This document shows positions 1-64,000 of a stretch of 64,000 bases of DNA, one piece after another (within the stretch, counting starts at the first letter, position 1; the number at the start of each line of letters is the position of its first letter). Origin of the DNA: Escherichia coli (GTDB lineage Bacteria > Pseudomonadota > Gammaproteobacteria > Enterobacterales > Enterobacteriaceae); the NCBI RefSeq assembly GCF_050920415.1, contig NZ_CP169309.1, one strand, 5' to 3'. The notes beneath the pieces were generated by a model that saw only the letters and a program-made list of their open reading frames with translations, did not search any database and was not told the DNA's origin. Both the position numbers and the translations under genes were made by a program.

Positions 1-3946
<3,946 letters not shown>

Positions 3947-3952
3947 TACTTA

Positions 3953-3982
3953 CCCGCAGAAATCATTCTGCGGGTATTAAGT
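3953..3982 (+). terminator. hairpin terminator candidate after astE
   Basis: Inverted repeat cccgcagaa / ttctgcggg (3953-3961 / 3966-3974) 7 nt after astE stop, followed by moderately T-rich tract. Confidence 0.55.
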
Positions 3983-4119
3983 TACTTTCTTATAAATTAA
4001 TACAGATTAATCCTGGTTATTTGCTTTATTTATCACCAGTCATCCGGTATAGTTCTTCATAATCTCTGCAAAATCATCATGTTGTAATATTCTCTCATCA
4101 CTCTCCATCAAATTTTCTT

Positions 4120-4137
4120 TTTTTCTCCATAATTGGC
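4120..4137 (+). promoter_or_regulatory. BaeR-box upstream of spy
   Basis: Sequence tttttctccataattggc is an exact match to the remembered BaeR consensus TTTTTCTCCATDATTGGC, about 140 nt upstream of spy ATG. Confidence 0.7.
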
Positions 4138-4190
4138 GCAAAAGTGTTTTTTACACTTTCATTGTTTTACCGTTGCTCTGATTAATTGAC

Positions 4191-4206
4191 GCTAAAGTCA
4201 GTAAAG
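4191..4206 (+). promoter_or_regulatory. CpxR-like tandem pentamer repeat in spy promoter
   Basis: gCTAAAgtcaGTAAAg: two GTAAA-like pentamers, spacing one nt shorter than the GTAAA-N5-GTAAA consensus; about 70 nt upstream of spy ATG. Confidence 0.4.
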
Positions 4207-4275
4207 TTAATCTCGTCAACACGGCACGCTACTTAAGAAAGCCGTAATAAATAACTGAAAGGAAGGATATAGAAT

Positions 4276-4761
4276 ATGCGTAAATTAACTGCACTGTTTG
4301 TTGCCTCTACCCTGGCTCTTGGCGCGGCTAACCTGGCCCATGCCGCAGACACCACTACCTCAGCACCGGCTGACGCGAAGCCGATGATGCACCACAAAGG
4401 CAAGTTCGGTCCGCATCAGGACATGATGTTCAAAGACCTGAACCTGACCGACGCGCAGAAACAGCAGATCCGCGAAATCATGAAAGGCCAGCGTGACCAG
4501 ATGAAACGTCCGCCGCTGGAAGAACGCCGCGCAATGCATGACATCATTGCCAGCGATACCTTCGATAAAGCAAAAGCTGAAGCACAGATCGCAAAAATGG
4601 AAGAACAGCGCAAAGCTAACATGCTGGCGCACATGGAAACCCAGAACAAGATTTACAACATCCTGACGCCGGAACAGAAAAAGCAATTTAATGCTAATTT
4701 TGAGAAGCGTCTGACAGAACGTCCAGCGGCAAAAGGTAAAATGCCTGCAACTGCTGAATAA
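4276..4761 (+). CDS. spy: periplasmic ATP-independent chaperone Spy
   Basis: 161-aa ORF with signal peptide (MRKLTALFVASTLALGAANLAHA), paired LTxxQ motifs (LNLTDAQKQQ, LTPEQKKQ); strong RBS gaaaggaagg. Confidence 0.95.
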   Translation: MRKLTALFVASTLALGAANLAHAADTTTSAPADAKPMMHHKGKFGPHQDMMFKDLNLTDAQKQQIREIMKGQRDQMKRPPLEERRAMHDIIASDTFDKAKAEAQIAKMEEQRKANMLAHMETQNKIYNILTPEQKKQFNANFEKRLTERPAAKGKMPATAE

Positions 4762-4782
4762 TCTTTCAGCCAAAAACTTAAG

Positions 4783-4847
4783 ACCGCCGGTCTTGTCCAC
4801 TACCTTGCAGTAATGCGGTGGACAGGGTCGGCGGTTTTCTTTTTTGT
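4783..4847 (+). terminator. rho-independent terminator after spy
   Basis: Long imperfect inverted repeat accgccggtcttgtccac ... gtggacagggtcggcggt followed by ttttcttttttg. Confidence 0.7.
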
Positions 4848-4884
4848 TCTCAAACAGATGCAAAAAAAAACTGATCGCCACTAA

Positions 4885-6385
<1,501 letters not shown>

Positions 6386-6400
6386 TGTTGACTCCGAATG

Positions 6401-6416
6401 CTGGTTATCTATCCAG
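6401..6416 (-). promoter_or_regulatory. LexA-box variant upstream of cho
   Basis: Minus-strand CTGGATAGATAACCAG (CTGG-N8-CCAG palindrome) 16 nt upstream of cho start; matches the remembered non-canonical SOS box of cho/ydjQ. Confidence 0.6.
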
Positions 6417-6535
6417 TGTAACAGGCGGGGAGCGATTAAAAAAGAGGCGGGTTGATGACAAAGGTTACACCGTCAGACGTGCTACGCCTGTCAGGCCTAT
6501 TCGACTCATGCAATATATTGAATTTGCATAGTTTT

Positions 6536-6575
6536 GTGGGGCGAATAAGGCGTTCACGCCGCATCCGGCGTGAAC
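6536..6575 (-). repeat. REP (repetitive extragenic palindromic) element
   Basis: Minus-strand sequence cgccggatgcggcgtgaacgccttattcgccc matches the classic REP consensus; lies between nadE 3' end and cho 5' end. Confidence 0.65.
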
Positions 6576-6614
6576 AAAGTACTCTTTTTCGCACAAACCA
6601 ATATGTGCAAATTA

Positions 6615-7442
6615 TTACTTCTTCCAGAAATCATCGAAAACGGTAATTGGCGGACGGCGTTTATGTTCGGTTTTCAGATACCAGTTCTCTATTGTTCTGG
6701 CGACCTGTTCAGGTACGTTTTTCCCTTCCAGATAGTCGTCGATATTGTCATAGGTCACGCCGAGTGCCACTTCATCTGGCAGAGAAGGGCGATCATCTTC
6801 CAGATCGGCCGTTGGGGCTTTCTTATAAAGATGTTCCGGACAACCTAATGCCGCCAGTAACTGTTTACCCTGACGTTTGTTGAGGCGATACAGCGGATTA
6901 ATGTCCGTACCGCCGTCACCATATTTAGTGAAGAATCCGGTAATGGCTTCTGCTGCATGATCGGTGCCCACCACGACACCGCTGGTCATACCCGCAATGC
7001 TATATTGTGCTTTCATCCGCTCACGCGCTTTTTCATTGCCACGGACAAAATCACTTAATTCAATACCCGCTTCGCGCAGCGCCTGTTCGCTGGCCAATAC
7101 CGCGCCCTTGATATTAACGGTTAATACGCGATCCGGTTGAATAAAGGCAATGGCATCCTGACAATCTTGTTCGTCGGCCTGAACACCATAGGGCAGGCGT
7201 ACGGCAATAAATTGCAGCGATTCGTTGCCGGTTTCCTGGCGCAGCTCATTAATCGCCATCTGGCACAGCTTACCGGCAAGCGTGGAGTCCTGACCGCCGC
7301 TGATCCCGAGCACCAGTGATTTAATGAACGGATAAGTTTGCAGGTAGCTTTTCAGAAAATCGACACTACGACGAATTTCCTCTTCAGCATTAATCTGCGG
7401 TTTTGCGCCCAGCGCCTTTATTATTTGTTGTTGCAATGTCAT
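6615..7442 (-). CDS. nadE: NH3-dependent NAD+ synthetase
   Basis: 275-aa ORF; PP-loop ATP pyrophosphatase motif SGGQDS ([13 protein letters not shown]). Confidence 0.95.
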
Positions 7443-7643
7443 TGAACCCCTCCAGACAGAAAAGACAAAACTTCCTTAAAGCTAACCCGTTGCTATTGAA
7501 ACGACAAGCGACAGCGGGCTGAATGGTGGTTAAAACGTCATACAGGAATCCTCTGAAAGCGGAGCCGTTTCGTTCACGGGCTTGAAAAAGCGCCCAATGT
7601 ATTCCAGGCTTATCTAACACGCTGATAAAAAAGAGGACGGAAT

Positions 7644-7982
7644 ATGAACAAGAATATGGCAGGAATTCTGAGTGCAGCGGCGGTATTAACCATGCTGGCG
7701 GGTTGTACGGCTTATGATCGTACCAAAGACCAGTTTGTACAGCCTGTGGTGAAAGACGTCAAAAAAGGCATGAGCCGGGCGCAGGTTGCACAAATTGCGG
7801 GTAAACCTTCGTCTGAAGTGAGTATGATTCATGCTCGTGGTACTTGCCAGACCTACATCCTGGGTCAACGTGATGGTAAAGCAGAAACCTACTTTGTCGC
7901 GTTAGATGATACCGGACATGTCATCAACTCCGGTTATCAGACCTGTGCTGAATACGACACTGATCCACAGGCTGCGAAGTAA
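7644..7982 (+). CDS. osmE: osmotically inducible lipoprotein OsmE
   Basis: 112-aa ORF with lipoprotein signal and lipobox (LTMLAGC); divergent from nadE. Confidence 0.92.
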
Positions 7983-8011
7983 TCACTTCGTCTGAAAGCT
8001 TGAGTAACAAC

Positions 8012-8040
8012 GGAAACCGGCCATTGCGCCGGTTTTTTTT
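8012..8040 (+). terminator. rho-independent terminator after osmE
   Basis: Short GC hairpin (aaaccgg ... ccggttt) followed by run of 8 T. Confidence 0.7.
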
Positions 8041-8079
8041 GGCCTGTGTTCTTAATTATCTTCGCGAATTATTTGCCCG

Positions 8080-8101
8080 AAATGTGAAGAGGGTCATAAC
8101 C
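8080..8101 (+). promoter_or_regulatory. candidate CRP site in chb promoter region
   Basis: aaTGTGAagagggTCATAac resembles TGTGA-N6-TCACA; about 185 nt upstream of chbB ATG. Assignment by pattern only. Confidence 0.35.
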
Positions 8102-8280
8102 ACAGGTCAAGGAGAGACAATTTATAAGGTCAAAGAAATACTATTGCTCAGGTCTATACCGTATACTCCTTTCAGCCACAAAAAAAGTCATGTTGGTTTC
8201 GCAAGTTACCCAGAGCATGGAAGCAGGTTAAGGCTTGCGGAGTGTCTGGCTGACAGATAATCGTCGATGAGGGCAGTTTT

Positions 8281-8601
8281 ATGGAAAAGAAACACATTTA
8301 TCTGTTTTGTTCTGCGGGCATGTCTACCTCTTTACTGGTATCAAAAATGCGCGCACAGGCAGAAAAATATGAAGTTCCGGTCATTATTGAAGCATTTCCG
8401 GAAACACTGGCTGGTGAAAAAGGTCAGAATGCCGATGTCGTGTTATTAGGGCCGCAGATTGCTTATATGTTGCCCGAAATCCAGCGTTTGTTACCCAACA
8501 AACCGGTTGAAGTAATTGACTCGCTGCTTTATGGCAAAGTCGATGGTTTAGGCGTGCTTAAGGCTGCGGTTGCAGCGATTAAAAAAGCCGCAGCAAATTA
8601 A
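8281..8601 (+). CDS. chbB: PTS chitobiose-specific EIIB component
   Basis: 106-aa ORF; phosphorylatable Cys near N-terminus ([12 protein letters not shown]), lactose/cellobiose-family IIB. Confidence 0.93.
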
Positions 8602-8685
8602 TTTATTTTAAATTTTCCCGTCAAAGAGTTATTTCATAAATCAATACCGCAATATTTAAATTGCGGTTTTTAAGGGTATTTTTCT

Positions 8686-10044
8686 ATGAGTAATGTTATT
8701 GCATCGCTTGAAAAGGTACTCCTCCCTTTTGCAGTTAAAATAGGAAAGCAGCCACACGTTAATGCAATCAAAAATGGCTTTATTCGCTTAATGCCGTTAA
8801 CCCTTGCGGGGGCCATGTTTGTATTAATTAACAACGTTTTTCTAAGCTTTGGGGAGGGGTCGTTTTTTTATTCCTTAGGTATTCGCCTGGATGCCTCAAC
8901 CATTGAAACACTTAATGGTCTGAAAGGTATTGGCGGCAACGTATATAACGGAACATTAGGGATAATGTCTTTAATGGCACCGTTCTTTATTGGCATGGCG
9001 CTGGCAGAAGAGCGTAAAGTCGATGCGCTGGCGGCTGGGTTGTTATCCGTTGCAGCATTTATGACCGTCACCCCTTATAGTGTCGGTGAGGCCTATGCGG
9101 TTGGCGCAAACTGGTTAGGTGGGGCGAATATCATCTCCGGGATTATTATTGGCCTGGTGGTGGCAGAAATGTTTACCTTTATTGTCCGCCGCAATTGGGT
9201 CATTAAATTGCCCGACAGCGTACCTGCTTCAGTATCGCGTTCCTTCTCGGCATTAATCCCCGGCTTTATTATTCTTTCCGTGATGGGGATTATTGCCTGG
9301 GCGTTGAATACCTGGGGTACCAATTTCCATCAGATCATTATGGATACCATCTCAACCCCACTGGCATCGTTGGGTAGCGTGGTGGGATGGGCCTATGTGA
9401 TCTTTGTTCCACTGCTCTGGTTCTTTGGTATTCACGGCGCGCTGGCGCTGACCGCCCTGGACAACGGCATTATGACGCCGTGGGCGCTGGAAAATATCGC
9501 GACCTATCAGCAATATGGTTCCGTCGAAGCGGCGTTGGCAGCCGGTAAGACCTTCCATATCTGGGCCAAGCCGATGCTGGACTCCTTTATTTTCCTCGGT
9601 GGCAGTGGTGCGACTTTGGGTCTGATCCTGGCTATCTTTATCGCTTCTCGCCGTGCTGATTATCGTCAGGTGGCAAAACTGGCGCTGCCGTCCGGCATCT
9701 TCCAGATTAACGAACCGATTCTGTTTGGTTTGCCAATTATCATGAACCCGGTGATGTTTATCCCGTTTGTACTGGTACAACCGATTCTGGCGGCAATCAC
9801 TCTGGCAGCGTACTACATGGGCATTATTCCTCCGGTGACCAATATTGCACCGTGGACCATGCCAACCGGTTTGGGAGCCTTCTTTAACACCAACGGTAGC
9901 GTCGCTGCATTGCTGGTCGCACTCTTCAACCTTGGTATCGCAACGTTAATTTATCTGCCCTTTGTTGTGGTGGCTAACAAAGCACAAAACGCGATTGATA
10001 AAGAAGAGAGTGAAGAAGATATTGCTAATGCCCTGAAATTTTAA
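8686..10044 (+). CDS. chbC: PTS chitobiose-specific EIIC permease
   Basis: 452-aa highly hydrophobic ORF directly downstream of chbB. Confidence 0.93.
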
Positions 10045-10094
10045 TCGATACCGGTACGGGTAATCGTGCCGGTAAGAATAGAGAGGAACGATGT

Positions 10095-10445
10095 ATGATG
10101 GATCTCGAAAATATTCCCGATACGCAAACGGAAGCTGAAGAGCTGGAAGAAGTGGTGATGGGGCTTATCATCAACTCCGGACAAGCGCGCAGCCTGGCGT
10201 ATGCGGCACTGAAACAGGCGAAGCAGGGCGATTTTGCCGCAGCAAAAACCATGATGGATCAGTCACGGATGGCATTGAATGAAGCGCATCTGGTACAGAC
10301 GAAACTGATTGAAGGCGATGCGGGCGAAGGTAAGATGAAAGTGAGTCTGGTGCTGGTCCACGCTCAGGATCATTTAATGACGTCCATGCTTGCGCGTGAA
10401 CTGATTACTGAATTAATTGAGCTTCATGAAAAACTGAAGGCATAA
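10095..10445 (+). CDS. chbA: PTS chitobiose-specific EIIA component
   Basis: 116-aa ORF ([21 protein letters not shown]...), lactose/cellobiose-family IIA; good RBS agaggaacgatgt. Confidence 0.92.
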
Positions 10446-10452
10446 GGAGTCG

Positions 10453-11295
10453 ATGATGCAGCCAGTGATTAACGCGCCGGAAATTGCCACTGCCCGAGAA
10501 CAGCAGTTGTTTAATGGCAAAAATTTCCATGTGTTTATCTATAACAAAACTGAGAGTATCAGCGGACTGCATCAGCACGACTATTATGAATTTACTCTGG
10601 TATTAACCGGGCGTTATTTCCAGGAGATTAACGGTAAGCGCGTGTTACTGGAACGGGGCGATTTTGTTTTTATTCCGTTAGGTTCGCACCATCAAAGTTT
10701 TTATGAGTTTGGTGCCACGCGCATATTGAACGTTGGGATCAGTAAACGCTTTTTTGAGCAGCATTACCTGCCGTTGTTGCCTTATTGCTTTGTCGCTTCG
10801 CAGGTATACCGGACCAATAACGCTTTTCTCACCTATGTGGAAACCGTGATTTCTTCATTGAATTTCCGCGAAACAGGGCTGGAAGAGTTTGTTGAGATGG
10901 TTACTTTTTATGTCATTAACCGTTTGCGTCATTACCGCGAAGAACAGGTGATTGATGATGTACCGCAGTGGCTGAAAAGTACGGTAGAAAAGATGCATGA
11001 TAAAGAGCAGTTTAGTGAATCGGCGCTGGAGAATATGGTGACGTTGTCAGCCAAATCACAGGAATATTTGACGCGAGCGACTCAACGATATTATGGCAAA
11101 ACACCAATGCAGATTATTAATGAGATCCGTATTAATTTTGCCAAAAAACAACTGGAAATGACCAACTATTCCGTGACGGATATTGCGTTTGAGGCCGGTT
11201 ATAGTAGCCCGAGCTTGTTTATTAAAACGTTTAAGAAATTAACGTCCTTTACGCCTAAGAGCTATCGTAAGAAATTGACTGAATTTAATCAGTAA
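10453..11295 (+). CDS. chbR: AraC-family dual regulator of chb operon
   Basis: 280-aa ORF with C-terminal AraC HTH region (...[33 protein letters not shown]). Confidence 0.92.
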
Positions 11296-11399
11296 GTCGT
11301 TATACCTGACAATTCACATATCTGTCCTGTTGCTGGATTATTTATGTCCGGGGGGGCAGATATGCCAGATATCAGTACTCTGTACTGAAGGGAGAGTTT

Positions 11400-12752
11400 A
11401 TGAACCAGATATTAAAAGTCGTCACTATTGGTGGCGGGAGCAGCTATACCCCGGAGTTACTGGAAGGATTTATTAAGCGTTATCACGAATTGCCGGTCAG
11501 CGAATTATGGCTGGTGGATGTCGAAGGTGGTAAAGCTAAACTGGATATTATTTTTGATCTCTGCCAACGGATGATTGATAACGCTGGCGTCCCGATGAAG
11601 CTTTATAAAACGCTGGATCGCCGCGAAGCATTGAAAGATGCTGATTTCGTTACTACCCAACTGCGCGTAGGCCAATTACCGGCGCGCGAACTGGATGAAC
11701 GTATTCCATTAAGTCATGGTTATCTTGGTCAGGAAACTAACGGCGCGGGCGGTTTGTTTAAAGGTCTGCGTACCATTCCGGTGATTTTTGACATCGTAAA
11801 AGATGTCGAAGAACTTTGTCCGAATGCATGGGTGATTAACTTCACTAACCCGGCGGGAATGGTCACTGAAGCCGTTTATCGTCATACCGGATTTAAACGC
11901 TTTATCGGCGTGTGTAATATTCCGATCGGCATGAAGATGTTTATTCGCGATGTTCTGATGCTGAAAGACAGCGATGATTTATCTATCGATTTGTTCGGCC
12001 TCAACCATATGGTGTTCATTAAGGATGTGCTGGTAAATGGCAAATCACGCTTTGCCGAATTGCTTGATGGTGTGGCATCCGGGCAGTTAAAAGCATCTGG
12101 CGTTAAAAATATTTTCGATCTGCCATTTAGCGAAGGCTTAATTCGTTCTCTGAATCTGTTGCCGTGTTCTTATTTGCTTTATTACTTCAAGCAAAAAGAG
12201 ATGCTGGCTATTGAAATGGGCGAATACTACAAAGGCGGCGCACGAGCGCAGGTAGTACAGAAAGTCGAGAAACAACTTTTTGAGCTATATAAAAACCCGG
12301 AGTTGAATGTTAAGCCGAAAGAGCTGGAACAGCGCGGTGGGGCTTATTACTCTGATGCAGCGTGCGAAGTGATCAACGCTATCTACAACGACAAGCAAGC
12401 AGAACATTACGTTAATATCCCGCATCATGGGCATATTGATAATATTCCGGCAGACTGGGCGGTAGAAATGACCTGTACGCTGGGGCGCGATGGCGCGACG
12501 CCACATCCGCGCATTACGCATTTCGATGATAAAGTGATGGGGCTGATTCACACCATCAAAGGCTTCGAGATTGCTGCCAGCAACGCCGCACTTAGCGGGG
12601 AATTTAACGATGTGTTACTGGCGCTAAACCTTAGTCCGTTGGTGCATTCCGATCGCGATGCTGAGCTGCTGGCACGCGAGATGATTCTGGCGCACGAGAA
12701 ATGGCTGCCAAATTTTGCCGACTGCATCGCAGAGCTTAAAAAAGCACATTAA
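11400..12752 (+). CDS. chbF: 6-phospho-beta-glucosidase (GH4, NAD/Mn-dependent)
   Basis: 450-aa ORF with N-terminal Rossmann NAD motif (KVVTIGGGSSYTPEL) typical of GH4. Confidence 0.93.
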   Translation: MNQILKVVTIGGGSSYTPELLEGFIKRYHELPVSELWLVDVEGGKAKLDIIFDLCQRMIDNAGVPMKLYKTLDRREALKDADFVTTQLRVGQLPARELDERIPLSHGYLGQETNGAGGLFKGLRTIPVIFDIVKDVEELCPNAWVINFTNPAGMVTEAVYRHTGFKRFIGVCNIPIGMKMFIRDVLMLKDSDDLSIDLFGLNHMVFIKDVLVNGKSRFAELLDGVASGQLKASGVKNIFDLPFSEGLIRSLNLLPCSYLLYYFKQKEMLAIEMGEYYKGGARAQVVQKVEKQLFELYKNPELNVKPKELEQRGGAYYSDAACEVINAIYNDKQAEHYVNIPHHGHIDNIPADWAVEMTCTLGRDGATPHPRITHFDDKVMGLIHTIKGFEIAASNAALSGEFNDVLLALNLSPLVHSDRDAELLAREMILAHEKWLPNFADCIAELKKAH

Positions 12753-13523
<771 letters not shown>

Positions 13524-13536
13524 GTAAGGTGGTAAG

Positions 13537-13565
13537 GTCACTCCCCAGGGGGCGTGACCTTATCC
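13537..13565. terminator. hairpin between convergent chbG and katE
   Basis: Imperfect inverted repeat aggtcactcccc a gggggcgtgacct in the 46-bp gap between the two stop codons. Confidence 0.5.
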
Positions 13566-13569
13566 ATAT

Positions 13570-15831
13570 TTACGCCGGGATTTTGTCAATCTTAGGAATG
13601 CGTGACCACACGCGGTGTGCTGCCATCAGCGTTAACAGTTCATCCATAAAACTACCATCGGCGCTGTCAGCTTCCACAATCCCTTCTTCACCCTGGTCAG
13701 CGACCTTGATTGTTGCTTTAAACTTGCGCGCGTCTCCTGCCAGCGCAATCGGTTTAAGGTGTTTGTAGGCTTCCATCAGGTAGTAGTTGGCATCGCCGTT
13801 GTCAGCGATATCCGCGATATTGCCGCAAGGGACAATAACCGCATCGACCGTTAGCGAAGGCGCTCCGGCAAATGTAGCGGCTATAGGCAGCACCGTACCG
13901 TCATCCGCAGTCACTTCACCCATTCGGGAGTAGAGCAGTTTGGCATGAACGCCTTTGGCCTTCAGCGCCTTGAGAATGGCCAGAAGGTCTGCCGATCTCA
14001 CTTCATCATTAAGCAAAATCGCTACCACGCGACCTTTTACATCACCGTCAGGAATGGCGTACAGACTTAAGGATGGATCCTTTTTCAGACCGTTGACGTC
14101 CGGAGGCGGGGTGATATTCAGCTGGTCGTCAGTCAGTTCGATACCGAGATTTTTCGCCACCGCCTGGGCCAGAGTGAGATCAATATGCGCCAGCTGGTCA
14201 ACAACGCGCTCACGAATATACGGACGAACTACTTTGCTTAACTCAAAGCTGAAACCATCGACAACATGGCGCTGCTCGAACGGCGTCTGACTTAACCAGA
14301 ACAGGCGCGGATGAGAATAATATTCGCCAAATGACGGGCTACGTTCGCGCACCTTATTGCCTTCCACGCGCTCCTGATATGACTCAAAACCGCCACGTTT
14401 TGGCCCTGGTGGTGTTTCGCGCGGCCAGTTATCGTTGATCGAGTTGGGCTCGTAATTCGCCGGGTTAGTGTCGATACCCATGCGGTGCATGCCATCACGC
14501 TGGAAGTTGTGGTATGGGCAGGTCGGGCGGTTAATCGGAATTTCATGGAAATTGGGTCCGCCAAGACGACTGATTTGTGTATCGGTATAGGAGAACAAAC
14601 GTCCCTGTAACAGGGGATCGTTGGTGAAGTCCAGACCAGGAACAATATGGCCTGGATGGAAAGCTGCTTGTTCGTTTTCGGCAAAGAAGTTATCCGGATT
14701 ACGATTAAGCACCATTTTGCCAACACGCTGAACGGGCACCAGTTCTTCCGGGATAAGTTTAGTTGGATCAAGAAGGTCGAAGTCGAACTTAAATTCATCT
14801 TCTTCAGGAATCAACTGGAAGCCCAGTTCGTATTCCGGGAAATCACCCGCTTCAATCGCTTCCCACAACTCGCGGCGGTGGAAGTCCGGGTCACGTCCGG
14901 TTAGTTTTTGTGCTTCATCCCAAACCAGTGAGGCTTTACCGGCCAATGGTTTCCAGTGGAAACGTACGAACGTCGCTTTCCCTTCGGCATTAATCAGGCG
15001 GAAGGTGTGAATACCGAAGCCTTCCATGGTGCGATAGCTGCGCGGGATACCACGATCCGACATGGCCCACATCACGTTATGCAGCGTTTCCGGTTGCAGG
15101 GAAACATAATCCCAGAAGGTGTCGTGAGCACTTTGCCCTTGCGGAATTGCCCAATGCGGTTCTGGTTTTACCGCATGAACAAAATCAGGGAATTTATGCG
15201 CATCCTGGATAAAGAAGATTGGCGTGTTATTGCCAACAAGGTCAAAAATACCCTCTTCGGTATAGAACTTGGTGGCAAAGCCACGGATATCACGCACGGT
15301 ATCGGCAGAGCCAGCACCACCCTGAACGGTAGAGAAACGTACAAATACTGGGGTGATTTTGTTAGGGTCTGACAGAAAATCCGCTTTGGTGATATCGCTT
15401 AAGCTTTTATATGGCTGGAAATAACCGTGAGCGGCTGAGCCGCGCGCATGAACAATTCGTTCCGGGATGCGCTCATGGTCAAAGTGAGTGATTTTCTCGC
15501 GCAGAATAAAATCTTCCAGCAGTGTTGGGCCACGGCTACCGGCGCGTAGGGAGTTTTGATCATCGGCGATGCGTACACCCTGGTTGGTGGTAAGTGCATA
15601 ATTTTCACTACCTTTGCGAACGTCTTCCAGAGAATTGATTTTTTCGTTACGCGTATCAGGGGCTTTCAGACTCCCTGGCGCGGTTGGCTGCGCTCCCGGT
15701 GGCGTCGGTTCAGCCGCTGGACGATGAGATCCGTCCTCAGGTGCCAGTGAGTCCATCCCCGGTTTCGCTTCGCTGGAATCGTGTAGTGGTGACTGGTGCT
15801 GATGTGGGTTCTTTTCGTTATGTTGCGACAT
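13570..15831 (-). CDS. katE: catalase HPII (large-subunit monofunctional catalase)
   Basis: 753-aa ORF; catalase core motifs ([20 protein letters not shown], heme-proximal region RLFSYTDTQ). Confidence 0.96.
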
Positions 15832-16034
15832 TGAACTCGTCTCCTTAATGTATTACTGAAAGGGCCGCTGTTTTGGTCAAAAAACTCTCTAACTATAGAC
15901 CACCAGCCAGATCCCGCTTCGGAGACTATTCTGGAAACGGTGTTATGAAATACACGCAAAGCGGGACGTACAGGGGCTAAATCGGCTAAACTACAGTTTT
16001 TCTGATTTTTAATATGCGTTTAGTGAAGCCAGTA

Positions 16035-16277
16035 ATGAAGAAACCGCTCCGTCAGCAAAACCGCCAGATTATTAGCTATGTCCCACGCACGGAACCCGCG
16101 CCGCCAGAACATGCGATAAAGATGGATTCGTTTCGTGATGTCTGGATGCTGCGTGGCAAATATGTTGCGTTTGTACTGATGGGAGAGTCATTTCTGCGCT
16201 CACCGGCGTTTACTGTGCCTGAATCCGCCCAGCGTTGGGCAAATCAGATCCGCCAGGAAGGGGAAGTGACTGAGTAA
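16035..16277 (+). CDS. cedA: cell-division modulator CedA
   Basis: Tracked ORF 16014-16277; 80-aa form starting MKKPLRQQNRQ... at 16035 preferred (start uncertain by 7 codons). Confidence 0.85.
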   Translation: MKKPLRQQNRQIISYVPRTEPAPPEHAIKMDSFRDVWMLRGKYVAFVLMGESFLRSPAFTVPESAQRWANQIRQEGEVTE

Positions 16278-16564
16278 GGATTACGTACCTCCCGGTTTGG
16301 CCGGGAGTTACATGGCCTGAAATTCTGTATTTCGATGCAACATTCATTCAAATCACCTGTAACAAAAAGCTGCCTTTAACGATCTATTGCTATAAATAAG
16401 TGATCTTTTTTCTTTAATTGTTTATTTATTTTATAATAGTTAAGTTTAGCTAATCAGAATGAGCTATTTTTGATAGTTCATCCTGTGGCGTTGCCATTAA
16501 ACTTATATTGTAAATTGCTTAGATTCAAATGAGATAATAATTTTGTTGAAATACGAGGTGGGAG

Positions 16565-17368
16565 ATGTTTTCTACAAACTTAATACAGAGTGATTATGGT
16601 AATTTAAATATTAAAAACCTTGCCTTTAACTCTTTTAAAGAAAGGCTGCAGTCTACCATGACAGCACTCACTTTCTTCATATCAACGGGTCAATGTGCCT
16701 GCGATGAAATAGCAGAATCAAACTTCAATTATATGATTACCTATATGTCTAACATTAACTATGATGCCTCAAAGCCAGGAGCGCCAGCACTTAGTTTTGA
16801 TACATATCTGCAGGACAATGTTAAATATAGAGTGATAATTAATAATCTTTATGGTAGTGAAATTAGGATAAGAGGTATTAATGAGAATTTTGTTGGGATG
16901 GATTTTACCTGTGAATTCCGACCAGAAAAAATGACCAATTTGATCAATATAAAAAACAGGTTGGTTATTCAGTATTTAAGAACGATATACTATGAACAAA
17001 ATTATATACATCCTGTTGGGAGCATTTTTGCTGCGATTCAAAAAAATGAGAGTCTCCTAAAGTTTCCTTCGGTAATATCAATGCTTAATGTCAATCTTCT
17101 TTTTAATCCACTGAATCTTCCGGGAATGGGAAGTGGTGTGCTTGAAGAGATTATGAGCATTTCAGATAGTTCACTTAGAAAACGTCTTGGGTATGAGGTT
17201 TTAAGCTTCTCGCTACAAGCACATTCATTGAGTCAGGAATGTATTGATAAGTTAGCCATTTTTTTCGCTGACGATCTGTTTAAATATGAGTCAGTATGCA
17301 TCGCCGCGATGGAACATTTAAAAAGTAAGGCAACGGCCCCTATACAAAACGGACCGTTGCCAGCATAA
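16565..17368 (+). CDS. ydjO: uncharacterized protein YdjO (AT-rich orphan gene)
   Basis: 267-aa ORF in conspicuously AT-rich DNA with about 285-bp AT-rich upstream region; no domain recognisable by eye. Confidence 0.75.
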   Translation: MFSTNLIQSDYGNLNIKNLAFNSFKERLQSTMTALTFFISTGQCACDEIAESNFNYMITYMSNINYDASKPGAPALSFDTYLQDNVKYRVIINNLYGSEIRIRGINENFVGMDFTCEFRPEKMTNLINIKNRLVIQYLRTIYYEQNYIHPVGSIFAAIQKNESLLKFPSVISMLNVNLLFNPLNLPGMGSGVLEEIMSISDSSLRKRLGYEVLSFSLQAHSLSQECIDKLAIFFADDLFKYESVCIAAMEHLKSKATAPIQNGPLPA

Positions 17369-17371
17369 GAA

Positions 17372-27113: not shown

Positions 27114-29042
27114 ATGCCTGTTATAACTCTTCCTGATGGCAGCCAACGCCATTACGACCACGCTGTAAGCCCCATGGATGTTGCGCTGGACATTGGTCCA
27201 GGTCTGGCGAAAGCCTGTATCGCAGGGCGCGTTAATGGTGAACTGGTTGATGCTTGCGATCTGATTGAAAACGACGCACAACTGTCGATCATTACCGCCA
27301 AAGACGAAGAAGGTCTGGAGATCATTCGTCACTCCTGTGCGCACCTGTTAGGGCACGCGATTAAACAACTTTGGCCGCATACCAAAATGGCAATCGGCCC
27401 GGTTATTGACAACGGTTTTTATTACGACGTTGATCTTGACCGCACGTTAACCCAGGAAGATGTCGAAGCACTCGAGAAGCGGATGCATGAGCTTGCTGAG
27501 AAAAACTACGACGTCATTAAAAAGAAAGTCAGCTGGCATGAAGCGCGTGAAACTTTCGCCAACCGTGGGGAGAGCTACAAAGTCTCCATTCTTGACGAAA
27601 ACATCGCCCATGATGACAAGCCAGGTCTGTACTTCCATGAAGAATATGTCGACATGTGCCGCGGTCCGCACGTACCGAACATGCGTTTCTGCCATCATTT
27701 CAAACTGATGAAAACGGCAGGGGCTTACTGGCGTGGCGACAGCAACAACAAAATGTTGCAACGTATTTACGGTACGGCGTGGGCAGACAAAAAAGCGCTA
27801 AACGCTTACCTGCAGCGTCTGGAAGAAGCCGCGAAACGCGACCACCGTAAAATTGGTAAACAGCTCGACCTGTACCATATGCAGGAAGAAGCGCCGGGTA
27901 TGGTCTTCTGGCACAACGACGGTTGGACCATCTTCCGTGAACTGGAAGTGTTTGTTCGTTCTAAACTGAAAGAGTACCAGTATCAGGAAGTTAAAGGTCC
28001 GTTCATGATGGACCGTGTTCTGTGGGAAAAAACCGGTCACTGGGACAACTACAAAGATGCAATGTTCACCACGTCTTCTGAGAACCGTGAATACTGCATT
28101 AAGCCGATGAACTGCCCGGGTCACGTACAAATTTTCAATCAGGGGCTGAAGTCTTATCGCGATCTGCCGCTGCGTATGGCCGAGTTTGGTAGCTGCCACC
28201 GTAACGAGCCGTCAGGTTCGCTGCATGGCCTGATGCGTGTACGTGGTTTTACCCAGGATGACGCGCATATCTTCTGTACTGAAGAACAAATTCGCGATGA
28301 AGTTAACGGATGTATCCGTTTAGTCTATGATATGTACAGCACTTTTGGCTTCGAGAAGATCGTCGTCAAACTCTCCACTCGTCCTGAAAAACGTATTGGC
28401 AGCGACGAAATGTGGGATCGTGCTGAGGCGGACCTGGCAGTTGCGCTGGAAGAAAACAACATCCCGTTTGAATATCAACTGGGTGAAGGCGCTTTCTACG
28501 GTCCGAAAATTGAATTTACCCTGTATGACTGCCTCGATCGTGCATGGCAGTGCGGTACAGTACAGCTGGACTTCTCCTTGCCGTCTCGTCTGAGCGCCTC
28601 CTATGTGGGTGAAGACAACGAGCGTAAGGTACCGGTAATGATTCACCGCGCAATTCTGGGGTCGATGGAACGTTTCATCGGTATCCTGACCGAAGAATTC
28701 GCTGGTTTCTTCCCGATCTGGCTTGCGCCGGTTCAGGTTGTTATCATGAATATTACCGATTCACAGTCTGAATACGTTAACGAATTGACGCAAAAACTAT
28801 CAAATGCGGGCATTCGTGTTAAAGCAGACTTGAGAAATGAGAAGATTGGCTTTAAAATCCGCGAGCACACTTTGCGTCGCGTCCCATATATGCTGGTCTG
28901 TGGTGATAAAGAGGTGGAATCAGGCAAAGTTGCCGTTCGCACCCGCCGTGGTAAAGACCTGGGAAGCATGGACGTAAATGAAGTGATCGAGAAGCTGCAA
29001 CAAGAGATTCGCAGCCGCAGTCTTAAACAATTGGAGGAATAA
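27114..29042 (+). CDS. thrS: threonyl-tRNA synthetase
   Basis: 642-aa ORF; N-terminal TGS domain, class II aaRS motifs (e.g. [12 protein letters not shown]), zinc-site residues. Confidence 0.97.
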
Positions 29043-29588
<546 letters not shown>

Positions 29589-29660
29589 GGCCTTCAAGTA
29601 GCACTGTCTGTGGAGCCTTTGGGCTTCACAGGCATTGTTCGCCTTTGTTTCGTTTATTAA

Positions 29661-29882
<222 letters not shown>

Positions 29883-29908
29883 GCCGTTAACGTTTTTTAA
29901 CTTTTTAA

Positions 29909-30292
<384 letters not shown>

Positions 30293-30301
30293 GCCAGTTG
30301 A

Positions 30302-30331
30302 AAGAGGGAGCTAGTCTCCCTCTTTTCGTTT
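30302..30331 (+). terminator. rho-independent terminator after rplT
   Basis: aagagggag ctagt ctccctctt hairpin followed by ttttcgttt. Confidence 0.8.
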
Positions 30332-30414
30332 CAACGCCATCAAAACATTGACTTTTATCGCCGTAGCCTTTTCAATAAAGGTCTTTTGAAAAGTACCAAA
30401 AGGTAACGCAAGCA

Positions 30415-30459
30415 ATGAATGCTGCTATTTTCCGCTTCTTTTTTTACTTTAGCACCTGA
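30415..30459 (+). CDS. pheM: pheST operon leader peptide (14 aa, Phe-rich)
   Basis: atg aat gct gct att ttc cgc ttc ttt ttt tac ttt agc acc tga = [14 protein letters not shown] with 5 Phe codons; below the ORF-track size cutoff. Confidence 0.9.
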
Positions 30460-30506
30460 CTCCAGGAGGCTAGCGCGTGAGAAGAGAAACGGAAAACAGC
30501 GCCTGA

Positions 30507-30532
30507 AAGCCTCCCTGTGGAGGCTTTTTTTG
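30507..30532 (+). terminator. pheST attenuator terminator
   Basis: aaagcctcc ctgt ggaggcttttttt: GC hairpin plus T-run about 50 nt after pheM stop. Confidence 0.85.
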
Positions 30533-30700
30533 TATGCGCGTTTTGAAAAATAAAAAGCCTGTCTCATCAGGCGTAATTGTCGCAGCCAGTCTGGGCACGG
30601 CCAGCGCGGAGAAACCGGAGCGTACTTAAGTACGTGAGGATTTCGAGCACTGCCCGGGACCAAAATGGCAAGTAAAATAGCCTGATGGGATAGGCTCTAA

Positions 30701-31726
<1,026 letters not shown>

Positions 31727-31737
31727 GGCAGGAATAG

Positions 31738-34128
<2,391 letters not shown>

Positions 34129-34132
34129 ACCT

Positions 34133-34432
34133 ATGGCGCTTACAAAAGCTGAAATGTCAGAATATCTGTTTGATAAGCTTGGGCTTAGCAAGCGGGATGC
34201 CAAAGAACTGGTTGAACTGTTTTTCGAAGAGATCCGTCGAGCTCTGGAAAACGGCGAACAGGTGAAACTCTCTGGTTTTGGTAACTTCGATCTGCGTGAT
34301 AAGAATCAACGCCCGGGACGTAACCCGAAAACGGGCGAGGATATTCCCATTACAGCACGGCGCGTGGTGACCTTCAGACCCGGGCAGAAGTTAAAAAGCC
34401 GGGTCGAAAACGCTTCGCCCAAAGACGAGTAA
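34133..34432 (+). CDS. ihfA: integration host factor alpha subunit
   Basis: 99-aa HU/IHF-family [76 protein letters not shown]... Confidence 0.97.
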
Positions 34433-34445
34433 TCTGATCTAACTA

Positions 34446-34475
34446 AAAAGGCCGCTCTGCGGCCTTTTTTCTTTT
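34446..34475 (+). terminator. rho-independent terminator after ihfA
   Basis: aaaaaggccgc tct gcggccttttttctttt. Confidence 0.85.
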
Positions 34476-34532
34476 CACTGTCGAAGAGTCACCGTAAAAT
34501 CAACGCCATGACACTTCAGCAGAACGGATACC

Positions 34533-35513
34533 ATGCTGACACTTGCCCGCCAACAACAGCGACAAAATATTCGCTGGTTATTATGCCTGTCAGTTTTGAT
34601 GCTGCTGGCGCTTCTCTTAAGCCTTTGCGCCGGTGAACAATGGATTTCGCCAGGTGACTGGTTTACTCCTCGTGGCGAACTGTTCGTCTGGCAAATTCGC
34701 CTGCCACGTACGCTGGCTGTATTGCTGGTTGGTGCGGCGCTGGCTATATCCGGCGCTGTAATGCAGGCATTGTTTGAAAATCCTCTGGCAGAACCTGGAC
34801 TACTTGGCGTCTCTAACGGCGCAGGCGTAGGGCTTATCGCCGCGGTATTGCTTGGGCAAGGGCAACTCCCAAACTGGGCACTAGGGCTGTGTGCGATTGC
34901 TGGCGCGCTTATCATCACTTTAATACTCTTACGTTTTGCCCGTCGTCATCTTTCGACCAGTCGGTTATTGCTGGCTGGTGTTGCATTAGGGATTATCTGT
35001 AGCGCACTAATGACGTGGGCTATCTATTTTTCCACCTCTATTGATTTACGTCAGCTGATGTACTGGATGATGGGCGGTTTTGGCGGCGTAGACTGGCGGC
35101 AAAGTTGGCTGATGCTGGCATTGATCCCCGTGTTGTTGTGGATCTGTTGTCAGTCCAGACCGATGAATATGTTAGCACTTGGCGAGATCTCGGCGCGGCA
35201 ACTTGGTTTACCCCTGTGGTTCTGGCGCAATGTGCTGGTGGCAGCGACCGGCTGGATGGTTGGCGTCAGTGTGGCGTTGGCGGGTGCTATCGGCTTTATT
35301 GGTCTGGTGATCCCACATATTCTCCGGTTATGTGGTTTGACCGATCATCGCGTATTACTTCCCGGCTGCGCGCTGGCAGGGGCGAGCGCATTACTGCTGG
35401 CCGATGTTGTAGCGCGCCTGGCATTAGCTGCCGCAGAGCTGCCTATTGGCGTGGTCACCGCAACGTTGGGTGCGCCGGTGTTTATCTGGTTATTGTTAAA
35501 AGCAGGACGTTAG
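34533..35513 (+). CDS. btuC: vitamin B12 ABC transporter permease
   Basis: 326-aa polytopic membrane ORF (FecCD-family), first of btuCED. Confidence 0.93.
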
Positions 35514-35573
35514 CCGCAAAAAGACGGTCTATGATTAAAAGCTAAGATTTTTACTGACCACCCAGGAGAAACG

Positions 35574-36125
35574 ATGCAAGATTCCATTCTGACGACCGTA
35601 GTGAAAGATATCGACGGTGAAGTGACCACGCTGGAGAAGTACGCCGGTAATGTGCTGTTGATTGTCAATGTCGCCTCAAAGTGTGGCTTAACGCCGCAAT
35701 ATGAGCAGTTGGAGAATATTCAGAAAGCCTGGGCCGATCGTGGTTTTGTGGTGTTGGGATTCCCGTGCAACCAGTTTCTGGAGCAAGAACCGGGCAGCGA
35801 TGAAGAGATTAAAACTTACTGCACCACTACATGGGGGGTGACGTTCCCGATGTTCAGTAAGATTGAAGTTAATGGCGAAGGACGCCATCCGCTGTATCAA
35901 AAATTGATTGCCGCAGCGCCGACGGCAGTCGCGCCGGAAGAGAGCGGATTCTATGCCCGTATGGTCAGCAAAGGTCGTGCACCGCTGTACCCTGATGATA
36001 TTTTATGGAATTTTGAGAAATTTTTAGTTGGCAGGGACGGATTGGTCATCCAGCGTTTTTCCCCGGATATGACGCCGGAAGATCCCATTGTGATGGAAAG
36101 CATTAAACTGGCGTTGGCGAAATAA
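35574..36125 (+). CDS. btuE: glutathione-peroxidase homolog BtuE
   Basis: 183-aa ORF with GPx motifs ([17 protein letters not shown]). Confidence 0.93.
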
Positions 36126-36874
36126 TGTCTATTGTGATGCAGCTACAGGATGTTGCGGAATCAACCCGCCTTGGGCCGCTTTCTGGCGAGGTTCGGGCTG
36201 GGGAGATCCTGCATCTGGTGGGGCCGAATGGCGCGGGTAAGAGTACCTTACTGGCGCGAATGGCCGGAATGACCAGCGGTAAGGGAAGCATTCAGTTCGC
36301 GGGGCAACCACTGGAAGCATGGTCCGCAACAAAACTCGCGCTGCATCGCGCCTATCTTTCACAACAACAGACGCCACCGTTTGCAATGCCGGTCTGGCAC
36401 TACCTGACACTGCATCAGCACGATAAAACGCGTACCGAACTACTGAATGATGTCGCAGGGGCGCTGGCTCTTGATGACAAACTCGGACGTAGCACCAATC
36501 AACTTTCCGGCGGCGAATGGCAACGCGTACGTCTTGCTGCGGTGGTGCTGCAAATCACACCACAAGCCAATCCCGCAGGTCAATTGCTGCTTCTTGATGA
36601 GCCTATGAACAGTCTTGACGTTGCGCAACAAAGTGCGTTAGACAAAATTCTGAGCGCGCTGTGTCAGCAAGGACTGGCGATTGTGATGAGCAGTCACGAT
36701 CTCAACCACACCTTGCGTCATGCGCATCGGGCGTGGTTGCTAAAAGGTGGAAAAATGCTGGCCAGTGGACGCAGAGAAGAGGTGCTCACGCCGCCAAATC
36801 TGGCGCAGGCCTATGGGATGAATTTTCGCCGTCTGGATATCGAAGGTCACAGAATGCTGATTTCGACCATCTGA
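36125..36874 (+). CDS. btuD: vitamin B12 ABC transporter ATP-binding protein
   Basis: 249-aa ORF with Walker A (GPNGAGKST), ABC signature (LSGGEWQRV), Walker B (LLLLDEP); 1-nt overlap with btuE stop. Confidence 0.95.
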
Positions 36875-36951
36875 ATTCATGAGTATCTTGAAAATCGGGT
36901 AATTACGACGCTAAATTAATGCAAGAATAAAAAACAGAGGAACCGTACGGA

Positions 36952-37416
36952 ATGCGTTTCTGCCTTATTTTGATCACAGCACTGTTTCTGGCCGGGTGCA
37001 GCCATCATAAAGCTCCGCCGCCAAATGCCAGACTTTCTGACTCGATTACCGTTATTGCCGGGTTGAACGACCAGCTACAAAGCTGGCATGGCACACCGTA
37101 TCGTTATGGTGGTATGACGCGCCGCGGTGTGGACTGTTCGGGGTTTGTGGTTGTGACGATGCGCGATCGTTTCGATTTGCAGCTGCCCCGTGAAACCAAA
37201 CAACAAGCCTCTATCGGCACGCAAATTGATAAAGACGAGTTGCTGCCTGGTGACCTGGTCTTTTTCAAAACGGGTTCTGGACAAAATGGTTTGCATGTAG
37301 GTATTTACGATACCAACAACCAATTTATCCACGCCTCTACCAGCAAGGGAGTGATGCGTTCCTCTCTTGATAATGTCTATTGGCAGAAAAATTTCTGGCA
37401 GGCGAGACGAATCTAG
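36952..37416 (+). CDS. nlpC: NlpC/P60-family lipoprotein peptidase
   Basis: 154-aa ORF with lipobox (LFLAGCSH) and NlpC/P60 catalytic Cys region (GVDCSGFVV). Confidence 0.92.
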   Translation: MRFCLILITALFLAGCSHHKAPPPNARLSDSITVIAGLNDQLQSWHGTPYRYGGMTRRGVDCSGFVVVTMRDRFDLQLPRETKQQASIGTQIDKDELLPGDLVFFKTGSGQNGLHVGIYDTNNQFIHASTSKGVMRSSLDNVYWQKNFWQARRI

Positions 37417-37427
37417 TATGTCGAAAA

Positions 37428-37460
37428 ATGGACGGCGATGATACATCGCCGTCCATTTAC
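37428..37460 (+). terminator. hairpin terminator candidate after nlpC
   Basis: Perfect 13-bp inverted repeat atggacggcgatg ata catcgccgtccat beginning 12 nt after nlpC stop; weak T tract. Confidence 0.6.
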
Positions 37461-37662
37461 TCCTGAATACAGTAGTATTTTGCAGACAAAAATTCCGTAA
37501 ATGGATTATTCGTTTATAATCAGGATAATCTAAAAAAAGGACCCCTGAAAAAGTGGTTAACATGGAACAAATGAAAGTTACTCCTTCTGTAATTGTTATG
37601 TCTTATGGCCTCATCCCTTTTAGCCGGATACTGAAAAACATCCTTCGAGAGGGACGGTTACC

Positions 37663-38376
37663 ATGAAGATTTTTTTGGAGAATCTTTATCATTCTGATTG
37701 CTATTTCCTGCCGATAAGAGATAACCAGCAAAACCTTGTCGGCGTTGAGTTAATTACCCATTTCTCCAGTGAAGATGGTACGGTTCGTATACCGACGAGT
37801 CGGGTTATAGCGCAACTTACCGAGGAGCAACATTGGCAATTATTTTCTGAGCAGTTGGAATTGCTAAAATCATGCCAACACTTTTTTATTCAACATAAAC
37901 TCTTTGCCTGGCTTAATTTAACCCCACAAGTGGCTACTTTATTATTAGACAGGGATAATTACGCGGGCGAACTATTAAAATATCCGTTTATTGAACTGTT
38001 GATTAATGAGAATTACCCGCATCTCGATGAAGGAAAAGATAATCGCGATCTTTTGTCCTTATCGCAAATGTATCCCCTTGTGTTAGGTAATTTGGGCGCA
38101 GGCAATAGCACAATGAAAGCGGTTTTTGATGGTCTTTTCACCCGCGTCATGCTGGATAAAAGTTTTATTCAGCAACAAATCACGCATCGCTCCTTCGAAC
38201 CGTTTATTCGTGCGATCCAGGCGCAAATTTCCCCATGTTGCAATTGCATCATCGCGGGGGGCATTGATACGCCAGAAATAATGGCACAGATTACCCCCTT
38301 TGATTTCCATGCTCTCCAGGGATGCCTGTGGCCTGCCGTTCCTGTAAATCAGATAACGACGTTGGTTCAGCGATAA
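37663..38376 (+). CDS. ydiV: degenerate EAL-domain protein, anti-FlhD4C2 factor
   Basis: 237-aa ORF; position and EAL-like fold features as in K-12 ydiV. Confidence 0.85.
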   Translation: MKIFLENLYHSDCYFLPIRDNQQNLVGVELITHFSSEDGTVRIPTSRVIAQLTEEQHWQLFSEQLELLKSCQHFFIQHKLFAWLNLTPQVATLLLDRDNYAGELLKYPFIELLINENYPHLDEGKDNRDLLSLSQMYPLVLGNLGAGNSTMKAVFDGLFTRVMLDKSFIQQQITHRSFEPFIRAIQAQISPCCNCIIAGGIDTPEIMAQITPFDFHALQGCLWPAVPVNQITTLVQR

Positions 38377-38399
38377 CCCTCCTGTTTGCTGGTGTTTAA

Positions 38400-39875
<1,476 letters not shown>

Positions 39876-39878
39876 AGG

Positions 39879-40067
39879 CTACTTGGTCAACAGCAGCTTG
39901 CCAGCCTGAGTTTTACGGAGCAGATATTCTTGCCCGTCATGATCGATAATCAGTTTGCCATCCGGACCTAACAGTGTCTGGCTGGTAATTCGCCGAATGG
40001 GCTGCGGGGAGGCGGTCTTGTGATTGGCATCCGTTTCAGGCGTGAGTTTTCTGCTATCCGTATAACG
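39879..40067 (-). CDS. ydiE: HemP-like small protein YdiE
   Basis: Tracked ORF 39879-40097; 63-aa form [21 protein letters not shown]... from internal Met at 40067; an AT-rich Fur-box-like tract lies upstream (about 40100-40130). Confidence 0.7.
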
Positions 40068-40173
40068 CATAAAAATTAATAATAATTGATATAACAATGA
40101 TTCTTATTATCAATATTCTGGCGGGCCAGAGCAAGCAGTAATTTGTTGAGAAGACAACAAGTTGCGCAGAAAT

Positions 40174-40195
40174 GCCCATTCCGTCAGGAATGGGC
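40174..40195 (-). terminator. hairpin terminator candidate after aroH
   Basis: gcccattcc gtca ggaatgggc, 7 nt after aroH stop; on minus strand followed by atttctg. Confidence 0.6.
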
Positions 40196-40201
40196 ACGCA
40201 T

Positions 40202-41248
40202 TCAGAAGCGGGTATCAACCGCAGAGGCGAGTTTTTCGACCAGGCGTTCGGTATCTTCCCAGCCCAGACACGGGTCGGTAATCGATTGACCGTAAGTGAG
40301 CGGCTGACCGCCGACGATTTTTTGCGTTCCTTCGCGCAGGAAACTTTCCGCCATAATTCCAGCAATCGCCGTAGAGCCATTGCGGATTTGCTGACAAATA
40401 TCCTCACAAACTTCTAACTGGCGACGATGCTGCTTCTGGCAGTTGCCGTGGCTGAAATCCACCACCAGATGTTCAGGTAAATCAAACTCGTGCAACGTAT
40501 CGCAGGCAGCGGCGATATCATCCGCATGGTAATTCGGCTTTTTGCCGCCACGCATAATAATGTGGCCATACGGATTGCCGCTGGTCTGATAGATGGTCAT
40601 CTGACCATTTTTGTCTGGCGAGAGGAACATATGGCTGGCGCGGGCTGCGCGGATAGCATCCACGGCAATCCGCGTGTTGCCATCGGTACCATTTTTGAAA
40701 CCTACCGGACAGGAGAGTGCCGAAGCCATTTCACGGTGGATCTGACTTTCGGTAGTACGTGCGCCAATCGCGCCCCAACTGATTAAATCAGCAATAAACT
40801 GACCGGTCACCATATCGAGAAACTCAGTCGCGGTAGGGACGCCCAGCTCATTGACCTGTAAAAGTAATTTGCGCGCCAGCTCCAGACCGTGATTTACCCG
40901 ATAGCTGCCGTTTAAATCCGGGTCGGAGATTAGCCCTTTCCAGCCGACTACAGTTCGTGGTTTTTCAAAATAGGTGCGCATTACGATTTCCAGCCGTGAC
41001 TGGTACTGATTGCGCAGTGACTGCAGGCGGGTGGCGTACTCCATTGCAGCGGTGAGATCGTGGATCGAGCAGGGGCCAATAATGACCAACAGTCGCTTGT
41101 CTTCACCATTCAGTATTTTTTCAATTCTGCGACGGGAGTCGGTGACATGGGTGGCGACGCCAGGCGTTACGGGATACCGTAGCGCGAGTTCGGCGGGCGT
41201 TACCAGGCTCTCAATACGCGCAGTACGGAGTTCGTCAGTTCTGTTCAT
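40202..41248 (-). CDS. aroH: DAHP synthase, Trp-sensitive
   Basis: 348-aa class I DAHP synthase ORF (MNRTDELRTARIESLVTPAEL...; KPRT, GxRT motifs). Confidence 0.95.
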   Translation of the reverse strand: MNRTDELRTARIESLVTPAELALRYPVTPGVATHVTDSRRRIEKILNGEDKRLLVIIGPCSIHDLTAAMEYATRLQSLRNQYQSRLEIVMRTYFEKPRTVVGWKGLISDPDLNGSYRVNHGLELARKLLLQVNELGVPTATEFLDMVTGQFIADLISWGAIGARTTESQIHREMASALSCPVGFKNGTDGNTRIAVDAIRAARASHMFLSPDKNGQMTIYQTSGNPYGHIIMRGGKKPNYHADDIAAACDTLHEFDLPEHLVVDFSHGNCQKQHRRQLEVCEDICQQIRNGSTAIAGIMAESFLREGTQKIVGGQPLTYGQSITDPCLGWEDTERLVEKLASAVDTRF

Positions 41249-41391
41249 TACAAGTCTCAGAAATTTGTTGCTTCTACGGCAGGACTACCGGGAAGTGATG
41301 CGCATCACGATAAACCAATCGCAGCTGATTTCAAGTGCGAGGTGTGTCACACCTCGCCGGGTGGTTAGCATGATAACAAAAAAACAAGTTA

Positions 41392-41413
41392 ATGCACTAG
41401 TTCTCTAGTACAT
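41392..41413 (-). promoter_or_regulatory. TrpR operator of aroH
   Basis: Minus-strand ATGTACTAGAGAACTAGTGCAT contains the trp-repressor half-sites ACTAG...CTAGT; overlaps the last codons and stop of ppsR. Confidence 0.75.
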
Positions 41414-42238
41414 TCGACGGCTAAGGCCCATGATATCAAGGATCTTGGTGGCAATCTCTTCTACCGAATAATTGGTACTGTTAATCCACGGGATCTGATT
41501 TTTACGGTACAACGCTTCCACTTCCGCGACTTCCATCCTGCACTGACGAAGCGAGGCATAGCGACTGTTCTCCCGACGTTCCTCGCGAATCGCTGCCAGA
41601 CGTTCCGGGTCGATAGTCAGGCCGAACAATTTATGCTGAAGCGGTTTGAGCGACGCGGGTAGCACCAGATTATCCATATCGTCGGCAATAAAGGGGTAGT
41701 TTGCCGCGCGGATACCAAATTGCATTGCCAGATACAGACTGGTGGGGGTTTTACCACAGCGAGAAACGCCGAGCAGGATCACCTGAGCCTGGTCCAGATT
41801 GCGCAACGAAATGCCGTCGTCATGGGCAAGGGTGTAATCAATCGCCGCAATGCGCGCATCGTATTTATTGAGATTATTAGGGTTAAGGCCATGGGTACGA
41901 TGAGCAATCGGCGTTGGATCCAGTTTCATCTCTTGTTGTAGCGGGGCAACCAGCGCCTGAACGATATCCTGGCAAAAGCCTTCACTTTGCAAGATGATGG
42001 CGCGAATCTCCGGCAACACGATGGAGTAGAAGACCAGTGGGCGCACACCTGTCTGGTGATAAATTGCGTCAATCTGATCCTTCACTGCCCGTGCACGGCT
42101 CTCATTTTCGACAAACGGCAGCGTAATGCTGCTGATAGTGACGGGAAATTGTGACATTACTGCGTGTCCTAATACCTCCGCAGTTATTGCCGTACCATCA
42201 GAAATATAAAAAACGTGGCGATCAACAGCATTATCCAT
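41405..42238 (-). CDS. ppsR: PEP synthase regulatory protein (bifunctional kinase/pyrophosphorylase)
   Basis: 277-aa ORF with P-loop (GVSRCGKT); divergent from ppsA. Confidence 0.93.
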
Positions 42239-42467
42239 TTTGTTCTTCCCGTAATGCAGACATAATTCTATGAAAGCATAAATTAAAAACGCACAGAAGC
42301 GTAGAACGTTATGTCTGGTTTATAAAATGAACCTTCAATTTTATTTTTATGAAAACAGCATTTCATTTTTACGGTTTCGTTTATACCGATGGTTTATGTG
42401 GAAATTGTCGAAGAGAGCAGATTTGCGCAACGCTGGGATCAGTCTTAAAAAGTAAAAAAATATATTT

Positions 42468-42483
42468 GCTTGAACGATTCACC
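42468..42483 (+). promoter_or_regulatory. Cra (FruR)-box-like site in ppsA promoter
   Basis: gcTTGAACGATTCAcc resembles the Cra consensus TGAAAC|GTTTCA; about 90 nt upstream of ppsA ATG in an AT-rich divergent promoter region. Confidence 0.55.
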
Positions 42484-42569
42484 GTTTTTTTCATCCGGTT
42501 AAATATGCAAAGATAAATGCGCAGAAATGTGTTTCTCAAACCGTTCATTTATCACAAAAGGATTGTTCG

Positions 42570-44948
42570 ATGTCCAACAATGGCTCGTCACCGCTGGTGC
42601 TTTGGTATAACCAACTCGGCATGAATGATGTAGACAGGGTTGGGGGCAAAAATGCCTCCCTGGGTGAAATGATTACTAACCTTTCCGGAATGGGTGTTTC
42701 CGTTCCGAATGGTTTCGCCACAACCGCCGACGCGTTTAACCAGTTTCTGGACCAAAGCGGCGTAAACCAGCGCATTTATGAACTGCTGGATAAAACGGAT
42801 ATTGACGATGTTACCCAGCTTGCGAAAGCGGGCGCGCAAATCCGCCAGTGGATTATCGACACTCCCTTCCAGCCTGAGCTGGAAAACGCCATCCGCGAAG
42901 CCTATGCACAGCTTTCCGCCGATGACGAAAACGCCTCTTTTGCGGTGCGTTCCTCCGCTACTGCAGAAGATATGCCGGACGCTTCCTTTGCCGGTCAGCA
43001 GGAAACTTTCCTCAACGTTCAGGGGTTTGACGCCGTTCTCGTGGCAGTGAAACATGTATTTGCTTCTCTGTTTAACGATCGCGCCATCTCTTATCGTGTG
43101 CACCAGGGTTACGATCACCGTGGCGTGGCGCTCTCCGCCGGTGTTCAGCGGATGGTGCGCTCCGACCTCGCATCTTCTGGCGTGATGTTCTCCATTGATA
43201 CCGAATCCGGCTTTGACCAGGTGGTGTTTATCACTTCCGCATGGGGCCTTGGTGAAATGGTCGTGCAGGGTGCGGTTAACCCGGATGAGTTTTACGTGCA
43301 CAAACCGACACTGGCGGCGAATCGCCCGGCTATCGTGCGCCGCACCATGGGGTCAAAAAAAATCCGCATGGTTTACGCGCCGACCCAGGAGCACGGCAAG
43401 CAGGTTAAAATCGAAGACGTACCGCAGGAACAGCGTGACATCTTCTCGCTGACCAACGAAGAAGTGCAGGAACTGGCAAAACAGGCCGTACAAATTGAGA
43501 AACACTACGGTCGCCCAATGGATATTGAGTGGGCGAAAGATGGCCACACCGGCAAACTGTTCATTGTGCAGGCGCGTCCGGAAACCGTGCGCTCACGCGG
43601 TCAGGTCATGGAGCGTTATACGTTGCATTCACAGGGTAAGATTATCGCCGAAGGCCGTGCTATCGGTCATCGCATCGGCGCGGGTCCGGTGAAAGTCATC
43701 CATGACATCAGCGAAATGAACCGCATCGAACCTGGTGATGTGCTGGTTACTGACATGACCGACCCGGATTGGGAACCGATCATGAAGAAAGCATCGGCCA
43801 TCGTCACCAACCGTGGCGGTCGTACCTGTCACGCGGCGATTATCGCTCGTGAACTGGGCATTCCGGCGGTAGTGGGCTGTGGTGATGCAACAGAACGGAT
43901 GAAAGACGGTGAGAACGTCACTGTTTCTTGTGCAGAGGGTGATACCGGTTACGTCTATGCTGAGTTGCTGGAATTTAGCGTGAAAAGCTCCAGCGTAGAA
44001 ACGATGCCGGATCTGCCGTTGAAAGTGATGATGAACGTCGGTAACCCGGACCGTGCTTTCGATTTCGCCTGCCTGCCGAACGAAGGCGTGGGCCTTGCGC
44101 GTCTGGAATTTATCATCAACCGTATGATTGGCGTCCACCCACGCGCACTGCTTGAGTTTGACGATCAGGAACCGCAGTTGCAAAACGAAATCCGCGAGAT
44201 GATGAAAGGTTTTGATTCTCCGCGTGAGTTTTACGTTGGTCGTCTGACTGAAGGGATCGCGACGTTGGGTGCTGCGTTTTATCCGAAGCGTGTCATTGTC
44301 CGTCTCTCTGATTTTAAATCGAACGAATACGCCAACCTGGTCGGTGGTGAACGTTACGAGCCAGATGAAGAGAACCCAATGCTCGGCTTCCGTGGCGCGG
44401 GACGTTATGTTTCCGACAGCTTCCGCGACTGCTTCGCACTGGAGTGTGAAGCGGTGAAACGTGTGCGCAACGACATGGGACTGACCAACGTTGAGATCAT
44501 GATCCCGTTCGTGCGTACCGTAGATCAGGCGAAAGCGGTGGTTGAAGAACTGGCGCGCCAGGGGCTGAAACGTGGTGAAAACGGGCTGAAGATCATCATG
44601 ATGTGTGAAATTCCGTCCAACGCCTTACTGGCAGAGCAGTTTCTCGAATATTTCGACGGCTTCTCAATTGGCTCAAACGATATGACGCAGCTTGCGCTTG
44701 GTCTGGACCGAGACTCCGGCGTGGTGTCTGAACTGTTCGATGAGCGCAACGATGCAGTGAAAGCACTGCTGTCGATGGCGATTCGTGCCGCGAAGAAGCA
44801 GGGCAAATATGTCGGGATTTGCGGTCAGGGTCCGTCCGACCATGAAGACTTTGCCGCCTGGCTGATGGAAGAGGGGATCGATAGCTTGTCCCTGAACCCG
44901 GACACTGTGGTACAAACCTGGTTAAGCCTGGCTGAACTGAAGAAATAA
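42570..44948 (+). CDS. ppsA: phosphoenolpyruvate synthase
   Basis: 792-aa ORF with PEP-utilising-enzyme phosphohistidine region ([24 protein letters not shown]). Confidence 0.97.
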
Positions 44949-44956
44949 AATAAATA

Positions 44957-44982
44957 CCCGGCGGCGTTTTGTCGCCGGGTTT
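44957..44982. terminator. hairpin between convergent ppsA and fadK
   Basis: cccggcg gcgttttgt cgccggg; T/A-rich flanks on both sides. Confidence 0.6.
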
Positions 44983-45004
44983 ACGTGATCCCCGAGTATG
45001 AAAC

Positions 45005-46705
45005 TTATTCAACCTCTTCACAGACATCCTGAATTAATCGCCGCATAATATCTTTCCTTAACAAAAACTTTTGTATTTTACCTGATGCAGTACGTGGTAA
45101 TTTCTCTGTTACCACAATATGTTCAGGATATTTATATTTTGCTACCCGTTTACGGCTAAAAAAAGCCACTATGTCTTCCAGCGATATTGAATGATGCGGC
45201 GCTTTCAGCACGACATAAGCGCATGAACGTTCACCTAAACGTTCATCGGGCATCGCAACCACACAGGCATCATGAATTTTAGGATGCTGTAATAAAATAT
45301 CTTCCACTTCACGACTGCTAATATTTTCCCCGCCGCGGACAATAATATCTTTCTTGCGCCCGGTTATTTTTATATAGCCAGCTTCATCCATTCGGCAGAG
45401 ATCGCCGCTGTAATACCAGCCTTCTTCATCCAGCGCACGGGCGGTTAATTCCGGTTCATCAAAATAACCCATAAACACATTGGGACCACGCGAAGCCTCT
45501 TCACCTACACAACCAGGCGGTAAGGTCTTGCGTGCATCATCGACCACTTTAATCTCTACGCCTGCGGCAGCGTAACCATCGGTGTTCATAAAGCGCGACA
45601 AAGGATCGTCGAGATTTACCACCGCATGCGGCGAACTTTCTGTGGAACCATAAACACTTAATAATTTAATGCCGCGTTGTTGGCATTCACGCGCCACCTT
45701 TTTGGGGATCGTGGTGCCGCCGCAAAGAAAGAAGCGTAGTGCAGAAAGGTCTGCGGGCTGTTTCTCCAGTAAATTCAAAAGGTCATAGACAAACGGTGTT
45801 GCGCCGAGCATGCAGGTACACCGTTGCTGCTCAAGTAGCAAAAGACAGGCTTCCGGGGTAAAGATATCTAACAACACGCTGCGAGCGCCAATTAAAAATG
45901 GTGCCGTTACGCCATGCAGAAAGCCCGTTGCGTGACCGAGTGGTGCAGGCATCATAAAGACATCCTGCCAGGTCAGGTTCAGCCGCGCGCAATATGCCCG
46001 CTCACTGGCGAGAATATTGTTATGCGTTAGCATCACGCCCTTTGGCTGCCCCTCAGTTCCGGAGGTAAATAGCACTGCTGCTAATTCATCGCCGTGGGTC
46101 GTTATCGCCGTAGTCAGTGGGGTATTGTCGGCGAGAATCTGACTTAATGAGAGGGACGAGGTGGCGGGAGCCAGTTTGTCCACGCCGACAATTTGTTGTA
46201 GTTGTGGAAGCTGATTTTGCAGCGGCAGGATTAAATCTACCGGACGCGTTTGTTTAAACAACGTCGGTGCAAAGAACATTTTTGCCTGACACTTATTGAG
46301 CACCCACACCAGTTCTGCTTCCCGCCAGGAAGGTAACAGCGGCACGGAAACCGCACCGGTTTTCAGGCAGGCAAGATAGATAACGGTAAATTCACACCAG
46401 CCTGGCAGTTGAAATGCGATGCGATCCCCTGATTCAATACCCTTCGCCAGCATCCAGTTTGCCAGACAGCTCGCGGCATGATCGAGCTCGCTATAGGTGT
46501 ACGATGCACCATGATTATCGACCACGGCAATTTTATCTGGCATCGCACGAGCGGTCTGCTGCCAGTAATCGGCCAGCGAAGCATCGCCCCATAATCCTTG
46601 CTGACGATACGCCGCACGACGTTGTTCGTTAAACGTTAATGTCACTTTCATTTTGGACTCTCGAAACAGAACATCAGGCCCGAGATACGGGCCTGTGGGA
46701 TGCAT
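45005..46705 (-). CDS. fadK: short/medium-chain acyl-CoA synthetase (anaerobic)
   Basis: 566-aa ORF with AMP-binding motif (TSGTEGQPKGV); alternative start MKVTLTF at 46651 (548 aa) cannot be excluded; ATG at 46705 lies 2 nt after ydiT stop. Confidence 0.88.
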   Translation of the reverse strand: MHPTGPYLGPDVLFRESKMKVTLTFNEQRRAAYRQQGLWGDASLADYWQQTARAMPDKIAVVDNHGASYTYSELDHAASCLANWMLAKGIESGDRIAFQLPGWCEFTVIYLACLKTGAVSVPLLPSWREAELVWVLNKCQAKMFFAPTLFKQTRPVDLILPLQNQLPQLQQIVGVDKLAPATSSLSLSQILADNTPLTTAITTHGDELAAVLFTSGTEGQPKGVMLTHNNILASERAYCARLNLTWQDVFMMPAPLGHATGFLHGVTAPFLIGARSVLLDIFTPEACLLLLEQQRCTCMLGATPFVYDLLNLLEKQPADLSALRFFLCGGTTIPKKVARECQQRGIKLLSVYGSTESSPHAVVNLDDPLSRFMNTDGYAAAGVEIKVVDDARKTLPPGCVGEEASRGPNVFMGYFDEPELTARALDEEGWYYSGDLCRMDEAGYIKITGRKKDIIVRGGENISSREVEDILLQHPKIHDACVVAMPDERLGERSCAYVVLKAPHHSISLEDIVAFFSRKRVAKYKYPEHIVVTEKLPRTASGKIQKFLLRKDIMRRLIQDVCEEVE

Positions 46706-46707
46706 GA

Positions 46708-47001
46708 TTAGCCGTAGCGAAAATCAATACCGAAGGTGCCTGCGGGATATTGCCACTGTTCGAGAATCGTATTGCCACACAACACCCGACAGGTGCCGCA
46801 TTCGAGACAACCGGCGGAATCAAAATGTATGTTTCCTGCGTCATCCTGCTTATACAGTCCGGCAGGGCAAGCTTTCATTAATTTACGGAATTCATTGATA
46901 TCGGGATTTGCCGCCAGAATGATATGCGGGTGACCCTCATCAACATGGAATTTATTGACACCTAATTTGATGTCGACGTTAACCGTAGCGTTCTGGCTCA
47001 T
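46708..47001 (-). CDS. ydiT: ferredoxin-like protein (FixX-like)
   Basis: 97-aa ORF with Cys cluster (CPAGLY..., CLECGTCRVLC); 4-nt overlap with ydiS. Confidence 0.88.
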   Translation of the reverse strand: MSQNATVNVDIKLGVNKFHVDEGHPHIILAANPDINEFRKLMKACPAGLYKQDDAGNIHFDSAGCLECGTCRVLCGNTILEQWQYPAGTFGIDFRYG

Positions 47002-48287
47002 AGCGCGGTTGCTCCCTTAATGCCATCTTTCAGCAAGTTGATCAGCCCAATTTTCTTCGCGTGTCCCATGATCATTTTGCGTACCGGCTGGTTTGGTTTG
47101 CCGTCGATGGTGAACATATCGTTCATGATGTCGGCGACCATTCGTGGGTATTGGCTAAACAGGCGCGGGTTTTCCATCAGCGCCGGGATCTTGCGGAAAT
47201 GCTGCATATCGCGCATAACACAACTTTGTTCCAGCTCACGTTTGTATTGCGCCAGGCTGCTGGCGGAGAAGTCAGCGCGTTCTTTAGCGGCAATCACTGT
47301 TGTGGCGGCAGCCTGGGCCGATGCGATGGCTAAATCCATTCCGCGAACCGTAAAGCCCAGATTGAGGCAGAAACCTGCGGCATCACCGACGATCATCACG
47401 CCCTCATTAACCAGCTGCGGCACCATCGCCAGACCGCCTTCCGGTACCATGTGCGCGGAATATTCAAGCAGTTTGCCGCCGCTAATCAGTGAGCGAATGG
47501 CGGGGTGTTGTTTAAAATCTTCCAGCATTTGCGGCACGCTTTTTTTTGCATGGGCGATATCACCCAATCCACAAACCAGCCCCAACGATACGGAATCCTT
47601 GTTGGTATAGAGGAATCCGCCGCCCATCAGGCCGTCAGAAGGGGAACCGGCAAACAGCCAGGCGGCACCTTCCTCGCCCATAACATTAAAGCGATCGTTG
47701 ATTTGCTCTGGTGTAAGACCAATAATCTCTTTAACACCAACTGCGTAATGATGCGGATCGGAAGCGGGAACCATTCCCAGCGAGCGGCCAAGCATTGAGT
47801 TAACGCCATCAGCCAGAATCACCACATTCGCTTCAAGAACATCATCCCCGGCCTGAACGCCAGTGACCTTATTTCCTTCACGAACCAGCGCATCGACACG
47901 AACGCCCGGGATAAACTGCGCGCCAGCCTGTTCGGCTTGTTCCATCAACCACGGGTCCAGACGATTACGCAATACGGTATAAGACGCGTGTTGCGGAACA
48001 TCTGGTTGCTCGCGGTGAAAATCGAGGGTAACGGCACTCTCTTCGGTTAAGAAGGAGATTTTCTCGCGTGTGACCTTGCGTTCTACCGGCGCTGATGCTG
48101 CAAAGCCTGGAATAATCGCTTCAAGTGTGTGGGCATAAAGACGCCCGCCGGTCATGTTTTTACATCCGGCACTGTCGCCGCGTTCTATCACCAGGACATC
48201 CAGCCCGGCTCGCGCCATGACCAGTGCGGCAACGCTACCGGCAACGCCCGCACCGACCACAATGGCATCAAATTTGTCATCCGACAT
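46998..48287 (-). CDS. ydiS: ETF-quinone oxidoreductase-like flavoprotein (FixC-like)
   Basis: 429-aa ORF with N-terminal FAD dinucleotide fold (DAIVVGAGVAGSVAAL). Confidence 0.9.
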   Translation of the reverse strand: MSDDKFDAIVVGAGVAGSVAALVMARAGLDVLVIERGDSAGCKNMTGGRLYAHTLEAIIPGFAASAPVERKVTREKISFLTEESAVTLDFHREQPDVPQHASYTVLRNRLDPWLMEQAEQAGAQFIPGVRVDALVREGNKVTGVQAGDDVLEANVVILADGVNSMLGRSLGMVPASDPHHYAVGVKEIIGLTPEQINDRFNVMGEEGAAWLFAGSPSDGLMGGGFLYTNKDSVSLGLVCGLGDIAHAKKSVPQMLEDFKQHPAIRSLISGGKLLEYSAHMVPEGGLAMVPQLVNEGVMIVGDAAGFCLNLGFTVRGMDLAIASAQAAATTVIAAKERADFSASSLAQYKRELEQSCVMRDMQHFRKIPALMENPRLFSQYPRMVADIMNDMFTIDGKPNQPVRKMIMGHAKKIGLINLLKDGIKGATAL

Positions 48288-48342
48288 GCGTTATGCTCCC
48301 TTCCCGCTGCATTTACAGCGGGAGATGTGGTTGAAAGGGGAA

Positions 48343-49281
48343 TTAGCGGCTCAACTGGCTAATCAGGGCAGGGACGACTTTGTAAATATCGCCCACCAGG
48401 CCGTAGTCGGCATAATTGAAGATTGGCGCGTTTTTATCTTTATTGATGGCGACAATCACTTTTGCGCCGTTGCCGCCAACCATATGTTGGATCTGCCCGG
48501 AGATCCCCAGCGTCAGGTAGAGATCGGATTTCAGCAACACGCCGGAGACACCGATATAACGTTCACGCTCCATCCAGTTCTCGCCTTCGGCAATTGGACG
48601 TGAACAGCCGACTTCAGCATTCAGCACCGCCGCCAGTTCGTGGACCATTTTCAGGTCATCCTGCGCCGCCAGACCGCGACCGACGCCAACCACACGTTTT
48701 GCTTTGCTCAGGTCCACGCTGCTTGCCGCTTTCGCTCGGCGTTCGCGACAGAGAATTTCATGACGCGGGGCAACATAAGGTACCGTTTCTGTCGGGCACT
48801 GATGAGAGATATCACTGGTGCACGGTTCCTGAACACCGGGTGCAAGGGTAATGATCGCCAGCGGGCTGTTGATCTTTTCCTGAGCGAACGCTAACCCGCC
48901 ATACATCCGGTGTTCGGCGCAAATGTGACCATCGACAATATCCACCGCCGTGGCATCGTTCACCAGCGCCGCATTCAGTTGCACACTTAACCGTGCTGCC
49001 AGAGCTTTACCACGTTTCGTCGCGGCCAGCAGCAACATAGCGGGGTGTTTATCTTTCAGCAGGGCAGCAATGCTTTCGGCGTAATTTTCAGTACGTTGCA
49101 GCGCGTCGTTTTGCTCAAGAACATAAATACATTTTGGCCCATAAGGCATAACTGCCTGCGCCTGGTCGGTATTTTGTACAATGGCATACACCTGTTGGCC
49201 CCATTGCTGCGCGCCGCCAAACAGTTCAGCATAACGTTCAGGATTATCGCTAAAGACCCAGACGCTGTTTAATTGACTCAT
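48343..49281 (-). CDS. ydiR: electron-transfer flavoprotein alpha subunit (FixB-like)
   Basis: 312-aa ORF; ETF-alpha family; follows ydiQ. Confidence 0.9.
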   Translation of the reverse strand: MSQLNSVWVFSDNPERYAELFGGAQQWGQQVYAIVQNTDQAQAVMPYGPKCIYVLEQNDALQRTENYAESIAALLKDKHPAMLLLAATKRGKALAARLSVQLNAALVNDATAVDIVDGHICAEHRMYGGLAFAQEKINSPLAIITLAPGVQEPCTSDISHQCPTETVPYVAPRHEILCRERRAKAASSVDLSKAKRVVGVGRGLAAQDDLKMVHELAAVLNAEVGCSRPIAEGENWMERERYIGVSGVLLKSDLYLTLGISGQIQHMVGGNGAKVIVAINKDKNAPIFNYADYGLVGDIYKVVPALISQLSR

Positions 49282-49300
49282 CGTTTCTTCTCCGTAGGCT

Positions 49301-50065
49301 TCAGTTCAGGGCTTTCTTCAGATGTTCCGCCAGCTCGGCAATGGCCTCCGGCGAATCGTTATCGAGAATGATGTGCTTACGTTCTGTTTGCGGCGGTACG
49401 CGAATGCCGGTCAGTTCAGCAAGTGGCGTGCTCTGGCTCCAGCCAATATCACTTGCCTGCCACTGATTTACCGGTTTTTTACCCGCGCCGAGAATGGCTT
49501 TCATCGAAGGAATGCGTGGCATGTTAATATCGGAGGTGACGCAGAGCACGGCTGGAACAGAGAGCTCAATAACTTCAACATCATCTTCAAGCGTGCGTTC
49601 AATCACCAGTGTATTGCCCTGACGCTGAATAGCACTCACTGCATTAATCACCGGAAGTTGCAGAATTTCTCCGACCAGCAAGCCAACCTGCTGGGCATAA
49701 AGGTCGCCGGAACCTTCACCAAAGATCAGTAAATCGAAGCCGATCTTTTCAACTGCTGCCGCCAGCGCCTTTGCGGTATCGAGAGGCAGTGCATGTTCAA
49801 GTTGCGCATCCTGCACCAAATACAGGCTATGCGGCCCGCGGGATAGCACGTCTTTGCGCACTTTCGAGTTCTGCAACAATGAGCCGCCAATGGTCAGCGC
49901 GGCTATCTCATCGTCATCTGTTGCAATCTGGCTTGCAGCTTCAATGGCATTGAGATCGAACTGGCTGATTTTGGCGTCGGCATTGTCGAAATTCAGGGTA
50001 TATTCTGGAGTGACAACAATGTCCTGTTCTTCAGGCACCAGCTTAAAGCAGGTTATTATTTTCAT
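49301..50065 (-). CDS. ydiQ: electron-transfer flavoprotein beta subunit (FixA-like)
   Basis: Tracked ORF 49301-50164 trimmed to MKIITCFKLVPEE (50065) with RBS aggag 8 nt upstream; 254 aa. Confidence 0.88.
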   Translation of the reverse strand: MKIITCFKLVPEEQDIVVTPEYTLNFDNADAKISQFDLNAIEAASQIATDDDEIAALTIGGSLLQNSKVRKDVLSRGPHSLYLVQDAQLEHALPLDTAKALAAAVEKIGFDLLIFGEGSGDLYAQQVGLLVGEILQLPVINAVSAIQRQGNTLVIERTLEDDVEVIELSVPAVLCVTSDINMPRIPSMKAILGAGKKPVNQWQASDIGWSQSTPLAELTGIRVPPQTERKHIILDNDSPEAIAELAEHLKKALN

Positions 50066-50380
50066 GATTTCTCCTGTGAGTCGCATACGGAACCATCTCC
50101 GATGGAAGGTAAAAATGGCCTGAAAATAGTGTGCGATAGCGGTGCGGGGTTTTCGACGGAGCAAGCTGTTTTCCTTGCCAACAATCTTGCAAAAAAAATG
50201 CGATCGCTAAAACAAAAGTGCAATTTGCGGCAATGTTGTTATTCCATGACCGTACAATCTTGCATTCAGTGTAAATAATCTTGTTTAGCTCTCGCTAAAC
50301 GCGGTTGTATAACCGCAATACACGCCGTATTTTATCCGGCATATATTGTTTTTGCTTGCTCATGGAATAGGGAGGTTGTC

Positions 50381-51292
50381 ATGTATCAACGCTGTTTTGA
50401 TAACGCCAGCGAAACGCTGTTTGTCGCCGGTAAAACGCCACGGCTTTCACGTTTTGCATTTAGCGATGATCCAAAATGGGAGTCCGGACATCACGTTCAT
50501 GACAATGAAACCGAGTTGATTTACGTCAAGAAAGGGGTAGCAAGGTTTACCATCGATTCTTCGTTATATGTCGCGCATGCCGATGACATTGTGGTGATAG
50601 AACGTGGCAGGTTGCATGCGGTGGCCTCTGACGTTAACGATCCAGCAACGACGTGTACCTGTGCGCTGTACGGCTTTCAGTTTCAGGGGACTGAGGAAAA
50701 TCAGCTACTGCAACCGCATTCTTGCCCGGTCATTGCCGCAGGGCAGGGAAAAGAAGTCATTAAAACCTTATTTAATGAGCTAAGTGTGATTTTGCCGCAA
50801 AGTAAAAATAGCCAAACATCTTCGTTATGGGACGCATTTGCCTATACGTTAGTAATTCTTTACTACGAAAACTTTAAAAATGCTTATCGTTCGGAGCAGG
50901 GATATATTAAAAAAGATGTTCTGATAAAAGATATTCTTTTCTATCTGAATAATAATTATCGCGAAAAAATCACTTTAGAGCAGTTATCGAAAAAATTTCG
51001 TGCCAGCGTCAGTTATATCTGCCATGAATTTACCAAAGAGTATCGTATTTCCCCTATTAACTATGTTATTCAACGGCGTATGACGGAAGCGAAATGGTCA
51101 CTCACTAATACTGAATTATCACAGGCAGAGATCTCCTGGCGTGTGGGTTATGAAAATGTCGATCACTTTGCCAAACTGTTTTTGCGCCATGTCGGCTGTT
51201 CGCCCAGCGATTACCGCAGGCAATTTAAAAACTGTTTTGCGGAACAAGAAATCTTATCTGAATTTCCTCAACCGGTAAGTCTTGCCGGATAA
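50381..51292 (+). CDS. ydiP: AraC-family transcriptional regulator
   Basis: 303-aa ORF with cupin-like N-terminus and C-terminal AraC HTH; divergent from ydiQRST-fadK. Confidence 0.88.
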   Translation: MYQRCFDNASETLFVAGKTPRLSRFAFSDDPKWESGHHVHDNETELIYVKKGVARFTIDSSLYVAHADDIVVIERGRLHAVASDVNDPATTCTCALYGFQFQGTEENQLLQPHSCPVIAAGQGKEVIKTLFNELSVILPQSKNSQTSSLWDAFAYTLVILYYENFKNAYRSEQGYIKKDVLIKDILFYLNNNYREKITLEQLSKKFRASVSYICHEFTKEYRISPINYVIQRRMTEAKWSLTNTELSQAEISWRVGYENVDHFAKLFLRHVGCSPSDYRRQFKNCFAEQEILSEFPQPVSLAG

Positions 51293-51296
51293 ATCT

Positions 51297-51328
51297 GGCG
51301 GCGCAGTTTGTTAAGAAGCTGCGCCGCC
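51297..51328. terminator. hairpin between convergent ydiP and ydiO
   Basis: 10-bp perfect stem ggcggcgcag / ctgcgccgcc with 12-nt loop, followed on plus strand by cagattatttgttctg. Confidence 0.65.
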
Positions 51329-51334
51329 TGCAGA

Positions 51335-52486
51335 TTATTTGTTCTGATAATCTTTCAGGATCTGCCGACCCGCTACGTAAATCATAATTTCGTCTGTACC
51401 GCCGCCGATACGTTCACAACGGACATCACGCCAGAAGCGAGAGACGCGCGCCTCATCGGTATAGCCCAGACCGCCCATGATTTGAATCGCATCATCAATG
51501 ACTTCCATTGCGGTACGTGCGCAGTACAGTTTTGCCAGCGCCGCGCTGGTGCGCAGTGACTGATGCTGATCGGCTTGCCATGCCACTTTCAACACCATGT
51601 TGCGCATGTTGTCGATCTTAATCGCCATCAGCGCCAGTTTTTCCTGAATCATCTGGTTATGACCAATGGGCTTACCAAAAGCGATACGTTGGTTGGCATA
51701 GCGGGCGGCATCTTCGAATGCGCATTCGGCAAAGCCGGTGCTGCGCGCGGCGTTGATCAGGCGCTCCATCTCAAAGTTGTACATCACATTGAGGAAACCC
51801 ATTCCTTCTTCGCCCACCATGTCGCTCTCTTCAACTTCCACGTTGTTGAGATAGACTTCGCAGGTGCTGAGCATATGCCAGCCGATTTTATGCAGCGGGT
51901 TAATCTTAATGCCGGGCTTACTGGAGTCGACCCACCACAGGGTGAAGGCTTTTTTGGGATCTTTCGGTTCTGGATCGCGCGCCAGCACCAGCATATACGG
52001 GTACTCTTTCGCGCCGGTAATAAAGGTTTTCTGGCCGTTGATGTAAACCTTGCCATTTTTACGCGTGTAAGTGGTAGTAGCACTGTTATTGTCTGAGCCT
52101 GCGCCTGGTTCCGTCAACGCCAGGGCATAGGCGGGATCACCCGTTTCCAGGGTGCTCTCTGCCGTTTTACGTAGCTGCTCAGCAGAACCGAAACGGCGCA
52201 TGCTGTGAATACATTGACCGTTGGTAATCAAAAATGCCGGAGCACCGCATTTTGACACTTCCATCAGCGCCAGCATTTGGGTGACGTAATCCGCAGGGAT
52301 ACCACCAAATTCTTCCGGCACGCCAAGCATTGAAATACCGTTATCCGCCAGTGCCCGCATAAACTCACGCGGGTATGTCCCGTTTTGATCGCAGGTGCGG
52401 AAATACTCTTCCGGAAAGTTGGTCGTAATCAACTCGCGAATACTGGCCAGCAGCAGTTCTTGTTCTTCAGTTAAAGAAAAATCCAT
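51335..52486 (-). CDS. ydiO: acyl-CoA dehydrogenase-family protein (CaiA-like)
   Basis: Tracked ORF 51335-52540 trimmed to MDFSLTEEQELL (52486), RBS aggagta; 383 aa; ACAD fold. Confidence 0.88.
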   Translation of the reverse strand: MDFSLTEEQELLLASIRELITTNFPEEYFRTCDQNGTYPREFMRALADNGISMLGVPEEFGGIPADYVTQMLALMEVSKCGAPAFLITNGQCIHSMRRFGSAEQLRKTAESTLETGDPAYALALTEPGAGSDNNSATTTYTRKNGKVYINGQKTFITGAKEYPYMLVLARDPEPKDPKKAFTLWWVDSSKPGIKINPLHKIGWHMLSTCEVYLNNVEVEESDMVGEEGMGFLNVMYNFEMERLINAARSTGFAECAFEDAARYANQRIAFGKPIGHNQMIQEKLALMAIKIDNMRNMVLKVAWQADQHQSLRTSAALAKLYCARTAMEVIDDAIQIMGGLGYTDEARVSRFWRDVRCERIGGGTDEIMIYVAGRQILKDYQNK

Positions 52487-52499
52487 CATTATACTCCTG

Positions 52500-54095
52500 T
52501 TAATGAGCCGCTTCAGGCAGGACAAAACCCATCGCCGCATCGATAAATAATCTTTCGTCCATCAGTTTGAGTTCTGGCGAAATCACTGGGGTGAAATCCA
52601 TTTTGTCGAGAATATCTTTTTGTAAATCGACGCCAGGAGCGATTTCGATTAAATGCAGGCCGTCTTCTTTTAGCGTGAATACGGCGCGCTCAGTGATATA
52701 ACGAACATCCAGTCCTCGCTCGAGAGCGATTTTTCCGCTGAAAGTAATTTCCGGTAGTTCCTGAATAAATTTCTTCACCCGTCCTTCCTGGACGATATTT
52801 AATTTGCCGTCGGCAATTTCTGTTTTTAAACTGCCCGCAGTTAATGTGCCGCAGAAAATGATTTTCTTCGAAGTGGCACTGATATCAATAAATCCACCGG
52901 TGCCCATGATTTTACCATTGAATTTATGCACGCCGACGTTACCGTGCTGGTCGACTTCAGCAAAACTCAAATAACAAACATCCAGACCGCCACCGTGATA
53001 AAAATCAAACTGGGACGTCATATCCAGAATGGCACGGGTATTCACGTTCGCGCCAAAGGCGATCCCCTGTGAAGTAATACCGCCAATTGGGCCTGTTTCT
53101 ACCGTCAGAATAAAGTCATCAGCACAACCTTCTTCCCGGGCGACCAGGCCAATGCCGTCAGCAATACCGACGCCGACATTCCCCACCGCGCCTTTGCGCA
53201 TTTCGAATAATGCGCGCCGTGCAACTAATTTACGTTGGTTTAGGGGTAGGCTAAGTTTGGTGCTGTCATCAAGGGTGAAGTCACCAGAAATAAAGCGGTT
53301 AACCGGCGCACCGCCATACAGTTGGGTTTGATCCGGATCGACTACCACAATATCCACCAGATAACCCGGAATACGGACAGATTTAGGATGCAGCGTGGCT
53401 TTCTTAACCATCTTCTGCACCTGCATCATCACAATACCGCCGTTATTGTGCACCGCCTGAGCAATAACCAATGCGTCGAGATACATCACCTCATCTTCAA
53501 AGGTGGCGTAGCCTTCGCTGTCGCAGGTGGTGGCGCGAATAAAGGCGATATCCGGCGCAATCGCTTTGTAATAGAGATATTCTTTGTTATCAAACTCGAC
53601 CAGTTTAATCAGGTCTTCTTTAGTGACTTCATTCAGTTTGCCGCCTTGCTGGCGTGGATCGACAAATGTTCCGATGCCAATATCACTAATAATACCAGGC
53701 TGGTGGGCTGCGGCGGCGCGTAAGGTTTGTGTAAGTACACCTTGTGGATAGTTATAAGCAATAATTTTATTTTGTTCTGCGAGATCAGAAATACGCGGCG
53801 ATTGTCCCCAGTGACCGCATAATGCCCATTTCACCAGACCTTCTTGTGCCAGCGGACTAATACCACGGTCGGCGCGATCGCCAAGCCCTGTTGGACTAAT
53901 AATCGATAAATTACGTGGTGTTTGAGTCTGTTTATATTTATCAGCAAGAGCAGTAATTAACGTGGTGGCTTCCAGAATACCGCCGCCAGCGCCTAACACA
54001 CAAAGTGTTGCTTCGTCGGGAATATAATTCACCGCTTCCTGTGCCGACAGGACCGGCACTCGTCCATTAATACGAGGTGGTTTTACAGGTTTCAT
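52500..54095 (-). CDS. ydiF: fused alpha/beta family I CoA-transferase
   Basis: 531-aa ORF; 3-oxoacid/acetate CoA-transferase signatures. Confidence 0.88.
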   Translation of the reverse strand: MKPVKPPRINGRVPVLSAQEAVNYIPDEATLCVLGAGGGILEATTLITALADKYKQTQTPRNLSIISPTGLGDRADRGISPLAQEGLVKWALCGHWGQSPRISDLAEQNKIIAYNYPQGVLTQTLRAAAAHQPGIISDIGIGTFVDPRQQGGKLNEVTKEDLIKLVEFDNKEYLYYKAIAPDIAFIRATTCDSEGYATFEDEVMYLDALVIAQAVHNNGGIVMMQVQKMVKKATLHPKSVRIPGYLVDIVVVDPDQTQLYGGAPVNRFISGDFTLDDSTKLSLPLNQRKLVARRALFEMRKGAVGNVGVGIADGIGLVAREEGCADDFILTVETGPIGGITSQGIAFGANVNTRAILDMTSQFDFYHGGGLDVCYLSFAEVDQHGNVGVHKFNGKIMGTGGFIDISATSKKIIFCGTLTAGSLKTEIADGKLNIVQEGRVKKFIQELPEITFSGKIALERGLDVRYITERAVFTLKEDGLHLIEIAPGVDLQKDILDKMDFTPVISPELKLMDERLFIDAAMGFVLPEAAH

Positions 54096-54239
54096 TGTTA
54101 ATTCCTGATTCAGGTGTAATTTTCCCTACGCCAGATGGAGAATTAGAGCGCAGAGACTCACGAAATATTTTTATTAAATACGGTTGAATATATTTTTTTA
54201 GTTCGGCGGGGGAGGGTATTCCCGCCGAAATATTATTGC

Positions 54240-54998
54240 TTATGCCTGATGTAAAATAGTTAATACCGTGCGCAAATCATTTACCGAGATTTGCCCTGGC
54301 GCAGAGGCTTTTTTTACCGCACCAAAAGTTGCCGCCGACCCAAATACTTCACCAGCCAGACGAGAAATTACGCCAGTTTTTGCCATCGACATCGTGATGA
54401 TTGGACGATCGGCATACTGCTCCTGCATCTCCAGGGTCGCGGCAAGCAACGTCAGCACATCGCTGGTACTTTGCGGCATCAGCGCAATCTTAGGAATATC
54501 GGCGTCGAAGGACTGCATTTTACGCAGACGGGCAATGATTTCTTCGGCTTCCGGCGTTTTATGGAAGTCATGGTTGGACATGACAACTTTCACATCATGC
54601 GCGTGGGCGTAGGCGACGGTTTCTTTAACTTGATCATCACCGGTAAATAACTCCAGATCGATCATATCAACCAGGCCGCTGTCGATGGCTGCACGATTGA
54701 GTGCAATATAAGCCTCGGTGGAAATCGCCTGCTCGCCGCCTTCTTTGGCACTGCGGAAGGTAAACAGCAGCGGTTTTTCTGGCATGGTTTCACGGAGAAT
54801 TTTTGCCGCTGCCATGACAGACTCCACATTGGATAGGTCGGCATAGTGGTCAACACGCCATTCCAGAATATCAAAGTCCGCTTCACGATAGGCGAGAGCT
54901 TCGGATTTCACGCTGGCGATATCTTTCGCCATCAGCGAGACGATGATTTTAGGTGCGCCCGTACCAATGACGAGATCTTTTACAGTTACGGTTTTCAT
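54240..54998 (-). CDS. aroD: 3-dehydroquinate dehydratase, type I
   Basis: 252-aa ORF; type I DHQase with Schiff-base Lys region. Confidence 0.95.
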
Positions 54999-55028
54999 TT
55001 TTTACCCTTTCTGCACGCGGTCAGCCTG

Positions 55029-55895
55029 TCAGGCACCGAACCCCATGACCTGTTTAACATATTCCAGAGGGAAATCTTTGCCAGTCCATAACGTGAACTG
55101 TTCAGCCCCTTGCCACAACAACATGCCGTATCCATCAATCGTTTTGCAACCAGCTTGTTGCGCCTGCTGCAATAACTTCGTCATATGCGGGTTATACACG
55201 CATTCAGTGACCAGAAGTCCCGGATGTAACAGACTGATATCATTAACCAATGATTCATTCTCAAGGGGTTTCATGCCCACTTTTGTGCCATTGGTTAAAA
55301 TGTCGGCGGAAGCCAGGGCTTCAGCAAAGGCTTGCTGATCGGCGAGATCGGTAACCGTGACGACACAATCGGTGTTTTCGTTAACCCGCTGCGCGAAGGC
55401 GAGGGCTTTATCGAAGAACTCATCCCGACGGTTAAAGAGTTTAATTTCTTTTAAACCTTCAATTGCCCCCTGCGCGCCAATTGCCGTTGAGGCACCTCCG
55501 GCCCCTAACAGCACCATCGTTTTGCCTTTGATATCAAAACCGCTCTCTTTAATGGCGCGAATATGGCCCGTGCCGTCGGTGTTATAGCCACGCAGATAGC
55601 CATCATCATTTACGATGGTGTTGATGGCACCCACCAGTTTGGCTGCTGGCGTTAATTCATCAACATATTCACACGCCAGTTGTTTGTTCGGCATTGATAC
55701 ACCAGTTCCGCGCATTTTGAGGGCTTTTAATCCTTCAATTGCTCCGGGAAAACTATCGTTATCCACTTCAAAGGCCATATAGGTAAATGGCAATCCCGCT
55801 TTTTCTAAGGCTTTGTTCTGCATTTCGGGCGATAAACTGTGGCGGATGGGATAGGCCATCAACCCAATCAATTCGTATTTTGCGGTAACATCCAT
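55029..55895 (-). CDS. ydiB: quinate/shikimate dehydrogenase (NAD(P)-dependent)
   Basis: 288-aa ORF; AroE-family with Rossmann motif ([12 protein letters not shown]). Confidence 0.93.
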
Positions 55896-55906
55896 AATTA
55901 ACTCCT

Positions 55907-64000: not shown

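What the first reader, a model, noticed from the sequence alone, without database searches (positions are those of the whole stretch)
16278..17371. AT-rich orphan gene ydjO with long AT-rich 5' region, wedged tail-to-tail against tcyP
The ydjO ORF and the ~285 bp upstream (16278-16564) are strikingly AT-rich (runs such as ttgtttatttattttataatagttaagtttagc) relative to the flanking cedA and tcyP. I recognise no domain in the 267-aa product, which is Asn/Ile/Tyr-rich. The composition suggests a xenogeneic, probably H-NS-silenced gene.
Basis: partly seen in the sequence, partly recalled or inferred. Interest (0 to 1): 0.3.

Follow-up and report, generated by a model that had tools for sequence, protein, structure and literature searches.

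The report
AT-rich orphan gene ydjO island
This is the known E. coli gene ydjO, a real but dispensable protein gene of unknown function on an old 1-kb AT-rich insert between cedA and tcyP that published data show is bound by the silencing protein H-NS, so it is an ordinary case with a few new details.

Summary
Window 16278-17371 has 34.6% GC against 49.2% for the window, the lowest 1.1-kb stretch in 64 kb. It holds an intact 267-codon ORF (ydjO, b1730) ending 3 nt from the tcyP stop.

In every other enterobacterial genus sampled, and in 1,124 of 5,426 complete E. coli genomes, cedA and tcyP are separated only by about 45-110 nt, which in every spacer read carries a shared two-way terminator. 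So the 1.05-kb segment is an insert. Published ChIP and SELEX tables list the ydjO-cedA spacer as an H-NS-bound "promoter island".

New here:
- ydjO is not E. coli/Shigella-specific. E. albertii has a 257-aa orthologue at the same site (34% identity).
- The frame is under purifying selection (dN/dS about 0.19; wrong-frame controls about 1).
- The gene is dispensable: absent from 21% of genomes, and a nonsense allele is in at least another 17%.
- A replacement tcyP terminator hairpin lies antisense in the last codons of ydjO.

No homologue, domain, confident fold, donor or mobile-element signature was found, so the biochemical function stays unknown. Known gene, known kind, low interest.

The parts
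16014..16277 (+). cedA (context). Its last five codons (16260-16274) differ by haplotype: EGEVTE in island carriers and ENEVEE at empty sites.
16289..16307 (+). GC-rich hairpin just after the cedA stop (CCUCCCGG-UUU-GGCCGGGAG), with no U-run. It stands where the ancestral two-way terminator was and is probably a weak cedA terminator.
   Evidence: Fold of the 61-nt stretch 16270-16330 is -22 kcal/mol, z = -3.0. The ancestral terminator is seen in other genera. The hairpin is retained in the L007 deletion scar.
16340..16564 (+). AT-rich core of the ydjO upstream region (GC 0.28). It corresponds approximately (my own coordinate conversion) to the published K-12 'promoter island' 1811053_320, which is listed as H-NS-bound.
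   Evidence: TATAAT-like hexamers run at 45/kb in the upstream 287 nt (16278-16564) against 8.9/kb in the whole window. PMC3661553 Table 1.
16455..16478 (+). 24-nt block CAGAATGAGCTATTTTTGATAGTT about 100 nt upstream of the start codon. The 20 nt ATGAGCTATTTTTGATAGTT are identical in E. albertii although the rest of the spacer barely aligns. Candidate cis-regulatory site or -35 element (TTGATA).
   Evidence: Alignment A4
16514..16540 (+). Proximal sigma-70-type promoter position. K-12 reads ATGACT-16-AATAAT (from SELEX). The window allele reads ATTGCT ... GATAATAAT.
   Evidence: PMC3946193; sequence. The strict consensus scan did not report it.
16555..16564 (+). Strong Shine-Dalgarno sequence (GAGGTGGGAG) directly before the ATG.
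   Evidence: E. albertii has AAGGA at the equivalent place.
16565..17368 (+). ydjO coding sequence, 267 aa, intact in this window. Soluble acidic protein without known homologues outside Escherichia.
   Evidence: dN/dS is 0.19 with wrong-frame controls of 0.9-1.2. E. albertii orthologue.
16919..16921 (+). Codon 119 (CGA here). It is TGA in a widespread pseudogene allele.
   Evidence: L063 sequence. The exact 61-mer occurs in 932 complete genomes. PGAP note 'frameshifted; internal stop'.
17040..17046 (+). A7 run in codons 159-161. It is A8 (a frameshift) in pseudogene alleles.
   Evidence: The exact 68-mer with A8 occurs in 645 genomes.
16379..16385 (+). First copy of the short direct repeat (G/A)ACGATCT. 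The second copy is at 17270-17277. Recombination between the two explains the 194-nt scar in Escherichia sp. MOD1-EC7003.
17316..17361 (-). Intrinsic-terminator-like hairpin for tcyP (arms 17329-17339 and 17351-17361, followed on the minus strand by CCUUACUUUUUAAA). It is embedded antisense in the last ~15 codons of ydjO.
   Evidence: -22.7 kcal/mol on the minus strand against -17.1 on the plus strand. Terminator scan hit. Inverted repeat I6. An equivalent hairpin is present in E. albertii and is kept in the L007 scar.
17372..18763 (-). tcyP (ydjN), the cystine/sulfocysteine symporter gene, convergent neighbour (context).

Best explanation
The interval is ydjO (b1730) plus its upstream region.

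- **An insert.** Together they form a ~1.05-kb AT-rich insert. In an ancestral Escherichia lineage it replaced the short spacer and shared two-way terminator between the convergent genes cedA and tcyP.
- **A real gene.** It encodes a ~30-kDa soluble protein found only in the genus Escherichia. The protein evolves fast but under purifying selection.
- **Dispensable.** The insert segregates as present or absent, and the gene has decayed to a pseudogene in large E. coli lineages.
- **Probably silenced.** The AT-rich upstream core is a published H-NS-bound 'promoter island'. Many overlapping promoter-like sites load RNA polymerase, but H-NS most likely keeps productive ydjO transcription low under ordinary growth. 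This step is inferred from published binding data and was not tested here.
- **Own terminators.** The insert carries a hairpin after cedA and a stronger hairpin plus U-tract for tcyP. The tcyP one lies antisense inside the last ~15 codons of ydjO, so tcyP read-through can produce antisense ydjO RNA.

The biochemical activity of the protein is unknown.
For: **Composition:**

**Insert polarity:**
- Of the 54 cedA loci fetched from other species, tcyP could be placed next to cedA in 52. In 45 of these the two stops are 45-110 nt apart, with no ydjO.
- In each of the 19 empty-site spacers printed, the gap is an A-run, GC hairpin, T-run terminator.
- The same arrangement spans the junction in 1,124 of 5,426 complete E. 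coli genomes. 4,264 genomes carry the island.

**Age and spread within the genus:**
- E. albertii has a 257-aa orthologue between cedA and tcyP with BLASTP E = 8e-43 and 34% identity. Its island has GC 0.34 and the same cedA tail, EGEVAE.
- Escherichia sp. MOD1-EC7003 has a deletion scar that keeps the last 32 codons.

**Coding constraint:**
- Window against K-12: dN/dS 0.19, p = 4e-7 against neutrality.
- Window against the diverged allele: 0.18, p = 7e-11.
- The same alignment read in the two wrong frames gives 1.2 and 0.9.
- Both species have a good Shine-Dalgarno sequence.

**Dispensability:**
- The nonsense allele R119* occurs as an exact 61-mer in 932 genomes, and the A8 frameshift in 645.
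- PGAP marks one such gene (strain E2865) as a pseudogene.
- IS insertions and an IS1-mediated deletion are seen, and IS hits are reported in PMC10044804 and PMC3486847.

**H-NS and promoter island:** PMC3661553 Table 1, PMC3946193 and PMC5493296. -10-like hexamers are five-fold enriched upstream.

**Terminators:**

**Antisense read-through hint:** ydjO and ydjN/tcyP fall together with the CysB regulon in a TruSeq RNA-seq dataset, a protocol that as far as I know was unstranded at the time; the paper does not mention strand-specificity.
Against: - H-NS occupancy and silencing were not tested here. One of the ChIP datasets summarised in PMC3661553 (Grainger) did not score this island. I found no paper that shows ydjO derepressed in an hns mutant.
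- No donor, vector, terminal repeat or integrase was found, so 'horizontally acquired' rests on synteny alone.
- GC3 is still 0.32 in both species despite saturated synonymous divergence. That fits either maintained AT-richness or drift to mutational equilibrium, rather than a fresh foreign signature.
- The strict promoter scan found no strong promoter upstream.
- The structure models were weak (pLDDT 43.8 and 65.3) and gave no significant fold match.
Confidence: 0.75

Rival explanations
1. The ORF is not a functional gene. It is a chance or decaying reading frame in an AT-rich spacer, annotated only because it is long.
For: No homologues or domains were found. The gene is absent from 21% of genomes and carries a nonsense codon or frameshift in at least 17%. 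IS insertions are tolerated. Frame-shifted and then frame-restored variants exist (P0005 and P0009).
Against: In-frame dN/dS is 0.18-0.21 with p down to 7e-11, while the wrong frames give about 1. An AT-rich sequence should be dense in stop codons, yet the ORF stays open for 257-267 codons in two species that share only 34% identity. Both species have a strong Shine-Dalgarno sequence.
Confidence: 0.07
2. The insert arrived, or arose, as non-coding AT-rich DNA, and the gene was born de novo within Escherichia rather than imported as a ready-made gene.
For: There is no homologue anywhere outside the genus among about 15 billion proteins. There is no mobile-element signature and no plasmid or phage copy. 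Evolution is very fast and the structure predictions have low confidence.
Against: A 260-codon open frame in 35% GC DNA is improbable by chance. The protein already has a consistently predicted alpha/beta plus helical architecture in both species. The source of the 1-kb DNA would still be unexplained. The evidence does not exclude this rival, and it overlaps with the main explanation.
Confidence: 0.13
3. The selected function of the island is in cis. It acts as an H-NS-coated insulator and terminator module between cedA and tcyP, with convergent or antisense transcription coupling ydjO RNA to the CysB-controlled tcyP. The protein is secondary.
For: The insert replaced the shared terminator and supplies two hairpins. 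Both are the only parts kept in the MOD1-EC7003 scar. The last 200 nt of ydjO are nearly invariant among E. coli alleles. ydjO and ydjN co-vary in TruSeq (probably unstranded) RNA-seq.
Against: Purifying selection acts on the protein frame across the 5' 167 codons, far from the terminator. Genomes with the empty site manage with a 46-nt terminator, so the 1-kb island is not needed for termination.
Confidence: 0.1
4. The island is ancestral native DNA whose AT-richness reflects mutational drift, and the empty sites are secondary deletions.
For: GC3 is the same (0.32) in E. coli and E. albertii after saturating divergence. Real deletions of the island do occur (L007 scar and the IS1 deletion).
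Against: Empty sites are not scars. They carry a spacer and terminator homologous to those of Citrobacter, Salmonella, Enterobacter and others, and the ancestral-type cedA tail ENEVEE. None of 48 loci from genera other than Escherichia holds any ydjO-like sequence.
Confidence: 0.03

Closest known systems
H-NS xenogeneic silencing of AT-rich acquired genes in Enterobacteriaceae
   Same: GC is about 15 points below the genome. The segment is an insert relative to ancestral synteny with a patchy distribution. H-NS binding is reported in K-12 ChIP datasets. It is a frequent IS target.
   Different: It is a single-gene 1-kb island with no integrase, tRNA site, repeats or known donor. It is old, shared with E. 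albertii at 34% identity, yet it has not drifted towards host GC. Silencing of ydjO itself is not shown.
'Promoter islands' of E. coli K-12 (PMC3661553)
   Same: The ydjO/cedA spacer is one of the 78 listed islands (1811053_320), is flagged as H-NS-bound and is predicted foreign by two methods. The window shows five-fold enrichment of -10-like hexamers.
   Different: The window carries an allele of ydjO and its upstream spacer only 94% identical to K-12's. The original PlatProm scoring could not be rerun. The simple consensus scan found no strong promoter.
YahL and YjfZ, the other 'E. coli/Shigella conserved signature proteins' (PMC11057252)
   Same: All are about 265-270 aa, uncharacterised and taxonomically restricted, and all are used as PCR markers.
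   Different: They share no sequence similarity with YdjO (BLASTP E of 1.9-85). YdjO has an E. albertii orthologue and is missing or broken in at least 38% of complete E. coli genomes, so it is neither species-specific nor universally conserved.
Bidirectional intrinsic terminators between convergent genes
   Same: The ancestral cedA-tcyP spacer is a textbook example: A-run, GC hairpin, T-run. The island supplies a functional-looking tcyP terminator.
   Different: In island carriers the shared terminator is split into two separate hairpins 1 kb apart. One lacks a U-run, and the other is embedded antisense in a coding sequence.
Hsp70/DnaK substrate-binding domain architecture (beta domain followed by helical lid)
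   Same: The best Foldseek PDB hits of the E. albertii model are DnaK substrate-binding domains (E 0.008-0.1). Both have a beta-rich part followed by a helical bundle.

Membership tests
H-NS-silenced xenogeneic island | GC content well below the host average | tested here: met
   0.346 against 0.492, z = -3.5. GC3 is 0.33 against 0.59 in tcyP.
H-NS-silenced xenogeneic island | Insertion relative to ancestral gene order, with patchy distribution | tested here: met
   The site is empty, with the ancestral terminator where the spacer was read, in other genera and in 1,124 of 5,426 E. coli genomes.
H-NS-silenced xenogeneic island | H-NS occupancy in vivo | not testable with these tools
   Literature only. 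Bound in the Kahramanoglou and Oshima datasets as summarised in PMC3661553. An HNS mark is listed in PMC3946193.
H-NS-silenced xenogeneic island | Derepression of the gene when hns (and stpA) is deleted | not tested
   None of the ydjO-mentioning E. coli papers I read (9 of the 21 in the library) reports it.
H-NS-silenced xenogeneic island | Identifiable donor or mobile vector | tested here: not met
   No terminal repeats. The only plasmid-collection hits are 4.8-4.9 Mb records, evidently chromosomes. No phage hit. No homologue outside Escherichia.
Promoter island (PMC3661553) | A stretch of at least 300 bp with an unusually high density of promoter-like sites | tested here: inconclusive
   It is listed for K-12. 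Here -10-like hexamers are five-fold enriched, but the strict two-hexamer scan found none upstream. PlatProm was not available.
[quoted passage not shown] | No homologue outside E. coli/Shigella | tested here: not met
   E. albertii protein P0073, 257 aa, syntenic, BLASTP E = 8e-43. A scar is present in Escherichia sp. MOD1-EC7003.
[quoted passage not shown] | Present in all or nearly all members of the taxon | tested here: not met
   Absent from 1,124 of 5,426 complete genomes. The nonsense allele is in at least 932 more.
Genus-restricted orphan (taxonomically restricted gene) | A protein-coding gene under selection with no detectable homologue outside the clade | tested here: met
   dN/dS is 0.19 with frame controls. 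Searches of 1.84 billion representatives and 5.8 billion clusters returned only Escherichia sequences.
Intrinsic terminator (for tcyP) | A stable GC-rich hairpin followed by a U-tract just downstream of the stop codon, on the transcribed strand | tested here: met
   -22.7 kcal/mol with a U-rich tail on the minus strand, 13 nt after the tcyP stop, and weaker on the plus strand. It is conserved in E. albertii and in the scar. Termination activity itself was not tested.
DUF2686 (YjfZ) / YahL | Significant sequence similarity | tested here: not met
   Pfam scan empty. Pairwise BLASTP E > 1.
Anti-phage defence protein or prophage gene | A match to PADLOC or PHROG profiles, or presence in phage genomes | tested here: not met

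The most novel reading that the evidence does not exclude
YdjO may be a conflict-type accessory protein, acting for example in host, phage or competitor interaction, or as a secreted substrate. On this reading, balancing selection has kept it polymorphic across the genus Escherichia since before E. coli and E. albertii split.

What fits this reading:
- Presence or absence of the insert cuts across species.
- Allele lineages are deeply diverged. One E. coli allele carries an imported ~600-nt segment with dS about 0.9.
- Protein divergence is about 50 times that of its neighbour TcyP.
- AT-richness persists and has not drifted towards host GC.

From memory, and untested: its distribution looks like that reported for the ETT2 type III secretion cluster (present in most E. 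coli and in E. albertii, absent from phylogroup B2). The Ser/Thr/Asn/Ile-rich N-terminus would also be compatible with a secretion signal.
Probability: 0.1. Interest if true: 0.55.

Novelty: already known. Interest (0 to 1): 0.22.

Why it matters
ydjO is one of the uncharacterised 'y-genes' of E. coli, and this work gives no new mechanism for it. The practical points are modest.

1. The published use of ydjO as an E. coli/Shigella-specific, universally conserved PCR marker is weakened. E. albertii has a diverged orthologue, although at about 52% nucleotide identity it is unlikely to cross-amplify. More importantly, about a fifth of complete E. coli genomes lack the gene altogether.
2. The locus is a clean small example of how an AT-rich insert can replace a shared terminator and bring or evolve its own, with one embedded antisense in a coding sequence.
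3. The island has stayed at 34% GC in two species despite saturated synonymous divergence. This is a useful caution against reading low GC as evidence of recent transfer.

Tried and rejected
- **Distant homologue P0033** (27% identity, E = 6e-36). Rejected. Its sequence is ydjO with essentially every A read as G (I>V, N>G, K>G/R, Y>C), which is a chemical-conversion or assembly artefact.
- **Paralogy with YahL or YjfZ**, which have similar length and the same 'signature protein' status. No similarity.
- **Profile and structure-sequence searches** (Pfam, NCBIfam, PADLOC, PHROGs, PDB). Nothing was significant. The best were a 15-bit NCBIfam hit against a cut-off of 450 and an 18-bit hit to a designed helical repeat.
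- **AlphaFold2 on the E. coli protein** with a 5-sequence alignment: pLDDT 43.8, unusable.
- **AlphaFold2 on the E. albertii protein**: pLDDT 65.3, pTM 0.66.
  - Foldseek against PDB and against viral models found nothing at E <= 0.001.
  - The afdb50 library was unavailable.
- **Mobile-element signatures.** No flanking direct or inverted repeats, no true plasmid copies and no phage copies.
- **Rfam scan** of 15800-17600: only a chance hit.
- **H-NS high-affinity motif** TCGATAAATT with up to 2 mismatches: not enriched in the island (1.8/kb against 1.6/kb).
- **Literature search for 'b1730'**: the 20 of 43 papers listed were all irrelevant.
- **LTEE hydrogen paper** (PMC10997342). It rests on two SNPs in two isolates, and I do not regard it as evidence of function.
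- **ExPEC serum paper.** I first took it to show induction. It in fact lists ydjO as down-regulated together with ydjN.
Full report
**1. What is in the sequence**

The window is Escherichia coli chromosome. The local gene order is:
- katE, 13570-15831, minus strand
- cedA, 16014-16277, plus strand
- a 287-nt spacer
- a 267-codon ORF, 16565-17368, plus strand
- tcyP (ydjN), 17372-18763, minus strand

RefSeq annotation of matching genomes names the ORF ydjO. The ydjO and tcyP stop codons are 3 nt apart.

- The interval 16278-17371 has GC 0.346, its upstream core 0.28 and the ORF 0.352. The neighbours have 0.52-0.53 and the whole window 0.492.
- It is the lowest 1,094-nt window of the 64 kb (z = -3.5).
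- Third-codon-position GC is 0.33 against 0.59 in tcyP.
- The protein is rich in Asn, Ile and Tyr, acidic (pI 5.7), about 30 kDa, and has no membrane-spanning segment.

**2. It is an insert, and the empty site is ancestral**

I fetched 54 cedA loci from one genome per species. tcyP could be placed next to cedA in 52 of them.
- In 45 of these, spanning Citrobacter, Salmonella, Enterobacter, Kluyvera, Leclercia, Atlantibacter and other genera, the two stops are 45-110 nt apart. No non-Escherichia locus holds any ydjO-like sequence.
- In each of the 19 empty-site spacers I printed, the gap is a classical two-way intrinsic terminator: A-run, GC hairpin, T-run.
- The same arrangement occurs in E. 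whittamii, in Escherichia sp. E1V33, in two genomes labelled E. coli, and in many E. coli isolates. There the spacer is 46 nt, AAAAACACCTGTCGGGATGACAGGCGTTT....

Among 5,426 complete E. coli genomes:
- 4,264 carry the island.
- 1,124 have the uninterrupted empty junction.
- The few others show IS insertions or IS-mediated deletions.

Island carriers also have a different cedA C-terminus, EGEVTE. Empty-site genomes and other genera have ENEVEE-like tails. I found no terminal repeats, target duplication, integrase, plasmid copy or phage copy. The way the insert arrived and its donor are therefore unknown.

**3. It is older and wider than 'E. coli-specific'**

E. albertii carries a 257-aa ORF at exactly the same position, 1 nt from the tcyP stop.
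- It shares 34% identity with YdjO over 236 residues (BLASTP E = 8e-43).
- Its island has GC 0.34, it has a Shine-Dalgarno sequence, and cedA has the EGEVAE tail.

Escherichia sp. MOD1-EC7003 has a 194-nt scar. Everything between two copies of the short repeat GACGATCT (window 16379-16385 and 17270-17277) is gone. What remains is the cedA-side hairpin, the last 32 codons of ydjO and the tcyP-side hairpin.

This contradicts the published statement that YdjO is exclusive to E. coli/Shigella (PMC11057252).

Outside Escherichia nothing was found:
- phmmer against 1.84 billion representatives
- three searches of 5.8 billion clusters

The single apparent distant hit (P0033) is an artefact in which essentially every A of ydjO is read as G.

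**4. It is a real protein gene, under purifying selection, but dispensable**

| Comparison | dN/dS | p against neutrality |
|---|---|---|
| Window allele against K-12 allele | 0.19 (dS 0.16) | 4e-7 |
| Window against the deeply diverged 5' 167 codons of allele P0004 | 0.18 (dS 0.96) | 7e-11 |
| Same alignment, wrong frame +1 | 1.2 | not significant |
| Same alignment, wrong frame +2 | 0.9 | not significant |

Between E. coli and E. albertii, dN is 0.62 and dS about 1.9 (saturated). The flanking tcyP has dN 0.011 and dS 0.72. The protein therefore changes about 50 times faster than its neighbour.

The gene is often lost.
- A CGA>TGA nonsense codon at position 119 is present as an exact 61-mer in 932 complete genomes.
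- An A7>A8 frameshift at codons 159-161 is present as an exact 68-mer in 645 genomes.
- PGAP flags the gene in one such genome (strain E2865) as 'frameshifted; internal stop'.
- IS10 and other IS insertions are reported in PMC10044804 and PMC3486847.

At most about 61% of complete E. coli genomes can therefore have an intact gene.

One allele (P0004, locus L065) is a mosaic. About 600 nt, from -85 to codon 167, differ by 23% from the window allele, while both sides are identical to it. A segment was therefore imported from a distant lineage by homologous recombination.

**5. Regulation: what is shown and what is inferred**

Published:
- The ydjO/cedA spacer is one of 78 'promoter islands' of K-12 (entry 1811053_320).
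- It was predicted foreign by two of the three gene-level methods tabulated and scored as H-NS-bound in the Kahramanoglou and Oshima datasets (PMC3661553 Table 1).
- Genomic SELEX found a sigma-70 promoter, ATGACT-16-AATAAT, with an H-NS mark in the same spacer (PMC3946193).
- An RpoS-holoenzyme peak was found at the ydjO 5' end (PMC5493296).

Here:
- -10-like hexamers are five-fold enriched in the upstream 287 nt.
- A strict two-hexamer scan found no strong promoter there.
- The Lang-type H-NS motif is not enriched.
- A 20-nt block, ATGAGCTATTTTTGATAGTT (16459-16478), about 100 nt upstream of the ATG, is identical in E. albertii although the rest of the spacer hardly aligns. I propose it as a regulatory site.

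That H-NS actually silences ydjO is inference from the binding data.

**6. Terminators**

The insert removed the shared terminator.
- After cedA there is now a GC hairpin without a U-run (core 16289-16307; the 61-nt stretch 16270-16330 folds at -22 kcal/mol, z = -3.0).
- Thirteen nucleotides after the tcyP stop, on the tcyP strand, lies an 11-bp hairpin followed by CCUUACUUUUUAAA (17316-17361; -22.7 kcal/mol).
- It is weaker on the ydjO strand (-17.1 kcal/mol) because it uses G-U pairs.
- An equivalent hairpin plus U-rich tail is present in E. albertii, and the E. coli hairpin is retained in the scar.

The conserved C-terminal residues of YdjO (ATA...G..P) thus overlap a probable tcyP terminator.

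In an ExPEC RNA-seq study, ydjO and ydjN/tcyP fall together with the CysB regulon in serum (PMC4145685). The library was made with the TruSeq mRNA protocol, which as far as I know was unstranded at the time; the paper does not mention strand-specificity. This would be expected if some 'ydjO' reads are antisense read-through from tcyP. That reading is inference only.

**7. Protein function**

- AlphaFold2 with the shallow alignment gave pLDDT 43.8 for the E. coli protein.
- For the E. albertii protein it gave pLDDT 65.3 and pTM 0.66.
- Both models show an N-terminal helix, a beta-rich middle and a C-terminal helical bundle.
- Foldseek against PDB returned DnaK substrate-binding domains at E about 0.01 but with TM 0.15-0.19.
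- The viral library gave nothing significant.

I draw no fold assignment from this. Function remains unknown. The LTEE hydrogen-production association (PMC10997342) rests on two SNPs and is not persuasive.

**8. Verdict**

This is a known y-gene on a known H-NS-bound AT-rich island. The added value is descriptive:
- genus-level rather than species-level restriction
- ancestral empty site with terminator replacement
- demonstrable purifying selection alongside frequent loss
- a mosaic allele

GC3 is still 0.32 in both species after saturating divergence. Low GC here therefore cannot be read as recent import. From general knowledge, it may be maintained, for example for H-NS binding, or it may reflect the AT-biased mutational equilibrium of a weakly expressed gene. 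Interest is low.

Noticed in passing
protein P0033: The 1.84-billion-protein representative library holds a 299-aa 'protein' that is ydjO with essentially every A read as G (I>V, N>G, Y>C). It is presumably assembled from a base-conversion sequencing run. It scores E = 6e-36 and could be mistaken for a distant homologue.
   Followed up: yes
window 13570-15831 (katE): katE of the window strain is unusually diverged from K-12 at synonymous sites (dS 0.32, 93.9% nt identity). The adjacent cedA has dS 0.05 and tcyP 0.10. This suggests a recombined or ancient katE haplotype.
   Followed up: no
L061 and L062 (E. albertii), 2566-3838: E. albertii has no katE at this locus. In E. coli katE lies between chbG and cedA. 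In E. albertii the ydjC-family gene in chbG's position runs almost directly into cedA.
   Followed up: no
L065 2915-3500 (E. coli allele P0004): This ydjO allele is a mosaic. About 600 nt, from -85 to codon 167, are 23% diverged (dS about 0.9) between flanks identical to the window allele. The segment was imported from an unsampled distant lineage.
   Followed up: partly
window 16995-17046; proteins P0005 and P0009: Some alleles carry a ~20-residue frame-shifted stretch (EKKIIYILPGAFLLRFKKNE in place of EQNYIHPVGSIFAAIQKNE) bounded by two A-runs. This is a compensated pair of indels that restores the frame.
   Followed up: partly
window 24500-26700: A second extended low-GC stretch (0.35-0.40) largely coincides with a 632-codon ORF on the minus strand (24695-26593). 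Shorter low-GC patches lie near 3.7, 37.4, 42.1 and 50.7 kb.
   Followed up: no
PLSDB records NZ_CP141089.1, NZ_CP134663.1, NZ_OL790696.1: The only 'plasmid' hits to ydjO are records of 4.8-4.9 Mb. They are evidently E. coli chromosomes filed in the plasmid collection.
   Followed up: no
window 16014 against 16035 (cedA start): Gene callers disagree on the cedA start. It is 87 aa in RefSeq and in this window's longest ORF, but 80 aa in some Logan calls.
   Followed up: no

Follow-up and report, generated by a model that had tools for sequence, protein, structure and literature searches.

The control of aroH by TrpR through a catalogued operator is already known and belongs to textbook biology. 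In Escherichia coli K-12, aroH is an established TrpR target according to a comparative-genomics study, and binding to the K-12 site is, to judge by their titles, the subject of two experimental papers (Kumamoto et al. 1987; Klig et al. 1988). The TrpR-box targets trpR, mtr and aroL belong to the same regulon, and a published comparative study concluded that TrpR control of aroH and aroL is restricted to Enterobacteriales. In Salmonella, conserved intergenic sites with a CTAG are on record at yaiI/aroL and trpH/trpL, and the Salmonella lineages also share the CTAG at aroH/ydiA. Overlap of a regulatory site with the end of an upstream gene is a general phenomenon in compact bacterial genomes rather than a defined family, and it implies no specific mechanism. 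The aroH operator is one such case, with a measurable constraint on the synonymous position and the stop codon of its neighbour.

We studied this operator in a stretch of 64,000 nucleotides of E. coli DNA (contig NZ_CP169309.1), hereafter called the window. By direct reading of the sequence, the TrpR operator of aroH, ATGTACTAGAGAACTAGTGCAT, lies at positions 41413..41392 on the minus strand, a strand that the initial annotation of the site had left unstated. The operator contains two CTAG cores, 8 bp apart, within two-fold symmetric half-sites (G-ACTAG ... CTAGT-C), and its 18-nt core box, GTACTAGAGAACTAGTGC, occupies 41411..41394 (minus strand). A search of the 64-kb window with the pattern GTACTAGNNNNCTAGTRC returned a single site at zero mismatches (minus strand), where 0.10 was expected from shuffles. 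With up to two mismatches, the aroH operator was still the only site, now reported on both strands.

As an independent check of the operator pattern, the 18-nt pattern was also run on the K-12 trp promoter. It matched the trp operator, GAACTAGTTAACTAGTAC, directly after the TTGACA -35 hexamer with one mismatch, against 0 matches expected by chance. The operator of E. coli trpEDCBA and the aroH box have ACTAG-N4-CTAGT in common, with CTAG cores 8 bp apart, and 14 of the 18 bases are identical. They differ in their placement. The trp operator lies between the -35 hexamer and the transcription start site (TSS), covers the -10 region and does not overlap a coding sequence, whereas the aroH box covers the -35 hexamer.

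The closest comparison is the aroH region of E. coli K-12 MG1655, which has ppsR and aroH in synteny and aligns with the window without gaps (98% identity over 231 bp). The 22-mer of the operator is identical, and so are the ppsR-aroH order, the 156-bp spacing, the -10 hexamer and the P2 promoter. Four intergenic substitutions separate the two sequences, two of which lie in the P1 spacer (TTAACTTG against TTAGCTTA) and none in the operator. The gene names ppsR and aroH follow the RefSeq annotation of matching E. coli genomes. Identity and synteny make the site an orthologue of the experimentally characterised operator. Since TrpR control of aroH is established in K-12, they also bear out the earlier naming of this palindrome as the aroH TrpR operator.

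The ppsR (ydiA) gene is an open reading frame of 277 aa with the C-terminus ...RRMY (41405..42238, minus strand; RefSeq annotation). The regulated gene aroH, which encodes the Trp-sensitive DAHP synthase, is an open reading frame of 348 aa that starts with MNRTDELRTA (40202..41248, minus strand; RefSeq annotation), and the intergenic region between the two measures 156 bp. The last codons of ppsR, ATG (41413-41411), TAC (41410-41408) and TAG (41407-41405), all on the minus strand, form the left half of the operator. Hence, the initial annotation was right to place the palindrome on the final Met-Tyr-stop codons of ppsR, as ATG-TAC-TAG at 41413..41405 constitutes its left 9 nt. It was also right to place the aroH ATG 144 bp further on, with the ATG at 41248 and the end of the palindrome at 41392. 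Its view that promoter and operator are both embedded in the 3' end of ppsR stands for part of the operator, of which 9 of the 22 nt are inside ppsR, but not for the promoter, because the -35 (41398-41393) and -10 (41375-41370) hexamers of aroHp1 lie downstream of the stop codon. The operator overlaps ppsR because the genes are tightly spaced, and the overlap has no known function of its own.

Two aroH promoters, aroHp1 (P1) and aroHp2 (P2), are listed in databases. We derived their start sites from the guide-RNA table of a preprint, with targets at -70/-91 for aroHp1 and -80/-81 for aroHp2, and mapped them onto the window by the gap-free K-12 alignment; both guides agreed for each promoter. 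The guide positions in this database-based table put the aroHp1 TSS at 41365 (K-12 1788318; minus strand). On the same strand, the -10 hexamer TATCAT occupies 41370..41375, and the -35 hexamer AGTGCA, at 41393..41398, lies 17 nt upstream of it and inside the right half of the operator. This -35 hexamer is a poor match to the consensus (3 of 6 positions). Relative to the database-derived TSS, the operator is centred at about -37.5 and overlaps the core promoter. The corresponding -35 hexamers in other genera likewise fall inside the box, and the -10 hexamer follows the box at a near-fixed distance across loci: 60 of 78 loci had a -10-like hexamer 17-18 nt after the box. These hexamers were of the TAT-nnT type (TATCAT, TATTAT, TATGAT, TATACT) in 57 of the 78 loci, and were TATCAT, TATTAT or TATGAT in 53.

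We are highly confident that the palindrome is the TrpR operator of aroHp1, that it would act by occlusion of the -35 hexamer and that its left half lies in the end of ppsR. The sequence of the site, its overlap with ppsR, its identity to K-12, its conservation, the constraint on codons and the retention of the box beside aroH were observed directly, while its position relative to P1 is based on the database TSS and the spacing. When tryptophan is plentiful, the TrpR-tryptophan complex would occupy the two CTAG-centred half-sites (41413-41392). The left one is written in the last two codons and the stop codon of ppsR (..G TAC TAG/TAA), a gene that ends immediately upstream. The right one coincides with the -35 hexamer of aroHp1, so that the bound repressor would exclude RNA polymerase, and with aroHp1 blocked less of the Trp-sensitive DAHP synthase would be made. 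TrpR binding at the site in the window, its exact footprint and -35 occlusion are what established knowledge and the derived start positions lead us to expect. The second promoter, aroHp2, 66 nt downstream, would escape this control.

A promoter scan placed the core of aroHp2, TTGAAA-16-TATCGT, at 41307..41334 on the minus strand (-35 at 41334-41329, -10 at 41312-41307). Its TSS lies at 41299 (K-12 1788384; minus strand), 51 nt before the aroH ATG, as determined by TSS-seq with 414 reads (Kim et al.). This position agrees with the aroHp2 guide positions, and the sequence upstream of the TSS-seq start is identical to the aroHp2 promoter sequence of the window. The aroHp2 start is 66 nt downstream of the aroHp1 start and about 103.5 bp from the operator centre. 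Across genera, the TATCGT hexamer is kept as TATCGT or TAAGGT. The leader block around aroHp2 (41294-41334) is more conserved across genera than the third-codon positions of ppsR. We consider aroHp2 to be beyond the reach of TrpR, where it probably gives TrpR-independent expression. Hudson et al. reportedly described such expression from the downstream aroH promoter in 1991.

The only aroH start in the TSS-seq table, which was obtained in M9 glucose, is that of aroHp2 (414 reads, 51-nt 5' UTR); aroHp1 is absent from the list. Further starts were included in that study from 50% of the strongest one upward. The signal of aroHp1 was therefore below 50% of that of aroHp2, which makes it the weaker promoter in M9 glucose. 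Searches of the SMRT-Cappable-seq and Cappable-seq supplements for aroHp1 starts gave no matches. The initial annotation had proposed start-site mapping as a check of its promoter assignment. The database-derived aroHp1 start at 41365 fits the operator; the sole aroH start listed by TSS-seq belongs to aroHp2, a promoter that the initial annotation had missed.

Conservation was studied in 80 ppsR loci, one per species, all from Enterobacteriaceae and with a PpsR identity of 90-100%; Klebsiella and Raoultella are absent from this set. In all 80 loci, aroH follows ppsR on the same strand. A TrpR-type box was present at a constant register, beginning exactly 4 nt ahead of the ppsR stop codon, in 76 of the 80 species, which together with the window gives 77 overlapping loci. 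The bases G-TAC-TA and CTAG are invariant in these 77 loci and the T at +11 is kept in 76, whereas the four central bases of the box and its flanks vary.

The initial annotation had suggested a comparison of operator conservation with synonymous-site conservation in ppsR, and this comparison came out in favour of the operator. The final Tyr codon of ppsR (Tyr277) is TAC in 77 of 77 loci, while nine other conserved Tyr columns mix TAC and TAT. Only one of the 48 third-codon positions in the preceding 150 nt is invariant, and this position belongs to a Met codon. The stop codon of ppsR is TAA in 62 loci, TAG in 15 and TGA in none. Hence, the box is conserved beyond neutral expectation and linked to aroH, as expected of a TrpR operator, and the overlap imposes a constraint on ppsR: its final Tyr codon is TAC and its stop codon TAA or TAG, a measurable cost in codon freedom.

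These data effectively rule out that the palindrome is a chance by-product of the coding of the ppsR C-terminus without a regulatory role. Such an origin has some appeal in that PpsR C-termini vary outside Enterobacteriaceae and closer relatives there often end with R-x-x-Tyr/Phe (RHKY, RRLY, RRLF and RHMF among several closer cluster representatives), so that x-TAC-TAA could give half a site by accident. However, CTAGT in the non-coding right half shows little or no variation among the 77 loci while the flanking intergenic bases vary, the chance expectation is 0.1 per window, a synonymous site of ppsR (TAC) is frozen, and the box persists where it is detached from ppsR. As we infer from these C-termini, the bulk of a half-site could already have been present in an x-Tyr-stop ending (..G TAC TAA) when the operator evolved.

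None of the 77 loci has a perfect palindrome: 68 have one mismatch and nine have two. The TAG stop codon, which makes the left half perfect, never occurs together with the perfect right half CTAGTAC (0 of 15 loci), whereas 53 of the 62 loci with a TAA stop codon have CTAGTAC. The TAG stop codons are confined to three clades, namely Escherichia, the Citrobacter freundii group and Franconibacter. This pattern could reflect tuning toward intermediate affinity or, equally, shared ancestry, with TAG in three clades. It is conceivable, although we consider it unlikely, that a trade-off between the stop codon and the right half keeps the operator below its optimum, and that bound TrpR gates weak read-through from ppsR into aroH. 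If so, the site would illustrate, on a small scale, how a stop codon co-evolves with a repressor site.

Several lineages provide natural experiments in which the overlap is broken or the box is separated from ppsR. An insertion splits ppsR from aroH in L033 (205 bp) and in L040 (1455 bp). In both, the complete box, GTACTAACAAGCTAGTAC, is kept beside aroH, 141 nt from the ATG (140-145 nt elsewhere). The ppsR gene of L033, freed from the box, ends with ATG-TAT-TAG. In L070, the box lies 20 nt after the ppsR stop codon and has a trp-like left half, GAACTAG. In L036 (Intestinirhabdus alba; positions ~3326-3337), ppsR ends with ...ATG TAT CAA TAA, while the right half, ACTAGTTC, is kept. Comparison with its relatives suggests that the ancestral stop codon became CAA, which added one residue, and that TAC became TAT, with destruction of the left half-site. 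Both overlap-broken loci, L033 and L036, have TAT; once outside the box, the codon is no longer held at TAC. Because the box stays with aroH after the insertions, it is an element of the aroH promoter and not a terminator of ppsR.

This distinction matters for another reading of the same palindrome, in which it forms, together with a T-run, mainly the intrinsic terminator of ppsR and its RNA hairpin stops transcription before aroH. A terminator scan indeed flagged exactly the operator site, where it found a stem of 10 pairs followed by the tail AACTTGTTTT. The hairpin has a predicted energy of about -10 to -12 kcal/mol (-11.4 to -11.8 with z = -2.0 in one computation), and a T7 run follows the palindrome in Escherichia, Citrobacter and Salmonella. 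In the window, this run lies in the aroHp1 spacer at 41378..41384 (minus strand) and was scored together with the palindrome in the terminator-like scan. However, where an intrinsic terminator has a G+C-rich stem with a U-tract immediately behind it, G-C pairs make up only three of the 10 in this stem, and the T7 run does not begin until 7 nt beyond it. The box occurs family-wide, but T-runs of at least 5, apart from isolated cases elsewhere, are found only in Escherichia, Citrobacter and Salmonella. What is conserved are specific bases (CTAGTAC) around a variable centre, and not pairing; covariation of the stem is beyond assessment, as its left arm is fixed by coding. Moreover, the insertions left the box beside aroH rather than ppsR, and the Term-seq tables of Adams 2021 list no ppsR 3' end at the operator site, for a gene that is weakly expressed. 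Since any palindromic operator folds as RNA, we regard the hairpin as incidental. In Escherichia, it may have a weak secondary effect as a terminator, but a main role as the ppsR terminator is very unlikely, and we retain the palindrome as the TrpR operator of aroHp1.

The initial annotation had also pointed out that read-through from ppsR would run across a repressor-bound site. A polymerase coming from ppsR meets, in this order, the TrpR site, P1, two CRP sites and P2. TrpR bound to the operator might thus act as a tryptophan-dependent roadblock, by which ppsR-driven expression of aroH would be under TrpR control as well. Some read-through is plausible, given that there is no conserved terminator between ppsR and aroH and no reported ppsR 3' end, and the arrangement of ppsR, operator and aroH is kept across the family. 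Yet, the ppsR start sites gave only 8 and 7 reads in TSS-seq, versus 414 for aroHp2 and 420 for ppsA, so that the share of read-through in aroH expression is probably small. The need of aroHp1 for the box, in combination with tight gene spacing, suffices to explain why the overlap is conserved, and the lineages in which the box lies apart from the stop codon (L033, L040 and L070) have kept box and promoter intact. Nothing on ppsR-aroH co-transcription was found in the supplements of the Adams 2021 Term-seq, SMRT-Cappable-seq and Cappable-seq studies, and a literature search judged by titles and term counts found no relevant paper on the overlap or on a TrpR roadblock at ppsR. We therefore regard a roadblock function as quite unlikely, next to repression of aroHp1 as the role of the operator.

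Our results carry little weight for new biology, as TrpR control of aroH is textbook knowledge and the site is catalogued. What is newly quantified is the in-register box throughout the family, the constraint on TAC and the stop codon, and the linkage of the box to aroH; these results are tidy and unsurprising. They offer a clean, quantified case of a regulatory site that constrains the last sense codon and the stop codon of its neighbour across a whole bacterial family. The overlap is also relevant to genome recoding, where a change of the ppsR stop codon from TAG to TAA or of its last sense codon from TAC to TAT edits the aroH operator. Furthermore, control of aroH exceeds one operator and one promoter, as it includes a downstream promoter that is probably TrpR-independent and is overlapped by a CRP site, and this complexity matters for engineering of the aromatic amino-acid pathway.

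A predicted CRP site, CGTGATGCGCATCACT, straddles the aroHp2 start (41294..41309, minus strand; centre at about -2.5), and a CRP-like site, TGTGACACACCTCGCA, is found at 41351..41336 (minus strand), at about -44.5 of P2 and +22.5 of P1. The aroH CRP ChIP-seq peak of ETEC H10407 is listed with two predicted sites, which are exactly CGTGATGCGCATCACT and TGTGACACACCTCGCA. The motif GTGA-N6-TCAC at P2 is conserved across genera. In the texts searched, we found no report on how CRP affects aroH.

The P1 leader contains a perfect 10-bp inverted repeat, GCGAGGTGTGaCACACCTCGC, at 41337..41357 (minus strand), which includes TGTGACACACCTCGCA and is predicted to fold into a hairpin of -15.6 kcal/mol. A strong hairpin between the P1 start and the P2 -35 hexamer also occurs in L021-L031, L043-L045, L049, L051, L052, L060, L066 and L068, of which L021-L031, L043-L045, L049 and L051 are Enterobacter, Lelliottia and related isolates. 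These leader hairpins have predicted energies of -13 to -18 kcal/mol, end 2-3 nt before TTGAAA and have no U-tract. Their sequence differs between genera: GCGAGGTGTGaCACACCTCGC in E. coli, CGGGGCG..CGCCCCG in Enterobacter, and CAGGGCA..TGCCCTG in Leclercia and Silvania. To judge from these sequences, the structure of the hairpin seems to be conserved and its sequence not. The hairpin might make P1 transcripts more stable at their 5' end, or it might act as an insulator.

In the Citrobacter freundii group (L007, L008, L010-L013 and L016; positions ~3335-3460), ppsR and aroH are closer together by about 30 bp (intergenic region of 125-126 bp). These loci have neither the leader hairpin nor the TTGAAA -35 hexamer of aroHp2; the TrpR box, the P1 -10 hexamer and GTGATG..CATCAC are kept. 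An Rfam scan of 41150-41500 gave no match to an RNA family. Control of the conserved aroH leader by the sRNA GcvB is ruled out by a published reporter assay, which found no regulation.

Among 5,423 matching E. coli genomes, only two are at least 99% identical to positions 40900-41700 of the window (801 bp). The window and E. whittamii (L002) have PpsR proteins that are 100% identical. In contrast, the segment of the window from P1 to the hairpin is K-12-like, and L002, L005 and E. albertii (L006) have another version of this segment in common. The sequence comparison suggests a mosaic ancestry of, or recombination at, the ppsR-aroH locus of the window.

The insertion in L040 (Kosakonia sacchari) contains two small Gly-rich open reading frames on the opposite strand, at 3495-3803 and 4105-4422. 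They have leader sequences of the double-glycine type (MKELTAHEMQYASGG..., ...MKQLSNDEMQAVSGAG...) and, by their sequence, look like microcin or bacteriocin precursors. Finally, the Term-seq tables of Adams 2021 place the 3' end of an antisense RNA inside ppsR; its coordinate, 1787648 on the K-12 minus strand, maps to about 42035 (plus strand) in the window. This strong 3' end, with a score of 24585.7, is the sole one listed there for ppsR.

Follow-up and report, generated by a model that had tools for sequence, protein, structure and literature searches.

The aroD-ydiF spacer of Escherichia coli contains a strong GC-rich hairpin that stands at a fixed position after the aroD stop codon, with no U tract at the junction. 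The hairpin is real, far beyond chance, and there is one per genome. Its best explanation, to which we would give about an even chance, is a U-tract-less 3' stem-loop that would define and protect the end of the ydiB-aroD mRNA, as in the class of stem-loops described by Dar and Sorek (2018; NAR 46:6797, PMC6061677). This end-protective reading is preferred because the hairpin is stop-proximal, selection falls on its stem and not on its loop, U-less hairpins recur at the junction, and the junction is generally without an intrinsic terminator.

Location and structure of the hairpin

The window is the whole 64,000-nt stretch of E. coli DNA that was analysed. Gene assignments are taken from the open reading frame list and from the RefSeq annotation, for aroD that of identical or near-identical genomes. 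The features of the locus are:

55895-55029, minus strand: ydiB
54240-54998, minus strand: aroD coding sequence, type I 3-dehydroquinate dehydratase; stop codon TAA at 54242-54240
54096-54239: aroD-ydiF spacer, 144 nt
52500-54095, minus strand: ydiF coding sequence, acyl-CoA:acetate/3-ketoacid CoA-transferase, downstream of aroD on the same strand
54230-54239, minus strand: A/U-rich spacer from the aroD stop to the hairpin, sense GCAAUAAUAU, 10 nt; 10-13 nt in all GTDB hairpin-bearing genera, its sequence not conserved
54221-54229, minus strand: hairpin 5' arm in the aroD-sense RNA, UUCGGCGGG, from sequence and fold; invariant in 13 E. coli haplotypes, its core GGCGGG nearly invariant across genera
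54211-54220, minus strand: hairpin loop, sense AAUACCCUCC, 10 nt (9 nt in K-12)
54202-54210, minus strand: hairpin 3' arm in the aroD-sense RNA, CCCGCCGAA, from sequence, fold, haplotypes and alignment
54193-54199, minus strand: A7 run, two bases past the hairpin in the sense RNA (on the plus strand, a T run before the hairpin), from sequence
54164-54181, minus strand: separate conserved AT-rich motif, sense GTATTTAATAAAAATATT; invariant columns in an 18-sequence spacer alignment that includes the hairpin-less clade; helix 2 of RNAalifold; single exact match in the window

Read on the plus strand, the region is ...atattttttt ag TTCGGCGGG ggagggtatt CCCGCCGAA atattattgc TTA. The plus-strand arms TTCGGCGGG (54202-54210) and CCCGCCGAA (54221-54229) form nine perfect pairs, seven of them G-C, around a loop of 10 nt. 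The original prediction had placed this 9-bp GC-rich inverted repeat at 54203-54229; the repeat and its end hold, and the true start is one base earlier, at 54202. It was also right in assigning the hairpin to a 144-bp gap upstream of ydiF and in noting a T run ahead of it on the plus strand, seven T at 54193-54199.

In the sense RNA the order is stop-GCAAUAAUAU-UUCGGCGGG-AAUACCCUCC-CCCGCCGAA-CU-AAAAAAA-UAUAUUC. The aroD stop codon and the start of the hairpin are 10 nt apart, and past the hairpin the RNA reads CU-A7, with no U tract; the hairpin's sense 3' flank CUAAAAAAA (ACUAAAAAA) has a single U in 8. The A7 run belongs to an A/U-rich stretch of ~40 nt that is predicted to be unpaired in a 215-nt fold, and the upstream flank is only loosely A-rich. 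A second stem is predicted by the same fold in the ydiF leader (CUCUGCGC...GCGUAGGG, 54113-54158, minus strand); across genera, RNAalifold retains no more than 3 bp of it.

Allowing up to 3 mismatches, the window should contain the arm pattern 0.03 times by chance; one occurrence was found. The window has perfect 9-bp hairpins with at least seven G/C at 3 loci, whereas random sequences of matched dinucleotide statistics, generated by a first-order Markov model of the window, give 0.34. The minimum free energy of the sense RNA is -17.6 kcal/mol (z = -4.2; range quoted -15 to -17.6), a stability reached by none of 200 shuffles, and the hairpin is kept in both the MFE and the centroid fold of the 215-nt context. 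It was found in 5407-5421 of 5426 complete E. coli genomes at one full-length place per genome, second places being short chance matches, and there is one copy in the window. Queried with the 221 nt around it, 5425 of the 5426 genomes gave a match, that to NZ_AP027764.1 being 100% identical. The Rfam 15 covariance models gave no match at E <= 10 in 53500-55000 on either strand, and a literature search found no paper discussing the spacer and no published description of the hairpin. Hairpins of this general kind, stop-proximal and U-less, are common even inside the window.

An extragenic palindrome between same-strand genes recalls the REP/BIME elements, for example at malE-malF. Such intercistronic palindromes are thought to block 3' exonucleases and so to stabilise the mRNA of the upstream cistron. 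The aroD hairpin differs in being single-copy in the window and the genome and in having no Rfam match, and membership of a REP-type repeat family was rejected on its copy number. We also take it to show no REP consensus. True REP-like sequences past aroD were seen only in Salmonella enterica subsp. arizonae and diarizonae (L034, L055), where aroD is followed by REP-like palindromes and a convergent gene, and ydiF is not adjacent.

Variation within E. coli

Thirteen E. coli haplotypes were picked across the identity range. None of the 18 arm positions varies among them, against 5 of the 10 loop positions (C/T changes and one indel); the probability of all five variable sites falling in the loop, computed from these counts, is 0.0026 (hypergeometric). 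At the level of haplotype sequences this shows purifying selection on the stem rather than on the loop. Two metagenomic E. coli variants have lost the innermost pair alone (GGCGGA). The A run varies from 6 to 8 in length among strains.

The loop at 54211-54220 is a C/T hot spot within E. coli, which could reflect either relaxed constraint or deamination of an exposed single-stranded loop. A rearranged junction was seen in E. coli VG888-46E9 (NZ_CP128581.1; L008 1495-1510): an IS1 end is joined right after the last G of the first arm, TTCGGCGGG|GGTGATGCTGCC, aroD is intact, and ydiF, ydiO and ydiP are deleted.

Conservation across genera

One genome per species with AroD was scanned (80 loci), and the order ydiB-aroD-ydiF is kept in 41 species representatives. 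It reaches Yersinia, Dickeya, Serratia and the betaproteobacterium Sutterella (YdiF 83% identical). AroD identity is 68-84%, consistently below that of its neighbours YdiB and YdiF (~85-93% in Enterobacterales). This pattern suggests block transfer and a possible functional or transcriptional link between the shikimate/quinate and acyl-CoA genes. The persistence of the order out to Yersinia, Dickeya and Sutterella likewise hints at co-transcription or a functional link.

A homologous hairpin, GGCGGG(AA)...(UU)CCCGCC, lies 10-13 nt past the aroD stop in other Escherichia, the Citrobacter amalonaticus group, Kosakonia and Intestinirhabdus. One metagenome lineage has the hairpin ~28 nt past the stop, and a metagenome lineage with an AroD only 74% identical bears TCGGCGGGAA...TTTCCGCCGA. 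The span of GGCGG...CCGCC is 21-23 nt in 28 sequences, and no hairpin-bearing genus lacks an A-rich flank (UAAAU/UUAAAA). The sequence between aroD and the hairpin has diverged between genera, and the flanks have diverged almost completely while the hairpin was kept. The hairpin lies 93-131 nt from the ydiF start (~270 nt in Intestinirhabdus, by subtraction) and 17-27 nt from the conserved AT-rich motif, as measured on the 18-sequence spacer alignment. Since the latter distance is also fairly constant, position alone does not decide whether the hairpin is tied to aroD or to the ydiF control region.

The junction is structured differently in other clades. In the C. freundii complex the GC hairpin is deleted, ydiF and the AT-rich motif are retained, and another hairpin, 29-40 nt past the aroD stop, has been strengthened (-16 to -23 kcal/mol). 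In the same complex (L014, L016, L018, L020-L025, L057) the AT-rich motif lies inside a long strong hairpin, CTGCCCCAGATATTCG...CGAATATCTGGGCAG, ~30-75 nt past the stop and again of -16 to -23 kcal/mol, which may compensate for the lost GC hairpin. Yersinia and Dickeya have a hairpin of unrelated sequence 17-20 nt past the stop, and Serratia sp. H1w retains the first arm TCGGCGGGAA with the outer partner bases lost. A few more lineages (L131, L132, L138, L142, L157, L114/L124) came from scanning metagenomes with ydiF as the anchor; they left the picture unchanged.

Base pairing was assessed in a 17-sequence alignment from Escherichia, Citrobacter, Kosakonia and Intestinirhabdus. In it 82% of the cells are paired, compared with 76% in shuffles (0 of 500 reach 82%) and 34-53% with slid 3' partners. 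The helix is 6-10 bp in every clade, by an outward TTC/GAA extension in E. coli and an inward AA/TT (AA/UU) extension elsewhere. A full compensatory change to a different Watson-Crick pair is found at 2 of 10 pairs, and four one-sided changes are G.U in the aroD-sense RNA. With the metagenome lineage included, one-sided changes amount to five G.U versus two A.C, both A.C at the innermost pair; the 5:2 ratio is not statistically significant, and the excess of G.U is only suggestive of selection acting on the sense RNA. Folding energy does not discriminate the strands: the two RNAs are of similar stability, with an edge for the antisense one in most taxa.

Could the palindrome have been kept by descent, with no function? 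The core is conserved in sequence and true covariation is little, with the two fully compensatory pairs, as such a reading would have it. It is nevertheless extremely unlikely, given that the hairpin outlasted spacer flanks that have almost fully diverged between genera, that its arms are invariant and its loop hypervariable in E. coli, and that ~0.03 such patterns are expected per window by chance.

The AT-rich motif and the control of ydiF

The original prediction proposed that the repeat is an operator-like site for YdiP or another factor. In this case a dimeric protein regulating ydiF would read the palindrome as double-stranded DNA, and the ydiF promoter would lie downstream of it, around the AT-rich motif. 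Several observations agree with it. The hairpin resembles palindromic transcription factor operators in that its inverted half-sites are conserved, its centre is variable and the spacing is near-constant: GGCGG and CCGCC scarcely vary, and their span hardly changes. It stands within the short distance given above of the AT-rich motif, of consensus TATTY-N5-RAATAT. Serratia sp. H1w keeps an arm despite the loss of the outer partner bases, and ydiF is without a promoter recognisable as sigma-70 in the scan, which suggests activator dependence. Conserved half-sites at fixed spacing are not discriminating, because a conserved hairpin gives the same pattern.

Unlike such operators, the hairpin has been lost in a clade that keeps its presumed target, since the C. 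freundii complex retains both ydiF and the AT-rich motif, and it has undergone substitutions that preserve pairing. The compensatory and G.U-type changes and the clade-specific extensions that hold the helix at 6-10 bp are not needed by a protein that reads sequence. Nor does the hairpin recur anywhere in the window or the genome, the surroundings of ydiQ or ydiP included. PtrR binding mapped by ChIP-exo is inside ydiF, and not at the hairpin. AraC-family sites, moreover, are usually AT-rich and often direct repeats. An operator at the hairpin is hence left unsupported and is unlikely.

The AT-rich motif is the most widely conserved block of the spacer, and no second copy of it occurs within the window. 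In Citrobacter and Kosakonia it takes the form of a clean palindrome, TGAATATTC-N5-GAATATTCA (TGAATATTC-N5-GAATATTCAGYGG). The motif at 54164-54181, which does not belong to the hairpin, is a likely candidate for an operator or core promoter of ydiF, and it is a better operator candidate than the hairpin. For the regulation of ydiF, it is the AT-rich motif that is the element of first interest.

Sigma-70-like promoters were sought by a scan of 53900-54500, and none was found on either strand. A promoter formed by the arm and the A-rich tail (sigma-70, sigma-E or sigma-54) was checked by eye and rejected, because spacing and key bases do not fit and are not conserved. These results bear on a further proposal of the original prediction, a transcript-stabilising 5' stem: the ydiF mRNA would start at or just upstream of the hairpin and carry it as a 5'-terminal stem-loop. 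Stem-loops of this kind are known stabilisers of mRNA, ompA being an example, and in E. coli a TAATAT hexamer stands directly before the stem. The hexamer has no acceptable -35 at 16-18 bp and is not conserved in the other hairpin-bearing genera, nothing else -10-like is conserved upstream of the hairpin, and no promoter-like site passes the scan. The proposal finds no support and is most improbable.

Terminator analyses

In being GC-rich, 9 bp long and 10 nt past a stop codon, the aroD hairpin is like a canonical intrinsic terminator. It differs in that the sense strand has A7 in place of the U tract (at least 5 U of 8, starting 0-2 nt past the stem). A consensus terminator scan found no minus-strand site around the hairpin. 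This and the U-poor sense flank bear out the original prediction in its view that aroD has no canonical intrinsic terminator in this hairpin. The same applies to related junctions: a terminator-like site is present on the sense strand at only 4 of 42 aroD-ydiF junctions, the U tract is absent in 38 of 42, and none of the 41 best hairpins has at least 5 U in the next 8 nt. The possibility of a relic terminator from a convergent gene was discarded, the homopolymer run being on the wrong side for either strand.

The hairpin might still act as a weak non-canonical intrinsic terminator or attenuator of ydiB-aroD, with U-less release that NusA or NusG might promote, along with the weak rA:dT hybrid formed at the A run. 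A GC-rich 9-bp stem right past the stop codon has the place and shape usual for a terminator, the spacer contains no other terminator, and every hairpin-bearing genus has an A-rich tract past the hairpin. The RNA polymerase of E. coli generally requires a U tract for efficient release, and this defining element is missing both in E. coli and at the related junctions. Among the ends listed in the thresholded Term-seq and bicyclomycin tables of Adams et al. (2021), which cover the neighbourhood, none lies at K-12 1772000-1778000 on either strand, and the supplements of Yan 2018 and TERMITe have no aroD or ydiF entry. This alternative, which has a low probability, differs from the end-protective reading only in whether the hairpin itself releases polymerase.

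A lenient consensus scan called the hairpin terminator-like on the plus strand, with the tail ATATTATTGC. A call was also obtained in the C. amalonaticus group (tail TTTATTTCGC) and, via a shorter inner stem, in Intestinirhabdus; in all, 5 of 42 scanned junctions gave plus-strand calls, the hairpin-bearing sequences numbering 17. The hairpin could accordingly be pictured as a plus-strand terminator that halts antisense transcripts from ydiF or its control region before they reach aroD, and the antisense RNA folds as well as or better than the sense RNA in most taxa. This is quite unlikely. The U-rich flank that it would need is not conserved, with 3 U in 8 in Kosakonia, in E1V33-type Escherichia species and in C. 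amalonaticus S646; the promoter scan yielded no antisense promoter-like site; no gene is known from annotation on the plus strand there; and the one-sided substitutions in the interior of the stem would be A.C mismatches in antisense RNA.

Another GC-rich hairpin of the window, GGCGGCGCAG...CTGCGCCGCC at 51298-51327, lies between the convergent genes ydiO (minus) and ydiP (plus). In contrast to the U-less aroD hairpin it is U-rich on both sides (6 and 4 U of 8), and by its sequence it looks like an ordinary bidirectional terminator.

A model for the 3' end of the ydiB-aroD mRNA

Rho-dependent transcripts of E. coli end just past stable stem-loops without a U tract (Dar and Sorek 2018), and PNPase and RNase II trim the RNA back to these stem-loops to give precise steady-state 3' ends (PMC6061677). 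The aroD hairpin is like this class in being a stable stem-loop just past a gene, in having a stem and loop in the size range of terminators, and in having no uridine-rich tail; a PNPase/RNase II barrier fixing the steady-state 3' end would be a further likeness, drawn by analogy. It differs in that a downstream excess of C over G is not evident and in that an A run follows, which is not described for the class.

The sequence downstream of the hairpin is G-poor (15/106) and dominated by A/U. A clear rut signature is absent, because C over G in 78-nt windows lies at 1.0-1.5, where the window as a whole has a median of 1.07 and reaches 1.64 at the 90th percentile. This speaks against the end-protective reading, and so does the lack of a listed 3' end at the site in the Adams et al. 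(2021) tables.

A model for the end-protective reading is as follows. Polymerase coming from aroD would pass the hairpin, because there is no U tract to allow release. The downstream RNA would then be ended by Rho, undergo RNase E cleavage within the unpaired A/U-rich stretch, or run on into ydiF; the ~40 nt past the hairpin would be a plausible entry point for RNase E or Rho. The 3'-to-5' exonucleases PNPase and RNase II would trim the RNA back and stall at the base of the 9-bp GC stem. The outcome would be a defined and protected aroD mRNA end, and aroD would be uncoupled from the weakly expressed ydiF. In this mechanism, the sense RNA as the relevant molecule, 3' end formation at the hairpin and the identity of the factor that ends or cuts the RNA downstream are what we infer.

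A more elaborate possibility is that the hairpin and the conserved A-rich tail form a regulated intercistronic gate within a single ydiB-aroD-ydiF(-ydiO) transcription unit of deep conservation. In that unit the A run could have a further role, at the RNA level as a handle of the Hfq or poly(A)-like kind, or at the DNA level as an UP-like element. We consider this possibility very unlikely. If true, such a gate would set the flow of polymerase or of stable RNA from the quinate/shikimate genes to the acyl-CoA genes, and would link two pathways that are now annotated as unrelated.

Significance

The end-protective reading would make the aroD hairpin an ordinary example of a known element type, of little importance beyond annotation. 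The small surprises are the depth of its conservation, an A run where a terminator has U, and a terminator-poor junction in a gene order that is conserved from Escherichia to Sutterella. Across 42 species, the aroD-ydiF junction almost never has a canonical terminator and nearly always has a U-less hairpin. If confirmed, the end-protective reading would provide a defined 3' end for the ydiB-aroD message. It would also explain how, with no intrinsic terminator, a constitutive gene of the shikimate pathway is kept insulated from ydiF-ydiO, which are poorly expressed.
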